NCBI GenBank assembly: GCA_947632085.1 | Contig: CANRNY010000005.1 | Location: forward strand, 12,873 to 76,872 | DNA: 64,000 nucleotides | Source: an uncultured Bacilli bacterium | GTDB taxonomy: Bacteria; Bacillota_I; Bacilli_A; RF39; UBA660 | Direction of reading: 5' to 3' | In this document: in pieces, positions 1-64,000 of the stretch | Layout of the letters: each line of letters opens with the position of its first letter | Position numbering within the stretch: the first letter of the stretch is position 1 | The notes under the pieces: model-generated | What the model saw: only the letters and a program-made list of their open reading frames with translations | Told to the model about the DNA's origin: nothing | Databases searched by the model: none | Position numbers and translations under genes: made by a program

Positions 1-59
1 GTATTTTTTCATAAGATACCTCATTACTTCTAGTATAGACATTATTGTTTATTTTATAA

Positions 60-1670
60 TTATTTTTTCTTTTTATTAGCTGCAACTTCAATAAATGTTT
101 TAAATAATGGATGTGGACGATTTGGACGTGATTTAAATTCGGGATGGAATTGACAAGCTATATAGTGAATATGAGATGGTAACTCAATTATTTCGACTAA
201 GTTAGCTTTAGGATTGATACCTGAGAAGACCATACCATGTTCTTCTAGTAAATCACGATATTTATTATTAAATTCATAACGATGACGATGTCTTTCTAAG
301 ATATTTTCCGTTTTATAATCATTATAAGCCAATGTATCTTTTTTAATAGAACATTCGTAGTTACCTAAACGTAAAGTTCCACCCATATTAATAACTTGTT
401 TTTGATCAGCCATTAAATCAATAATTGGATTTTTACATAGAGGATCAAATTCAGTTGAATTAGCATCTTCTAAATGACAAACATTACGTGCAAACTCAAT
501 AGTTGCAACTTGCATACCTAAACATAATCCAAGATATGGAATATTGTTAGTACGTGCATATTCAGCAGCTTTTATCATTCCTTCAATACCACGTGAACCA
601 AAGCCACCTGGAACAATTATACCTTTAGAATTTTTAAATACTTTACTTAAGTCACAATTAGAATCTTCTAAAGATTCGCTATCTACCCAGTTAATGTTTA
701 CTTTAACACCAATTGGATATCCAGCATGTTTTAAAGATTCAACAACAGAAATATAGGCATCATGTAATTCGACATATTTGCCTACTAAAGAAATTTCAAT
801 TTCATCTTTTAGATTATCAGTTGTTTTAACTAATTTTTCCCAATCTTTAATATTGATATTACCAACTTTTAATTTAAAGTGATTTAAAATAATTTCATCA
901 ATACCTTGTTCATGATAGATTAGTGGAATACGGTAAACATTAGTTACATCGGGAGATGAAATAACATTAGATGGTGGGATACTACAGAACATAGATATTT
1001 TTTTCTTTAAATCTTCATCTAACATAATAGGGGTACGACAAACAATGATGTCTGGTTGTAAACCTAAACCACGCATTTCAATAACGGAATGTTGAGTAGG
1101 TTTAGTTTTTAATTCACCACTACCATATATTTCAGGAACTAATGTTGTATGAACATATAAAGTATTTTCTATACCTTCTTCTAAACGCATCTGTCTTAAA
1201 GCTTCTAAGAATGATTGAGATTCAATATCACCAATTGTGCCACCAATTTCAGTGATAATAATATCAGCATTAGAAGTATGAGCAGCTTCATAGATACGTG
1301 CTTTAATCTCATTAGTTACATGAGGAACAATTTGAACAGTTCCACCTAAAAAGTCACCACGACGCTCTTTTTCAATAACAGATGCAAAAACTTTACCCAT
1401 TGTCATATTAGATGTGTAATTAAGTTCTTCATCGATATAGCGTTCATAGTGACCTAAATCCAAATCAGTTTCTGATCCATCAGCAGTTACAAAAACTTCA
1501 CCATGTTGATATGGAGACATTGTTCCAGGGTCAACATTAATATATGGATCAAACTTTTGCATGAATACTTTATATCCACGACTTTTTAATAATAATGCAA
1601 TAGATGATGCTGTTATACCTTTACCAAGGCCAGAAACAACGCCACCTGTAACGAATACATACTTAGCCAT
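60..1670 (-). CDS. pyrG: CTP synthase
   Basis: N-terminal TGGVVSGLGKG, KFDPYINVDPGTMSP, glutaminase GLCLGMQ and QFHPEF motifs; AGGAGG RBS upstream. Confidence 0.99.
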   Translation of the reverse strand: MAKYVFVTGGVVSGLGKGITASSIALLLKSRGYKVFMQKFDPYINVDPGTMSPYQHGEVFVTADGSETDLDLGHYERYIDEELNYTSNMTMGKVFASVIEKERRGDFLGGTVQIVPHVTNEIKARIYEAAHTSNADIIITEIGGTIGDIESQSFLEALRQMRLEEGIENTLYVHTTLVPEIYGSGELKTKPTQHSVIEMRGLGLQPDIIVCRTPIMLDEDLKKKISMFCSIPPSNVISSPDVTNVYRIPLIYHEQGIDEIILNHFKLKVGNINIKDWEKLVKTTDNLKDEIEISLVGKYVELHDAYISVVESLKHAGYPIGVKVNINWVDSESLEDSNCDLSKVFKNSKGIIVPGGFGSRGIEGMIKAAEYARTNNIPYLGLCLGMQVATIEFARNVCHLEDANSTEFDPLCKNPIIDLMADQKQVINMGGTLRLGNYECSIKKDTLAYNDYKTENILERHRHRYEFNNKYRDLLEEHGMVFSGINPKANLVEIIELPSHIHYIACQFHPEFKSRPNRPHPLFKTFIEVAANKKKK

Positions 1671-1693
1671 TTTTTACTACCTCCTTACCAAAT

Positions 1694-1746
1694 AAAAAAA
1701 AGACTATTCATTTGAGAACGTCTGTAGGCTCTCTTAAATTATAACA
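1694..1746 (-). promoter_or_regulatory. pyrG extended -10 promoter and leader with putative attenuator hairpin plus U-tract
   Basis: TGtTATAAT (1746-1738), then leader GAGAGCCTAC-AGACGTTC-tcaaat-GAATAGTCT-T-run upstream of the RBS. Confidence 0.55.
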
Positions 1747-1841
1747 CTAAAAATGCATAAAGTTGAAAAAAATTAACAAAAATATATAAACTTTATTTTA
1801 ATTTTATGATATGATATTAAATATAATAAGGGCGTGGTTAG

Positions 1842-3044
1842 ATGAAATGTCTAAAGTGTGGTATGGAAGTGAAAGAAAATAATACTATTTGTCCATTTTG
1901 TGGTAGTAGTATAGAAAATGTCAAAGCTATAACGGAGACGACTAGTGTTGAACTTCCTGTTCTAAAAGCGAAAGTAAAAAAAGATACAACTTCAGAAAAA
2001 GATACTGATATGTTAAATTCTTTAGCGCAAAAATTTGATAAAGACGATGTATCTTTAGAAAAGACAAGAACTATTAAACCAGTAGAAGATAAGGAAGAAT
2101 TTTCTTTATTAAATGATATAAATAAACAAATAGAGACGGTTAATGAAGAAGCTAAGGCAGAAACTGTAACTCAAGAGGTAAAGAGTACAGGAGAAGAAGA
2201 GAAAAAAGAAGAAGAATCTTTATCTTTAGATACTAAGACAAGTGTTAATAAAAGGACAAAAGTATTATTAGCAACTGTAGGAATAGTTTTAGTATTAGCT
2301 ATTGCAATTGCTTTTACGATTAGTGCGATGGCTGGATCACGTAAAGCACAGACAAGTGATATTGAAGAGAAACTTGATCAAGCATTACAAGTTTATTATG
2401 ATTCAGGTAAGACAGAAGAAATTACTGATATGCTAGATGAATATAAAAGCAATGAGACAATTATCGAAACTATTCATGATAAGATTAAAGATAAAAGTTT
2501 AGAATGGTTAGATACTTATTTTGAAACAGAATATGTATCACAAGCTGAATTTAATTCACAGACAACAAGGTATAAAGACTTATATAGAGGATTATTTGAA
2601 TATGCCATAATAAAAGATGGTAGTAGTTATATAAGAGCTTTAGATAGTGGCGATTATGATGAATTAACAAAAAGAATAGATGATAATTATGTAGATTCAA
2701 GAATATTCTATGAAGCAATAGATTTATATAATAATAAAGATTATAATAAAGCTTACTATGCACTTAATCAAGTTAGTAATAATAGTGCTATATATACTAA
2801 GACAAGAATTTATGTTGATCGTATAAATAGTAATGTTTTAGGGTTATTAAAAGCTGATATAGCTAAAATAGAACAAGATACAACGAATTTATCAGATAGT
2901 GATATTTTAAAAATGTATAGTCAAATAGAACAGATAATAATTGATTATGATCGTTTATATAGTAATTTAGAGTTAGATAAAAATAAAGATTATAGTGATT
3001 TATTGCAAGAATATAAAACTAAAGTAGCTTCATATTCAAATTAA
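1842..3044 (+). CDS. zinc-ribbon domain bitopic membrane protein
   Basis: N-terminal CxxC...CPFC, acidic cytoplasmic linker, one TM (VLLATVGIVLVLAIAIAFTI), helical extracellular domain. Confidence 0.75.
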   Translation: MKCLKCGMEVKENNTICPFCGSSIENVKAITETTSVELPVLKAKVKKDTTSEKDTDMLNSLAQKFDKDDVSLEKTRTIKPVEDKEEFSLLNDINKQIETVNEEAKAETVTQEVKSTGEEEKKEEESLSLDTKTSVNKRTKVLLATVGIVLVLAIAIAFTISAMAGSRKAQTSDIEEKLDQALQVYYDSGKTEEITDMLDEYKSNETIIETIHDKIKDKSLEWLDTYFETEYVSQAEFNSQTTRYKDLYRGLFEYAIIKDGSSYIRALDSGDYDELTKRIDDNYVDSRIFYEAIDLYNNKDYNKAYYALNQVSNNSAIYTKTRIYVDRINSNVLGLLKADIAKIEQDTTNLSDSDILKMYSQIEQIIIDYDRLYSNLELDKNKDYSDLLQEYKTKVASYSN

Positions 3045-3049
3045 TTAAT

Positions 3050-3085
3050 AAAGATGTCAACCAAATAAAGTTGACATCTTTTTTT
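3050..3085 (+). terminator. intrinsic terminator overlapping the -35 of the next promoter
   Basis: aaagatgtcaac / gttgacatcttt stem followed by T-run. Confidence 0.85.
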
Positions 3086-3099
3086 GATGGTGTTATATT
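3071..3099 (+). promoter_or_regulatory. sigma-A promoter of leader peptide/ABC exporter
   Basis: TTGACA-17 nt-TATATT with extended -10 TG. Confidence 0.75.
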
Positions 3100-3132
3100 A
3101 GTAATGAATTTTAAAGAGAGAGGAGTGAGAAA

Positions 3133-3213
3133 ATGAGCAGTAAAATTCAAAGAAAAAATTTAATAATTAGAATGGGTAATAGATTTGTAAGAGCATTTTC
3201 TCACGAATTTTAG
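3133..3213 (+). CDS. putative 26-aa leader peptide MSSKIQRKNLIIRMGNRFVRAFSHEF
   Basis: AGAGAGGAGTG RBS before the ATG; embedded in alternative stem pairings and followed by a terminator-like hairpin; below the ORF-track cutoff. Confidence 0.6.
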   Translation: MSSKIQRKNLIIRMGNRFVRAFSHEF

Positions 3214-3272
3214 AGAAAATACTTGGTTAATAACTATTACTTAATAGTTATTTTTTAATGGAGGAGAAATTT

Positions 3273-5006
3273 ATGAAAAGTTTAAAATATTTTAAAATAT
3301 TATTTCGATATTTTAAAAATGATAAACTTAAATTATCTCTTTATATTATATTAACTATTGCTAAATATTTTGAACCACTTATTAATGCTTTTATATGGGC
3401 GAATGCATTTCAAGCATTAGCAACTGGTAATAACTATGATTTTATAAAGTATTTAATGTGTTGGAGTGGTTTAATCATCTTTATGTGGGTTATTATTCAA
3501 ATACCTACAGATTTAATTTATAATTATTTAGAAAAGAAATTTATGGAGAATGTTAGTAAAGATTTATATGTAAAAGTATCTGATATGCCAGCAATTGCTT
3601 TTGAGGAGATTGGGGTTGGGGAATTTATAAATCGTATGTATACTGATCCTGATCGTGTATTAGAATTACTTAATAAGTTAATTAAGTTAACTTGTCGTTT
3701 AGTAATAGCGATTATTATTGTAGGTATATCTTTTACGGTATCAATATATGTTGGACTAGAGTTACTAGTATTATGTATTGTAATGTTTATCTTATCTAAT
3801 ATTTACTATCCAAGAATTAAAAAGGTGCAAGAAGCAATTAAGAAAGATTCAGATGAATTTATTAAAGTAGCTACGCAGAATATAACTGGGATTAGAGAAA
3901 TAAAAGCTTTAGGAATTAAAGATAATATAAATAGAAGAGTATATGTTAATGTAGAAAGTTTATTTAAGAAACAAAGAAAGATTGGGGTAGATGAGACTTT
4001 CTATTATGCGTTAAATAATTTATGTTATTTTGTTATTCAGTTTATTATTCTTCTTACTTTAGGTATTTCAGTTTTTACTGGAGTTATTACGTTAGCATCA
4101 TTTGTTTTAATTGAAAAATATATATGGCGAATTGATGATGTTGTAGAATCTTTATCAGAGTTTGGGGTTTCTTATAATAAAGTTACAGTATCTTTGAAAA
4201 GAATAGATGAAATACTAAATAATAAGTTATATGAAGATGAGAAATTTGGTAAGAAAGAGATTAATGATAAAAAGATAAAAATTGAGTTTAAAAATGTTAG
4301 TTTTAAATATCGAAATGATGAAGAATATATCTTAAAAGGTTTAACGATGAAGTTAGAACCACATAAGAAGATTGCGATTGTTGGTAAGTCAGGACAAGGC
4401 AAATCGACATTATTTAATTTACTTTTAAGATATTTTGATGCTACTAAAGGTCAAATACTTGTTAATGGGGAAAATATTAAGAATTTAAGTGAAGATTCTT
4501 TACGAGATAATATTTCAGTTATTAGACAGAGTCCTTACTTATTTAATTCAACAATATTTGATAATTTTAAAGTAGTTAAAGAAGATGTTACTTTAGAAGA
4601 AGTTAAAAACGTATGTAAGAAAGCTTATATTGATGATTATATTGAGTCTTTACCTAATGGTTATGAAACTATTATAGGTGAAGGTGGAGTTAATTTGTCG
4701 GGTGGACAGAAGCAAAGAATAGCAATAGCTAGAACTTTACTTAAAAATACGAAAGTTATACTATTTGATGAAGCAACATCAGCTTTAGATAATGAATCGC
4801 AAGAATATATTAAAAAGACAATTGATGACTTAGTTAAAACGCATACAATTATAATAGTTGCTCATAGACTCTCTACTATTATGGATGCTGATTTAATATA
4901 TGTTATTGATGATGGTAAAGTTTTAAGTTATGGTAATCATGATGAATTAATGGCTTCATCAGAACTATATCGTAAACTTTATAGTCCAGAAGTATTAGAT
5001 TTCTAA
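3273..5006 (+). CDS. ABC exporter, fused permease/ATPase (multidrug/peptide type)
   Basis: Multi-TM N-terminal domain, Walker A GKSGQGKST, LSGGQKQR, DEATSALD; start taken at ATG 3273 after GGAGG. Confidence 0.95.
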   Translation: MKSLKYFKILFRYFKNDKLKLSLYIILTIAKYFEPLINAFIWANAFQALATGNNYDFIKYLMCWSGLIIFMWVIIQIPTDLIYNYLEKKFMENVSKDLYVKVSDMPAIAFEEIGVGEFINRMYTDPDRVLELLNKLIKLTCRLVIAIIIVGISFTVSIYVGLELLVLCIVMFILSNIYYPRIKKVQEAIKKDSDEFIKVATQNITGIREIKALGIKDNINRRVYVNVESLFKKQRKIGVDETFYYALNNLCYFVIQFIILLTLGISVFTGVITLASFVLIEKYIWRIDDVVESLSEFGVSYNKVTVSLKRIDEILNNKLYEDEKFGKKEINDKKIKIEFKNVSFKYRNDEEYILKGLTMKLEPHKKIAIVGKSGQGKSTLFNLLLRYFDATKGQILVNGENIKNLSEDSLRDNISVIRQSPYLFNSTIFDNFKVVKEDVTLEEVKNVCKKAYIDDYIESLPNGYETIIGEGGVNLSGGQKQRIAIARTLLKNTKVILFDEATSALDNESQEYIKKTIDDLVKTHTIIIVAHRLSTIMDADLIYVIDDGKVLSYGNHDELMASSELYRKLYSPEVLDF

Positions 5007-5061
5007 TACTTCTTTTTTTAAGAAAGAAATAATTATATGATATAATTAAATAGGTGGTAGT

Positions 5062-5760
5062 ATGAAAAATAAAAACTTAATAATAGCTATTTCATTAACT
5101 ATCCTATGTTTAATAATAGGTTTTGGAGTTGTTATATTAAAAGGAGATTTAGGTAGGTTTTATAAATATATTAATTATGAAAAAGAAACTTTAAAAAGTG
5201 ATAATGAAGAAATAGAAGTATATGTAAATAATAATTATAATTATCATAATACAGATGTAAGAGAAGAGAAAATAGAGTATATTGTTATTCATTATACAGG
5301 TAATACAGCTAGTGCTCCTGTATTTATGTCATCTTATAATAATTTTGATACAACTAATAAAAGTGTTGATTTCTTTGTAGATCATAATGGAGATATATAC
5401 AAGTATAATCTAGAAACGGAAAATAGATATGCTTTTGCAGTTGGTGGTCATCTTGAAGAAACACAAGGTGGTTCTTTGTATGAAAAAGTAACTAATGAAA
5501 ATAGTATTAGTATTGAAATGTGTGTTAAAAATGATGGTTTAAAGGAAGCTAATGCAGAAGGATGGTATATTCTTCCAGAAACGGTTGATGCTACTATTCA
5601 GTTAGTTAAATATTTAATGGATAAATATGATATTCCAGTTACAAATGTAATTAGACATTATGATGTAAATGGTAAGTTATGTCCAGGTATTGTAGGTTGG
5701 AATAAAGATAGTGGTTCAGAAAAAGAATGGGAAAACTTCTTAGAAAAATTAGAGGAGTAA
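5062..5760 (+). CDS. membrane-anchored N-acetylmuramoyl-L-alanine amidase (Amidase_2)
   Basis: IVIHYT, SISIEM, IRHYD, KLCPG zinc/catalytic motifs; N-terminal TM. Confidence 0.9.
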   Translation: MKNKNLIIAISLTILCLIIGFGVVILKGDLGRFYKYINYEKETLKSDNEEIEVYVNNNYNYHNTDVREEKIEYIVIHYTGNTASAPVFMSSYNNFDTTNKSVDFFVDHNGDIYKYNLETENRYAFAVGGHLEETQGGSLYEKVTNENSISIEMCVKNDGLKEANAEGWYILPETVDATIQLVKYLMDKYDIPVTNVIRHYDVNGKLCPGIVGWNKDSGSEKEWENFLEKLEE

Positions 5761-5905
5761 TAGATATTTATAAATAGTTTTAAAACTATTGAAGAGTTAA
5801 AAAACGACAAGTAGTGACAACTTTTTGACAATTAACATATTCTTGTTGACTTTATCTTTTACGTTCCAGTATAATGTGGCTATAAGATAGGGAGAAATAT
5901 AAGAT

Positions 5906-7258
5906 ATGAAAAAGAAAATTTTAAGCGCTATATTTATTTTAGCGATATTTGTTGTTCCATTTGGTGTGATTGTTGGACACTCAAAAACTTTAACTGATTT
6001 TTTAACTCAAGTGTCTAAAGTTAAATTAATGGATATCTCAGAAAATGGTTGGAGTGTTAATAGTGCAACAACTAAATATATCAATGGAGGAAATATATTA
6101 CTTGATTTAGACTATGGTGTTTTAGTAGAATTTGATAGAGAAAGTCGACCAAAATGGTTTGGAACATATCCAATTGATGAAATAAAACATCATGATTTTT
6201 ATATGTATGATACTAAAGGTAATTTAGTTAAATCAAAATTACTTGAAGAGAAAATGGAAGAAATAAATGATTACCATATGGAAATGGAAACTTATAAAGA
6301 ACGTGAAATAACTAACAAATTATTTTATTATAATGATAATTTCTATGCGGTAGCTGGAACAGTAGATGCTTCGGCTGATTACGGACTTACTTCAAAGGAA
6401 AATGGTTCAGTAGAAGAGGGACATAAAAAGTATAGTTTAGTTAAGTATGATATGGATTTCAAAAATGTAAGTCATATTGAAGTATCAGATGAAGCATATA
6501 CAAACGTACGTGTAAATAATGTAGATAATACTTTATATGTTATAGCTGTAACAGATGATATTGCTTATGCAGATTTATCTAGTTCAGAAAATAAAAAATG
6601 TGAAATATATACAGTAGATGGTGAATTTAAGACGGCTGCTAATGTTGATTGTAATTTAGAAAATGTAGGAAAATATTTTCCTGATTATGCATTTCAATTA
6701 CAACATGGTTTAACTGATAATGAGTATGATTATAGAAGTAATGAAAATGTTTTCATTTCTGATAAAGGAAAAAAATTAGTATATACTAATAAAAATAATG
6801 AAAAAATAGAAATTGCTGCTGATAATGGAACATATACTAATGTTAAATTCGCTGGTAATATGATAGTAGCTATTGAAGATACATTAGAAAATAAAAACAA
6901 AAATTTCTTCTATTCAAAAATTGATCTTTATGATGCAGATGGTAACTTGCTTGACCAAGTAATCGGTTTAAATTCTTATAGAGATCTTGATGTTGATGAA
7001 ACAAATAATAAATTTATAGTATCAACTATTAGACTAGATAAAATATTAGGAGTTAATTATTGGGACTATATATATACAGCATATGATCCTAGTACTGTAG
7101 AAATAGGTTATGAAGAATATGTCTTCCCTAATGTAGAAGAACCAGAAGAAGAACCTAAAATTCCGAATCCAGAAACTAGTGATTTAATAATTATAGGATT
7201 TATAGCAGTATTTGGTGTTAGTTTCTACCTTTATAAAAAATGTAAAAAAGCTCTATAA
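5906..7258 (+). CDS. secreted surface protein with C-terminal NPETSD sorting-signal-like tail
   Basis: Signal peptide; PEEEPKIPNPETSD followed by hydrophobic stretch and KKCKK. Confidence 0.7.
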   Translation: MKKKILSAIFILAIFVVPFGVIVGHSKTLTDFLTQVSKVKLMDISENGWSVNSATTKYINGGNILLDLDYGVLVEFDRESRPKWFGTYPIDEIKHHDFYMYDTKGNLVKSKLLEEKMEEINDYHMEMETYKEREITNKLFYYNDNFYAVAGTVDASADYGLTSKENGSVEEGHKKYSLVKYDMDFKNVSHIEVSDEAYTNVRVNNVDNTLYVIAVTDDIAYADLSSSENKKCEIYTVDGEFKTAANVDCNLENVGKYFPDYAFQLQHGLTDNEYDYRSNENVFISDKGKKLVYTNKNNEKIEIAADNGTYTNVKFAGNMIVAIEDTLENKNKNFFYSKIDLYDADGNLLDQVIGLNSYRDLDVDETNNKFIVSTIRLDKILGVNYWDYIYTAYDPSTVEIGYEEYVFPNVEEPEEEPKIPNPETSDLIIIGFIAVFGVSFYLYKKCKKAL

Positions 7259-7289
7259 TTGAGCTTTTTTTATAAATGGGGGATTTATT

Positions 7290-8582
7290 ATGAAAGAAAA
7301 AATATATGATAAAATAACAACTATTTATTTAATTGCTTTAGTAATGGTCTTATTTATATCTAATATTTTTTTTGTTTATCAATTTATTAGATGTTCAGTG
7401 ATCTCTAATGGTGTATTGGTATTTGGTGGTATAGGTTTAATATTATACTTATATCATATAATAGTTACTAAAAATATTAGATGTTGGGATTTATTAGTAA
7501 TTTTAATATATTTCTTTTGCTATCTTTCTTATCTTCATGCTTTTGATAGAAGAACTGCTTTATTTGGTTATTATAGCGGTAGAGAAGGTATGCTAGTTAT
7601 ATATGCTTACTATATTATCTTTTTACTTTCTTCAACTTTGAAAAATGATAAAATTAAAGAATTAATTCTGTTATTACTTACTTGTCAAAGTATTGTCCAA
7701 GTTATTTATTGCTTTTTACAAATCTCAGGATTATATTTTGTCTTTAAAATGCCAATTATGGGTCTTGAAAAATATTCTTCAGGATTCTATTCTAATTCTA
7801 ATTTCTTTGGTTCTTATATTTCATTAATTGTTGGTTTATGGGTACCTATTTATTTCTTTAATAAGAAATTTGATATTAAAAGTTATCTTGTTTTATCATT
7901 TTTAATAGCTGGTTTATTAAGTTGTGGAACAATGAGTGCTTTAGTAGCTTTAATAGCAATTATTTGTTTAGCAATTATTTATTATTTTATTAAAAGAAAG
8001 AATATTCAAGGTAAAACATTTTTAATTAAATTAGTTACATTATTTGTTACGATATGTATAGAATTTTTAGCTTTATCTTATTTTACTGAAAGTTCACTTG
8101 TTAAAGATACAGTTGAATTAAAAGATCAAGTAGTCAGTGTTGCTAGTGGTGAAATAGATGATTCTTTTGGTACAGGAAGAATATATATTTGGAAACAAAC
8201 TTTAAAATATATTCCAAAGTATTTTTGGTATGGAATAGGAATAGATAATTTTATATTTTTAGGTTTTGAATCAGGAACATTTATTTATGATTCACCTTTA
8301 GAAGATAATATTATTAATAAAGCACATAATGAATATTTAAATATTTTAGCAACAGGTGGTATTTTTCTATTTGTCGTATATATGGTTATAATTATAACTA
8401 TATTTGTTAAGGCGAGTAAAGATATTATAAAGACTAAGAAAATAAATAGTTTAAGAGATTCATTCTTCTTTGCTTTTTGTAGTTATTTAGTTCAAGCATT
8501 CTTTAATTGTAGAATGGTCTTTGTAGCGCCGTTATTCTTTATGATTATGGGATTACTGGTATCAACAATAGAAAAAGAATAA
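7290..8582 (+). CDS. O-antigen ligase/Wzy_C family membrane protein
   Basis: Many TM helices; NSNFFG, GTGRIYIW, GIGIDNF, AHNEYL motifs. Confidence 0.88.
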   Translation: MKEKIYDKITTIYLIALVMVLFISNIFFVYQFIRCSVISNGVLVFGGIGLILYLYHIIVTKNIRCWDLLVILIYFFCYLSYLHAFDRRTALFGYYSGREGMLVIYAYYIIFLLSSTLKNDKIKELILLLLTCQSIVQVIYCFLQISGLYFVFKMPIMGLEKYSSGFYSNSNFFGSYISLIVGLWVPIYFFNKKFDIKSYLVLSFLIAGLLSCGTMSALVALIAIICLAIIYYFIKRKNIQGKTFLIKLVTLFVTICIEFLALSYFTESSLVKDTVELKDQVVSVASGEIDDSFGTGRIYIWKQTLKYIPKYFWYGIGIDNFIFLGFESGTFIYDSPLEDNIINKAHNEYLNILATGGIFLFVVYMVIIITIFVKASKDIIKTKKINSLRDSFFFAFCSYLVQAFFNCRMVFVAPLFFMIMGLLVSTIEKE

Positions 8583-8611
8583 AATAAGAGCTCTTTAAGA
8601 GCTCTTATTTA
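8583..8611. terminator. bidirectional terminator between convergent genes
   Basis: aaataagagctc ttta agagctcttattt inverted repeat. Confidence 0.75.
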
Positions 8612-9801
8612 ATTACATTATAAGCTAATTTCCAAGCTAATATTTTTCTTACAGATTCATTAATACGTTTTTCAGATATACGACCTTCTTGGGCAGCTTT
8701 TAAAGCACTATCATAATAATCTTTATATTGTTTAGTAATAAGTAAATCATTACCGGCATTAATTGCTAAAGTAGATAATTCATTATTGGTATTATAACTA
8801 TCTAACGCATCCATTGTTAGATCATCACTGACGATTAAACCAGTATAGTTATAATCATTTTTTAAAATATCAATAACACTTTTAGAAAGAGAAGCGGGAT
8901 AACTACGATCAACGGTAGCAATAATATTATGAGATATTAAGATAAATGGTGTACCTGCTTCAATACCCATTTGGAAAGGAATTAAATCATTTTCTTTCAA
9001 ATAAGATAATTCACGATTATCAATTGTTTCTATACGATGCGTATCACCATTAGGACCATATCCAGGGAAGTGCTTTAAACAAGTAGAAAAGTTTAATTCT
9101 TGAGCTATATTAGTTACTTTGACAATATAATTACCAGTTTCAGTAGGATTTAAACCAATAGATCTATCATACATAAAGTCTTTAGGATTAGTTGATATAT
9201 CAGCAACTGGTGCTAAATTTAAATTAAAACCAAGGTCTAATAATAATCTATCTTTCATTTCTTCAATTTCTAATACTTTATCAATACCACCTTCATTATA
9301 ATAAGCACGTGGTGATAATATTTTAGTATTAATTAATTTAGGATTATAACTTAAACGTGTTACTGTTCCTCCTTCTTCATCAAGAGTCATAATATAATTT
9401 ATTTTGGCTTTATCTTGTCGATTAGATATCTTAGCTATTACTCGATCTTTACTTAAATTTTTTAAATCACTACTAAATAAAATAAAACCACCAACTGTCT
9501 TATAACTATCACTTTCTTTATATGAAGAGAAAGGAATAATAAACATTTGAGCTATTTTTTCTTCTAAAGTTAAAGTATTAAGAATTTGATCAGCTTCATC
9601 ATAATATTGAGCAAAAAGATCTGGTTTCTTTTCGAGAGGAGCAAACTCTTTTTTGATTGGTGGTAAGAGTGGTGCTTCGTTATTAGTTAATCGGGAATTA
9701 GAATCTATATTCGCAATAAAATTATTAAGAGTAATTAAACTAAAAAGTAAAATAAGGATTACTAAAATAGTTGAAAGATAAATAATAATATGTTTTTTCA
9801 T
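8605..9801 (-). CDS. nagZ: GH3 beta-N-acetylhexosaminidase (NagZ-like), membrane anchored
   Basis: DEEGGTVTRL, NLAPVAD, KHFPGYG...DTH, SDDLTM motifs; N-terminal TM. Confidence 0.85.
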   Translation of the reverse strand: MKKHIIIYLSTILVILILLFSLITLNNFIANIDSNSRLTNNEAPLLPPIKKEFAPLEKKPDLFAQYYDEADQILNTLTLEEKIAQMFIIPFSSYKESDSYKTVGGFILFSSDLKNLSKDRVIAKISNRQDKAKINYIMTLDEEGGTVTRLSYNPKLINTKILSPRAYYNEGGIDKVLEIEEMKDRLLLDLGFNLNLAPVADISTNPKDFMYDRSIGLNPTETGNYIVKVTNIAQELNFSTCLKHFPGYGPNGDTHRIETIDNRELSYLKENDLIPFQMGIEAGTPFILISHNIIATVDRSYPASLSKSVIDILKNDYNYTGLIVSDDLTMDALDSYNTNNELSTLAINAGNDLLITKQYKDYYDSALKAAQEGRISEKRINESVRKILAWKLAYNVIK

Positions 9802-9912
9802 TTTATGACCTTCTTTATTAATTATTTTAACATATATTAAAAATTTATATTAGGGAAAATTGCAGGATTAATAATTTTTTTGTATAATAAAGCCAATTTA
9901 AGTGGTGGTTTT

Positions 9913-10464
9913 ATGGTTAATAATTTTAAAATTAATAAAAAGATAGTAGCTGGGGCTTTAATAGCAGCAATTATTGGAACAGGAATTGGTGGTTATCATA
10001 TGCATCGTAATCATGAAGTTGCAAGAGTTAAAGGTTATTTAGAAGATTTTTTAACTGAAGATAATTATGTTGATTTATCTAAAGTTAGTGGGGAATATAA
10101 GATTAGTGATTTTGATGGAGATACTTTAAGAAAAGTATTAGAAGAAATGAATATAGATTATGTAAGAATTAATGATGCTTTTATTTATGATAAAAATCAT
10201 GTTTTACCATTTACACATAAAAACGCTGTTAATTATAATAAAGTTGTATGGAATGATGGAACACAAGATATTTATGAAATGTATGAACCAATAAGAGTTC
10301 CTAGTAGTAAAGGAGTTACTTATCAAATACCAGAAGGATTTGTCTTAGAAGACGTTGCAGAAATAGCTGAACCAATTAGATATGAAGATTTAGATGATAA
10401 AGAAATAAGAGTTTTAAAAAATAATTATGAAGATTCTTATAGTTTAACAATGGAGAAAAAATAA
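9913..10464 (+). CDS. hypothetical protein with N-terminal membrane anchor
   Basis: ORF with GGTGGT RBS before ATG 9913; hydrophobic N-terminal segment. Confidence 0.65.
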   Translation: MVNNFKINKKIVAGALIAAIIGTGIGGYHMHRNHEVARVKGYLEDFLTEDNYVDLSKVSGEYKISDFDGDTLRKVLEEMNIDYVRINDAFIYDKNHVLPFTHKNAVNYNKVVWNDGTQDIYEMYEPIRVPSSKGVTYQIPEGFVLEDVAEIAEPIRYEDLDDKEIRVLKNNYEDSYSLTMEKK

Positions 10465-10465
10465 A

Positions 10466-11500
10466 ATGTCATTACAGGGATTAATAAATAAGTTTTTAAT
10501 TATAACTGGTTATGATAAAGATAAAAGTGTATTAGCGATTATTTTTCACGGAAGTAGAGTTCAAGGTAGTGAAAGACCTAATAGTGATTTAGATGTTATT
10601 GTAATAAGTAAAAAAGGTAATAACTATAAAAAAGGATTTGCAATTGATGGAATAAGAGTAGATTGTCATATATATTCAATTAATGATATTTATGATTTGG
10701 CTGATATTAAAAAAGAAAGTAATAATATATTTTTAGAGTGTGTATTAAATAAAGGTTTAGTAGTTAAAGATGTTGATGATACAATTGCATTGATAAAAAA
10801 TTATATTGAAAATATTGAAGTAAAGAAACAAGGGAAAAGATTTATTCCAAGATATGTATTAGAAGATATTAGAGATTTATATAGTAACTTTATAAATAAG
10901 AAGGAAGATAATGAATTTTACTATTATAATTTGTTAGAAAAGATAAGAATTGCTTTTAATTATTTATATGGTTGTTCTTATTTAGGAACATCTAAAGTAT
11001 ATGAAGTTTTTAAACGTCCAGCTTATTTTCATGATAAGTATTTAATTAAATTACCAAACCATAACTTTATTGATTTATATTTAAAAGCGATAGAAGCTAA
11101 AGAAGAAGAGCGAATAGAACTTATAAAAAAACTAATTAGTTTATTACATATTAAACTTGGGGATATAGAAACATCTAATTATTATGGAAGAAATGTATAT
11201 TATTCAAAAGATCGAATAGATGATGATATGTTAGTATTACATAATAAACTATTAAAGACAATTGATTTATTATTAATTAAACATCCATATAGTAAGATGA
11301 TGTATGCTATTTTATTACAGAGTATGTATAGTTATTATTATCAAATATATTATGATATAAATTATCAATTAGAAGAACTATATAATAGAGGAAAAAATGA
11401 AAAAGATAATAATAAAAGAATAGAAATAATAAAAGATATATTTGGTATTTTAAGTAAAGATTATTTTATAGATTATGATAATTATTTAATTAGATTATAA
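10466..11500 (+). CDS. Pol-beta-family nucleotidyltransferase with helical C-terminal domains
   Basis: hhGSRVQG...SDLDV motif and third Asp in RVD. Confidence 0.8.
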   Translation: MSLQGLINKFLIITGYDKDKSVLAIIFHGSRVQGSERPNSDLDVIVISKKGNNYKKGFAIDGIRVDCHIYSINDIYDLADIKKESNNIFLECVLNKGLVVKDVDDTIALIKNYIENIEVKKQGKRFIPRYVLEDIRDLYSNFINKKEDNEFYYYNLLEKIRIAFNYLYGCSYLGTSKVYEVFKRPAYFHDKYLIKLPNHNFIDLYLKAIEAKEEERIELIKKLISLLHIKLGDIETSNYYGRNVYYSKDRIDDDMLVLHNKLLKTIDLLLIKHPYSKMMYAILLQSMYSYYYQIYYDINYQLEELYNRGKNEKDNNKRIEIIKDIFGILSKDYFIDYDNYLIRL

Positions 11501-11542
11501 CTTGTAAATTAAGATATGGTACAATAATAATAGGTGATACTT

Positions 11543-12178
11543 ATGGAAGTGCAACTAGGAGAATATATATTTAATTTAGAAATTGAAAAAAAGAATAATA
11601 AAAATGTTTATTTTAGATTTAAAGATAATAATACTTTATATGTTACTTGTAATAGATTTATAAGTACTAAAGAAGTATTAAAGTTAATAAAACAGAATGA
11701 AAAATCTTTACTTAAAATGTATAAAAGTTATCAAATAAGAGAAGAAAATAATAAGGGATTTAATTATTTAGGAGAATCTTATACCATTGTTTATGATGAG
11801 AGTTTTAAAGAATTAAAGATTGAAGATAATATGGTATATGTAAAAAATGAAAAAGAATTAAATAAATGGTTAAAAAGGGAATGTGAAAGAATATTTCAAG
11901 AAAGAATAAAATTAATATTAAATAATTTTAGTAATATACCACCATTTAAGTTAAGAATTAGAAAAATGAAAACAAGATGGGGAGTTAATAATGTAACTAA
12001 GAAAATAATAACTTTAAATAGTGAATTAATAAAAAAAGATATTACATTAATTGACTATGTTATTATTCATGAATTATGTCATTTTTATGAAGCTAATCAT
12101 AGTAAGAAATTTTGGTTAGAAGTTGAAAAGAGATATCCGTATTATAAGTTAGCAAGAAAAAGATTGAGAGTTGAATAA
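11543..12178 (+). CDS. YgjP/DUF45 (M48/SprT-like) zinc metallohydrolase
   Basis: MKTRWG, IDYVIIHELCH...NHSKKFW motifs. Confidence 0.9.
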   Translation: MEVQLGEYIFNLEIEKKNNKNVYFRFKDNNTLYVTCNRFISTKEVLKLIKQNEKSLLKMYKSYQIREENNKGFNYLGESYTIVYDESFKELKIEDNMVYVKNEKELNKWLKRECERIFQERIKLILNNFSNIPPFKLRIRKMKTRWGVNNVTKKIITLNSELIKKDITLIDYVIIHELCHFYEANHSKKFWLEVEKRYPYYKLARKRLRVE

Positions 12179-12908
12179 AATGGAAGTAATAAGTTCATTA
12201 GATAATAAAAAAATAAAGAATTATAGTAAATTATTACAGAAGAAATATCGTGATATAGATAATTTATTTATTGTCGAAGGAGAACATTTAGTAAAGGAAG
12301 CTTATACATCTAATGTATTAGTAGAAGTTATTATGTGTGAAGATTATGAAGTAGATATAGATGTACCTATTACTTATGTAACATATGAAGTTATTAAGAA
12401 GTTAAGTAATACATTAAATCCGCAAAGAATAATGGGAATATGTAAAAAAGTAGATAGAAAAGAAATAGGTAATAAAGTATTAATTTTAGATGATATACAA
12501 GATCCAGGTAATTTAGGGACAATTATACGTAGTAGTGTCGCATTTAATATAGAGACAATTATTTTATCTAATAATAGTGTTGATGTTTATAATGATAAAG
12601 TAATTAGAGCTAGTGAAGGGATGTTTTTTAAGATTAATATTATAAGAGATGATATCGTTAAGATAATAAATGAATTAAAAGATAATGATTATATGATATA
12701 TGGTACAAAAGTAGATAATGGTGAAGATATAAATAAAATAAGAGCTCCTTTTAAGTACGCATTAGTAATGGGAAATGAAGGAGCTGGAGTAAGTGATAAA
12801 GTACTTAGTTTATGTGATAAATACTTATATATTCCAATGAATAGTAATTGTGAGAGTTTAAATGTAGGAGTTGCAACAAGTATTATATTATTTTGTTTAA
12901 ATAAATAG
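12171..12908 (+). CDS. TrmH/SpoU family RNA methyltransferase
   Basis: IQDPGNLGTIIRS, GNEGAG, IPM...ESLNV motifs. Confidence 0.95.
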   Translation: MNKMEVISSLDNKKIKNYSKLLQKKYRDIDNLFIVEGEHLVKEAYTSNVLVEVIMCEDYEVDIDVPITYVTYEVIKKLSNTLNPQRIMGICKKVDRKEIGNKVLILDDIQDPGNLGTIIRSSVAFNIETIILSNNSVDVYNDKVIRASEGMFFKINIIRDDIVKIINELKDNDYMIYGTKVDNGEDINKIRAPFKYALVMGNEGAGVSDKVLSLCDKYLYIPMNSNCESLNVGVATSIILFCLNK

Positions 12909-12917
12909 AGGTGTGAT

Positions 12918-13409
12918 ATGGATTATATATTAATAGGTAAAATAGTTAATACTCATGGAATTAAAGGAGAACTTAGAATAAAAAGTAACTTTTTAATGAA
13001 AGATAAAGTCTTTAAAAAAGGATTTGCTTTATATATAGGTGAAGGTTATGTTAAAGAGATAATTAATACTTATCGTGTTCATAAAGACTTTGATATGGTT
13101 ACTTTTGAAGGGTATGATAATATTAATCAAGTTCTTAATTATTTAAAGATGAATGTTTATGTAAAAAAAGATGATATTAAATTAGAAGATAATGAATATA
13201 TATTAGAAGAATTAGTAGGATATGAGGTTAGAGAAAATGGGGAAGTACTTGGTAAAGTAAAAGATATTGTGTATAATGGTAGTAATATACTTCTATTAGT
13301 AGAGGCAATTAAAAATTTTTATATTCCTAATAATCCTAATTTTATAAAAAAAGTTAAAAATGAGGAAAAGATAATAGAAGTAGAAAATGCTAAAGGATTG
13401 ATATTATGA
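12918..13409 (+). CDS. rimM: ribosome maturation factor RimM
   Basis: IGKIVNTHGIKGEL; directly upstream of trmD. Confidence 0.95.
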   Translation: MDYILIGKIVNTHGIKGELRIKSNFLMKDKVFKKGFALYIGEGYVKEIINTYRVHKDFDMVTFEGYDNINQVLNYLKMNVYVKKDDIKLEDNEYILEELVGYEVRENGEVLGKVKDIVYNGSNILLLVEAIKNFYIPNNPNFIKKVKNEEKIIEVENAKGLIL

Positions 13410-14071
13410 GAATAGATATCTTAACTTTATTTCCTAATATGTTTGAAGGATTCTTAAATGAATCAATTATTAAAAGGGCAATTGCAAAAGAAAGTGTTAT
13501 AATAAAGATAGTTGATTTTAGAAAGTATTCGAAACTTTCTAATAATCAAGTTGATGATACACCTTACGGTGGTGGAGGTGGAATGGTTCTAAGAATAGAA
13601 CCAATATATGATGCTGTAATGGACATAAAAAAAGAAGATAAAGATGCTAAGGTTATATTAATGACACCTGATGGAATACCTTATAAACAAGAGATGGCAG
13701 TTAGTTTAAAAGATGAAAAACACTTAGTCTTTATTTGTGGACATTATGAAGGATTTGATGAAAGAATAAGAAGTCTTTGTGATATGGAGATAAGTATTGG
13801 GGATTATGTATTAACAGGTGGAGAATTACCAGCAATGGTTATTAGTGATAGTATTATAAGATTATTAGATGGAGTCATTACAGATACTAGTTTAGTAGAT
13901 GAATCATTTAATGATAAATTACTTGATTATCCAACTTATACAAAACCGCAAGAATTTAGGGGAATGAAAGTTCCAGATATATTACTTAGTGGGGATCATG
14001 CAAAAATAAAGGCATGGCGTGAAGAGAAAAGAATAGAAAAAACAAAAGAGCGTCGACCAGATTTAATGTAG
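13406..14071 (+). CDS. trmD: tRNA (guanine37-N1) methyltransferase
   Basis: VDDTPYGGGGGMV, CGHYEGFDER, SIGDYVLTGGE. Confidence 0.99.
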   Translation: MRIDILTLFPNMFEGFLNESIIKRAIAKESVIIKIVDFRKYSKLSNNQVDDTPYGGGGGMVLRIEPIYDAVMDIKKEDKDAKVILMTPDGIPYKQEMAVSLKDEKHLVFICGHYEGFDERIRSLCDMEISIGDYVLTGGELPAMVISDSIIRLLDGVITDTSLVDESFNDKLLDYPTYTKPQEFRGMKVPDILLSGDHAKIKAWREEKRIEKTKERRPDLM

Positions 14072-14088
14072 TTTAAGAAGGTGATTAA

Positions 14089-14538
14089 ATGGCAAGTTAC
14101 TTGATTAATAAAAGACATCATGATGAAAGTATACTTTCAATGAATGATGTGGAAGGTTATGTCTTTAAACCTAAAACAAAGAGTGATAGCTATATTAAAG
14201 TAAAAGAAGTTAAAATAGTTGATCCGAAAATGATTGATAAAATTTTAACAATGAAATTTGATAAGTTATTTAAACAAGTAGTTGCCATGGCTTTAACCGT
14301 TATAAATGATGATGATGCAACAGATGATGATGCTGAAATAGTATTAGATGAAGTTGAACTTGTAAGAGAAATACTACTTAATAGATATCAGAAATTCTTA
14401 AACTATGAAAAAGAACAATTATTTTTAAAAAAATTAAGATTAATAGAAAATGAAATGCGTGTTAAACAAGTTAAGATTAAACAAAAAGCATTATATTTAG
14501 AACAAATGGAAGAAAAGACGATTGGTCGTAGTAGATAA
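14089..14538 (+). CDS. hypothetical protein (helical/coiled-coil C-terminus)
   Basis: ORF with AAGGTG RBS, co-oriented after trmD. Confidence 0.7.
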   Translation: MASYLINKRHHDESILSMNDVEGYVFKPKTKSDSYIKVKEVKIVDPKMIDKILTMKFDKLFKQVVAMALTVINDDDATDDDAEIVLDEVELVREILLNRYQKFLNYEKEQLFLKKLRLIENEMRVKQVKIKQKALYLEQMEEKTIGRSR

Positions 14539-14708
14539 GAATATTTACAATAGAAATGTAAATAGAAACTTATATTATGTACAATTTATAGCAAATTATG
14601 ATAAATGTTTTGTCAAAATGATAAAGAAACAAGTAATTTATTGTTAAATAGACAAGATTTTACATAGAATATAAATCTTGATAAATTTGAACAAATAGTG
14701 ATAAATCC

Positions 14709-14737
14709 TTGCATATTTATCTTTTTTTTGCTATAAT
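14709..14737 (+). promoter_or_regulatory. sigma-A promoter of rplS
   Basis: TTGCAT-17 nt-TATAAT with TG extension. Confidence 0.75.
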
Positions 14738-14750
14738 CGTAAGTGCTTCA

Positions 14751-14792
14751 AGGAAGAAAATCCGCTGAATACTTAGATTTATGATTTTCCGG
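14751..14792 (+). ncRNA. L19 leader-like cis-regulatory RNA
   Basis: GGAAGAAAAT-CCGCTG...ATGA-TTTTCC stem containing the CCGCUG/AUGA signature, between promoter and rplS. Confidence 0.55.
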
Positions 14793-14824
14793 TAAGTAAA
14801 TATAGTATGAAAGGATGTTTGAAA

Positions 14825-15166
14825 ATGGCTAATTTAGTAGACAAAATTAATGAGAAGCATGTAAGAAAAGACATTCCTGAATTCCGTGTTGGAGATACTG
14901 TAAGAGTAGATGTATGGGTAAAAGAAGGTAAAAAAGAAAGAATCCAAGCTTTTGAAGGCTTAGTAGTTGCTAAAAAAGGTGGAAGCGTTTCTGAAACTTT
15001 CTCTGTACGTAAGAAATCTTATGGTATTGGAGTAACAAGAGTTTTCCCAGTTAACTCACCAGCTATTGATAAAATAGTAGTAGTTAAGAAGGGTGTTGTA
15101 AGAAGAGCTAAATTAAACTTCTTAAAAGGAATGAGAAAAGAATACAAGGTAAAAGAAAGAAATTAA
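14825..15166 (+). CDS. rplS: 50S ribosomal protein L19
   Basis: PEFRVGDTVRV, ERIQAFEG, GVVRRAKL; start at MANL. Confidence 0.99.
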   Translation: MANLVDKINEKHVRKDIPEFRVGDTVRVDVWVKEGKKERIQAFEGLVVAKKGGSVSETFSVRKKSYGIGVTRVFPVNSPAIDKIVVVKKGVVRRAKLNFLKGMRKEYKVKERN

Positions 15167-15382
15167 TCTTTCTTTTTCTTTTGGTTAAAATTTAAGGAAT
15201 TATTTTTTTGGTAAAATAATATAATTTTTATATATATTTTTGATTTTTGACTTATTATATATAATTATTATAAAAAAATTTTAAAAAAATAGCTAAAGTA
15301 AATAAAAAAATATTGACAAATTTTCTTCAAAAAAATATTATAGAAATTGTAAAAAAAAGAAAGGAAAGTGGAGAGATTATAT

Positions 15383-18300
15383 ATGAAGAAAATATATAAT
15401 AAAATTAAATGCAAGTATCCATTATTAGCAATTGCTATAACATTGCTCCTTATAGTAGTTGTTAGTTATGGTACTGTAAAATTATTTTCAGTAGCAACTA
15501 AAAATGATTTGTTAGCTGTTAATTCAAATTATAATCGTATAGCTGATCCAAATACAATGGATGACTATATAAACGTTTTAAATTTGAAAGAAAATTCACG
15601 TAATGCTGGTCGTGTTTGGTCAGATAAGACTGTATTTGCAGCAGGTAGTACATTACAATTAGATTTTGCTACAGATGGTCTTAATACTACTGTTAAAACA
15701 GATACAGACTTCTTACATGTCTTTTCAACGATTGGTTCTAGTCAAGTTGTTAATGAAGTAGCAACAAAACCATTAGACGTTGTTTTGTTACTTGATATAT
15801 CATCTTCTATGACTAATTCTTTGAATACGGATCAACCTGTAGGTTCTCGTGATATGGATCCGAATGATTCATTACATAAAGTAATAAAAGAAGCTAATTT
15901 ATTAATTTCACAATTAATGGGTGATAGTGAGATTACTGTTCATAAAGATAATCGTGTAGGTGTAGTAGTATATGGTGGTGGAACTCAAGAAGCATTACCA
16001 TTAAAACACTATGAGTCTTTGAATAGTAATAATACATATATCCAGGTTGGAACAACAAAAGTTGATCGTGCAGGTGATGGTGGTGGATATTTTCCAACAA
16101 TTGAAACCGTTGCTAAAGCCGATGGCTTTACTAATAAGACAACTCAAACTATGATTGCCGATTCTACTTATCTACAAGGAGCTTTATATCAAGGTATGAA
16201 AATGTTGTCTGATTCTACAATTACAAATAAGGAAAATCGAACTCCTGTTTTAATTGTTTTAACTGATGGTGCAACAAATATTGTTAGTGCAACAAAAACA
16301 AGCCTTGATGGAAATACATCATATAATTGGTGGGAGCCTTTTAATGGAATAATCAAAACGGATGGTGGTGCTCAATATACTAGTGCCGGTATTAACCCAC
16401 TTTATGTATCTTGTAATAATAACACAGATAATGCGGATAAAGATGATCAAAATAAAAAACAAGAAGTACAAGCAATTTCAACAAGAAATGTTTCTAATTT
16501 ATTATTAGCAGGATACTATCAAAAGATTATTAAAGATCATTACAATAATGATATGATTGGTTTCTCAATTGGATATAATGTTGGTGGTGTTGGAAATTAT
16601 TCAACAGAACAACTTTTGGGTACCTTATATCCAAGTGCATATTTTGATGAAAATAAGCGAGATTTTACTAATAAAAAATATGCTAAAGATGAAATTGATG
16701 CGACACGTAAAGCGTTAGAAGAATATTTTAAAGGTACTGATGCTAGTATGCGTTTTCCAAGGGAAGGAACTTATAAATGGTTGAGTAAGGATTATTCTGC
16801 AGACTTTACCTTTAAACATCCTAAAGATGAAGAACATGATTTAACGGAATTAGCAGATGTATATTATATAGATAAATATTATACTGCTGAGTCAGATAAC
16901 ATTAGCGATATCTTTGGTGAAATCTTAGAACAAATTACAGGAACTACATTTAGTCCTGTTGGTGGAGAAAATGCTTCAGGTGTGTCTGATTCACTTACAT
17001 ATATGGATCCAATTGGTGAATATATGGAAATAAAAGATAAAAGTATTACTCTAGAAGATGGTCAGAAATATGATTTAGGTTTAAGCTTTTTTGGCAAAAT
17101 GCATGGTTTAGTTAAAACTGCAATTTATGATTTCCAATGGAACGATACATATATGAAGAACAGAAATAATGGTACAGGTGGACAATTATTTGCTGCCGGA
17201 TGGTATAAAGGAACACCAGAAGCAACTAATACTTCTTCAGGAAATGATTCTGTAGAATCTGAAACAGTTAAAGCTCTTCCAGAGGGATGTGATAATGCTG
17301 CTCAAGCCTGGGAAAAAGGATGGGTTTATCGTATTCCTTGGAGTACTGCCGTTCAATATGTACCAACTCTTAAAGCTGATACATTTGATGATATAACTGA
17401 TACCCAAAAAAATACCGTTTATACAATTTATCGTTTTGATAAAAATATAACTGATAATATAATAGAAGATACAGATTATAGAAATACTAAACGTCTTAAT
17501 CCTTGTTATGAAAAGAGTTCTGATGTTACATATCTTCTTAGTGATATTCGTATATGGGTAGAAGATACAGGAAATTATCAAGATACTTCTGATGGTAGTG
17601 CGATTGATTTAGGTTTTGATGAAGCGATATATGTTGATATTCCTGTTTCGGCATTACCAATTCAAAAAGCTACAATTACATTAGATGCTGATGGAAATGT
17701 TACTAAATATGAAACTAATTTAGATGACAAAACACAATCAACACCTTTTAGATTATTCTATGGAGTAGGTGTTCAAGATAAAATAATGTCAGATGATGGT
17801 TTAGATATTGATGCTACTAAATTAAGTCCTGAATATATTCAAAAACATAGTCAGAAATCTAGTAATGGATTAGATAATGAGATTTTCTTCTTATCGAATT
17901 ATTATAGTAATACACCTTATAAAGGATATATAACAGGAACTCGTGATTCTTATACAAGAGGTGATCCTAACTTCACATTCTCTCCATCAACGGAAAATCG
18001 TTATTATGTATTCCAAAAACCTTTAATCTTATATAAGTATGATGGAACTCCAAAGGATAATTATGAAGAAAAGGCTTTAAATGAAGATGAATATAAAAAT
18101 TTCATAGTTGCTAATAAAAATAAAGAAGTAACTAATGGTACAGATATTAAAAAAGATTCTTATTATTGGATTGTTGGTGAATATTATACAAGTGATAATA
18201 AATTAGTTCATCTTGCCGTTACACGTAGTGGTGGTGAGTTTGGCTCAGAGATAGCTGGTACAGATGTTACTTATAGTGATTATCTAGTTTGGTATAATCC

Positions 18301-21300
18301 AAGTAATGGTGATACCCAAACGTTTACTAGTAATGGAGAACGTCCAGGTGAAAATTACGTTGTAGCTACTAAAGTTGGTGGTTTACGTATTGGTAATATG
18401 TTAAATGGTAGAAGACAAAAAAGTAATAATACAACAAGCACAGCTTATAACTATTACATACCAACTGTAAGTGAACAATCAGGTAAGGATAATATCATTA
18501 TTAATGGTTATTTAGGTAATAATGGTAAGTTAGTAATACCTAATACGACATTAGAAATTACTAAAGAAGTTGAATCAATTTTTGGTAATGATTATAGTAA
18601 AGAAGAATTTAATTATGAATTATATATTGCAGGCCGTGTTGGTGACTTTAATGCTGTTAAGATGATTCGTAGTCCTTTTACTGATCGTTGGCAATTAAGA
18701 ATTGATTCAATAGATGTTATTACAAATAATGTTGGTTTATTACAATTAGTAGAAACTAGTGAAAATGATGAAGATGAAGATGTAGGACATAGTCATTCTT
18801 TATATGAAGTAACAATTAGTGGAACTAAATATTATGTTTATGTTGGTGGTGACGGAACTGATGGTCCTTCTACTATTGCTTTAGATGGAATTGAAAGTGA
18901 AGAAGATCCTTACTCATTCCGTTTATATGATGCTAGTGATACTAATTATGAAACACTAAAAGGAGTAGGAAGAACTAATTATGTAACTAATCCAGATGAT
19001 TATACTGATAGTGATAATATTAAGAGTGATAATATTAAGTATGCTGAAGCAACTGATGATAAACCAGCTGGTACGATTGAATTCTGGATTAAAGATGCAT
19101 ATTTAATTCCTACTAGTAAAGTTGATAATCAAGAATGGAGTTTCGATAAATCAGATGGTTATGATAAAATTAAAACACCAATTGTTATATCAACTTTGGA
19201 TCCATATAAACATGGTAAAGATCAATTAACATCAACTTTTGCAACAAATTCAGCTTTTGGAACAACAAAATTATATTTTGGTTATGGTGAGGATCCAAAA
19301 GGAAGCGGAATTTCAAAACCTGATGATATGACTCCTGCTGATTGGGCTTGGTTAATAGATCCTAAAAACAAAAATAAAACTAAATTTACCTTAAAAGATG
19401 GTGAAGGAATATTCTTAGCTGGTTTACCAGAATCAACACAATATAGAATTTATGAAATGATAACTCCAGAACAAGCTGCTAATGGATATGATTTCGGTTA
19501 TATTTATGGAGCAAATGGTAGAGAACAAAAATATAATACTCAAGCTGATGATGGTGTTTATTCACAAGGTAGTAGTGGATATAGTGGTCAAAGAGATCTT
19601 CATATTGTTAATACTTATCGTGCTCATTATGATTTAACATTAGATAAAACTGTATTAGGTTCTAATGGTGATAGTGATAAGGAATGGAACTTTAATATTA
19701 AGTTAACTCCACCTAAAGATGAAAATGGTGTAGATGAAGAACTTGAAAAAGATTATCAATATTATGGACCTTGTGAAGAAATTGATAATGCTTGTATAGC
19801 AAATGGAACAAAAACTGTATCATTTACTAAAAATGAAGATGGTACTTATACAGGAAAAGTTTCATTAAAAGATAATCAAAAAATTAAAATTATTAATATA
19901 TTATCTAATACTACTTATGAAATAACTGAAGATGAAGCTAACCAAGATGGTTATGAATCATTCTTTAAAGATGGTAAAGATTATTCTAAAGATAGTGAAG
20001 GAAAAGCTAGTGGTAAAGGAACATTCGATAGTGATCAACAAGTTGGTATGATAAATGCTAACTGGAAGAGATATGATTTAACTCTTAAAAAGACTGTCTT
20101 AGGTTCTGGTGGTAGTAAGACAAGAGACTTTACATTTAAGGTAACTTTAACACCAAAACCTAATAGTAATGTTCATATAGCTGAATCATATAGTTATGAT
20201 GGTTCTAAATCTGGAGAGATGGAATTTAAAGATAATGAAGATGGTTCATATACTGGTACTATTAAGTTAAAAGATAGTGAATCTGTTACGATTAAGGGTA
20301 TACCTGAAAATGTTGATTATAAAGTAGTAGAAGTTGAAGCTAATAAAAATGGTTATGTTACAACTATTCCTGATAATGCAGAAGGTACTTTAGATGATGA
20401 AAATCAAACTAATCCAACTGTTGAAGTACATTTTATAAATGGTAAATATGAACTTCATGATTTAACAATTGAAAAGGTTGTAAGAGGGGCAGATGGAGAT
20501 ACAACTAAAGATTGGAAATTTAAAGTAACATTAGAGCCAGGAGCAGGTATTATCATAAAAAATAAATATGATTATGAAGGTTCAAGCTTTGTAAAAGGTG
20601 TAGTTGCTCCAGAAGATGGTGAAATAGAATTTACTGATAATGGTAATGGAGCTTATACAGCAATTGTTACTTTAAAACATGGTCAAGCTATAACGATTAA
20701 GGGTATTCCAGAAAATACTAAATATACGGTTGAAGAAGTAGATGTAAATACTAATGAATATACAGTAAGTGACTCTGGAAATACTGAAGGAACTGTTAAT
20801 GATCAACATGTAAGATTTACTAATAAGAAGTTAGCGTTAGTTAGTTTATCTGTTTCTAAGGAAGTTAAAGGTGAAAGTGCTAATTTAGATTTAGATTGGG
20901 AGTTTGAAATAACTTTAATTCCTGGAGCAGCTGATTTAAATACTAGTTATGAATATGAAAAGAGTATAGTAGGAGTAGATACTAAAGAAAAAGGTACAAT
21001 TACTTTTACAGAAAATAATGATGGTACTTATACTGGTAAAGTTACTTTGAAACATGGTCAAGTAGTTACTATTCAGGGAATTCCTGAAACAACTAAATAT
21101 ATAGTTAAAGAGTTAGGTGCTAATACTGAAGGTTACTTTACTAGTTCAACAAATAATAAAACAGGTATTTTAGGAAATACAGATACTAAAGTTGATTTTG
21201 TCAATGAATTACTTCCAAATAGTTCTTTAACAATTGCTAAAGAAGTATTAGGTAGTGCTGGTGATCCAGATAAAGATTGGACTTTCCAAATTGAGTTAAC

Positions 21301-22858
21301 ACCAGTTGATACTGAGTTTACAACTACTTATAATTATGTAGGAAGAACTATTATTGATGGTGTAGATATTCCTAACGATAATACATTAGAGTTTATTGAT
21401 GATAATGGTGATGGTACTTATACAGCAACTGTTACTTTAATTCATGGTCAAGCTATAACGATATTAGATCTTCCTACTGGTACAAAATTTAAAGTAAGTG
21501 AAGTAGAAGCTAATACAGATGGTTATAGAACAAGTACTAATCGAGAAGTAACTGGAACAATTGATGGTGCAACAGTTGCAGATATTATAGTTTATAGTAA
21601 TATTAAAACTTTTAATTATGATTTACGATTAGGTAAACAAGTCGTTGGTACTTTAGGAGATAAAAATAAAGCTTGGAAGTTTAATATAAGATTAATTCCT
21701 GATGAATATGGAGTTATATCTTCATTCTATTATGTTGGTAGTAAGACTGGTACATTAAATTTTGTAAGACAAGATGATGGTAGTTATTTAGCTTCAATAT
21801 CTTTAAAACATAATGAACATATTACAATTAAAGGTATTCCAGAAAATACGAGATATAGTATTGAAGAAGAGAAAGCTAATCAAGATGGATATGTTACACA
21901 TGTTTTAGGTAAGGCGACTGATTTCTTAACAGAATCAGGTGTTGTTGAATTTGTTAATACGAAGTTTAATGACTTTAATCTTACAGTTAAAAAGAATGTT
22001 AAAGGTAGTCTTGGTGATAAAACAAAAGATTGGAACTTTAGAATTGAATTTGTTAATCCTGAATATGAAGAATTAGAACAACAATATAAATATTCTAAGA
22101 AGACAGTTGATGAAGCAGGAAATGTAGTTGAAGAAACAGGATTTATAAGTTTATCATCTGTTGGAGGTAGTTCAAATCGTTATGAAGCATTTATAACATT
22201 AAAAGATGGTGAATCATTTGTTATCTTAGGTTTACCTGAAGGTACAAGTTATAGTGTTGTAGAAGCAGAAGCTAACCAAGATGGCTATGAAACAAAAATA
22301 ACAAATAATAATATTGGTATTTTAGAAAGTAATGAAGTAGTAGAATTTATTAATAGTAAATATTTAAAATATGATTTAACAATTGAAAAGAAAGTTACTG
22401 GTATTGGTGATAAAACAAAAGAATGGCATTTTGATATTACATTAACACCAATGGATGGATTATTATTAAATGGTACTTATAATTATGTTGGAAGTAAGAC
22501 AGGAACTATTACATTTACAAGAAATGCAGATGGTACTTATACAGCTAGAATTACTTTAAGACATGGTGAAAGTATTACTATTCAAGATTTACCAGAATAT
22601 ACTAAATATAGTGTTACTGAAGTAGAAGCTAACCAAGATGGTTATGAAACAACTTCACAAAATGAAAGTGGAGAATTAAATAAAGATGGTATTAAAGTAG
22701 TTTATACTAACTTTAAGGAAGAACCTCCAACTGGAGATGTTACTCCTCCACCACATACTGGAGTTGAAGCTACTAATAGTAAAGTAGATTATATTGTAGA
22801 AACATTATTATTAATTACTTATCTAATAATATCTATTAAAGTTCTTAAAAGAATCTAA
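15383..22858 (+). CDS. giant surface adhesin: VWA domain plus tandem CnaB-like isopeptide repeats and PPHTG cell-wall sorting tail
   Basis: Signal peptide; LLLDISSSM MIDAS and VLTDGA; nine L-x-K-x-V...LK(D/H)G(E/Q)...IP..T.Y.V.E...F.N repeats; PPHTG + TM + KR. Confidence 0.85.
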   Translation: MKKIYNKIKCKYPLLAIAITLLLIVVVSYGTVKLFSVATKNDLLAVNSNYNRIADPNTMDDYINVLNLKENSRNAGRVWSDKTVFAAGSTLQLDFATDGLNTTVKTDTDFLHVFSTIGSSQVVNEVATKPLDVVLLLDISSSMTNSLNTDQPVGSRDMDPNDSLHKVIKEANLLISQLMGDSEITVHKDNRVGVVVYGGGTQEALPLKHYESLNSNNTYIQVGTTKVDRAGDGGGYFPTIETVAKADGFTNKTTQTMIADSTYLQGALYQGMKMLSDSTITNKENRTPVLIVLTDGATNIVSATKTSLDGNTSYNWWEPFNGIIKTDGGAQYTSAGINPLYVSCNNNTDNADKDDQNKKQEVQAISTRNVSNLLLAGYYQKIIKDHYNNDMIGFSIGYNVGGVGNYSTEQLLGTLYPSAYFDENKRDFTNKKYAKDEIDATRKALEEYFKGTDASMRFPREGTYKWLSKDYSADFTFKHPKDEEHDLTELADVYYIDKYYTAESDNISDIFGEILEQITGTTFSPVGGENASGVSDSLTYMDPIGEYMEIKDKSITLEDGQKYDLGLSFFGKMHGLVKTAIYDFQWNDTYMKNRNNGTGGQLFAAGWYKGTPEATNTSSGNDSVESETVKALPEGCDNAAQAWEKGWVYRIPWSTAVQYVPTLKADTFDDITDTQKNTVYTIYRFDKNITDNIIEDTDYRNTKRLNPCYEKSSDVTYLLSDIRIWVEDTGNYQDTSDGSAIDLGFDEAIYVDIPVSALPIQKATITLDADGNVTKYETNLDDKTQSTPFRLFYGVGVQDKIMSDDGLDIDATKLSPEYIQKHSQKSSNGLDNEIFFLSNYYSNTPYKGYITGTRDSYTRGDPNFTFSPSTENRYYVFQKPLILYKYDGTPKDNYEEKALNEDEYKNFIVANKNKEVTNGTDIKKDSYYWIVGEYYTSDNKLVHLAVTRSGGEFGSEIAGTDVTYSDYLVWYNPSNGDTQTFTSNGERPGENYVVATKVGGLRIGNMLNGRRQKSNNTTSTAYNYYIPTVSEQSGKDNIIINGYLGNNGKLVIPNTTLEITKEVESIFGNDYSKEEFNYELYIAGRVGDFNAVKMIRSPFTDRWQLRIDSIDVITNNVGLLQLVETSENDEDEDVGHSHSLYEVTISGTKYYVYVGGDGTDGPSTIALDGIESEEDPYSFRLYDASDTNYETLKGVGRTNYVTNPDDYTDSDNIKSDNIKYAEATDDKPAGTIEFWIKDAYLIPTSKVDNQEWSFDKSDGYDKIKTPIVISTLDPYKHGKDQLTSTFATNSAFGTTKLYFGYGEDPKGSGISKPDDMTPADWAWLIDPKNKNKTKFTLKDGEGIFLAGLPESTQYRIYEMITPEQAANGYDFGYIYGANGREQKYNTQADDGVYSQGSSGYSGQRDLHIVNTYRAHYDLTLDKTVLGSNGDSDKEWNFNIKLTPPKDENGVDEELEKDYQYYGPCEEIDNACIANGTKTVSFTKNEDGTYTGKVSLKDNQKIKIINILSNTTYEITEDEANQDGYESFFKDGKDYSKDSEGKASGKGTFDSDQQVGMINANWKRYDLTLKKTVLGSGGSKTRDFTFKVTLTPKPNSNVHIAESYSYDGSKSGEMEFKDNEDGSYTGTIKLKDSESVTIKGIPENVDYKVVEVEANKNGYVTTIPDNAEGTLDDENQTNPTVEVHFINGKYELHDLTIEKVVRGADGDTTKDWKFKVTLEPGAGIIIKNKYDYEGSSFVKGVVAPEDGEIEFTDNGNGAYTAIVTLKHGQAITIKGIPENTKYTVEEVDVNTNEYTVSDSGNTEGTVNDQHVRFTNKKLALVSLSVSKEVKGESANLDLDWEFEITLIPGAADLNTSYEYEKSIVGVDTKEKGTITFTENNDGTYTGKVTLKHGQVVTIQGIPETTKYIVKELGANTEGYFTSSTNNKTGILGNTDTKVDFVNELLPNSSLTIAKEVLGSAGDPDKDWTFQIELTPVDTEFTTTYNYVGRTIIDGVDIPNDNTLEFIDDNGDGTYTATVTLIHGQAITILDLPTGTKFKVSEVEANTDGYRTSTNREVTGTIDGATVADIIVYSNIKTFNYDLRLGKQVVGTLGDKNKAWKFNIRLIPDEYGVISSFYYVGSKTGTLNFVRQDDGSYLASISLKHNEHITIKGIPENTRYSIEEEKANQDGYVTHVLGKATDFLTESGVVEFVNTKFNDFNLTVKKNVKGSLGDKTKDWNFRIEFVNPEYEELEQQYKYSKKTVDEAGNVVEETGFISLSSVGGSSNRYEAFITLKDGESFVILGLPEGTSYSVVEAEANQDGYETKITNNNIGILESNEVVEFINSKYLKYDLTIEKKVTGIGDKTKEWHFDITLTPMDGLLLNGTYNYVGSKTGTITFTRNADGTYTARITLRHGESITIQDLPEYTKYSVTEVEANQDGYETTSQNESGELNKDGIKVVYTNFKEEPPTGDVTPPPHTGVEATNSKVDYIVETLLLITYLIISIKVLKRI

Positions 22859-22920
22859 TTAGTTAGATTCTTTTTTGATATAAAAATTTAGGCTTTAATA
22901 TAGTTATTAAAAATGGTAAA

Positions 22921-23502
22921 ATGATAAAGGTGATACTTGTGAAAAAAAGTAAAAAAGAAATAGAAAAAGTGGAGAATGAACAACAAGAAGAAAAAAAAGA
23001 AATTTCAAAGTTTGTTAAGTTTTTAAAAGAATTAATTCCTTATGTTGTTATATTATTAGTTGTAGTAATTGTTAGAGTTTATTTTTATACACCAATTGTT
23101 GTAAGTGGACCTAGTATGAATCCAACTTTAGATGGTGGGGAAGTAATGATTTTAGATAAAAGAGCTAAAATAAATCGTTTTGATATTGTTGTTGTAGATA
23201 TTGGAACAGAAGTAATTATTAAAAGAGTTATTGCTTTACCTGGAGAAACTATTCAATGTGAAAATGATAAGGTTTATGTAAATCATCATTTACAAGAAGA
23301 AGATTGGAGTAAAGGTACTACTTGTTCAGTTGAAAGTATGGAATTTAAGTATGAATTAGGAGACGATGAATACTTTGTAATGGGTGATAATCGTAGTAAT
23401 TCAACAGATAGTAGAATAATAGGTCCAGTTAAAAAAGATCAAATAAAAGGTAAAACTCATTTAATTCTTTATCCTTTTAATAAATTTGGTAATGTTAAAT
23501 AA
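22921..23502 (+). CDS. lepB: signal peptidase I
   Basis: SGPSMNPTL (Ser), IKRVIALPGE (Lys), GDNR..STDSR; conserved rplS-lepB-rbgA synteny. Confidence 0.95.
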   Translation: MIKVILVKKSKKEIEKVENEQQEEKKEISKFVKFLKELIPYVVILLVVVIVRVYFYTPIVVSGPSMNPTLDGGEVMILDKRAKINRFDIVVVDIGTEVIIKRVIALPGETIQCENDKVYVNHHLQEEDWSKGTTCSVESMEFKYELGDDEYFVMGDNRSNSTDSRIIGPVKKDQIKGKTHLILYPFNKFGNVK

Positions 23503-23536
23503 AAATACATTCATTGTTTTTCAATGAATGTATTTT
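23502..23536. terminator. bidirectional terminator between lepB and sortase
   Basis: aaaatacattcattg ttttt caatgaatgtatttt perfect stem. Confidence 0.85.
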
Positions 23537-24473
23537 AGTTTACTTTATCTAATAAAAGAATTGTAACATGATAACCATTAGATGAATTACAAGTATATAA
23601 AGCAAGTGAGTAGTCAGTATCAAAAATTATGTTACGACCATCTTCTGTTAATAGTTTATCTTTTGTATTATAACCATTTGTTTTTTCTTTAATAACATAT
23701 GTATCAATTGTTTTATTAGGATTTTTTATATAAATATAATTACCAATTTTTTCTTTTTTAATAATATCGAAACCTTGACTAGCATGATCTGCAATTATTG
23801 ATATATTAGGATATTCAATTATTGCACCACTATCTTTGTTATCAACATATTCTTGAGCTTCTTCAGTTGAAGTTGGTTCATATAAGGCAATTGAATATAA
23901 TGATTCAAAGAAGATACGACCAGAATCACCAAGTTTTTTAGAATCGTTTAAAATACGATTTTCAATACTTATATTATTATCAGTATTAGTTGATTTATTA
24001 GTATTAGATGAAGTTTTTGGTTTTGGTTTATTTACTTGTTGATTTTTTAATATTGTAAGATTAGCTTCTTTTTCTAAAGTATTATTTATATTATCTTTAA
24101 AAGTTATTTTGATAAGATATGTACCTGGTAAATAGTAATTATTCATTTCTGGTAGTGTATATTCATAAGTTATTTCTGCCGGTAAATTATTAATGCTTTG
24201 AATAAAATCAGTTATTTTATAGTTTGTTTTTTCTATAATAGTTAAATTAGTTAATGTTATATCTGTTTGATATAGTTTAGTACTATTATTTGTTTCATTA
24301 AATATATTTGGCATACTATCAGAGATTAATTTAGAGTTTTTAACTTCATTTACAATATAACTTTTTTCATGTTGATTATTAATAGTAATATAACATAATA
24401 AGATAAAAGAGATTGCACTAAAAAGCAATAATAAACTTGTTTTAAAAAATGGCATAAATTTCTCTTTTTTCAT
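23535..24473 (-). CDS. sortase-family protein (atypical)
   Basis: N-terminal TM; GRIFF, IIADH (His), LALYTC (Cys) in sortase spacing; canonical Arg not evident. Confidence 0.7.
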   Translation of the reverse strand: MKKEKFMPFFKTSLLLLFSAISFILLCYITINNQHEKSYIVNEVKNSKLISDSMPNIFNETNNSTKLYQTDITLTNLTIIEKTNYKITDFIQSINNLPAEITYEYTLPEMNNYYLPGTYLIKITFKDNINNTLEKEANLTILKNQQVNKPKPKTSSNTNKSTNTDNNISIENRILNDSKKLGDSGRIFFESLYSIALYEPTSTEEAQEYVDNKDSGAIIEYPNISIIADHASQGFDIIKKEKIGNYIYIKNPNKTIDTYVIKEKTNGYNTKDKLLTEDGRNIIFDTDYSLALYTCNSSNGYHVTILLLDKVN

Positions 24474-24812
24474 AAAAAACTATCCCCCTTTTAGTTTTTA
24501 TGAATATTCAGTGTTATTATGTGCTTTTTGGGCAGATAATTAACTGTGACTAATATATTATGTTATTGGCCTTTTTTTGTCAAATTTTACTTATTTCTTG
24601 ATAAAATTAGGGAATTGTGAATTTAGTAAAAAAAAGTATATTTTAAATGTAATTTGTTTTAACGATTAATGAAAAAATTATGATATAATAAAAAATAGTT
24701 ATGAACAAAATTATTTGGTGGTGAAGTTAGAAATTATAAACTATAACTTGAAAGAAAGTTAATAAATTTCTAACGAAATAATAGCAGTTCAAAATATTAG
24801 AATAAATGTAAA

Positions 24813-24846
24813 TAATATGAATGAAAATAAAACAAACATTAACTAT
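24813..24846 (+). repeat. direct repeat copy 1 of the rbgA 5' end
   Basis: taatatgaatgaaaataaaacaaacat is identical (27 bp) to 25555-25581; 32/34 identity over the extended match. Confidence 0.9.
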
Positions 24847-24951
24847 GCGATACGGATTTATGGAAATACCTTAACAAATCTCTATAAATAAAGGAATCTA
24901 TTGAAAAAAGTTTTTACATTTTTGAAAAAATTATAGATTGGAGATGAGATA

Positions 24952-25557
24952 ATGAAAAAATCAGAAGACCAAAACAATTTATTAATATATAAAAATAAAG
25001 ATGGTAATATAGTTGTTGATGCCATTTATAAAGATGAAACTCTATGGCTTACCCAAAAAGGAATGGCTAAAGTTTTTGATGTTGGAGTATCGGCAATTTC
25101 AAAACATTTGAAAAATATATTTGATGATGAAGAATTAAATGAGAGTATGGTTGTTTCCAAAATGGAAAATACCACTCAACATGGAGCGATTAAAGAAAAA
25201 ACACAAACAAATGAAGTTAAAATTTATAATCTTGATGCTATAATTGCAGTTGGTTATCGAGTTAATTCTAAAAAAGCAACTGAATTTAGAATATGGGCAA
25301 CTAAAGTACTTAAAGAATATATGATAAAAGGGTTTGCCTTAAATGATGATATATTTATAAATGCAACGGATAAATTATTAAAATTTAGAGAAAAAAATAT
25401 TTTGACTCATTCTGGTAAGATAAATCATAAAGAAGCAATAGATAAAGCTGAGAGTGAATATGAAAAATATAGGGTAATTCAAGATCAAAAATATATATCT
25501 TCGATGGATGAATTTTACAATAAATATCTAAAAGAAAGTAATAATTATGGTGATTAA
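24952..25557 (+). CDS. RhuM-family (virulence protein/DNA-binding) protein, internally deleted
   Basis: ETLWLTQKGMA, YNLDAIIAVGYRVNSKKATEFRIWAT, GFALNDD joined directly to the C-terminal GKI.H..A..KA..EYEKY segment. Confidence 0.85.
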   Translation: MKKSEDQNNLLIYKNKDGNIVVDAIYKDETLWLTQKGMAKVFDVGVSAISKHLKNIFDDEELNESMVVSKMENTTQHGAIKEKTQTNEVKIYNLDAIIAVGYRVNSKKATEFRIWATKVLKEYMIKGFALNDDIFINATDKLLKFREKNILTHSGKINHKEAIDKAESEYEKYRVIQDQKYISSMDEFYNKYLKESNNYGD

Positions 25558-25558
25558 T

Positions 25559-26422
25559 ATGAATGAAAATAAAACAAACATCAACCATTATCCTGGTCAT
25601 ATGGCAAAAACTAAGAGGTTACTTAAAGAGAAATATGACTTAATAGATATTGTTTATGAAGTAATAGATGCCAGGTGTCCTTTATCTTCTAAAATAAAGG
25701 ATATTGATGAATTATTAAAAGATAAACCAAGAATACTTATTATGAGTAAGAAGGATTTATGTGATTTAAAGGTTACTAATAAGTGGGTTAAGTATTATGA
25801 AGATAAAGGTTATTATGTTATTTTAACTAATTTAAATGAAAATAATAGTGTTCAAAGTATTATAGATATTTCACAGAAGATTACGGAAAAGATTCAAGAA
25901 AAAAGAGAAAGTAAAGGGTTGAATAGAAAAGAAATTAGAGCTTTGGTAGTAGGAATACCAAATGTTGGTAAATCTACTTTAATTAATAGAATGGTAGGAA
26001 GAAAAGTAGCTATTACGGGTAATACGCCAGGAGTAACAAAGAGTTTAGCGTGGTTAAAGACTAATAGTAATATATTATTACTTGATAGTCCTGGTATTTT
26101 ATGGCCAAAGTTAGATAATGAAGAAGTAGCTTTAAATTTAGCAAGTATTGCGGCGATACCAAGAGATGTATTACCAGTAGATAAAGTAGCTATTCATATT
26201 TTAAATAAGCTTGATAAGTATTATAATGATATTTTAAGGGATAGATATAATTTAGAAAGTGTAGATAATGATGATTTAGTTAGTGTTTATGAACATATTG
26301 GTAGGAAGATAGGAGCGATTATATCTGGGGGAGAAGTAGATTATGATCGTGTTAGTAAAGCTATTTTAGATGATGTTAAAAATGAACGAATTAAGAATGT
26401 TACTTTTGATAGGATTGATTAG
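25559..26422 (+). CDS. rbgA: ribosome biogenesis GTPase RbgA/YlqF
   Basis: YPGHMAK, DARCPLSS, GIPNVGKST, PGVT, DSPG (circularly permuted GTPase). Confidence 0.97.
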   Translation: MNENKTNINHYPGHMAKTKRLLKEKYDLIDIVYEVIDARCPLSSKIKDIDELLKDKPRILIMSKKDLCDLKVTNKWVKYYEDKGYYVILTNLNENNSVQSIIDISQKITEKIQEKRESKGLNRKEIRALVVGIPNVGKSTLINRMVGRKVAITGNTPGVTKSLAWLKTNSNILLLDSPGILWPKLDNEEVALNLASIAAIPRDVLPVDKVAIHILNKLDKYYNDILRDRYNLESVDNDDLVSVYEHIGRKIGAIISGGEVDYDRVSKAILDDVKNERIKNVTFDRID

Positions 26423-26424
26423 AG

Positions 26425-27066
26425 ATGAATGATGCATTTAAAGAGTTATTTAATTCTAAATTAAAATTAAAAGAGTTAGATGTAGGACTACAAAAAGAAT
26501 TTTTACAAGCTATATCTAAGTATTTAGATCATGGACGTAAGGATGAAATTAATGGTCGAACTTTAGGATTTGTATTAAAACAATTAGATAGTTTAACGAC
26601 TTTTTTAGATAGTGTAGGATATAATAATGAAGAGATGGTAAGAATTATTACTAATTTACCAACAATTCTTAATACAGTTGATGACTTATATAATAAGTAT
26701 TTGTTATTAGGTGTTTTAGAGAATTATCAAAAAAATGATTTACGTCGTGAAAAATTACTTAACAAAACTAAAGATTTTATGGTAGGATTTAATAAGATAT
26801 ATGCAAGATATAAGTTAGTGTGTGAATCAGGTTATGAGAGATTAAGTTGGAATGTACTGGTTCATGCTTCTGATCGAGAATTTTGTAGTATTTTTGTAAG
26901 GGGAACGTATAAGAAACATTATCAGATGTTTTCTAATCCAACGGAAGTAATGAAGTGGTTAGAGAGTGTAGATTCAAGTGAATTTGATATTGAATCAGCT
27001 AAAAATTGGGAAGTTAACAAGGAGTTAGTCGGCAGATATGAAAAAAGAAGTAAAGGAATTAGTTGA
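26425..27066 (+). CDS. hypothetical protein with mTERF-like repeat motif
   Basis: LTTFLDSVGYNNEEMVRIITNLPTILN pattern; coupled between rbgA and rnhB. Confidence 0.6.
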   Translation: MNDAFKELFNSKLKLKELDVGLQKEFLQAISKYLDHGRKDEINGRTLGFVLKQLDSLTTFLDSVGYNNEEMVRIITNLPTILNTVDDLYNKYLLLGVLENYQKNDLRREKLLNKTKDFMVGFNKIYARYKLVCESGYERLSWNVLVHASDREFCSIFVRGTYKKHYQMFSNPTEVMKWLESVDSSEFDIESAKNWEVNKELVGRYEKRSKGIS

Positions 27067-27691
27067 TTTATTAAAATATGAAAAAGAATTGTATGATAAA
27101 GGAATTACATTAATTGCTGGAGTTGATGAAGCTGGACGAGGGCCTTTAGTAGGACCGGTTGTAGCGGGTGCTGTTATTTTACCTAAAAATTATGAGTTAG
27201 AGGGTTTAATTGATAGTAAACAACTGACAGAGAAAAAAAGAGAAAAGTATTATGATATAATTATGCATGATGCAATAGCTGTTGGAGTAGGAGTTGTCGA
27301 TGCTAAAAAGATAGATGAAATAAATATTTTAGAAGCAAGTAGATTGGCAATGAAACTAGCTATTGAAGATTTAAAAGTTAAACCAGAATATGTCTTAAGT
27401 GATGCGATGAAACTTAATAATATAGATATACCGTATACGGATATAGTTCATGGGGATGCGTTATCTTTGTCGATTGCAGCAGGGAGTGTAATTGCTAAAG
27501 TTACGAGGGATAGAATGATGTATGAATTAGATAAAAAGTATCCTGAGTATGGTTTTGCGAAACATAAGGGATATCCAACGAAATTACATTTAGAAAATAT
27601 CAAAAAATATGGATTATTAGAAAATTATAGGTTTACATATAAGCCAGTTAGTGATTTAATTAAAGAGGTAAAGGGAGTTGTAAGAAAATGA
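27038..27691 (+). CDS. rnhB: ribonuclease HII
   Basis: AGVDEAGRGPLVGPV, DSKQL, SIAAGSVIAKVTRD, HKGYPT. Confidence 0.98.
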   Translation: MKKEVKELVDLLKYEKELYDKGITLIAGVDEAGRGPLVGPVVAGAVILPKNYELEGLIDSKQLTEKKREKYYDIIMHDAIAVGVGVVDAKKIDEINILEASRLAMKLAIEDLKVKPEYVLSDAMKLNNIDIPYTDIVHGDALSLSIAAGSVIAKVTRDRMMYELDKKYPEYGFAKHKGYPTKLHLENIKKYGLLENYRFTYKPVSDLIKEVKGVVRK

Positions 27692-29808
27692 GAATATTTT
27701 ATAATAATGTATTTAAAAATTATTTTTTATTAACGATTACGTTATTGGCTGAAGAGATTATTTTTAGAACAGTTACTAAGTTAACAATATTTGATTGGAC
27801 ATTACTTAGAACTTTTATTGGAATAAATATTATTGCATTAATATGTGCTGCTTTATTTTCATTCTTTGGAAGAATAGGAAGTAATATTTTAAGTGTAATA
27901 GCGGCATTAGCTCTTTCAATATATTCAGTAGCTCAAGCAGGATTTAAGAATTTTATTGGAGTATTTATGTCATTTGGTACTTCATCTCAGGTTGGAGCTG
28001 TTAAGGAGTATATTGGAGATTATCTTAATAGTTTTCATTGGACTTATTGGTTAATTTTAATACCTGCGGGAGTACTAATATTATTCTATATTTTATTTGA
28101 TCATCGTATTAAGGTATTAGAAAGAAACGATGCAATTGATTTTTCTGATAAGTTTGATTCAGAAGAAAGAAAGCAATTAAATGATAAAGCATTTGCTAAA
28201 AAGAAAAGAAAAAGAATGATAAATAGTAAAATAAATGCGATAGTTGTAGCTGTTTTATTTGGCGTAGCTTATTACTTTTCTTTAACAGTAGCATTTATGC
28301 AAAATCCTTTACAAATAGAACCAACAAGACAATTATTTACTCATCCTGATATTCCAGATATAGCAATGAGTCAATTTGGTCCTAGTATGTATTTATTTGT
28401 TGATGTTAAGTCACTTTTATTACCTAGTCAAGAAATGGAAGAAAGTACTTATGATAAAGGGTATGTAAAGAAAGAACAAGTTATTAGTGATTATACAAGA
28501 AAAATTGATGATACTTTATGGGAACAAGTAGCTAATAATGAAACAAAAGCTAATTATAAAAGATTAAATAATTATTTTTTAAGTCAAGAAATTACTGATA
28601 AAAATGATTATACTGGTATTTTTAAAGATAAGAATTTAATTGTTATTATGATGGAATCAACTAATACAATAGTTTTAGATGAAAGATATTTCCCTAATAT
28701 GCATAAGTTATATACTGAAGGATGGGCTTGGACAAATAATTATAGTCCACGTAATTCATGTTCTACAGGTAATAATGAAATGAGTGGTATGGTTTCATTA
28801 TTTACAATAAATAATAGTTGTACAGCTAATAATTATCGTAAGAATGTCTATCCAGAAGCAATCTTTAATTTATTTAATAATGCTGATTATACAACAACAA
28901 GTTATCATAACTATACAGAACAATATTATTATAGATCAACTATTCATAAGAATATGGGTAGTAGTCATTTCTATGGAGTTGAAGAACTTGGTATACCATA
29001 TTCTAATGCTTATAAAGAATGGCCAAGTGATGTTGAATTAGTAGAAAAGATGTTAGAAAAGACTGAAGATCAAGATAGATTTATGGTATGGATGACTTCT
29101 GTTACAGCTCATCAACCATATACTATGAGTAGTGAATATGGTGATAAACACCTTGACTTATTTAAAGATACTGGTTATGATATTTCACTTAAGAGGTATA
29201 TGTCTAAGTTAAAAGAATTTGATAATGCAATTGGTGCTTTACTTGATGGCTTAGAAAAACAAGGTAAATTAAATGATACGGTTATTGTATTATATGGTGA
29301 TCATTATCCATATGGATTAAATAATAAAGTATTAAATTCATATTTTGATTATGATGTAACAAAACAATATGAAGTAGATAGAATACCATTTATTATTTAT
29401 AATCCAGAGATTCAAGCTCAACAATTTGATGAATATACAAGTTATCTTAATATAACACCAACAGTAGCAAATTTATTTGATTTAGATTATGATCCTAGAT
29501 TGTATGCAGGTTATGATTTATTATCTAGTACTTATCCTGATCGTGTTGTATTTGCTAATGGTTCTTGGAAAGATAAAAAAGCATTCTATAATGCTTCAAC
29601 AGGAAAAATTACTTATGAAAGAGATGACGATACTTATACTGTTGATGAATTAAAAGAAATAAATAAAACAATTAGTGAAAAGATTTCAATGTCTAATTTA
29701 GCAATTAAAGTTAATTATTTTGACTATTTAGAAAAAGCTAAAGAAAAATATAGAGTAGAGACAGCTAAACCAGAAGAAAATACTAATAGTGAGGAAAAGA
29801 CTGAATAG
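27688..29808 (+). CDS. LTA synthase (LtaS)/sulfatase family protein
   Basis: 5 TM N-terminus; IMMES, putative catalytic Thr in CSTGNNE, TAHQPY, YGDH. Confidence 0.9.
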   Translation: MRIFYNNVFKNYFLLTITLLAEEIIFRTVTKLTIFDWTLLRTFIGINIIALICAALFSFFGRIGSNILSVIAALALSIYSVAQAGFKNFIGVFMSFGTSSQVGAVKEYIGDYLNSFHWTYWLILIPAGVLILFYILFDHRIKVLERNDAIDFSDKFDSEERKQLNDKAFAKKKRKRMINSKINAIVVAVLFGVAYYFSLTVAFMQNPLQIEPTRQLFTHPDIPDIAMSQFGPSMYLFVDVKSLLLPSQEMEESTYDKGYVKKEQVISDYTRKIDDTLWEQVANNETKANYKRLNNYFLSQEITDKNDYTGIFKDKNLIVIMMESTNTIVLDERYFPNMHKLYTEGWAWTNNYSPRNSCSTGNNEMSGMVSLFTINNSCTANNYRKNVYPEAIFNLFNNADYTTTSYHNYTEQYYYRSTIHKNMGSSHFYGVEELGIPYSNAYKEWPSDVELVEKMLEKTEDQDRFMVWMTSVTAHQPYTMSSEYGDKHLDLFKDTGYDISLKRYMSKLKEFDNAIGALLDGLEKQGKLNDTVIVLYGDHYPYGLNNKVLNSYFDYDVTKQYEVDRIPFIIYNPEIQAQQFDEYTSYLNITPTVANLFDLDYDPRLYAGYDLLSSTYPDRVVFANGSWKDKKAFYNASTGKITYERDDDTYTVDELKEINKTISEKISMSNLAIKVNYFDYLEKAKEKYRVETAKPEENTNSEEKTE

Positions 29809-29845
29809 TTTATTTAATTGATATCATAAAGAAAGGAAACATAAT

Positions 29846-31867
29846 ATGAAGAAATTAGTTATAGTGGAATCTCCAAGTAAAAGTAAAACAATTGAAAAAT
29901 ATTTAGGAACTGATTATAAGGTAGTTGCTAGTATGGGACATATTAGAGATTTAGCTACAACTGGTAAATTTGGATTAGGTGTGGATGTTGAAAATGATTT
30001 TAAACCTTCATATATTCCAATGAAGGGTAAAAATAAAGTCATTAGTGAGTTAAAAAAATTAAGTAAAGAGTCTGAACACGTTTATTTAGCTACCGACCCT
30101 GACCGTGAAGGGGAAGCTATTAGTTGGCATTTGAAAGAAGCTTTAGGGTTAAAAAAAGATTATGAAAGAGTTACTTTTAATGAAATAACCAAAGATGTTA
30201 TTTTAGAGGCTTTTAATAATCCTCGTGATATTGATATAGACTTAGTTAAGAGTCAAGAAACAAGAAGAATTTTAGATCGTATCATTGGTTTTAGATTGTC
30301 TAAATTAATGCAATCTAAAACCGGTGGTAAGAGTGCTGGTCGTGTTCAAAGTGTAGCGTTAAAATTAATTGTTGATCGTGAACGTGAGATTGAAGCCTTT
30401 ATTCCAGAAGAATATTGGACGATTACGGCTTTATTTGACAAGATGGAAGCGCTAGCTGAGAAATATAAAGGCAAAAAATTAGAGATTAAAACAGAAGAAG
30501 AAACTCAACATATAATTGATTCTTTAGATGAGTTATTTGAAATTACTAATATTGATTGTAAAGAAAAAGCTAAGAAAGGGGTAATGCCTTTTAAAACTAG
30601 TACTTTACAACAAACTGCTGTTAATAAACTTAATTTTGCTAGTAGTAAAACAATGCGTATAGCACAAAAGTTATATGAAGGTGTGGATATAGGTAGTGAG
30701 ACTGTAGGTTTAATTACTTATATGCGTACAGATAGTGAAAGATTAAGTCCAGTGTTTATAAATGAAACGTTTAAATATATAAAAGAGACATATGGTGATA
30801 ATTATGTAGGACATGTTAAAGTACCGAAAAAGAATGAAAATATGCAAGATGCGCATGAAGGTATAAGAGTAACAAGTGCTTATCGTACACCAGAAAGTAT
30901 TAAAAAGTATTTATCTAATGATGAATATAAATTATATAGTTTAATATATGCACGTAGTTTAGCTTGTTTAATGGCTGATGCTAAAGTTAAAGCAACGTCA
31001 GTTACTTTAATGAATAATGAATATGAATTTAAAGCTAATGGTAGTATTTTAGTCTTTGATGGATATTTAAAGGTTTATGGTAATTATGAATCATCTGAAG
31101 ATGTTGTATTACCTAATTTAGAAGGTATTAAGACATTAAAAGCTGATGATGTAGTAAAAGAACAACATTTTACTAAACCAGCTCCTAGATATACTGAAAG
31201 TTCTTTAATTAAAGAATTAGAAAAACTAGGTATTGGAAGACCTTCAACTTATGCGACGATTATGGAAACAATAAAAGCGCGTGATTATGTAACTATTGAA
31301 GATAAGAAATTTGTTCCAACACCAATTGGAATTGAAACAACTGATAAGTTACAAGAAGGTTTTAGTGATATTATTAATGTTGAATATACAGCTAATATGG
31401 AAAATGAATTAGATGAGATAGCTGAAGCTAAGATTAATAATGTTCAAGTATTAAAAGATTTTTACAATAAATTTGAACCTTTAGTTGAGGATGCATTTAA
31501 GCATATGGAAAAGAAAGAAGCAACACCAACAGGTGAAACTTGTCCAGAGTGTGGTAATCCATTAGTAGTAAGAAATGGACGTTATGGAGAGTTTATTGCA
31601 TGTTCTAATTATCCAGAATGTAAATATATTAAAAAAGAAGAAGTAGAAGTTAAGGAAGTAGGTACTTGTCCTAATTGTGGGGGAAAAATAGTTGAAAAGA
31701 AAAGCCGTAAAGGTAAAGTATTCTATGGATGTAATAATTATCCAAAATGTAAGACAGCTTATTGGTATATACCAATAAATAGAATGTGTCCAGAATGTAA
31801 TAATATGTTACTTGATAAAGGTAAAAAGATTATTTGTAGTAATTGTGAATATGAAGAGGATAAATAA
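29846..31867 (+). CDS. topA: DNA topoisomerase I
   Basis: IVESPSK, ATDPDREGE, SAGRVQS, ITYMRTDS, C-terminal zinc ribbons. Confidence 0.99.
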   Translation: MKKLVIVESPSKSKTIEKYLGTDYKVVASMGHIRDLATTGKFGLGVDVENDFKPSYIPMKGKNKVISELKKLSKESEHVYLATDPDREGEAISWHLKEALGLKKDYERVTFNEITKDVILEAFNNPRDIDIDLVKSQETRRILDRIIGFRLSKLMQSKTGGKSAGRVQSVALKLIVDREREIEAFIPEEYWTITALFDKMEALAEKYKGKKLEIKTEEETQHIIDSLDELFEITNIDCKEKAKKGVMPFKTSTLQQTAVNKLNFASSKTMRIAQKLYEGVDIGSETVGLITYMRTDSERLSPVFINETFKYIKETYGDNYVGHVKVPKKNENMQDAHEGIRVTSAYRTPESIKKYLSNDEYKLYSLIYARSLACLMADAKVKATSVTLMNNEYEFKANGSILVFDGYLKVYGNYESSEDVVLPNLEGIKTLKADDVVKEQHFTKPAPRYTESSLIKELEKLGIGRPSTYATIMETIKARDYVTIEDKKFVPTPIGIETTDKLQEGFSDIINVEYTANMENELDEIAEAKINNVQVLKDFYNKFEPLVEDAFKHMEKKEATPTGETCPECGNPLVVRNGRYGEFIACSNYPECKYIKKEEVEVKEVGTCPNCGGKIVEKKSRKGKVFYGCNNYPKCKTAYWYIPINRMCPECNNMLLDKGKKIICSNCEYEEDK

Positions 31868-31969
31868 AATTATCCTCTTTTTTTGTCTAGTAAGTGTTAG
31901 GTAAAGGTTTATTTATTGAAATTTATTTGGGGGTATTTTATACTTAAATTAATAATAGGGTGAAATGAT

Positions 31970-32995
31970 ATGGAAAAAGTAAAAGAGGTATTTAATACTA
32001 TTATTAATAAAATTAAACAATTTTATTTAGAAAATATTAAAGATTCTAAACTAGCTGAATTTATTTTCTATAGTTTTCTTTTTGTTATGGTTATATTATC
32101 TTTAATAAGTATTTGTGTTGCCATATCATTTAATAATCGTAAAAGTGTGGTAATGTTTAGACCACAAGATGAAGAAGAAGTAAAAGAAATTGGAACAGGT
32201 AGTTTTCTAGATCAAGATGATGATCAAGATAATCAAGTACAAGATGATAGTGATAATACTTCAGAAAATAATAATACGGAAGATAATAATACTTTAAATA
32301 ATAATACACAAGACGATCAAAATAATAGTAATAATTCAAGCAATAATAATAGTCAAACAAATACTAGTGATAAGAATAGTTCAACTAGTAAAGATAAGAA
32401 TAGTAATAGTTCAAGTAGTAAAGATAAAAATAGTAGTAGTTCAAATAATAGTGATAAATCTAGTAATAGTAGTAATAATAATTCTAGTAGTGGTTCTAAT
32501 AATAACAATAATAATGATAATAAAGATAAGGGTTCATCAGGAAGTAGTAGTGGATCATCTGGTAATAAAGATCCTGAACCAGATAATGCACCAAAAGAAG
32601 TTAAAACTATTAGTTGTACTTCATCTACTAAAAAAATCTTTAAAGGGAATGATAAAGAATATCAAACTAGAGTTGTTGAACAAATAACGGCACGTTTTGA
32701 TGCTTCAACAAATGTTTTTTATCAAGCTGATGTTTCAATTGCTTTTTACTATTCTAATTCAACTGTTGATGATTTAGAACTACTTCAAAGTTTATATGAA
32801 AAACATTTTGCTATATATGCCGGTTACTTTGGAATAAAAGATTATAAATCAGTATATACAAAACCAACAGAAGCTTATATTAATTTAAAGAATTTAAATT
32901 ATCAAACTTATTATAAAGGATATGGTAAAGAAACTGCGACATATGATTCTTTTAAATATACTTTTGAAACTGGTGGATATTACTGTCAAGTATAA
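31970..32995 (+). CDS. bitopic membrane protein with Asn/Ser/Asp low-complexity stalk
   Basis: One TM, then about 120 aa N/S/D-rich region and a small C-terminal domain bracketed by two Cys. Confidence 0.7.
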   Translation: MEKVKEVFNTIINKIKQFYLENIKDSKLAEFIFYSFLFVMVILSLISICVAISFNNRKSVVMFRPQDEEEVKEIGTGSFLDQDDDQDNQVQDDSDNTSENNNTEDNNTLNNNTQDDQNNSNNSSNNNSQTNTSDKNSSTSKDKNSNSSSSKDKNSSSSNNSDKSSNSSNNNSSSGSNNNNNNDNKDKGSSGSSSGSSGNKDPEPDNAPKEVKTISCTSSTKKIFKGNDKEYQTRVVEQITARFDASTNVFYQADVSIAFYYSNSTVDDLELLQSLYEKHFAIYAGYFGIKDYKSVYTKPTEAYINLKNLNYQTYYKGYGKETATYDSFKYTFETGGYYCQV

Positions 32996-33059
32996 AAAAG
33001 ATTAGATAATCTTTTTTTTATGGGGTTTTTTATGATATAATCCTTTTTAGGTGATATTT

Positions 33060-34856
33060 ATGGGTCAAGGGAATATTCGTAATTTTTCTATTATTGCTCA
33101 TATTGATCATGGTAAGAGTACTTTAGCTGATCGTATTTTAGAGATTACAGGTGGAGTAGATAAACATGATATGAAAGATCAAATACTTGATAGTATGGAT
33201 TTAGAAAGAGAAAGAGGTATTACTATTAAGTTAAATGCGGTTCAACTTAAATATAAGTATAATAATGAAGAATATATTTTACATTTAATAGATACACCAG
33301 GACATGTCGATTTTAGTTATGAGGTATCAAGAAGTTTAGCAGCTTGTGAGGGAGCTATTTTAGTAGTTGATGCTGCTCAAGGTATTGAAGCACAAACGTT
33401 AGCTAATTTGTATTTGGCGATGAATGATGATTTAGTAATAATACCAGTTATTAATAAGATAGATTTACCTAATGCTGATGTACCTAAGGTATTAAAGGAG
33501 TTAAAGGATGTATTAGGTTTTAAGGAAGATGAAGTATTACTTTGTAGTGGTAAGACTGGTGAAGGTGTAGAAGACTTAATTAAAGCTATTATAGAACGAA
33601 TTCCAGCACCAATAATTAATAATAATGCTCCAACAAGGGCTTTGGTGTTTGATAGTCATTTTGACCCTTATCGAGGAGTTATTGCCTTAGTAAGAGTATT
33701 TGATGGTAAGATAACTAATAAAGATACAATGAAGATGTTAGCAACTAAGGATAGTTATGATGTTGTAGAATTAGGTGTTAATCATCCGAAGGAAGAAATA
33801 AAAAGTGAATTAGTATCTGGTGAAGTTGGATGGATAAGTGGTTCAATTAAAGATATTAGAAGTGTTAGAGTTGGTGATACATTAACGGTATTAAGTAATG
33901 AAGCAATAGAACCATTACCTGGTTATCAACCAATGAAACCAATGGTATATAGTGGAATATTCCCAGTAGAACCTAATAAGTTTCCTCAGTTACGTGAAGC
34001 TTTAGAAAAGTTACAATTAAATGATGCTTCATTAACTTTTGAACCTGAAACTAGTGAAGCTTTAGGTTTTGGTTTTAGAACTGGTTTTTTAGGACTTTTG
34101 CATATGGATATTATTATGACAAGATTAGAAAGAGAATTTGATTTAGATGTAATAGCAACTAGTCCTTCAGTTATATATGAAGTAGATTTAACTAATGGAG
34201 AGACGATATTAATTGATAGTCCAACTAAGATGCCTGAACGTGGAGTTATTAAGGAGATAAGAGAACCTTATATTAAAACGAATATATTTGTTCCTAGTGA
34301 TTATATAGGTCCAATTATGGAGTTATGTCAGGATAAAAGAGGTATATATAAGAGTATGGATTATATTGATCCAACAAGAGTTAATATTCATTATGAAATA
34401 CCTTTAGCTGAAATAGTTTATGATTTTTTTGATAAACTTAAGAGTATGACAAAGGGTTATGCATCTTTCGATTATGAGTTATGTGGATATAAAGAATCTG
34501 ATTTAGTTAAAATGGATATTTTAATTAATGGAGAGATTGTTGATGCATTAAGTGTTATAGTTCATAAAGATCAAGCTTATAATAGGGGTAAAAAGGTAGT
34601 AGAAAGTTTAAGAGAGATAATACCTCGTCAGTTATTTCAAGTTCCTTTACAAGCTAGTGTAGGTAGTAAGATTATTGCTCGTGAAAATATAAGTGCAATG
34701 CGAAAGAATGTCTTAGCTAAATGTTATGGTGGCGATGTTTCACGTAAGAAGAAATTATTAGAAAAACAAAAAGAAGGTAAAAAGAGAATGAAAATGGTGG
34801 GAAAAGTTGAAGTACCACAAGAAGCTTTCTTAGCGGTTTTAAAGTCAGAAAAGTAA
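33060..34856 (+). CDS. lepA: translation elongation factor 4
   Basis: [40 protein letters not shown]. Confidence 0.99.
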
Positions 34857-34921
34857 GTATTTACTTGCTTTTTTATTTGGTTATGTTTACAATAGAAACT
34901 ACATGAAAAAGAGGTATTGAA

Positions 34922-35554
34922 ATGATTGATATTACGACAAATCAAGAAGATAAAGATAAGTTTATTTTGGGTGTTGCATTAAAAGATAATGAGAATAAAT
35001 ATGTTATTAAGTATGCTTCTGGTAGAAGTGAAGATTGTGATTTTACAGTAAGTAGTTTAAATCAAGTACTTAGTCTTATGGAAGAACAATACTTAGAATA
35101 TCGTGATGATTATATTAAAAAAATTTTAAAAGAAAATAAAACAGCAACAATAAAGCAATTAATTGAAGCAATAATGGCTATTTTAGGAATTTATTTATCA
35201 GCTTCAATGCCTTTACCTAATCTTTTAAAAATATTAATTATTTGTGTTTTATTAGTTAGTTCTATATATTATCAAAAAGAACAAAATGAAAAGATAGATT
35301 ATAATCGTTATGCTGCTGGAGTTATTTTAAGTGCTGATGAATTTTTAAAGATGAAAGATAATTTTAAAATAAGAATAGTAGATCCAAATACAGGATTAGA
35401 AGAAGATTGGTATTTACTTACTTTATCAGATATACAAGCAATAATAGAACCTAAATTAGTAGGTAAAATAGCTATGAGTATAACACCAGATATGAAAGAG
35501 GAAGAAGAATATAATACAACGGAAATATTACAAAGAAGAATGAAATTGAGATGA
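34922..35554 (+). CDS. hypothetical 2-TM membrane protein (paralog A)
   Basis: GAGGT RBS; central TM hairpin; similar to the downstream gene. Confidence 0.7.
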   Translation: MIDITTNQEDKDKFILGVALKDNENKYVIKYASGRSEDCDFTVSSLNQVLSLMEEQYLEYRDDYIKKILKENKTATIKQLIEAIMAILGIYLSASMPLPNLLKILIICVLLVSSIYYQKEQNEKIDYNRYAAGVILSADEFLKMKDNFKIRIVDPNTGLEEDWYLLTLSDIQAIIEPKLVGKIAMSITPDMKEEEEYNTTEILQRRMKLR

Positions 35555-35558
35555 TACG

Positions 35559-36173
35559 ATGATTGACTTTGCAAAGAATGAAGATGAAGAAAAGAATTTT
35601 ATTGTAGATATAGAAACGACTACTGATGAGATGATTATTAGGTATGCTGATGGTCATAAAGTAAGAGAAAAGTTTAGCTATCATAATTTAAATGTATATC
35701 GTTTACATATGGAAGAACAAGCAAAAAACAATATGGATTATGCATATGATATTGTAGCTAAAGATAGTTTTATGGTTTATGCTAAGAGAATACTAGCAAT
35801 TATTGGGGGAATAATTGGTGGAATAGTTATTTATAATGTTGATATTCATATTATTATGAAAATAGTTTTAGCTTTAATTCTTATATTTAGTGAAGGATTA
35901 TATTATTTATATAATGAATTATATTTAAGCGTTTTAAGTACTGATTTAGGGGAAATATTAGCTACTGATTATTATTTAAAGAATATAGATAAATTTAAGT
36001 ATTATGATGGTAAAATGGGTGAATATGGATATATTGTACCTATTGAAGATATTGAAAAACATAGTTTAACACAAGAACAGTTAGAAGAAATATCAGATTT
36101 AGTAAGTACGTTTAGAAAAGAAGGAATTCCCAATAACGATATTTCACTAACTTATAAGAACCCTAGTAATTAA
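35559..36173 (+). CDS. hypothetical 2-TM membrane protein (paralog B)
   Basis: MID..N.....FI, I.YA.G, MEEQ shared with 34922-35554. Confidence 0.7.
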   Translation: MIDFAKNEDEEKNFIVDIETTTDEMIIRYADGHKVREKFSYHNLNVYRLHMEEQAKNNMDYAYDIVAKDSFMVYAKRILAIIGGIIGGIVIYNVDIHIIMKIVLALILIFSEGLYYLYNELYLSVLSTDLGEILATDYYLKNIDKFKYYDGKMGEYGYIVPIEDIEKHSLTQEQLEEISDLVSTFRKEGIPNNDISLTYKNPSN

Positions 36174-36202
36174 TCTGTGATATAATAATATTGGGTGAAG
36201 TT

Positions 36203-36775
36203 ATGAATAAAAGAGAAGTATTTAAACAAGAATTAAGTTATATAGTTGATGATGAAATAAGAGAATCTTTAGGAATAATGATTGATAAGATTCCTGATTA
36301 TTTTTTTAAAATACCTGCCTCTTCAACCGGCAAATACCATCCAGAGTATACTCAAGGCGAAGGTGGTTTAGTAAGACATACTAAATCAGCTGTTAGAATG
36401 GCTTATGAATTGTTTGGAATATATAAATTTCCACAAAGAACTAAAGATTTAATTATTATGGCTTTAGTTTTACATGATAGTGTGAAAAAGGGTGAAGAGG
36501 AAACACAATATACTTTGTTTGATCATCCATTAGTAGCTTGTGAATTTGTAAAAAAATATAAAAATGAATTAATGTTAAATAATGATGATATTAATTTTGT
36601 TTGCGATTGTATAAGTAGTCATATGGGTAAGTTTAATACAAGTAATTATAGTGATGTAATATTACCAATACCTAAAACACCAGAACAAAAATTTGTTCAT
36701 ATGTGTGATTACTTAGCTTCACGTAAAGTAATTAATATTAAATTTGATGAAAATAATAATATAGTAGATGAATAA
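36203..36775 (+). CDS. HD-domain phosphohydrolase
   Basis: PASSTGKYHP, GGLVRHT, LHD, HMG, HMCD.LAS. Confidence 0.88.
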   Translation: MNKREVFKQELSYIVDDEIRESLGIMIDKIPDYFFKIPASSTGKYHPEYTQGEGGLVRHTKSAVRMAYELFGIYKFPQRTKDLIIMALVLHDSVKKGEEETQYTLFDHPLVACEFVKKYKNELMLNNDDINFVCDCISSHMGKFNTSNYSDVILPIPKTPEQKFVHMCDYLASRKVINIKFDENNNIVDE

Positions 36776-36851
36776 TCTACTTTTTTTATACTTGTTTTTT
36801 GTTACCAAAGATAAAATACTTCATACACTATATTAGTGTAAGGAGATAAGT

Positions 36852-37583
36852 ATGAGTGTTTTAATAGGAATAATAATACCATTTATAGGAACGAGTTTAG
36901 GGGCATTAATGGTTTATTTTGTGAAGAATAGAATATCAAGAAGGTTAGAGATAGTTATTTTAGGTTTTGCTGCAGGAGTAATGATGGCAGCTTCAATATG
37001 GTCTTTAATAATACCAGCAATTGAAATGAGTAGGGGGATTAGTTGGTTACCAGCTAGTATTGGTTTAACTATTGGAATATTATTTTTCTTTTTAATTGAT
37101 TATTTACTTAATAAAAAGAAAATTAAGTTTGGAGAGAATGTAGATAAGATGATGCTTGCTATTACACTACATAATATTCCAGAAGGATGTGCAGTAGGTA
37201 TAATATTTGCTAGTTATATGTTATATCATAATGTAACATTAACAGCTTGTTATGCATTATCTTTGGGTATAGCTATTCAAAATATACCAGAAGGTTTAAT
37301 CGTATCATTACCTTTAAAAAATAAGGGAATGAGTAAAACAAAGGCTTTTGGTTATGGAATAATATCAGCTATATTTGAACTTATGGGTGCAGTTGTTACT
37401 TTAATATTTTCAAGTGTAGTTAGTGTTATATTACCATATTTACTTGCTTTTGCTGCTGGAGCAATGATTTATGTTATCGTTGTAGAGTTAATACCAGAAT
37501 CAACAGAAGAAAATAAAGTAAATACCTTAGGTTTTTTACTAGGTTTTATGATTATGATGATTTTAGATGTTGCATTAGGTTAA
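36852..37583 (+). CDS. ZIP family metal transporter (ZupT/GufA-like)
   Basis: GFAAGVM, HNIPEG and QNIPEG transport motifs. Confidence 0.93.
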   Translation: MSVLIGIIIPFIGTSLGALMVYFVKNRISRRLEIVILGFAAGVMMAASIWSLIIPAIEMSRGISWLPASIGLTIGILFFFLIDYLLNKKKIKFGENVDKMMLAITLHNIPEGCAVGIIFASYMLYHNVTLTACYALSLGIAIQNIPEGLIVSLPLKNKGMSKTKAFGYGIISAIFELMGAVVTLIFSSVVSVILPYLLAFAAGAMIYVIVVELIPESTEENKVNTLGFLLGFMIMMILDVALG

Positions 37584-37621
37584 TATGTGATATAATTAAA
37601 AAGCACTAAAGGAGAGATACT

Positions 37622-38512
37622 ATGGATATGGAGCGATTTGTCGAAGCTAAAAGAGCAAGTATATTAGGAATTATTGGTAATGTATTTCTTTTTATTATAA
37701 AGATAGTAGTTGGATTTATATCTTCTAGTCAAGCCATGCTTGCTGATGCTTTTAATAGTGCATCTGATATATTAAGTTCAATTATGACTTATATAGGTTC
37801 TAAAATAGCTAGTAAAGGGGCAGATGAAGACCATAACTTAGGACATGGTAAAGCTGAATATATATATTCAATGCTTATTAGTGTAACAATGATTGTTTTA
37901 GGAATAAAAATATTATGGGATTCAGTAATAGCTTTATTTATCCAAAGTAATTATGAATTTACTATTTGGTTAGTAGTAGTTTGTATAGTAACGATTATAG
38001 TTAAATTATTATTATATTTTTATACAAGAAAGATTAGTAAGAAGTATAATAATTTATTAGTAGAAGCGAATAGTAAAGATCATCGTAATGATGTATTTTT
38101 AACTTCTTTTAACTTATTATCAGCTTTATTTTCATTAGGTGGAATATATATAGTTGATAGTATTGTAGGTATTATAATTTCTTTATGGATTGTTTATACA
38201 GGAATAAAGATTTTTATTGGAAGTTATGATGTATTAATGGATAAGACAATATCTAGTAATACAAAAGATAAGGTATTAGATATTATTAAAGAACATAAGG
38301 AAATCGTTAAGATTAATCATTTTAATGCAACACCAGTTGGTTATTTATACCAAGTTAGTTTTTCAATATTTGTAGATGGTAATTTATCGACTTTTGCTAG
38401 TCATAAGATAGCTAATGATTTGGAAAAAGAAATTGATGAAAAAGTACCAGAGATTTATTTAACGGTTATTCATGTTAATCCGATTGATAAAAGTAAAGAT
38501 TCTAGTAAATAG
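37622..38512 (+). CDS. cation diffusion facilitator (CDF) transporter
   Basis: LADAFNSASD, DEDHNLGHGKAEY, DHRND, IHVNP. Confidence 0.93.
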   Translation: MDMERFVEAKRASILGIIGNVFLFIIKIVVGFISSSQAMLADAFNSASDILSSIMTYIGSKIASKGADEDHNLGHGKAEYIYSMLISVTMIVLGIKILWDSVIALFIQSNYEFTIWLVVVCIVTIIVKLLLYFYTRKISKKYNNLLVEANSKDHRNDVFLTSFNLLSALFSLGGIYIVDSIVGIIISLWIVYTGIKIFIGSYDVLMDKTISSNTKDKVLDIIKEHKEIVKINHFNATPVGYLYQVSFSIFVDGNLSTFASHKIANDLEKEIDEKVPEIYLTVIHVNPIDKSKDSSK

Positions 38513-38550
38513 AATCTTTTTTGTGATAAAATAAAGATGGAGGTATAAGA

Positions 38551-38913
38551 ATGAAATTATTTAAATGTATGAAGTGTGGAACACTTATTGAAATGTTAGA
38601 AGAGAATTGTACTGTTATGTGTTGTGGAGAAGCAATGCAAGAATTAAAAGCTAATAGTACAGACGCAGCAGTAGAAAAACATGTACCTGTATGTGAAGTA
38701 GAGGGAGATTTAGTAAAAGTAACAGTTGGTGAGGTTGCTCATCCAATGGAAGATGATCACTATATTCAATTTATTATTGCTGAATACAAAGATTCAGTAG
38801 TTAGATTTAATCTTAAACCAGGTGAAGCTGCTGAAGCTACTTTTGATTATGAAAAAGGTATGACTATTTACGAATATTGTAATAAACATGGACTTTGGAA
38901 GAAAGAACTATAA
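38551..38913 (+). CDS. dfx: desulfoferrodoxin (2Fe superoxide reductase)
   Basis: CxxC...CC centre I; EKHVP, HPM...HYI, CNKHG centre II. Confidence 0.93.
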   Translation: MKLFKCMKCGTLIEMLEENCTVMCCGEAMQELKANSTDAAVEKHVPVCEVEGDLVKVTVGEVAHPMEDDHYIQFIIAEYKDSVVRFNLKPGEAAEATFDYEKGMTIYEYCNKHGLWKKEL

Positions 38914-38915
38914 AA

Positions 38916-39329
38916 ATGGTTTTTAATAAAAATATTCCAGAATTAGCGGTTACTAATTTAGATAATTCAATAAAGTTTTATAAAACTTGTGGTTTTAAAA
39001 TAGAGTATGAAAGAAAAGAAGACTTATTTGTTTTTCTATCATTAGGTGAAATTCAATTTATGCTACAAGAAATAACAGCGGATGATAAATGGCAAGTTGG
39101 TAAGTTAGAGTATCCATTTGGTAGAGGAATTAATTTTCAGTTAGAAGTTAATAATGTTTCAAAGATATATAATGATTTAATAAAAGCGGGGTATCAAGTA
39201 CAATATCCAATTGAAGAAAATTGGTATCGTGAAGGAGATAAGTTATTAGGAAATAAGGAATTCTTAGTAATGGATCCGGATGGATATTTACTCAGATTTG
39301 CGCAAGATATCGGTTATAAAGATGAATAG
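38916..39329 (+). CDS. VOC/glyoxalase-bleomycin resistance family protein
   Basis: PELAV..L..S.KFY, GRGINFQ, EFLVMDPDGYLLRF. Confidence 0.9.
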   Translation: MVFNKNIPELAVTNLDNSIKFYKTCGFKIEYERKEDLFVFLSLGEIQFMLQEITADDKWQVGKLEYPFGRGINFQLEVNNVSKIYNDLIKAGYQVQYPIEENWYREGDKLLGNKEFLVMDPDGYLLRFAQDIGYKDE

Positions 39330-39702
39330 TAGAGCGATAAAGATAATTGATGATAAATTAGATAGTTTAAAACATTCAAAGTTTAGAAGTAGTTTTCATT
39401 TACGTAAGAGAGAACTTAATTATTTGAAAGATAAAGGGTATGAAGTTATTGAAAGTCATGCTAGAGATTTTATAAAAAACAAGTTAGCTCCTGCTGAACC
39501 ATTAAATGATGGGAGTCAAACACCAATGAAAAATCATCCAGTTTTTATTGCTCAACATGCAACTGCAACTTGTTGTCGTGGTTGTTTAGAAAAATGGCAT
39601 CATATTCCTAAACATAGAGAATTAACTGATAATGAACAGAATTATATAGTAGCTTTAATTATGGAATGGATTAAAAGAGAAAATAAAAAAAATGTTAATT
39701 AG
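39322..39702 (+). CDS. DUF4186 family protein
   Basis: SKFRSSFHL, NDGSQTPM..HPVFIAQHATATCCRGCL.KWH. Confidence 0.9.
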   Translation: MNSRAIKIIDDKLDSLKHSKFRSSFHLRKRELNYLKDKGYEVIESHARDFIKNKLAPAEPLNDGSQTPMKNHPVFIAQHATATCCRGCLEKWHHIPKHRELTDNEQNYIVALIMEWIKRENKKNVN

Positions 39703-39715
39703 TTTTAACATTTTT

Positions 39716-40717
39716 TTAATTGTATTCATCTTCGATATTACCAACAATTTCTTCTATAGCATCTTCCATTGTTAAAATACCAATAAATTCGTTATTATCC
39801 GTAATGATAGAAATTGTTTCGTGGTTTTCTTGCATTAAACGAAATATATCATCTATCTTTTCATTTTTATCAAAAAATAAAGTTTTATGGATAATATCTT
39901 TTAATTTAAGAACTTTATTACTTTGTTGAAGATAAATAAAATCTTTAATATTGATATAACCTAAGACTTTATCATCTTTTAAAACTGGATAACGCGTAAA
40001 TAGTTTCTTTTTTATTTTTTTAATAATTTCTTCTTTAGAATCATTGATGTCTAAACAGGTAATTTCACTACGAGGAGTCATAATCTTTGAAGCTCTTTTA
40101 TCATTAAATTTAAAAATATTTAAAATATATTCTTTTTCTTTTTCTTCCACGATTCCTTCTTTACTACCTGTAATTATCATGTGTTTGATATCTTTTTCAG
40201 TTAAGGAGTTATCATGTTCTTTAATATGAAATATTTTACAGATAAGATCAGTTGAAACCGTAAGGAGAATAATTAAAGGGTAGAATATTTGCGAAATAAA
40301 AGAAATAATATCAATCGTTAAATTAGCTATTTTAAGAGGATTTGAACGAGCAATTTTTTTAGGAACTAATTCACCAAAGACTAATGTTATGTAAGAGAGA
40401 ATTAAAGTTATAATAACCATTAATACATTTTCAGTAAAATTAATACTGATAAAATAAAGGCCATATTCTTCAATAAGAATATCAGTAAATGTTTCAGAAG
40501 CAAAAGCACTAGCTAGAAAGCCAGCTAAAGTAATACCAATTTGAATAGTTGATAAAAATTTACTTTCTTCATTTAACATTTTAAGTATTTTTTTAGACTT
40601 CTTATCTTTTTTATGACTAATAGTATATTTATCTAACGATAGATAAGCTATTTCACTAGCTGATAAAAGACCATTTATAAAGATAAGAATGGCTAGAAAA
40701 AAGAATCTAATTAACAT
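39716..40717 (-). CDS. CNNM/CBS-domain (hemolysin C/CorB-like) protein
   Basis: SASEIA, STIQIGITL, FGELVPKK, tandem CBS domains; lacks the CorC C-terminus. Confidence 0.9.
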   Translation of the reverse strand: MLIRFFFLAILIFINGLLSASEIAYLSLDKYTISHKKDKKSKKILKMLNEESKFLSTIQIGITLAGFLASAFASETFTDILIEEYGLYFISINFTENVLMVIITLILSYITLVFGELVPKKIARSNPLKIANLTIDIISFISQIFYPLIILLTVSTDLICKIFHIKEHDNSLTEKDIKHMIITGSKEGIVEEKEKEYILNIFKFNDKRASKIMTPRSEITCLDINDSKEEIIKKIKKKLFTRYPVLKDDKVLGYINIKDFIYLQQSNKVLKLKDIIHKTLFFDKNEKIDDIFRLMQENHETISIITDNNEFIGILTMEDAIEEIVGNIEDEYN

Positions 40718-40787
40718 ACAATCACCATTAATAGTATAGCATAATTATTAAATAAAATTATGATATAATTATAAATGGAGTGATAAT

Positions 40788-41099
40788 ATGGATTTAAAAG
40801 ATACTTTTAGATATCTAGTTGGAGCTTACTACGGTGTAAGTGAAATGGATAATTATGAATTAAAAGAATATGTATTAAAAGATATCGAAGAATATATAAA
40901 AGAGTTTATAAAAGATAATCCAATCAAAGATTTTGATTATCGTAAGGAAGCAGATTTAGTTAATGAAGAAAGAAGTGTTAAAACTAAATTACAAGATAGT
41001 TTAATTGTTTTACCTAAAGTTAATGCTTCGATGGAACTTATTTTATTAGTAAAAGCGAAAATAAAAGAATTAAGGGAAGAAGAAATAAATTTAAATTAA
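40788..41099 (+). CDS. small hypothetical protein
   Basis: GGAGTG RBS and TGaTATAAT promoter upstream. Confidence 0.7.
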   Translation: MDLKDTFRYLVGAYYGVSEMDNYELKEYVLKDIEEYIKEFIKDNPIKDFDYRKEADLVNEERSVKTKLQDSLIVLPKVNASMELILLVKAKIKELREEEINLN

Positions 41100-41119
41100 T
41101 TTAAATTTAAATTAATCTA

Positions 41120-41148
41120 TTGACAACTAAATAAAATGGTGTTATAGT
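41120..41148 (+). promoter_or_regulatory. strong sigma-A promoter of putative ncRNA
   Basis: TTGACA (41120-25), 17 nt, TG-n-TATAGT (41143-48). Confidence 0.8.
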
Positions 41149-41154
41149 AATATT

Positions 41155-41483
41155 ACTTGATAGTAAAGTAGACATTAAAGTTATTTTTTCTCTTTTTACT
41201 ATTTAGATTTTTAATCTATAATAGTCGATATTATTTTTATAATAATATCCGATAACAGTTATTTGTTATCCATAACATTCTGAAATATGTTTGTTATTAA
41301 CTTATTTTTTTAAAATAAGTTCAAAAGAGAAAAATAGCTTGTCTATGAATCGCTGAACTATCAAGTTGTACGTACGTTGGTGGATCTTAGATCAGTGAGT
41401 ATCATCAAAATTATTCTGTCAAATGGTTTTAGTGATATTTTCCACCAGGGATATAGCGTTGACAGATGCTATATCTTTTTTTT
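41155..41483 (+). ncRNA. putative large structured non-coding RNA of unknown family
   Basis: Own promoter and terminator, no ORF in the track; nested long-range stems, five internal hairpins, two pseudoknot-type complementarities. Confidence 0.75.
41448..41483 (+). terminator. intrinsic terminator of the ncRNA
   Basis: gatatagcg-ttgacaga-tgctatatc followed by T8. Confidence 0.85.
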
Positions 41484-41524
41484 GTGCTTAAAATTTGCTA
41501 TACTTAGAGTAGTGGAGGTGGACG

Positions 41525-42250
41525 ATGATAAATAAAGTTAACTATTTTATTGGATTTTGTAGTTATATTATGGCAATTATCTTAGTTATTTATTATTTGA
41601 TTTTAGAGTTTTCAATCATAACTCTTACATCACCTCTTGATCGAATTAAAATTGTTATATTAACGGTTTTATTAATGTATATAGGTTTAACTTTTTTAAA
41701 GAAAACGGGCAATGAGATTTTTAATAAGTTACCTAAATATAATCTTATAATATGGTTTGTTTTATATTTAATAATGATTTTAAATTTAACATTATTTGAT
41801 AAGTATTTTGGAAGAACTTCAGTAGTTAATAGTATTACAGATATCTTAGATTATCAAAGAATGAAAAATGATTTTGATTCTTTTGCTAATACCATTCCTT
41901 TTAGAACGATTAATAATTTTTATATCGGTTATCAAAATGGGAATGTTGGATTAGAATATTTTTTACGTAATATAGTAGGCAATTTAATTGCTTTTACCCC
42001 ATTAGCTTTTTTCATACCAAGGCTTTTTAAATTTATTAATAAATGGTATAAATTCTTTATTATTGCAAGTATTTTTATATTAGGAATTGAATTTTGTCAG
42101 TTTTTAATGAATAGTGGGGCTTTTGATATCGATGATTATCTTTTAAATATAAGTGGAACTATGGTATTATATATATTAATAAATAACAAATGGGTAAAGA
42201 GTTTGTTAGATAGAATGTTTTATTTAGAGAAGGAAGAAAAAATATGTTGA
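41525..42250 (+). CDS. VanZ-like family membrane protein
   Basis: NTIPFRTI, GNLIAFTPL, IEFCQ....GAFDIDD.LLN. Confidence 0.9.
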   Translation: MINKVNYFIGFCSYIMAIILVIYYLILEFSIITLTSPLDRIKIVILTVLLMYIGLTFLKKTGNEIFNKLPKYNLIIWFVLYLIMILNLTLFDKYFGRTSVVNSITDILDYQRMKNDFDSFANTIPFRTINNFYIGYQNGNVGLEYFLRNIVGNLIAFTPLAFFIPRLFKFINKWYKFFIIASIFILGIEFCQFLMNSGAFDIDDYLLNISGTMVLYILINNKWVKSLLDRMFYLEKEEKIC

Positions 42251-43344
42251 GGAAAGAATTAAAAGATAAGTTATTACTTATTACATATGCAATTATATTA
42301 TTTGTTTGCTTGATGAATTATTCATGGATAGGAGGTATTTTAAAAAATTTATTTAAATTATTATTACCTTTTATTATAGGTGGAATTGTAGCTTTCATTT
42401 TAAATGTATTAGTTAAGATGATAGAAGATAGTTTATTAAAGAAAATGAAAAAAGGTAAGAGAGCTACTAGCGTTATTTTATCTTTAGGATTTATTATTGG
42501 TTTTATAGCAATTATTTTATTTATTTTGATTCCACAAATTCATAATGCTAGTCAAATTTTTATTGATAATATTCCTGAGTATCAACAAAATATTTATAAT
42601 TTAGGTAAGAAGATAGGACTTAGTGAAGAAGAATTAGAATTTGTAAATTTAGAAAATAATAAATTAAGAAATGAAATTACTAATTTGATTAGTAAAAATT
42701 CCAAAAGTATAATTAATGCATCAATGGGATTTGCTAATTCAGTATTTAGTGCAGTATGTGATTTCTTTATTGGATTAGTATTTGCTATATATATATTATT
42801 TGATAAAGAGAGATTAACAAGACAAATAAAGAAATTATTAAAGAAGGTATGTAATAGTAAAGTATATAATTTTATAGTAGATTTAGGTCATATGTCATAT
42901 CTTTCATTTAGTAATTTTATTAAGGTACAAGTTTTTGAAGCTTGTGTGTTAGGTAGTTTATGTTTTGCGGGAATGGCTATTATAGGACTTCCTTATGCTG
43001 CTACTGTATCAGTATTAGTAGGAGTTACAGCATTGATACCAATTTTTGGGGCTTTTATAGGTTGTATAATTGCAGCTTTCTTAATATTTATGGTTAGTCC
43101 TTTAGAAAGTGTTATATTTGTTATTTTCTTTATAATATTACAACAAATTGAAACGAACTTTATTTATCCTAGAGTAGTAGGAGGTAAAGTAGGACTTCCT
43201 GGAATATGGGTTTTTGTTGCTGTAGTAATTGGTGGTAGTATTGGTGGAGTATTTGGAATGTTATTCGGTGTTCCGGTAATGTCAGTAATTTATACTTTAT
43301 TAAAGAATTATGTAAATAAAAAAGAAGGAGTTAAGAGTAGTTAA
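42244..43344 (+). CDS. AI-2E (PerM) family transporter
   Basis: PFIIG...AFILN, LIPIFGAFIG, QQIETNFIYPRVVG. Confidence 0.93.
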   Translation: MLRKELKDKLLLITYAIILFVCLMNYSWIGGILKNLFKLLLPFIIGGIVAFILNVLVKMIEDSLLKKMKKGKRATSVILSLGFIIGFIAIILFILIPQIHNASQIFIDNIPEYQQNIYNLGKKIGLSEEELEFVNLENNKLRNEITNLISKNSKSIINASMGFANSVFSAVCDFFIGLVFAIYILFDKERLTRQIKKLLKKVCNSKVYNFIVDLGHMSYLSFSNFIKVQVFEACVLGSLCFAGMAIIGLPYAATVSVLVGVTALIPIFGAFIGCIIAAFLIFMVSPLESVIFVIFFIILQQIETNFIYPRVVGGKVGLPGIWVFVAVVIGGSIGGVFGMLFGVPVMSVIYTLLKNYVNKKEGVKSS

Positions 43345-43368
43345 TTAAGACATAAAAAAAGCTTTTGA

Positions 43369-44628
43369 TTAAGCTTTTTTTAGTTTCTTAGTAACTTTTT
43401 CAACTTTTTTATTAAGCCATTCTTTACCATCGATAATACGAGCAACAAGCATTGATGAAGCAGTATCACCAACAACATTTAACATTGTAGCTGGTGGATC
43501 GATGATTGTAGCGATGATTGTTAAGATTGGAAGAGCTGTTAGTGGAAAGCCCATCATTGTAATAATTAAAGTTTCAGAGATAGTTCCACCACCTACAGGA
43601 ACAGCAGTTACAAGTAAGTTAGCAATTAAAGCAACACCTATTACTTTGAAAATACTTGGATTAGCACCAAATAAGTAAACTAAGAACATAATTTTAAAGA
43701 CACTACCAATTATTGATCCATCTTTATGGAAACTTGTTCCTAATGGAATTATAGTTTCAGCGATATCATCAGATACACCCATAGCTTTTGAACATTTAAT
43801 ATTAACAGGAATTGAAGCAGCTGATGAACAAGTTGAAATAGAAGTAGCAGTAGCTGGGAAGACATTTCTCCAGAAAGTAAAGAAGCCTTTTTTACCGCCA
43901 GCAATGAAAGCATATAATGAATAAATAACAAAGTAGAATAAGATAGAAACAATAGTATAAATAACAAATGTCTTAGCATAACCGACAGCGATTGATGCAC
44001 CAAATGTTCCAATTAAGGAAGCAAAGTAGCAACCTAAACCGATTGGAGCATATAAGAAGACAAAATCAACAAATTTTAAAACAACTTTATTAGCTGATTC
44101 TAAAACTTTTTTGAAGTCTTCAGCTTCATCACCAAGTTTACTAATAGCTAGACCAACTAAAATAGATACTACAACTAAAGCGATAATATTATCTTTAGAT
44201 AAAATATCTTTAAAGTCGCTAACACTTATTACTTGGACAGTCCTTTCTAAAATATTTAATTCTTCTTTAGTTTCTGTTCCTCCTAAACCTTCCATAATAA
44301 CTTCAGTATCACTAGGATTAACAAGTTTCATAGAATATGTAGATACTAAACCGATAGCAACAGCTACTAAAGAAGTAATAATAAAGACACCAAAGATTGA
44401 TAAAATAACTTTACTTAATCTTTTTGGTTCTTTTATTTTAGCAATAGATGTCGTAATAGTTAAGAAAATTAACGGAATAATGATAACGAACATTAAGTTC
44501 ATGAATAAATCACCAAATGGTTTTAAAACCTCCGTCTTTTCTTTAAATATCAAACCTACAATAGCACCAATTATTAAAGATACTAAAAGAATAATAGTTT
44601 GCTTATAATTTGACCAGAATTTTTTCAT
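43369..44628 (-). CDS. dicarboxylate/amino acid:cation symporter (DAACS)
   Basis: TCSSAASIP, PLGTSFHKDG, ATMLNVVGD. Confidence 0.93.
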   Translation of the reverse strand: MKKFWSNYKQTIILLVSLIIGAIVGLIFKEKTEVLKPFGDLFMNLMFVIIIPLIFLTITTSIAKIKEPKRLSKVILSIFGVFIITSLVAVAIGLVSTYSMKLVNPSDTEVIMEGLGGTETKEELNILERTVQVISVSDFKDILSKDNIIALVVVSILVGLAISKLGDEAEDFKKVLESANKVVLKFVDFVFLYAPIGLGCYFASLIGTFGASIAVGYAKTFVIYTIVSILFYFVIYSLYAFIAGGKKGFFTFWRNVFPATATSISTCSSAASIPVNIKCSKAMGVSDDIAETIIPLGTSFHKDGSIIGSVFKIMFLVYLFGANPSIFKVIGVALIANLLVTAVPVGGGTISETLIITMMGFPLTALPILTIIATIIDPPATMLNVVGDTASSMLVARIIDGKEWLNKKVEKVTKKLKKA

Positions 44629-44755
44629 AGTCTTTTCCTCCTTTAATAAAATAATATGCGTTTATATTGTAAAGATAAAGTAACTATAATCCACATAGTA
44701 ATGAATAAATATTTTAAAAAACCACAATATATGATAAAATTAAAGTGGTGAGAAA

Positions 44756-46300
44756 ATGAAAAAGCAATTTATTAGATTAAATAATAATGATGAACATTTA
44801 AGTATTGGTAATTTATTTAGATTAATAAAGGAATTGTCTAAAAATAAGACTTCGGCTTTACAGAGTGAGTTATTTTGTACTTTGTTTGAAATTGAAACGA
44901 TTAATGATACAACTGTAAATAATTATTGTGTAGGTTGTCGTAGTATTGGTAGTGATTATAAACAAATATATTTAAATAAAGTTAAAAGATATGAAAGAAA
45001 TAAAGAAGAATTTGCTGATAATATTATAGGTATTGGCGAAATTATTGATGGAGTTATATATAATATCCACGATAATAAAATATTATTTATTAATAATAAT
45101 GAAAGTTTAAGAAAGTTAGTTAATAAATTATATAATTTAGCTAAGAATGATCGTTTAGTAGATGAAGAATTTACACATAAGATAAAGAGTTTGATTGATA
45201 GTAATGATTATTATGAAGCTTTTGTACAATTACTTATTTATATTGTGTTATATAAAAGACAACCTTTATATGAAGATGAACTAAAAAAGGAAGTTATAGA
45301 TAATGTTTTAAATGATACAAGTATTAGTTCATTAGATTTACAAGAATATTTATCTTTAAAATTACGTGAAGGAATTAATTTTGATTATTCAATGAAGGAA
45401 TTAGCTAAGAAGGGGAATGCTTATGCTAATTTTGAATTAGGATCTAATGAATATTATGGGTATGTTAAGGGTTTTCCACGTTATGAAGAAGCTTATAATT
45501 ATTTAATAAAAGCGGCTTTAATGGATCATGCTAGTGCTAATTATATGATAGGTAATATGTATATAAAGGGACTTATTGGCAGTCAGAGTAATGATGATTT
45601 GCAAAAAGGGTATGAATTTTTACTTAAATCTTATGAGCTTGGTAATGTAGCGGCTTGTAATCAAATAGGTAATATGTATTTAGATGGGGTATATCCATTA
45701 AAAGTTAATCAAGATGAAGCGATTAAATATTTTATAAAAGCAGCAGATAAGTCATATGCTTTTGCTTTAAATAATTTAGGTAAATTAAAAGAAAGAGAAA
45801 ATAATTATCAAGAAGCTTTTGATTATTACTTAAAATCAGCTATTTTAGGAGAGAGTTGGGCTTGTAATAAAGTAGGAGAGTATTATCGTTTAGGAAAAAT
45901 AGAAAAAAATATGGAAAAAGCATTTAGTTTTTATAATCAGGCTTTAGAAAGTAATTATCGAACATTATGTTATTATGCGTATTATAATTTAGCTAAATAC
46001 TTTTATATGGATGGTAATATAGCAATAGGGGTTAAAAAAGATCAAGATAAGGCTTTAGAATACTTAAAAATAGCGAGTGATAATAATCTTTTAGTAGCGA
46101 CATTAGAAATATTTTATTTTTTAGTAAATAAATATTTAGAAAATAAAGATAGTAATGTAATGAATGAAACAATGATATATAAAGAAAAGATAGAAAATAG
46201 TTCTTTATATGATGATAAAATGCGAAAAGAAATAGAGAATAATTTAGAAAAAATAAAAAATGTCAAAAAAATTGATTTGAGTTGTTTAAACGAGGTATAA
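44756..46300 (+). CDS. Sel1-repeat protein with possible N-terminal HTH-like domain
   Basis: Several A..G...A...LG..Y..G repeats in the C-terminal half. Confidence 0.8.
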   Translation: MKKQFIRLNNNDEHLSIGNLFRLIKELSKNKTSALQSELFCTLFEIETINDTTVNNYCVGCRSIGSDYKQIYLNKVKRYERNKEEFADNIIGIGEIIDGVIYNIHDNKILFINNNESLRKLVNKLYNLAKNDRLVDEEFTHKIKSLIDSNDYYEAFVQLLIYIVLYKRQPLYEDELKKEVIDNVLNDTSISSLDLQEYLSLKLREGINFDYSMKELAKKGNAYANFELGSNEYYGYVKGFPRYEEAYNYLIKAALMDHASANYMIGNMYIKGLIGSQSNDDLQKGYEFLLKSYELGNVAACNQIGNMYLDGVYPLKVNQDEAIKYFIKAADKSYAFALNNLGKLKERENNYQEAFDYYLKSAILGESWACNKVGEYYRLGKIEKNMEKAFSFYNQALESNYRTLCYYAYYNLAKYFYMDGNIAIGVKKDQDKALEYLKIASDNNLLVATLEIFYFLVNKYLENKDSNVMNETMIYKEKIENSSLYDDKMRKEIENNLEKIKNVKKIDLSCLNEV

Positions 46301-46355
46301 AAGTAGAAAATAAGATTAATGATTGATATAATATAAGAGGTAAGGTTGTGGTTTT

Positions 46356-47438
46356 ATGGAAAGCGTTTATATACATATTCCATTTTGTAAAAGTATTTGT
46401 AGTTATTGTGACTTTTGTAAGGTTTTATACCATGGCCCATGGGTAGTACAATATTTAAATGCTTTACTGACAGAGATTAAAGATAAATATGATGGAGAAG
46501 TAATTAAAACAATGTATATTGGTGGGGGAACTCCTTCGTCTTTAGATATGAAAGATTTAAAATATTTATTTGATATAATTGGTAAATTTAACTTAGCTGA
46601 TGATTTAGAATTTACTTTTGAATGTAATTTAAACGATATAACAGAAGAATTATTAGTCTTTTTAAAGGAACATCGTGTTAATAGATTAAGTATTGGTATC
46701 GAATCTTTTAATCCTAAGAAATTAGAGTTTATGGAAAGAAGTCATACCTTTGATGATGCAGTTAAAAAGATGAAATTAATGCGTAAGATAGGATTTGATA
46801 ATATTAATGTTGATTTTATATATGGAATACCTAAAGAATCAATAAGAATGATGAAAAAAGATTTAGATATGGTATTAAAATTAAATCCTGATCATGTTAG
46901 TACATATTCTTTAATTGTTGAAGATAATACGAAAATAGGAATTAGTGGAATTGTACCTATTCCGGAAGAATTAGATGCTTCAATGTATGAATATGTTTGT
47001 GAAAAGTTAGAAATTAAAAATTATGAACACTATGAAGTATCTAACTTTGCTTTAAAGGGGAAGAAAAGTAAACATAATTTAAATTATTGGGATAATAATG
47101 AATATTATGGTTTTGGTTTAGGAGCTTCGGGATATATTCATGGTGTTAGATATGAAAATACTCGTAGTTTAACTAAATATCTTAATGGTGAATTCTTACT
47201 TAAAGAAGAAGTATTAAGTAAAGAAGATAAGATGTATAATGAATTAATGCTAGGATTTAGAAAAATGGAAGGGATTAATTTAAAAGAATTTTTTAGAAAA
47301 TATGAAGTTAATATGCAAGAAGTATTTGATTTAAAAGAAGCTTTAGATGAAGAAGAATTAATAGTAGATGGTGAATATATTTATATTAATCCTGAATATA
47401 TATATGTAATGAATGAAATATTAATTAAAATATTATAA
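46356..47438 (+). CDS. hemW: radical SAM heme chaperone HemW
   Basis: YIHIPFCKSICSYCDF, GGGTPS, HYEVSNF, HNLNYW. Confidence 0.95.
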   Translation: MESVYIHIPFCKSICSYCDFCKVLYHGPWVVQYLNALLTEIKDKYDGEVIKTMYIGGGTPSSLDMKDLKYLFDIIGKFNLADDLEFTFECNLNDITEELLVFLKEHRVNRLSIGIESFNPKKLEFMERSHTFDDAVKKMKLMRKIGFDNINVDFIYGIPKESIRMMKKDLDMVLKLNPDHVSTYSLIVEDNTKIGISGIVPIPEELDASMYEYVCEKLEIKNYEHYEVSNFALKGKKSKHNLNYWDNNEYYGFGLGASGYIHGVRYENTRSLTKYLNGEFLLKEEVLSKEDKMYNELMLGFRKMEGINLKEFFRKYEVNMQEVFDLKEALDEEELIVDGEYIYINPEYIYVMNEILIKIL

Positions 47439-47535
47439 AAAACTCAGATGAGTTTTTTTATTTTGAATAAAAATTTATGTTGTATTAAATTGAAATATGA
47501 TATAATCTTCTTAGATTAGAAAGGTGGTCAATATA

Positions 47536-49851
47536 ATGGATGAAGATTTAGAAAAGACAAAACCTATTACGACACTGAAAGATCTAGAAGAAAATGAAGA
47601 GGGTAAAGATGAAGAAGTCCTTAGTCGAGTTGCAAAGAATCAAACTAAGGTTGAAGACGAATTAGATAAGGAAAAGGAAGAGGAAGCAGAAGAGGCATTA
47701 GCAGAAAAAAATATTGCAATGGCTGAAGCTTTAATAAATGAAGAAGAACAAGAAAAAGAAGATAAACAAGATGAGAAAGAAGAAAATTCTGAAGAACTTC
47801 CTTCAAAGAAAGAAAATATCTTTACTAAATTAAAAGAAAAATGGAATAAATTGGATAAAAAGAAAAAAATAATAGTCATTTGTGTGGCAGTACTTTTACT
47901 TGCTTTAATTATTGGCGGAATTATTTTCCTAGTTATTATGCTAAATAAAGATAAACCAGGAGATACTGATCAAACTCCTGAACCAATAGTTGAAGAAGCA
48001 CCAGTATTAGCTGATAATTTCTATTATAAAGAAGGTAAATTATACTTCTTAGGTGAAAATGGAGAAGAAGTAGGAACTTATGAATGTGAAAATAAATCAT
48101 CTTCATTATGTTATGTTGGTTTTAATAAAGCAAATGATACATTTGATGTTCCTGTGTTATTAGACGAAGAAAATAAGACAAAAGATCAAAGATATCCAAT
48201 CGTAAATGATAGTTATGCATACGTTGTTGATAATAAAGATGAAAATGCAACAACTGTTAAGTTATATTCTATTCAAGAACAAAAAGTATTAAATGAATAT
48301 AAAGATGTTAAAACTTATGATGGTAATTATGCAATTGTAGCAACTGATACAAAATATGGCTTAATAAAAGTTGAAGATGGAGTTACTGTTTTAATAGAAG
48401 AACAATATGATTACTTAGGAATGATTAATGGCGAAAATAACTTAATTGCTAAATATAATAAAGGTTATAAAGTTATTGATAAAAATAATCGTAGTTTAAG
48501 TAGTAATTTTAGTTCAAGTTATGAAATAAAAAATTATAATGATAACTTTGTAGTAGTAAAAGTATCTGGAGATTATGCAGTATATGATTATAAAGCTAAA
48601 TTAATTAAAAATGATTATAATTTTATTACAGTTAAAGATAATTATGTATTCTTAGTAAAAGAAGATAAGTTATATGTTATTGATAAAGATAAAAAGAAAT
48701 ATAATGAAGGCAATATAAGATTAAAAAATAAAAATTATGTTAAAAATTATATATATGATAGTGAAGGTCAATTACTTGATACTAAATTAAGTTTTGATAT
48801 TAATACAACTAATAAAAATGATATTCAAATTTATGTTTATGAAGATGGTAATACTGAACCAGAAGTAAAGACAATAAAAATTGTGGAATCATTAGTTAAT
48901 GAAAAGTATGATTATGTAAATTATTTTGATGGAACTTTATTCTTCTATGATGATACAGAGAAAGAAAATTTGATTGGTTCATATCCTTGTTCTAATTCTA
49001 ATGAGGTTAAGAGCGCTGATGATGAATATAGAACATGTTTCTTAGCTACTGATACATCATATGAAGATAATGATATGATTCAAGTTGGTGATATTAATAG
49101 AAGAAGTCGTGTACCAATTATTAATAAAAAATTTGTCTTTGTAGCTGATGGTACTAATAATATAATATTATATGATTTAAAAGCTAAAAGAGCATTAGTA
49201 GATAATGGTTATACAACTATTAATTCTTATACAGCAAGTAATGATAATAAAGTAACTTTATATAATGGTAAGATAGATATAATTGCTTTAGGTAAAAAAG
49301 GCAAATACGGAATGTTAACTATTGATGGGGAAAATGTTAGTACGAAGTATAGCTTTAATTACAATAAAATGGAAAAAATAGGTGATTATGTTCTAGTTTT
49401 AGATACAACTAATAAATGGAAAATACTATTTAGTAGTTCTTATGAATCATATGGATTTGATAGTAAGATTAGAGGTTATTATAGAGGAAATAATACATTA
49501 ATATATTATAAAGTTAAAAATGGCGATAAATATGCTGTTTATGATATTAATGGAACACAGGTAGTTAGTGAATTATTTAAATATGTTGAATTATATGGTA
49601 CTTATTTTGCAGGTATTAATAGTAATTCAGAATTAAATATTTATGATTATCAAGGTAATAAGATAAGTAGAGAAGGAATTAAAATAGGTGATTATTCTTA
49701 CTATAATACTTTAACACCAGCATTTAAGGTTAATAAAGTTGGTGATAATTATGTAGTATCAGTATATGATGGAACTACTTATACAGATAAAGTGGTTGAA
49801 AAAGATATAGCATTTGTGGAAGATACTCAACCATCACCAGAAGAGGAATAG
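47536..49851 (+). CDS. bitopic membrane protein with acidic cytoplasmic tail and beta-rich (WG-repeat/propeller-like) extracellular domain
   Basis: Acidic N-terminus, one TM, KYGL/KYGM/Y.Y repeats. Confidence 0.7.
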   Translation: MDEDLEKTKPITTLKDLEENEEGKDEEVLSRVAKNQTKVEDELDKEKEEEAEEALAEKNIAMAEALINEEEQEKEDKQDEKEENSEELPSKKENIFTKLKEKWNKLDKKKKIIVICVAVLLLALIIGGIIFLVIMLNKDKPGDTDQTPEPIVEEAPVLADNFYYKEGKLYFLGENGEEVGTYECENKSSSLCYVGFNKANDTFDVPVLLDEENKTKDQRYPIVNDSYAYVVDNKDENATTVKLYSIQEQKVLNEYKDVKTYDGNYAIVATDTKYGLIKVEDGVTVLIEEQYDYLGMINGENNLIAKYNKGYKVIDKNNRSLSSNFSSSYEIKNYNDNFVVVKVSGDYAVYDYKAKLIKNDYNFITVKDNYVFLVKEDKLYVIDKDKKKYNEGNIRLKNKNYVKNYIYDSEGQLLDTKLSFDINTTNKNDIQIYVYEDGNTEPEVKTIKIVESLVNEKYDYVNYFDGTLFFYDDTEKENLIGSYPCSNSNEVKSADDEYRTCFLATDTSYEDNDMIQVGDINRRSRVPIINKKFVFVADGTNNIILYDLKAKRALVDNGYTTINSYTASNDNKVTLYNGKIDIIALGKKGKYGMLTIDGENVSTKYSFNYNKMEKIGDYVLVLDTTNKWKILFSSSYESYGFDSKIRGYYRGNNTLIYYKVKNGDKYAVYDINGTQVVSELFKYVELYGTYFAGINSNSELNIYDYQGNKISREGIKIGDYSYYNTLTPAFKVNKVGDNYVVSVYDGTTYTDKVVEKDIAFVEDTQPSPEEE

Positions 49852-49962
49852 TAAAGCATAAGTAAAAAAGGAACAATATTGTTCCTTTTTTTAAGAGACT
49901 AATGTATAATGTATGGTATAAGATAAGTTAGGATAGAGGTTATATAACCAAGTAGTGATAGT

Positions 49963-51399
49963 ATGGTAAAAAAAAGTAAGAAAAAGAAATTATTAAATAA
50001 TAAGTTAGTACTAACATATTTTATAGTCTTTCTATTAGTAGACTTATTAATTATTATCGCCTTGTTATATAACAGTAATGATAAAAACATTAAGTATCCA
50101 ATCGTGTTTAATACTAAAGATTCTATGTTGTATTTAGGAACAGAGAAAAGTAATAAAAAGGGAAGCATAGAATTAACTAAAAAGACAAATGGCCAAAAAA
50201 TATTATATTCTAATAATTCAGGAAGATATGTTTTATATAAAGATGATATATCTTTAAAGATGTATGATTTAAGAACTAATAAAAAAGTAGATTTATTATC
50301 AAAAGTTAATTATTATGATTTTACTTTAGATGATAAAAATATTATAATGACTGATCTTAAAAAGAACTTATATTATTTTAGTTTAAAGAAGAAAAAAGGT
50401 TATTTAATTGATGATAGTGTTGATATGGTATATACACATAGTAATGATTATGTATTATATATGAAAGATAATTCACTATATGTAGCAAGATTAAATAATA
50501 AAAAGACAGAAATAAATAAGATAACAGATAATTATGTAACTAATTTTAAATTTAATCAAAAGGGAGATAAAGTTTATTTCTTAAATAATGATGAACAATT
50601 TATTGAGTATGTAATAAAGGATAAGAAGTTAAATGTAATAGATGAAAAGGTTAGAGCTTTCTATTGTAAAAATAATTGTGATAACTATTATTACATAACA
50701 ACAAAGGATAATAATACATTAAAGTATTATAAAGATGAAAAGAGTAAGGTAATAGATAATAAGGTTAAAGAAGTAAATTATTCGAATGATATAGAAGATC
50801 AAGTTGTTTATACTAAAGAAAATGATACAAATTATGAAATGTATTATAAAGAAAAAAAGAATGATATTGTTAAAATAGATAATTTAAATGATATTAGAGA
50901 TATTCAAGTATATAAAAATAATTATATTTATTATATAAATGATGCTAATGAACTTAAATATACTGTAGTTAATAAAGGTCAACTTAAAGATAATAAAGTA
51001 TTAGCAAATAATGTTAGTGGCTACTTATATTTATATAAAAATGGATGTTTTTATGTAGCAGATGTTAATGAAGAACAAATTGGGACTTTATATGTAGTTA
51101 ATAAAGATAAAGTAAAAGAAGTAGATAAGGAAGTTAGTAATAATTTGTTGTTTATTAATAAAGATAATAATAAAGTTTACTATTATAAAAATTATGGTAG
51201 TGTTGGAGACTTATATGTTAGTAATGGGAAAAAGAATAAGTTGATAGATAGTAATATATATGATTTCCAATATATTAATGATAAGTTTATTTATTATTTA
51301 AAAGATTATAATATTTCTTCAGGATATGGAACTTTATATTTATATAAGAATAAAGCAATTAAGATAGCTAGCGATGTTGTAAGTATTGTAAAAAGATAG
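49963..51399 (+). CDS. membrane-anchored beta-propeller-like repeat protein
   Basis: One TM; repeated LY.......ID..V..F.......YY units. Confidence 0.7.
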   Translation: MVKKSKKKKLLNNKLVLTYFIVFLLVDLLIIIALLYNSNDKNIKYPIVFNTKDSMLYLGTEKSNKKGSIELTKKTNGQKILYSNNSGRYVLYKDDISLKMYDLRTNKKVDLLSKVNYYDFTLDDKNIIMTDLKKNLYYFSLKKKKGYLIDDSVDMVYTHSNDYVLYMKDNSLYVARLNNKKTEINKITDNYVTNFKFNQKGDKVYFLNNDEQFIEYVIKDKKLNVIDEKVRAFYCKNNCDNYYYITTKDNNTLKYYKDEKSKVIDNKVKEVNYSNDIEDQVVYTKENDTNYEMYYKEKKNDIVKIDNLNDIRDIQVYKNNYIYYINDANELKYTVVNKGQLKDNKVLANNVSGYLYLYKNGCFYVADVNEEQIGTLYVVNKDKVKEVDKEVSNNLLFINKDNNKVYYYKNYGSVGDLYVSNGKKNKLIDSNIYDFQYINDKFIYYLKDYNISSGYGTLYLYKNKAIKIASDVVSIVKR

Positions 51400-51422
51400 T
51401 TGTAAGTGTGGTGTATTAGTAA

Positions 51423-54400
51423 ATGAAAAATGAAAAGATTAAAATTAAATTTGATTTAAGGAAAGTAATAATATTATCTGTATTATTTGCAGTTATTCCT
51501 TTATTAGCTGCGGTTATATTATCTACATCTTATTCAGTATCTCCTTCTGATTATGAAGCTAAAAGTAATGGGTTAGGAACATTAACTCTAACGTGGCTTG
51601 AAGGAACTGAAGCTTATGCAGGTAAAGTTGATGATAATGGAGTTCTGCAAATTAATCCAACAGCTAATAATGTTTATAATGAGAAAAGTAATACTGGTGG
51701 TGGAGCACGTGTTTCATATCAGTTAGCATTTAATATGGGTGGTAGTGAAACAGCACAACCAGGAGAAATTACAATAAAAATTCCTAAATATGTATTTTTT
51801 GATCGTGAAAATCAACCAATAGAAGATCAAATAATAGATATTCCATTAGTAATGGCACCAGAAGCAAAAGGAACTGGTTTTAACTATAAATTTGAGACAG
51901 ATGAAGATGGTAATGAGTTTATTGTTTTACAAAATTATGAAAAAATTCCACCTTCATATATGTTTGAGGCTTCATTAACTTGGATATTACTAAAACCATC
52001 TACAGTTAAGAACCATTATACTAATGAAATAACTGGTACTGTTGATGTTGATTTTAATAGTGATGGTATTATAGATAGTTCTTCAACTTCTAATGCAATA
52101 AAATTGGAATTTAATTCACATGTTGAAGTAAGAAGTGTTTCAAAAAATTATACAACACATATTGATCCAGATGCTGGGGGAAACACGAATGTATATTATG
52201 AATGGCAAGATAAATGGGTAGATGAATTAAAACCAGATGAAGCGGATAAATATGTTTATGCTGTTTCTTATTCAGAGGTTTATGTATATTATGCAACAGA
52301 ACCATATACACTTACGGTTAAAGATGAAGTAACTGATGAATTAGGTGGAGAAGTAATAGGTTATTGTAAATATAGTAGTCGTAATAATGAAACAACAATG
52401 GGATATGGTGAAAGTGCTAGTAGTTGTTTTTCTAAAAATAATAATGGTTCTACTTCTAATAGTGCCAGTGCTAGTCGTAAGCCTTCTAAAGAACCAATTG
52501 CTATACCAATCGATTCACCTAGTTCTTCTAATGATGATTTCTATTATTATTATTTCTTAGTTAAGTATCCAAAAGATGTAATGACGGATGGATCTCCTCA
52601 CGAAATGAAAAATACGGTTACAGCAACGGCTTTAGGAGTAGATGGTGATGAAAGCTCTAAAACAGCTAATTTAACGAAGTCATATACATATTCTTTTATT
52701 GATCCACAAGAAAAGGTCGATGAACCTGGTTTTCTTCCAACTAGACATATAACTAATTATAAATCTGGTAATCGTACGGTTGATGGTGGAATCAATATGT
52801 TAGAGTCTAATAATGATGGATATACGATTGATATGGGATATACTGAATATTCTAGTAGTCGTTATAATTATTCTTTTGGAGGTAGTATTCAAGATTATCG
52901 ATTGACTATAAAGGATGAGGCTAGTGATGATAGTATAGATCCAGATGATTATGGTAAAAGAGAATGGACTGCTGGGGTAGTAGATGATATAGTATTATTT
53001 GGTAATTCAGATATTGGATATAAGAAAATAGGATATAAAGATTATGAAATGACAGTTTTAACAGTTTCTTCTTATACAGTATATGATTATGTATATACGG
53101 AAACAAAATCTTATAATCCTTCAAATAAGGTGACTACTATAACAAAAGGTTATCAATATCAAGCAGTTGATGACTATTCTTTAATACCTGAAATAGAACT
53201 TTATTATAAAGTAAATGGTGATGAGTGGTTATCTTTAGGAAAGATTAAATTTACTGATTCTTCTCATTATACTTATACTGATTCTTTAGGAAATACTATT
53301 AATGCGACGACTTCTAGTTCCGAAAGGCCAAAAATACCTCTTCCAGAGGGAACAACAGCTGTAAAAGGTGAAGTTAATTCACATTATGGAAGAATTAGTT
53401 TAACATTTAGATCAGAAATGAAGATAATTAATTCGGAATTATTACGTTCAATAATTAAAGATCAAGATAATGCTAGAGCTTATAATATTAGTACAGCTTT
53501 TTCTAGAGATGATAAAGGTACTTACTATGGAACTTTTCAGAGTAATGAATATAATTCTTCTAGTTATGATGCTTTAGAAAATACTTATAAAGACTTAGTT
53601 GATAAAATGGATATGGAAGTATATGGTAAAGTAATGGGTCATGGATATGATAAAGATACCTATACAAGAATAAAAGGTGGAGCTACTCATCAAAATAAAT
53701 GGGTAACTTATACTAATGATGTTGCTAATCGTCGAATAAGAGCTAATTATACGGCTTATGCAGTTGAATATTTAACTTATGATAATACTATTTTGGATAG
53801 TGAAACTGTATTAAAATATAATTTAATAAATGAACAAAGAGTTGGAACGTTCTATGATTTATTACCAATAGGTATGACTGTTGATGTAGATACAGTTAAA
53901 GTTCAAACGTTTAAAGATTCATCGTATACTTTATCATCGTCTTCTGATGAAGCTGGTGTTGGAACAGAGATCCCAGCAACTGTATCTTTTGTAGATAATT
54001 GGCAAAATTCTGGACGAATGATGATGATTGTAAGAGCAGTTGTTCCAGATGAATTAAATAATTATTATACAGTTAAAAGTTCAAGTTCATCAGGAAATAA
54101 TTCTAGTAGAGTATTCTCAGGTATGACACTAAGATTTGTTGGTAATTATAGTTGGGATTGTTTCTATGATTATGGAACAAGTTTAACTAATACGGTAGCT
54201 TATAAATCTGGTAATGGAAGATTATCTAGTGGATATCCAGATGATGCTACTTCGCAAACATCTTTAGCATTAAAAGATTATATGAGTGACTTAGACCAAG
54301 ATGGTAATCCAGTTGAAACAACAGTTAATGATACAGTTTATGCCCAAAGAACAATGACAGCAAGCTTTAATACAGCATCTGATGCAGCATTTAATAAAGG

Positions 54401-55985
54401 TGTTAAAACTGCTAATATGCAAGAATATGTTGATGGTAAAGATGGATCTGTTGTTGTAGCTGGTGGAGGTTATTATACTTATCGTTTAAGATATGCTTCA
54501 CAAAGAAATACATCAACTAAGGGATTAGTAATATATGATAATTTAGAAGTTTATGATGATGGTACACATGATAGATGGCAAGGTACATTAAGAAGTGTAG
54601 ATGTTTCACAAATAATAGCTAAAGGTATTGATGTTAAGGTTTATTATTCTACGAAGAAGAATATGAATTTATATGAAAATGGTAAAGCATCAGTAGATAA
54701 AGCGCATCCAAAAGATTCAATTTTAACGGATGAAAGTATTTGGTCATTAACGCCACCTGATGATATGAAAAATGTTACTGCAATAGCTATTGATTGTAGT
54801 AAAAAAACAGATGGTAGTGATTATGAGTTAAAGCCTGAAGAAAGTGTTGTTGCAATTTTAACTATGCAAGCTCCTGTAGAAAATGTTAAGGCCTTAGAAG
54901 CTAAAAATGCTAAAGCTTTAAATGCTGCATGGTGGAGTGGTATAACTCAACAATTAAGTGAACCTTCACATGATAACTTTACAGTCTTTGAATGGACAGA
55001 AGTTGGTATTGAAGATGTTGATGTAGATATTGATAAGGAATCACAAGTTCCATCTGGTACTAAAGAAAAACCGGCTGTAGTTAAAAATGGAGATTTATTA
55101 ACTTATGATATTATTGTTAAAAATAATGGTACTTGGGCGATAATTAATAATGTCTTAGTAAGAGATGTTCTACCTAAGGAAGTAAGAGCTAATTTAGAAG
55201 ATGTTGCTTATTATATTGAAGGTGAAGGAAGTTTTGAAAATAAGACATTAGTTAGTGATTCTGGATTAGTACAAATGACGGCGAATGGTCAAACTCTTGA
55301 TTTTAGAATTAGTCAGTTATTATCTGGAGAAGTAATTCATATTTTAATTCCAACAATTGTTCATGCAACTACGGCAGATGATATAGAAAATAAAGCTTCT
55401 ATTCTAGAATTTAATAATGAATCTTACGTATCTTATTCACCTACAACTCATCATAAAGTTAATTTAGGAAGTATTACTATTTTAAAGAAAGTATTTAATG
55501 GTGATAGAAGTAGAAAGTATAAATTTAAGATTACGTTAATTGATCCTTTACGTAATGAAGAAGATTATAAGATTGATGAAGATGTTTTAGAAGACGAAGG
55601 GGAAAATCAAGATGGTTCTTCAGAAGAAGTTGATGAAGAGAAAGAAGTTAATTTTGATCCATTAAATACAGTATATAGTGATATAACATTCACTGATGGT
55701 ATTGGATATGTATATTTAGGTGATGGTGAGTCAAAGACTATTGAAGGTATTCCAGATGGATTACAGTATAAAGTAGAAGAGGAAGATATTGAAGGATGGA
55801 CTGTTAAGAGTAAAAATGAAAGTGGTACAATAGTATCTTCTAAGGATATTAAAGTTGAATTTGATAATATTTATATTTTAAATCCTAATACTGGTGATTT
55901 AATTATCTTTGTTGTAATTGCTTTAATGGTTAGTGTTATTACAATCTTTATTCTAAAGAAGATTAAATTTAAAAAGTATGTATAA
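51423..55985 (+). CDS. large surface adhesin with fimbrial/isopeptide (CnaA/CnaB, DUF11-like) domains and NPNTG sorting signal
   Basis: Signal peptide; FYDLLP, YTYRL, LTYDIIVKN..DVLP; CnaB repeat like those of 15383-22858; NPNTGD + TM + KKIKFKK. Confidence 0.85.
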   Translation: MKNEKIKIKFDLRKVIILSVLFAVIPLLAAVILSTSYSVSPSDYEAKSNGLGTLTLTWLEGTEAYAGKVDDNGVLQINPTANNVYNEKSNTGGGARVSYQLAFNMGGSETAQPGEITIKIPKYVFFDRENQPIEDQIIDIPLVMAPEAKGTGFNYKFETDEDGNEFIVLQNYEKIPPSYMFEASLTWILLKPSTVKNHYTNEITGTVDVDFNSDGIIDSSSTSNAIKLEFNSHVEVRSVSKNYTTHIDPDAGGNTNVYYEWQDKWVDELKPDEADKYVYAVSYSEVYVYYATEPYTLTVKDEVTDELGGEVIGYCKYSSRNNETTMGYGESASSCFSKNNNGSTSNSASASRKPSKEPIAIPIDSPSSSNDDFYYYYFLVKYPKDVMTDGSPHEMKNTVTATALGVDGDESSKTANLTKSYTYSFIDPQEKVDEPGFLPTRHITNYKSGNRTVDGGINMLESNNDGYTIDMGYTEYSSSRYNYSFGGSIQDYRLTIKDEASDDSIDPDDYGKREWTAGVVDDIVLFGNSDIGYKKIGYKDYEMTVLTVSSYTVYDYVYTETKSYNPSNKVTTITKGYQYQAVDDYSLIPEIELYYKVNGDEWLSLGKIKFTDSSHYTYTDSLGNTINATTSSSERPKIPLPEGTTAVKGEVNSHYGRISLTFRSEMKIINSELLRSIIKDQDNARAYNISTAFSRDDKGTYYGTFQSNEYNSSSYDALENTYKDLVDKMDMEVYGKVMGHGYDKDTYTRIKGGATHQNKWVTYTNDVANRRIRANYTAYAVEYLTYDNTILDSETVLKYNLINEQRVGTFYDLLPIGMTVDVDTVKVQTFKDSSYTLSSSSDEAGVGTEIPATVSFVDNWQNSGRMMMIVRAVVPDELNNYYTVKSSSSSGNNSSRVFSGMTLRFVGNYSWDCFYDYGTSLTNTVAYKSGNGRLSSGYPDDATSQTSLALKDYMSDLDQDGNPVETTVNDTVYAQRTMTASFNTASDAAFNKGVKTANMQEYVDGKDGSVVVAGGGYYTYRLRYASQRNTSTKGLVIYDNLEVYDDGTHDRWQGTLRSVDVSQIIAKGIDVKVYYSTKKNMNLYENGKASVDKAHPKDSILTDESIWSLTPPDDMKNVTAIAIDCSKKTDGSDYELKPEESVVAILTMQAPVENVKALEAKNAKALNAAWWSGITQQLSEPSHDNFTVFEWTEVGIEDVDVDIDKESQVPSGTKEKPAVVKNGDLLTYDIIVKNNGTWAIINNVLVRDVLPKEVRANLEDVAYYIEGEGSFENKTLVSDSGLVQMTANGQTLDFRISQLLSGEVIHILIPTIVHATTADDIENKASILEFNNESYVSYSPTTHHKVNLGSITILKKVFNGDRSRKYKFKITLIDPLRNEEDYKIDEDVLEDEGENQDGSSEEVDEEKEVNFDPLNTVYSDITFTDGIGYVYLGDGESKTIEGIPDGLQYKVEEEDIEGWTVKSKNESGTIVSSKDIKVEFDNIYILNPNTGDLIIFVVIALMVSVITIFILKKIKFKKYV

Positions 55986-56025
55986 TAAATAAAAAAAGTT
56001 GATTCGTAAAGGAATCAACTTTTTT

Positions 56026-57024
56026 CTATTTTTCAATATAATAGGCATAATATTCATCAAAGGTTATCTTTTCATTATATATTTGCGTAGCAACATCTTT
56101 ACCAACATATCTAAAATGCCAACTTTCTGTATTATAACCAGTTATGTAGTCTTTATTTTCAGGATATCTTAGAATAAAACCATATTTATGAGCATTATTT
56201 TTTAACCATTCATATTCGGCAGATTCAGTAAAAGCTTTTTGACCAGGATGTTCTAGAGAAGTTATGTCTAATGATAAACCGGTTTGATGTTCTGAATAAC
56301 CAGGACGAGCAGCATATTGATCAGCATATTTTAAACTAACATTTTTATAATCGTTATATATAAGTTCTTGGTCTTCATATGGACGATATGATGAATTAAC
56401 CATTAAATGAATATTTAATTCGTTTAAAACGGCATCATGCATTTGTTCAAAGTTTTCAATAACGATGGAAGCAGCTTTATTATCAGCATAAGCATAAGCT
56501 AGATTTATATCTTCTAAATCAGTACGTTTATAGTTTTTATTTAGATGATGAAATTTATTTACTAAGACTAAGTAACCATCTTCAGTTTTACTATTTAAGT
56601 CTAGTTCGTACCAACCTTTATCAGCATGAACATTTACGATAGCAATAGTATCTTCATATGAAGTTTTAGCATGAGATATTTTATAAGTTACATAATCTTC
56701 AAAGTTTTTAGCCATAAAATATTTTTGATTGATAATATTGGGATATAGTTCATTATACTTTTCTTCTTTTAAGATTTCTTCGAGACGTTCGGGTTTTAGA
56801 ATACTAATTAATTTAGTTGTATCTTCTAAGGAATAACCGATACTAGTCAGTTTATATTCATAGGTATCACGATAGTTTATTTCTTTTATGGCGTTAGTAA
56901 TACCGTTATAGCCATAGATTGTTAGACTTACAAAGAAAAGGGCATAGATTAGGAATCTAACAACACTAGATTTTAAACGATATTTAGGCCTTTTTGATGA
57001 TTTCATATTTTCACATCTTTTCAT
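56026..57024 (-). CDS. M15B D-Ala-D-Ala carboxypeptidase (VanY/LdcB-like)
   Basis: SSYRPYEDQ, ARPGYSEHQTGLSLD, ESWHFRYVG; N-terminal TM. Confidence 0.93.
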   Translation of the reverse strand: MKRCENMKSSKRPKYRLKSSVVRFLIYALFFVSLTIYGYNGITNAIKEINYRDTYEYKLTSIGYSLEDTTKLISILKPERLEEILKEEKYNELYPNIINQKYFMAKNFEDYVTYKISHAKTSYEDTIAIVNVHADKGWYELDLNSKTEDGYLVLVNKFHHLNKNYKRTDLEDINLAYAYADNKAASIVIENFEQMHDAVLNELNIHLMVNSSYRPYEDQELIYNDYKNVSLKYADQYAARPGYSEHQTGLSLDITSLEHPGQKAFTESAEYEWLKNNAHKYGFILRYPENKDYITGYNTESWHFRYVGKDVATQIYNEKITFDEYYAYYIEK

Positions 57025-57112
57025 ATTTTAATTATAACAAATTTTTTTCTTAATGAAATATTTTTTCATAATCCTTCTTAAAACTAATATAATTTATTAA
57101 GAAATATTTTTA

Positions 57113-57140
57113 TTAGCACTTTATCATTGACAAGTGCTAA
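57113..57140 (+). promoter_or_regulatory. CIRCE-like element 1, overlapping the -35 of the hrcA promoter
   Basis: TTAGCACTT-N10-AAGTGCTAA containing TTGACA (57127-32); TATAAT at 57150-55. Confidence 0.8.
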
Positions 57141-57159
57141 TTTTATCGCTATAATTATT

Positions 57160-57186
57160 TTAGCACTGATGAGATATGAGTGCTAA
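57160..57186 (+). promoter_or_regulatory. CIRCE element 2 (HrcA operator)
   Basis: TTAGCACTG-N9-GAGTGCTAA. Confidence 0.93.
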
Positions 57187-57199
57187 CGGTGGTGATATA

Positions 57200-58198
57200 A
57201 TGGATGAAAGACAAAAAGAACTATTAAAGGAAATAGTTGAGTCTTATATTAAGTTCGTTAAACCAGTGGGTAGTAAAGCGTTATGTAAGAAATTCAAATT
57301 ATCTTCCGCAACGATAAGAAATGAAATGGCAGCTTTAGAGAAATTAGGGTACTTGGAAAAAAACCATGTATCTAGTGGAAGAATTCCTTCAGAACGTGGA
57401 TACAAATACTATGTTGATTATTTAATGAAACCTAAAGAATTAAATGGGGAAGAAATGTTAAAATTACAAACTATTTTCCATAATCAACAATTACAAGTTA
57501 GTGATGCTATTGCACAATGTATGGAGATAATAGCTGATATTACTAATTATACGAGCGTTGTTTTAGGTAAGAATTCAAGTGATAATAATTTACAACAAGT
57601 AAATATTATTCCCCTTGATAATAATCAAGTAATCGCCTTGGTTTGTACTAACAAAGGAATAGTAGAAAATAAGAAATTTACAATTCCGCAAAATATTTTT
57701 ATGGAAGAATTAGTTAAGACGTGTGAAATTATTAACAAGATGTTAATAGGGACACCAATTAATGAAGTAAGTCAAAGATTGGAATTCGAAGTAAAACCAG
57801 TTATAAGTAAAACGATTAAACAATATGAAGCAGTATATGAAATATTCTATGATGCTTTTAATGACTTTACGAAAAATAGTACTAATGTCTTCTTTAGTGG
57901 AAAAACTAATATTTTAAAACAACCAGAGTATGATGATATTAATGAAATTAAGCGAATTGTTAATAAGTTTGAAGATGAATCCTTAGTTAGAAAAATCGAA
58001 GAGACGGGCGATGGAGTTAATGTGTATATTGGTGAACAAACTGAGTTTGATCCAAATGTCACGATAATTAAAAGTAAATATAATATTAATGGTGAAGAGG
58101 GAACAATTGCGATTGTTGGACCAAAGAGAATGGAGTATGACAAAGTAGTTGGGTTACTTGAATACATTAATAAAGAATTAAATGAGAAAGATAAATAG
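57200..58198 (+). CDS. hrcA: heat-inducible transcription repressor
   Basis: PVGSK, SSATIRNEM, SSGRIPS, GPKRMEY; start at MDERQ. Confidence 0.98.
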   Translation: MDERQKELLKEIVESYIKFVKPVGSKALCKKFKLSSATIRNEMAALEKLGYLEKNHVSSGRIPSERGYKYYVDYLMKPKELNGEEMLKLQTIFHNQQLQVSDAIAQCMEIIADITNYTSVVLGKNSSDNNLQQVNIIPLDNNQVIALVCTNKGIVENKKFTIPQNIFMEELVKTCEIINKMLIGTPINEVSQRLEFEVKPVISKTIKQYEAVYEIFYDAFNDFTKNSTNVFFSGKTNILKQPEYDDINEIKRIVNKFEDESLVRKIEETGDGVNVYIGEQTEFDPNVTIIKSKYNINGEEGTIAIVGPKRMEYDKVVGLLEYINKELNEKDK

Positions 58199-58256
58199 TT
58201 TATGTAAGTAATTTTAGACTTACTATAAATATTGTAAATAGAGAGTGAGATGACTT

Positions 58257-58877
58257 ATGGCAGAAGATAAAAAAGTTTCAGAAACTGAAGTAAAAGAAGA
58301 AGTAAAGAATAATACTTTAGAAAATGAAAATAAGGAAGAAATAAAAAAAGAAGATATGCCAAAAGAGGTAAAAAAAGAAACTTCGGAGGAAAAGAAAAAA
58401 GGTCTTTTTAAGAAGAAGGAAGATGAAGAAAAGAAGAAACTTCAAGTTGAAGTTGATACTTTAAAAGATAAATATTTAAGAGCTAATGCGGAGATGCAAA
58501 ATATGCGTCGTCGTATGGAAGAAGAAAAAGCAAGTCTTCTAAAATATGAAGGAGAAGATTTGATTAAAAAGTTACTACCAATTGTTGATAACTTTGAAAG
58601 AGCTATTCAAATGGATGATACTAATTTAGAAGATGAAGTTAGTAAATTCTTAAGTGGATTTAAAATGATATATGGTAACTTAAGTGATACATTAAAGGGG
58701 TATGAAGTAGAGGTTATGGATATTTTAAATAAGCCATTTGATCCTAATACAATGGAAGCTGTCTTAATGGAAGAAGCTCCTGGTGTAGAACCTAATACTG
58801 TTGTTGATGTATTACAAAAAGGTTATACATATAAAGGCAAAGTTATTAGACATGCGATGGTAAAGGTAAGTAAATAG
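58257..58877 (+). CDS. grpE: nucleotide exchange factor GrpE
   Basis: LR..AE.QN.RRR, LLPIVDNFERA, FDPN, QKGY....VIR.A.V.V. Confidence 0.98.
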   Translation: MAEDKKVSETEVKEEVKNNTLENENKEEIKKEDMPKEVKKETSEEKKKGLFKKKEDEEKKKLQVEVDTLKDKYLRANAEMQNMRRRMEEEKASLLKYEGEDLIKKLLPIVDNFERAIQMDDTNLEDEVSKFLSGFKMIYGNLSDTLKGYEVEVMDILNKPFDPNTMEAVLMEEAPGVEPNTVVDVLQKGYTYKGKVIRHAMVKVSK

Positions 58878-60719
<1,842 letters not shown>

Positions 60720-60731
60720 TATTATGTTAGT

Positions 60732-60757
60732 AAAAGTTCTAGGAAACTAGAACTTTT
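60732..60757 (+). terminator. stem-loop (terminator/processing site) after dnaK
   Basis: aaaagttctag-gaaa-ctagaactttt. Confidence 0.75.
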
Positions 60758-60779
60758 AACTGATATAGAGGAGGAAGTC

Positions 60780-62579
60780 ATGCAAAAATATAATAATCGT
60801 AGTGAAGTACCAGAAAAATATAAATGGGATTTAACTCCCTTCTTTAAGAATGAAGAAGAATATAATCAAACATATGAAAAAACATTAAAAGAAGCAGAAC
60901 AATTTAAAAATTATGTAGGATGTACTAAAGATGCTCATAAGTTATATGAATTTTTAAATTTATATTATGAAGTGTCAGCAGCATTTGAAGATTTATATGT
61001 ATATGCGTTTTTAAAAGATGATGAAGAATTAGGTCAAGAAGAAAATGTTATTCGTAAGAGTAAAGCAGAAAAGTTAGGAGCTGTTTTATCTAATAATACT
61101 AGTTTCTTTGATCCAGAATTACTAAGTTTAAGTAAAAGTGAATATGAAGAATTATTTAATTCTAATAATAAATTATTAGAATATAAAGCTTTACTTGATA
61201 AGACTTATCGTAATAAAGAACATGTTTTATCAGAAAGAGAAGAACAAATTATTAATGAACTTACTACAGCAATGAATCATTATGATGATATGTCTTCTAA
61301 TCTACTTAATAAAGAACATGATTATGGTAAAGTAAAGATAGATGGTGAAAATGTTGTTATTGCGACAACTAATTATCGTTTACTTACAAAGAATAAAGAT
61401 GAAAATATTCGTAAGAAAGTCTATAATTTGTTTAATAAAAAGTTAGAGCAGTATAGTAATAGTAATGCTTATTATTTAAATAGTTATGTTAATATGAACG
61501 ATAAGTTAGCGCAAATCTATTATTTTAAGGATTCTTGGGAACAAAAATTATTTGGGTTAAATTTAAGTGATAAAGTTTTTAAAACATTAGTTAAAACAAC
61601 GGAAGAACATTTAGATTCTTTACATAAATATTTTGCCCTTAAAAGAGATGTTTTGGGTTTAGAACAATTAAGAATGTATGATTTAAATTTAGAGATGGCT
61701 TCATCTACAAAAGAATATACAATAGAAGAGGCACAAGATTTAGTAAGAGAATCGATTAAACCATTAGGTAGTGAATACTCTGATAAATATGAAAAGATAA
61801 TTAAAAATCATTATATTGATTATTGCCAATACAAAGGCAAATGTAGTGGTGGATATTCAGCTTCATCTATTAAACAAGATTCAAGAATATTACTAAGTTT
61901 TAATGGTAATTTAGATTCTGTATCTACTATAGCTCATGAATGTGGTCATAATGTTCATCATCAATTTGAAAATGAAAATAACCCATATCAATATCGTTTT
62001 GTTTCTAATTTAGTAGCTGAGGTTGCCTCATTAACTAATGAATGTTTACTTTCTAGTTATTTAGTAAATAATGGTAAAACGAAAGATGAAAAGCTAGCAG
62101 GTGTAGCTAATATATTAGAAGTTATTACATCTAATTTATTTGGTGCTGTTAGAGAAGGTAAATTAGAACAAGAAATGTATAGTTTGGTACATAAAGGTGG
62201 AGCTATTACTAAAGAGTTTATGGATAAGAAGACTAAGGCTTCTTTAAAGAAATATTATGGACCAGCAGTAAAGATTGATAAGTATGCTAAAAACAAATGG
62301 ATAACTAGAAGTCATTATTATATGCATTTTTATCTATATAGTTATGCTATTTGTATAAGTGTGGCTTCTTCAGTTGCTTCAAAGATATTAGCAGGTGATA
62401 AAGAAATGCTTGATAATTATTTGAAGTTCTTGAAATGTGGTTCTGATAAATGGCCAAGTGAAGCGTTTGCAATATTAGGTGTTTCTTTAGAAGATAAAAA
62501 TGTTTATGAAGAAGCAATTAAGTATTTTGATTCTTTAATAGATAAATTTAGAGCAATATATGAGGGTGAGGTGAAATAA
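60780..62579 (+). CDS. pepF: oligoendopeptidase F (M3B)
   Basis: [42 protein letters not shown]. Confidence 0.93.
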
Positions 62580-63700
62580 TGGCTAGTAGTAAAGATTATT
62601 ATGAAACATTAGGAGTATCTAAAGATGCTTCTGATGATGAGATTAAAAGTGCTTTTAGAAAAATGGCTAAAAAATATCATCCTGATATTAATAAAGAACC
62701 AGGAGCAGAAGCTAAGTTTAAAGAAATAGGAGAAGCTTATTCAGTTTTATCTGATCCAGATAAAAGAAGACAATATGATCAATTAGGTCATGAAGCTTAT
62801 ACTAATGGAGCTAGCCAAGGTGGTTTTGGTGGCGGATTTGGTGGATTTTCTGCTGATGATATCGATTTATCAAGTATTTTTGATGATTTATTTGGTGGCG
62901 GTATGTTTGGTGGAGGTTCTAGAAGAAGTAGTAATCGTCCAACAAAAGGAAGAGATTCACTTGTAAAAGTTAATTTAACTTTTGAAGAAGCAGTTTTTGG
63001 TTGCAAGAAAACGATTGACTTAGATTTAGATACAGAATGTGATGATTGTGATGGCAAAGGTGGAACTGGTGAAGAAACTTGTCATACTTGTGGTGGCCGT
63101 GGTCGTGTAATAACGCAACAAAGAACAATGTTTGGAGTATTCCAATCAGAAAGTACGTGTCCTGATTGTAAAGGTAAAGGAAAAACATTTAAAAACGTTT
63201 GTAAAAAATGTAATGGAACTGGTCATGTAGTTAAAAACAAAGAAATTGAAATTACAGTTCCTGAAGGTGTAGATACAGGTCATCAATTAAGAATAACTGG
63301 TAAGGGTGCTGCTGGATATAATGGTGGACCTAATGGCGATATTTATATTGAATTTGTGGTAAAAGATCATCCATTATTTGAAAGAAAAGAAAATGATATT
63401 TATGTAGATGTTCCTTTAACAATTACTGAAGCTGTTTTAGGTTGTAAAAAAGAAGTACCGACACTTGATGGAACAGTAGTTTTAAGTGTTGATGCTGGTA
63501 GTCAACCTGGTGATCAATTAAGATTACGTGGTAAAGGAGTTAAAGATCCAACACGTAATAAAAAGGGTGATATGTATGTCGTATTAGATGTTATTATTCC
63601 TGATAAACTTGATCGCAAACAAAAAGATTTATTTAAAGAACTAGCTAAAACGGATTTAGAAACTGGTTCAGCATTTAAAAATTATAAAAAGTACTTATAA
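62579..63700 (+). CDS. dnaJ: chaperone DnaJ
   Basis: HPD J-domain, G/F region, four CxxCxGxG repeats. Confidence 0.99.
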
Positions 63701-63738
63701 TAAAATAAGACATTTCATTGAAGAAATGTCTTATTTTA
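63701..63738. terminator. bidirectional terminator
   Basis: taaaataagacatttc / gaaatgtcttatttta 16-bp stem between convergent genes. Confidence 0.85.
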
Positions 63739-64000
63739 ATCTCTTACGATCAAAAATGGCATCGATAGAGAAAGGTTTATAAATAGTTGTTAAAGCATAT
63801 AGAGTTGTGGTAGAAATTAATCGTTTACCATTTTCATAATCAGAATATGTACTATCAGCAATATTTAATCTTTTACATAATTCACGTTGGGTAATATTAT
63901 TTGCTTTTCTTAAGGCTTTAAGATTTTTAGATATATTTTCTAAATTAAAAACAATTTTATCATATAATAAATTGTGTTTAGTAAGGCCATATAAATAGTC
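63731..64000 (-). CDS. XRE-family HTH regulator, 5'-truncated by window edge (probably tandem HTH)
   Basis: Manual translation: DYLYGLT...NLKALRKANNITQRELCKRLNIADSTYSDYENGKRLI...SIDAIFDRKRLK*. Confidence 0.85.
   Translation of the reverse strand, partial: DYLYGLTKHNLLYDKIVFNLENISKNLKALRKANNITQRELCKRLNIADSTYSDYENGKRLISTTTLYALTTIYKPFSIDAIFDRKRLK

Follow-up and report, generated by a model that had tools for sequence, protein, structure and literature searches.

A 329-nt interval, lying within an analysed stretch of 64,000 nucleotides of an uncultured Bacilli bacterium (hereafter, the window), raises the question of whether a sequence with its own promoter, its own terminator, and an elaborate predicted fold constitutes a gene in its own right and, if so, what kind of RNA it encodes. 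The original prediction, based on the letters alone, described an independent transcript, belonging either to a new large ncRNA class or to a very divergent housekeeping RNA.

A stand-alone RNA gene

Positions 41155-41483 of the + strand are a real, tightly folded, stand-alone non-coding RNA gene of ~330 nt, the features of which are listed in Table 1. The promoter, the terminator, and the stems that had been read from the sequence are all present where they had been placed, and the 10-nt repeat 41155-64/41357-66 is perfect. The nested stems and the second domain (41378-84/41441-47) are likewise part of the minimum-free-energy fold.

Table 1. Features of the RNA gene and of its downstream neighbor, in window positions
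Feature	Position	Strand	Description
Sigma-A-type promoter	41120..41148	+	-35 TTGACA 41120-25, 17-nt spacer, extended -10 TG-n-TATAGT 41141-48
RNA gene	41155..41483	+	~329 nt, predicted start through terminator T-run
P1 5' strand, ACTTGATAGT	41155..41164	+	first transcript bases; pairs with 41357-66
Variable domain	41168..41346	+	closed by GTAGACA/TGTCTAT (41168-74/41340-46) and a long stem (41178-96/41323-40)
X, ATCGCTGA	41349..41356	+	5' strand of pseudoknot helix X:X'; directly upstream of the P1 3' strand
P1 3' strand, ACTATCAAGT	41357..41366	+	10-nt perfect inverted repeat with 41155-64
Self-complementary linker, TGTACGTACG	41367..41376	+	between P1 and Y; proposed dimerization site
Y, TGGTGGA	41378..41384	+	5' strand of Y:Y'; pairs with 41441-47
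Small hairpin GATC-TTA-GATC	41383..41393	+	edges compete with Y:Y' and X:X'
X', TCAGTGA	41392..41398	+	3' strand of pseudoknot helix X:X'
L1 hairpin	41397..41440	+	apical loop CTGTCA (41416-21); minimum-free-energy fold and covariation
Y', TCCACCA	41441..41447	+	3' strand of Y:Y'
Intrinsic terminator	41447..41483	+	14-pair stem 41447-41478, T-run to 41483
Terminator loop TGACAG	41461-66	+	partner of the L1 loop, six kissing pairs
Extended -10 of the VanZ-family gene, TG-c-TATACT	41496..41504	+	outside the RNA; bears on its independence
VanZ-family gene	41525-42250		downstream of the RNA; VanZ Pfam match

The promoter offers 11 of 12 consensus matches plus the TG, and is the sole 11/12 site within 40000-43000, where promoter-like sites are not in excess (24 versus 25.8 expected). 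Its TTGAC is invariant in four aligned homologues, and units from other genomes keep the same distance between promoter and 5' ACTTRATAG. Terminator-like sites number 3, versus 0.5 expected, and the terminator stem is 96.6% paired, with compensatory changes in 11 of 13 pairs (alignment A7). The RNA folds at -99.3 kcal/mol, versus -54.8 +/- 4.5 in 100 shuffles (z = -9.81), none of which reaches its stability.

RNA-seq contigs of 95-297 nt map to 41171-41448 (three runs, one study); being assembled contigs, they give neither ends nor strand, DNA contamination is possible in RNA libraries, and their shares of 0.15-0.20 reflect short contigs, several from relatives and not from this strain. Contigs are absent from the same three runs over 40700-41170 and 41449-41700, which carries no evidential weight. 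The interval had also been described as free of open reading frames, and no frame of conserved length occurs in it. Strictly, it does hold one + strand ORF of at least 30 aa, a 52-aa frame with a TTG start (41377-41535), the length of which is not kept across homologues, where indels break the frame.

At the gathering threshold, Rfam gives no match anywhere in the window, in line with the original prediction. Two matches to eukaryotic snoRNA models, at E ~6-7, are due to chance. The proposal of a very divergent housekeeping RNA was discarded, RNase P type B (at C21, 266 bits), a small SRP RNA (at C6, 64 bits), and tmRNA (at C20, 130 bits) being found above the Rfam cut-offs elsewhere in the same genome, together with a 6S candidate (at C22) which, with 45 bits, lies just below the cut-off of 46.4. 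The element is single-copy in its source genome (G000), so a repeat or mobile element was also rejected.

The fold of the RNA and its linker

The RNA combines a conserved core, made up of its first 10 nt and its 3' 150 nt, with a variable domain. In the predicted fold, the latter carries five AT-rich hairpins, with a 12-nt perfect inverted repeat (41185-96/41323-34) inside its long stem. Its length and sequence differ between genomes, whole units ranging from ~260 to ~600 nt, and nothing in it is conserved between the genera compared. It is nearly all base-paired in the nine members that were folded (the window RNA and eight others). The multibranch domain emphasized initially is this variable, non-conserved part of the molecule.

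Among only four homologues, 13 of the 79 predicted pairs are already compensatory, and model R1 finds the RNA in 20 of the 27 genomes of the genus. Larger alignments (A7, A8, and A9) were fitted to the structure. As the MAFFT alignment A8 set X one column off in some rows, X:X' was counted on the model-fitted A9, and as Y' was misaligned in both A9 and A10, Y:Y' was counted on A7 only. For P1, alignment A10 comprises 57 of the 81 units with a 5' end, those whose 5' end matches the family pattern, units longer than 420 nt having been dropped. This set was picked by complementarity, which makes its 99.2% pairing circular, so only concerted changes count: two compensatory pairs in four sequences, and five of nine pairs in the 57 sequences. 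Placing 5' ends by promoter score alone led to wrong AT-rich sites in about a third of the units, and these placements were not used for the counts; another 5'-end finder also misplaced several units (e.g., L088 and L038).

Helix X:X' is compensatory in seven of eight pairs, with 92.9% of cells paired over 83 distinct sequences, versus 34-50% in slid controls, and X/X' occur as 50 distinct complementary types. Judged from this comparison of sequences, X:X' crosses both P1 and Y:Y', so that a double pseudoknot is predicted for the core. Only 0-2 nt separate X:X' from the flanking P1 and P2, and it could nevertheless be an alternative rather than a coexisting state. The core of Y:Y' is 97.2% paired, with all four pairs compensatory (A7), while the small hairpin, which changes from C-G to U-G to U-A in homologues, is 86.8% paired (three of three pairs compensatory). 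Complementarity between the L1 loop and the terminator loop reaches 98.3%, a percentage which is partly built in, since 50 loci were gathered by a pattern demanding CTGTCA and TGACAG; information on this contact comes only from the sequences retrieved with the models. Concerted switches of the two loops were found from CUGUCA/UGACAG to CUGACA/UGUCAG (four sequences), CUAUCA/UGAUAG (L064), and CUGAUA/UAUCAG (L066). The pairing of the L1 loop with the terminator loop makes the terminator a fixed part of the fold.

The linker between P1 and Y is unpaired in the monomer fold. Of 51 distinct linkers, 46 are self-complementary over at least 8 nt (median 10, versus 6.0 in shuffles), and their central tetrads differ; only 24 of the 51 beat their own shuffles at p <= 0.05. 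The five linkers that fall short of this length all come from multi-copy loci. Genome G007, for instance, has five tandem units, each with its own terminator; four show TTGACA-17-TATAAT, and the fifth promoter lies at the locus edge. Here, the linker of copy A pairs with that of copy B over 11 Watson-Crick pairs, and that of copy C with that of copy E over 8, whereas none of 76 linkers from other loci reaches 8 pairs with any of these four. The linker of copy D has no partner among the copies. The case for a heterodimer is weak at L090/L128, where 22-23 of 79 other-locus linkers also reach 8 pairs with their ACGU-type linkers. When two full-length copies were cofolded with RNAcofold, 41367-76 paired exactly with itself (ddG -12.7 kcal/mol). 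A linker that is self-complementary, yet complementary between copies in arrays, suggests RNA dimers, in which two copies would pair with each other through this segment. Nevertheless, a palindromic linker of 10-12 nt could instead form a 3-4-bp hairpin.

A comparable use of palindromes is offered by retroviral dimer-initiation sites, in which a short palindrome drives the formation of RNA homodimers, and two complementary non-palindromes yield obligate heterodimers. These sites are hairpin loops in viral genomes, while the linker considered here is a single-stranded part of a bacterial ncRNA, and the analogy is one of mechanism only.

OLE, ROOL, and GOLLD are ornate bacterial RNAs which, according to the excerpted text of Kretsch et al. 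(Nature 2025, PMC12286853), assemble into dimers or cages made of RNA only. As far as these excerpts describe them, they share with the window RNA a large and elaborate fold, a lineage-restricted occurrence, and variable or disordered internal regions, as well as symmetric RNA-RNA contacts deduced from palindromes that change sequence yet stay palindromic. The argument applied here to the linker, palindromic covariation of adjacent bases, was used in the same excerpts for the OLE and GOLLD bridges seen by cryo-EM, whereas the assembly of the window RNA is proposed from comparison and a cofolding prediction only. The window has no match to the Rfam models of these RNAs and no sequence similarity to them, RNAs of the window type are smaller (~260-600 nt), and the proposed contact is a 10-12-nt linker duplex and not a kissing loop. 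The copy-specific heterotypic interfaces proposed here for arrays are absent from the excerpted text of PMC12286853.

Distribution and relation to the PGK motif

Within the genus, the RNA is mostly found at one syntenic locus, in places as tandem arrays of up to five units. At the order level, model R1 matched only one genome besides G000, being too narrow. An exact-pattern scan, with one genome per species, retrieved 62 stretches, of which model R2 confirmed 50, nearly all titled uncultured Bacilli or Tenericutes; the record titles of relatives include 'uncultured Bacilli/Tenericutes', 'Mycoplasma sp. CAG:956', and 'Candidatus Coprovivens'. Of 149 other genera sampled across the family, 11 have a match to model R3. 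The Rfam model RF03040 (PGK RNA) matches 19 of these 149 genera, and the union of both amounts to 28 (the window's own genus apart). In 25 other families of the class, sampled with 137 genomes, neither R3 nor RF03040 had a match. As far as sampled, the superfamily is thus limited to one family of small-genome uncultured Bacilli.

The PGK motif is reportedly one of the 224 candidate RNAs published by Weinberg et al. in 2017. The main text of that article contains neither 'PGK' nor 'phosphoglycerate kinase', the motif presumably being described in its supplements, and a literature search found no paper on the PGK RNA motif or RF03040. RF03040 itself gave no match on 40900-41700 at E <= 10, nor in the search of the G000 genome. 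When 12 members of the RNA family were compared with RF03040 at E <= 1, only L066 matched, with 61.7 bits (gathering cut-off 50.8); L066 also matches R3 (47.1 bits, E 2e-5). The reverse route is less telling: with filters off, R3 gave five weak matches, the best with 23.7 bits and E 0.026, among 14 PGK-type loci (12 canonical ones and the sub-cut-off L141 and L142), so no sequence-level homology between the branches is obtained in that way. L066 also gave a sub-threshold match to the Bacillus sRNA ncr1015 (RF02449; 38.8 bits, cut-off 60, E 0.035), which spans the hairpin with a CUGAU-containing loop and the terminator; this concerns one sequence only, the window RNA has no such match, and no relationship is claimed.

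The canonical PGK loci, which come from the same bacterial family, share the architecture: they show the promoter, the 5'-end helix, X:X', the palindromic linker, and the terminator contact again. The order is also the same, with X:X' (CUUAUC/GAUAAG) enclosing the P1 3' strand, the linker, and the small hairpin, and with a hairpin next to it whose loop is the pairing partner of the terminator loop. All 12 canonical loci carry CUGAUAA in L1 and UUAUCAG 31-81 nt downstream, with a flanking stem of at least 7 bp in 10 of them. The outer helix of RF03040 (CUUAUC/GAUAAG, ~45 nt enclosed) has its window counterpart in 41349-56/41392-98 (AUCGCUGA/UCAGUGA). The small hairpin occupies the same place in both but is unlike in sequence, GAG-AAAGAAAA-CUC in RF03040 versus GAUC-UUA-GAUC in the window, where its edges compete with its neighbors. 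The 3' hairpin loop of RF03040 is ACUGAUAA, while the corresponding window hairpin (41397-41440) is present with the loop CUGUCA; the contact is, thus, CUGUCA/UGACAG in the window versus CUGAUAA/UUAUCAG in PGK RNAs, both sides having changed together. Linkers are of the GUACGUAC type in the window and of the CAAUUG type in PGK RNAs, and the GGUGG/CCACC helix (Y:Y') of the window was not located by eye in PGK-type sequences. Finally, Rfam describes 92 nt typed 'Cis-reg', whereas the RNA described here measures 260-600 nt and has its own promoter, a 5'-end helix, and an integrated terminator.

As L066 passes RF03040 and the canonical loci share this architecture, the window RNA is taken as a divergent variant of the superfamily; it is probably homologous to the canonical PGK RNAs, on the strength of the shared architecture and one bridging sequence (L066). 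Of this superfamily, RF03040 represents the 3' core alone. The claim of a new large ncRNA class, accordingly, stands insofar as the window itself has no Rfam match, but not as regards its homologues, which are linked to RF03040 through L066.

Gene context and competing readings

Upstream of the RNA, the 103-aa gene has no Pfam or NCBIfam family and is syntenic only within the genus. The downstream neighborhood is what lends some credit to the RNA being a cis-regulatory leader (riboswitch or attenuator), which would sense a ligand or a protein and control terminator read-through into the next gene, here of the VanZ family. This would agree with the 'Cis-reg' type given by Rfam, with the VanZ gene or AI-2E permease that always follows the RNA within the genus, and with the orientation of the nearest downstream ORFs, of which 71 out of 82 lie on the same strand, most starting 28-115 nt past the terminator; this proximity leaves room for a cis effect by read-through, and the pairing of the internal loop with the terminator loop would, in principle, be open to control by a ligand. 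Nevertheless, the genes downstream of the 82 loci belong to ~40 unrelated families (including VanZ, AI-2E permease, rpsL, pgk, HU, murG-like, and RNase J-like), with pgk found once and seven genes convergent, so the consistent downstream gene set expected from a 'Cis-reg' RNA was found neither at the window nor across the loci. Neither terminator strand has a covarying alternative partner in the ~150-nt 3' domain, the only part compared (own versus cross, 6.80/6.78 and 6.99/6.73), and the terminator loop is constrained within the fold. Arrays of up to five complete units, with no gene in between, also speak against a leader, as does the conserved extended -10, which belongs to vanZ itself: as had been predicted, vanZ has its own element, TG-n-TATAMT being kept in all four aligned genomes, despite a 20-nt insertion before it in one of them. 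Unrelated downstream genes and the lack of a detectable antiterminator favor a trans-acting RNA, and the original view of an independent transcript is upheld by these results and by the promoters and terminators proper to the array units; a leader is quite unlikely.

The RNA might instead act in trans as a monomeric sRNA or sponge, its variable domain pairing with mRNAs or titrating a protein, its core serving stability or chaperone binding, and its palindrome being a simple hairpin. The strong promoter and terminator, the paralogues, and the fast-evolving center do resemble multi-copy sRNA families; moreover, the G003 units repeat a TTCCTAGTGTTT-like motif 3-4 times per unit, which could be binding sites, and a TTGAAAGAYAY hairpin loop is common to the larger units of the genus. 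This reading is, however, unlikely, as it sits poorly with a variable domain that is almost entirely paired in the folded members and shares nothing between genera, and a hairpin accounts neither for a central linker tetrad that changes in sequence yet remains self-complementary, nor for the restriction of non-palindromic linkers to places beside a complementary paralogue. It is barely conceivable that there is no RNA at all, but a feature of the DNA itself (nested palindromes, an origin, or a mobile-element remnant), a chance AT-rich fold, or a gene for the 52-aa protein. The hairpins of the variable domain are indeed near-perfect and AT-rich, and the opposite strand also folds well (-79.2 kcal/mol, z -8.1), but the + strand fold is better by 20 kcal/mol, and conserved pairs are often G-U on the + strand (e.g., UG in 28 and GU in 21 sequences at single pairs), which would be A-C on the other. 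Both promoter and terminator point along the + strand, the element is single-copy, homologue indels disrupt the 52-aa frame, and RNA-seq contigs cover the element.

The preferred reading, to which a probability of roughly 0.6 is given, is that of an independently transcribed structured ncRNA gene, a divergent and enlarged member of the superfamily that acts in trans and dimerizes through its linker. By the comparative evidence, the first 9-10 nt pair with a segment ~125 nt from the 3' end to form P1, closing the species-specific variable domain; X pairs with X' downstream, crossing P1 and Y:Y', and the CUGUCA apical loop of L1 forms six pairs with the UGACAG terminator loop. In the proposed mechanism, the RNA would be a stable particle acting in trans, with both ends protected. 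A single gene would give a symmetric dimer through the linker, and duplicated genes in arrays would give defined heterodimers. The conserved core may, thus, be an assembly module, with the variable domain put on display or acting as a spacer, and possibly serving to bind protein or RNA.

A broader proposal, for which the odds are somewhat below even, is that a single unrecognized class of self-assembling RNAs of 260-600 nt in small-genome gut Bacilli comprises the window RNA and the PGK motif as its two branches, that the cis-regulatory label given to PGK RNA by Rfam is wrong, and that duplicated linkers have led to array-encoded heterodimers. A compact double-pseudoknot core, locked to its own terminator loop, would present a linker that zips two RNAs together. 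After duplication, the palindromic linker would repeatedly have given way to pairs of complementary non-palindromes, and each tandem array would specify which RNAs join as heterodimers, providing a 'programmable' RNA-RNA interface of natural origin.

The PGK motif has been an orphan, known only as a conserved 92-nt fragment from gut metagenomes and filed as cis-regulatory. A much larger stand-alone RNA, with a likely dimer interface, is built around this fragment as its core, and a second, equally widespread branch goes undetected by Rfam. Annotators gain a model with which to find a gene that they now overlook, one or the other branch occurring in 28 of the 149 genera sampled. If the dimer and heterodimer reading is true, the RNA would be a natural case of quaternary structure made by RNA alone, small enough to be tractable, with an evolutionary record of how interface specificity changes after duplication, and would bear on the purpose of large ornate bacterial RNAs.

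Transcription signals and identity of the window RNA

The window RNA, encoded on the + strand, is a genuine, conserved, independently transcribed and structured RNA. It is not one of the housekeeping RNAs, and the class it belongs to is not wholly new. The promoter, the terminator and the stems listed in the original prediction were all located in the sequence. The promoter consists of TTGACA (41120), a 17-nt spacer and TG-n-TATAGT (ending at 41148), and is the sole 11/12 promoter match within 40000-43000, where promoter-like sites overall are not enriched (24 observed vs. 25.8 expected). The terminator is a 14-pair hairpin followed by a T-run; terminator-like sites in the same interval amount to 3, vs. 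0.5 expected. The folding energy of the + strand reaches -99.3 kcal/mol, compared with -54.8 +/- 4.5 for shuffled sequences (z -9.8; 0/100 equally stable), and that of the - strand -79.2 kcal/mol. In line with the claim of an unrecognised RNA devoid of coding sequence, no ORF of note was found inside the element, and no Rfam family matched the entire window at gathering thresholds; a scan of 40900-41700 returned just two matches, both at chance level (E 6-7). A dense AT-only palindrome (41084-41121, TAAATTTAAATT/AATTTAAATTTA, 12-nt arms without spacer) separates the -35 box of the RNA promoter from the stop codon of the 103-aa gene, and 41080-41121 was skipped as a repeat when RNA-seq contigs were placed.

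RNA-seq contigs of 95-297 nt, from three runs of one study, cover 41171-41448 with a summed mean word depth of up to ~100 in one run. As they give neither ends nor strand, and several derive from close relatives of the window strain, they provide a weak indication that the window RNA is expressed.

The possibility of a very divergent housekeeping RNA, raised at the outset, fails, because RNase P type B (266 bits), small SRP RNA (64 bits) and tmRNA (130 bits) are found elsewhere in the same genome (G000; 1.71 Mb, 36 contigs, 94% complete), together with a 6S candidate outside the window (contig C22, 4585-4770, locus L052; 45.0 bits, E 5e-8). As the latter lies just under the Rfam gathering cut-off of 46.4, standard annotation would miss it. 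A repeat is also ruled out, since the element is present once in this genome.

Distribution and conserved architecture

BLAST retrieved full-length homologues (81-83% identity) from two genomes within the genus; a third yielded a partial homologue. Covariation had been proposed as a check on the stems, and the alignment of four sequences displays compensatory changes at 13 of its 79 consensus pairs; the closing stem accounts for two of these, and the TGGTGGA/TCCACCA stem for one. R1, the covariance model built on the 147 conserved nt at the 3' end, matches 20 of the 27 genomes of the genus, in most of which the RNA occupies one syntenic place: CNNM/CBS gene (-), 103-aa gene (+), RNA(s), VanZ-family gene and AI-2E-family permease (Pfam assignments). 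The 103-aa gene, directly upstream of the RNA (40788-41099, +), belongs to no Pfam or NCBIfam family; its position next to the RNA is preserved across most of the genus's genomes, not in other genera.

Two broader models, R2 (built from 25 sequences) and R3 (46 sequences), match 10 and 11 further genera, respectively, among the 149 sampled in the family, and neither R2 nor RF03040 (the 92-nt Rfam model of 'PGK RNA') has a match in the 137 genomes that represent 25 other families of the class. An exact-pattern scan, covering one genome per prokaryotic species, yielded 62 stretches, 50 of which are confirmed by R2; the other 12 are spread over unrelated phyla, as chance predicts. The confirmed records are nearly all entitled 'uncultured Bacilli bacterium' or 'uncultured Tenericutes bacterium', and a few 'Mycoplasma sp. 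CAG:956' or 'Candidatus Coprovivens' (Bacilli incertae sedis). Unit length varies from ~260 nt in other genera up to ~600 nt in the window's genus. At locus L061 (genome G242), the RNA gene lies among nine tRNA genes, on either side and on both strands.

Within the family, conservation concerns the first 9-10 nt and the last ~150 nt of the transcript. The multibranch domain originally described is present, but this multi-hairpin region is the variable part of the molecule, not its conserved core.

Predicted elements of the window RNA, in window coordinates
Element	Position	Loop
P1a	41155-64	
Variable domain	41168-41346	
X	41349-56	
P1b	41357-66	
Self-complementary linker	41367-76	
Y	41378-84	
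Small hairpin	41383-93	
X'	41392-98	
L1 hairpin	41397-41440	CUGUCA at 41416-21
Y'	41441-47	
Terminator	41447-41483	UGACAG at 41461-66

Helix P1 undergoes concerted two-sided changes at 5/9 pairs; as its sequence set was chosen by complementarity, the 99.2% pairing is uninformative and the concerted changes alone count. For X:X', 7/8 pairs are compensatory and 92.9% of cells are paired, vs. 34-50% after a shift of the partner by 1-3 columns. Fifty distinct complementary types of X/X' occur, with a mean own run of 8.24 nt vs. 6.20 for mismatched partners, 20.6% of which reach the own median. The Y:Y' core is compensatory at 4/4 pairs (97.2% paired), as are almost all pairs of the L1 and terminator stems. 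The L1 loop and the terminator loop are complementary at 98.3%, with concerted switches to CUGACA/UGUCAG (4 sequences), CUAUCA/UGAUAG (L064) and CUGAUA/UAUCAG (L066), plus U-G wobble variants. The switches that carry information were all recovered with the models; the exact-pattern scan required CTGTCA and TGACAG, so its 50 loci say nothing on loop-loop conservation.

Since X:X' crosses both P1 and Y:Y', the predicted core is a double pseudoknot, to which the terminator loop adds a putative kissing contact. With 0-2 nt between X and P1b, and likewise between X and the helix that follows, X:X' might also form as an alternative to its flanking helices instead of alongside them. Many conserved G-U pairs on the + strand fix the strand and argue against a DNA-level feature.

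The two largest units, of ~575 and 596 nt, are found in genome G003 (L046:442-1233, -). In each, a TTCCTAGTGTTT-like motif recurs 3-4 times within the variable domain, every copy in a hairpin of its own, and could provide repeated binding sites. A hairpin with the conserved loop TTGAAAGAYAY, located mid variable domain, is common to larger units of the genus (L032, L034, L036, L038, L039, L044 and L046) and absent from the window RNA.

Linker symmetry and tandem copies

In 46 of the 51 distinct linkers joining P1b to Y, 8-12 nt around the centre are self-complementary. The median self-complementarity is 10, vs. a shuffled mean of 6.0 (p <= 0.05 individually in 24/51), and the symmetry is kept while the sequence changes, with central tetrads including ACGU, GUAC, AAUU, CAUG, GCGC, CCGG, AUAU and UAUA. 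The adjacent central bases of a palindrome cannot pair within one chain. A passage of Kretsch et al. (PMC12286853) applies the same palindrome argument to the bridges of OLE and GOLLD, later seen by cryo-EM.

The five linkers without self-complementarity all belong to multi-copy loci, which occur in some genomes. In G007, five complete tandem units extend across ~2.1 kb with no credible gene in between; every unit ends with its own terminator, four possess TTGACA-17-TATAAT, and the fifth promoter falls at the locus edge. The linkers of copies A and B can form 11 Watson-Crick pairs with each other, and those of copies C and E 8, while 0/76 linkers of other loci reach 8 pairs with any of these four. 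Copy D (L048:1503-1654, -) has a GC-rich linker, GGCGCGGGCGAAT, which is not self-complementary and finds no complementary partner among the other array copies. At L090 and L128, the two copies pair together over 12 bp and the second copy with itself over 6 bp, but this case is weak, because 22-23/79 unrelated linkers also reach 8 pairs. The two-copy loci L041, L045 and L047 carry two different palindromes each, which would give two separate homodimers. The second copies of these loci (L041:1920-2060, L045:1079-1222, L047:1066-1211) have a terminator loop without GACAG and display TGACAAC instead, downstream of the L1 hairpin and ahead of Y'; perhaps the sequence that pairs with the L1 loop has been relocated.

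RNAcofold of two full-length window RNAs places a dimer exactly at the linker, with a ddG of -12.7 kcal/mol. Taken together, linker symmetry, complementarity between paralogues and cofolding suggest that dimerisation is more likely than a small hairpin.

Relationship with PGK RNA and downstream genes

In an Rfam scan of ten related loci, a single one, L066 (genome G093), gave a match to RF03040, at 61.7 bits (cut-off 50.8); it is also matched by R2 (32.7 bits) and R3 (47.1 bits, E 2e-5). Besides X:X' (CUUAUC/GAUAAG), the RF03040 model includes a small internal hairpin as well as the L1 hairpin, whose loop reads ACUGAUAA. It matches 19 of the 149 genera of the family (15 above cut-off), with no match in the window's genus; G093 and G112 contain matches to both models, and the union of RF03040 and R3 reaches 28/149 genera. 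L066 (1532-1651, +) also gives a sub-threshold match to the Bacillus sRNA ncr1015 (RF02449; 38.8 bits, cut-off 60, E 0.035), spanning the L1 hairpin and the terminator, which may be due to chance or hint at a similar loop-terminator arrangement in Bacillus.

Twelve canonical PGK loci were examined in full. Like the window RNA, they have a consensus promoter and follow the same plan, their 5' end (GCUUAG...) being complementary to the segment following X. Their linker is palindromic, of the CAAUUG type (at least 10 nt in 11/12), and a loop with UUAUCAG, 31-81 nt past L1, complements the L1 loop CUGAUAA in 12/12, flanked by a stem of at least 7 bp in 10/12. R3 gives no significant score on these loci (best 23.7 bits, E 0.026), so common descent rests on the shared architecture and the bridging sequence. 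On these sequence comparisons, we read the window RNA, which does not pass the score test of RF03040 itself, as a new and divergent variant within a superfamily represented in Rfam by its PGK core. The original idea of a new large ncRNA class thus holds for a variant invisible to Rfam, but not for the class as a whole, given the link through L066. A search of the available literature library found no paper on the PGK motif, which goes unmentioned in the main text of the 2017 discovery paper.

Rfam types PGK as cis-regulatory, and some read-through effect on the downstream gene would agree with downstream ORFs that are co-oriented and near the terminator in 71 of 82 loci. Nevertheless, the nearest downstream ORFs belong to ~40 unrelated families (VanZ 12, an unknown family 9, AI-2E 5, rpsL 3, pgk 1, others) and 7 are convergent. 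Complete units in tandem arrays also speak against a leader, as do the conserved extended -10 of vanZ itself and the terminator loop, constrained as part of the RNA fold; no alternative upstream partner covarying with either terminator strand was found within the 3' domain of ~150 nt. The proposal of an independent transcript is supported. At L113, the downstream ORF (382 aa, ~104 nt past the RNA) begins MKILKGYVFRMYPTEKQ and presumably resembles an IS200/IS605-type TnpB/OrfB protein.

With these results, what the superfamily showed as a 92-nt 'cis-regulatory' fragment becomes a stand-alone RNA of 260-600 nt, probably equipped with a homo- or heterodimer interface. Our best guess is that the window RNA would be an architectural RNA, stable and capable of self-assembly, with a variable domain that might be displayed or act as a spacer.
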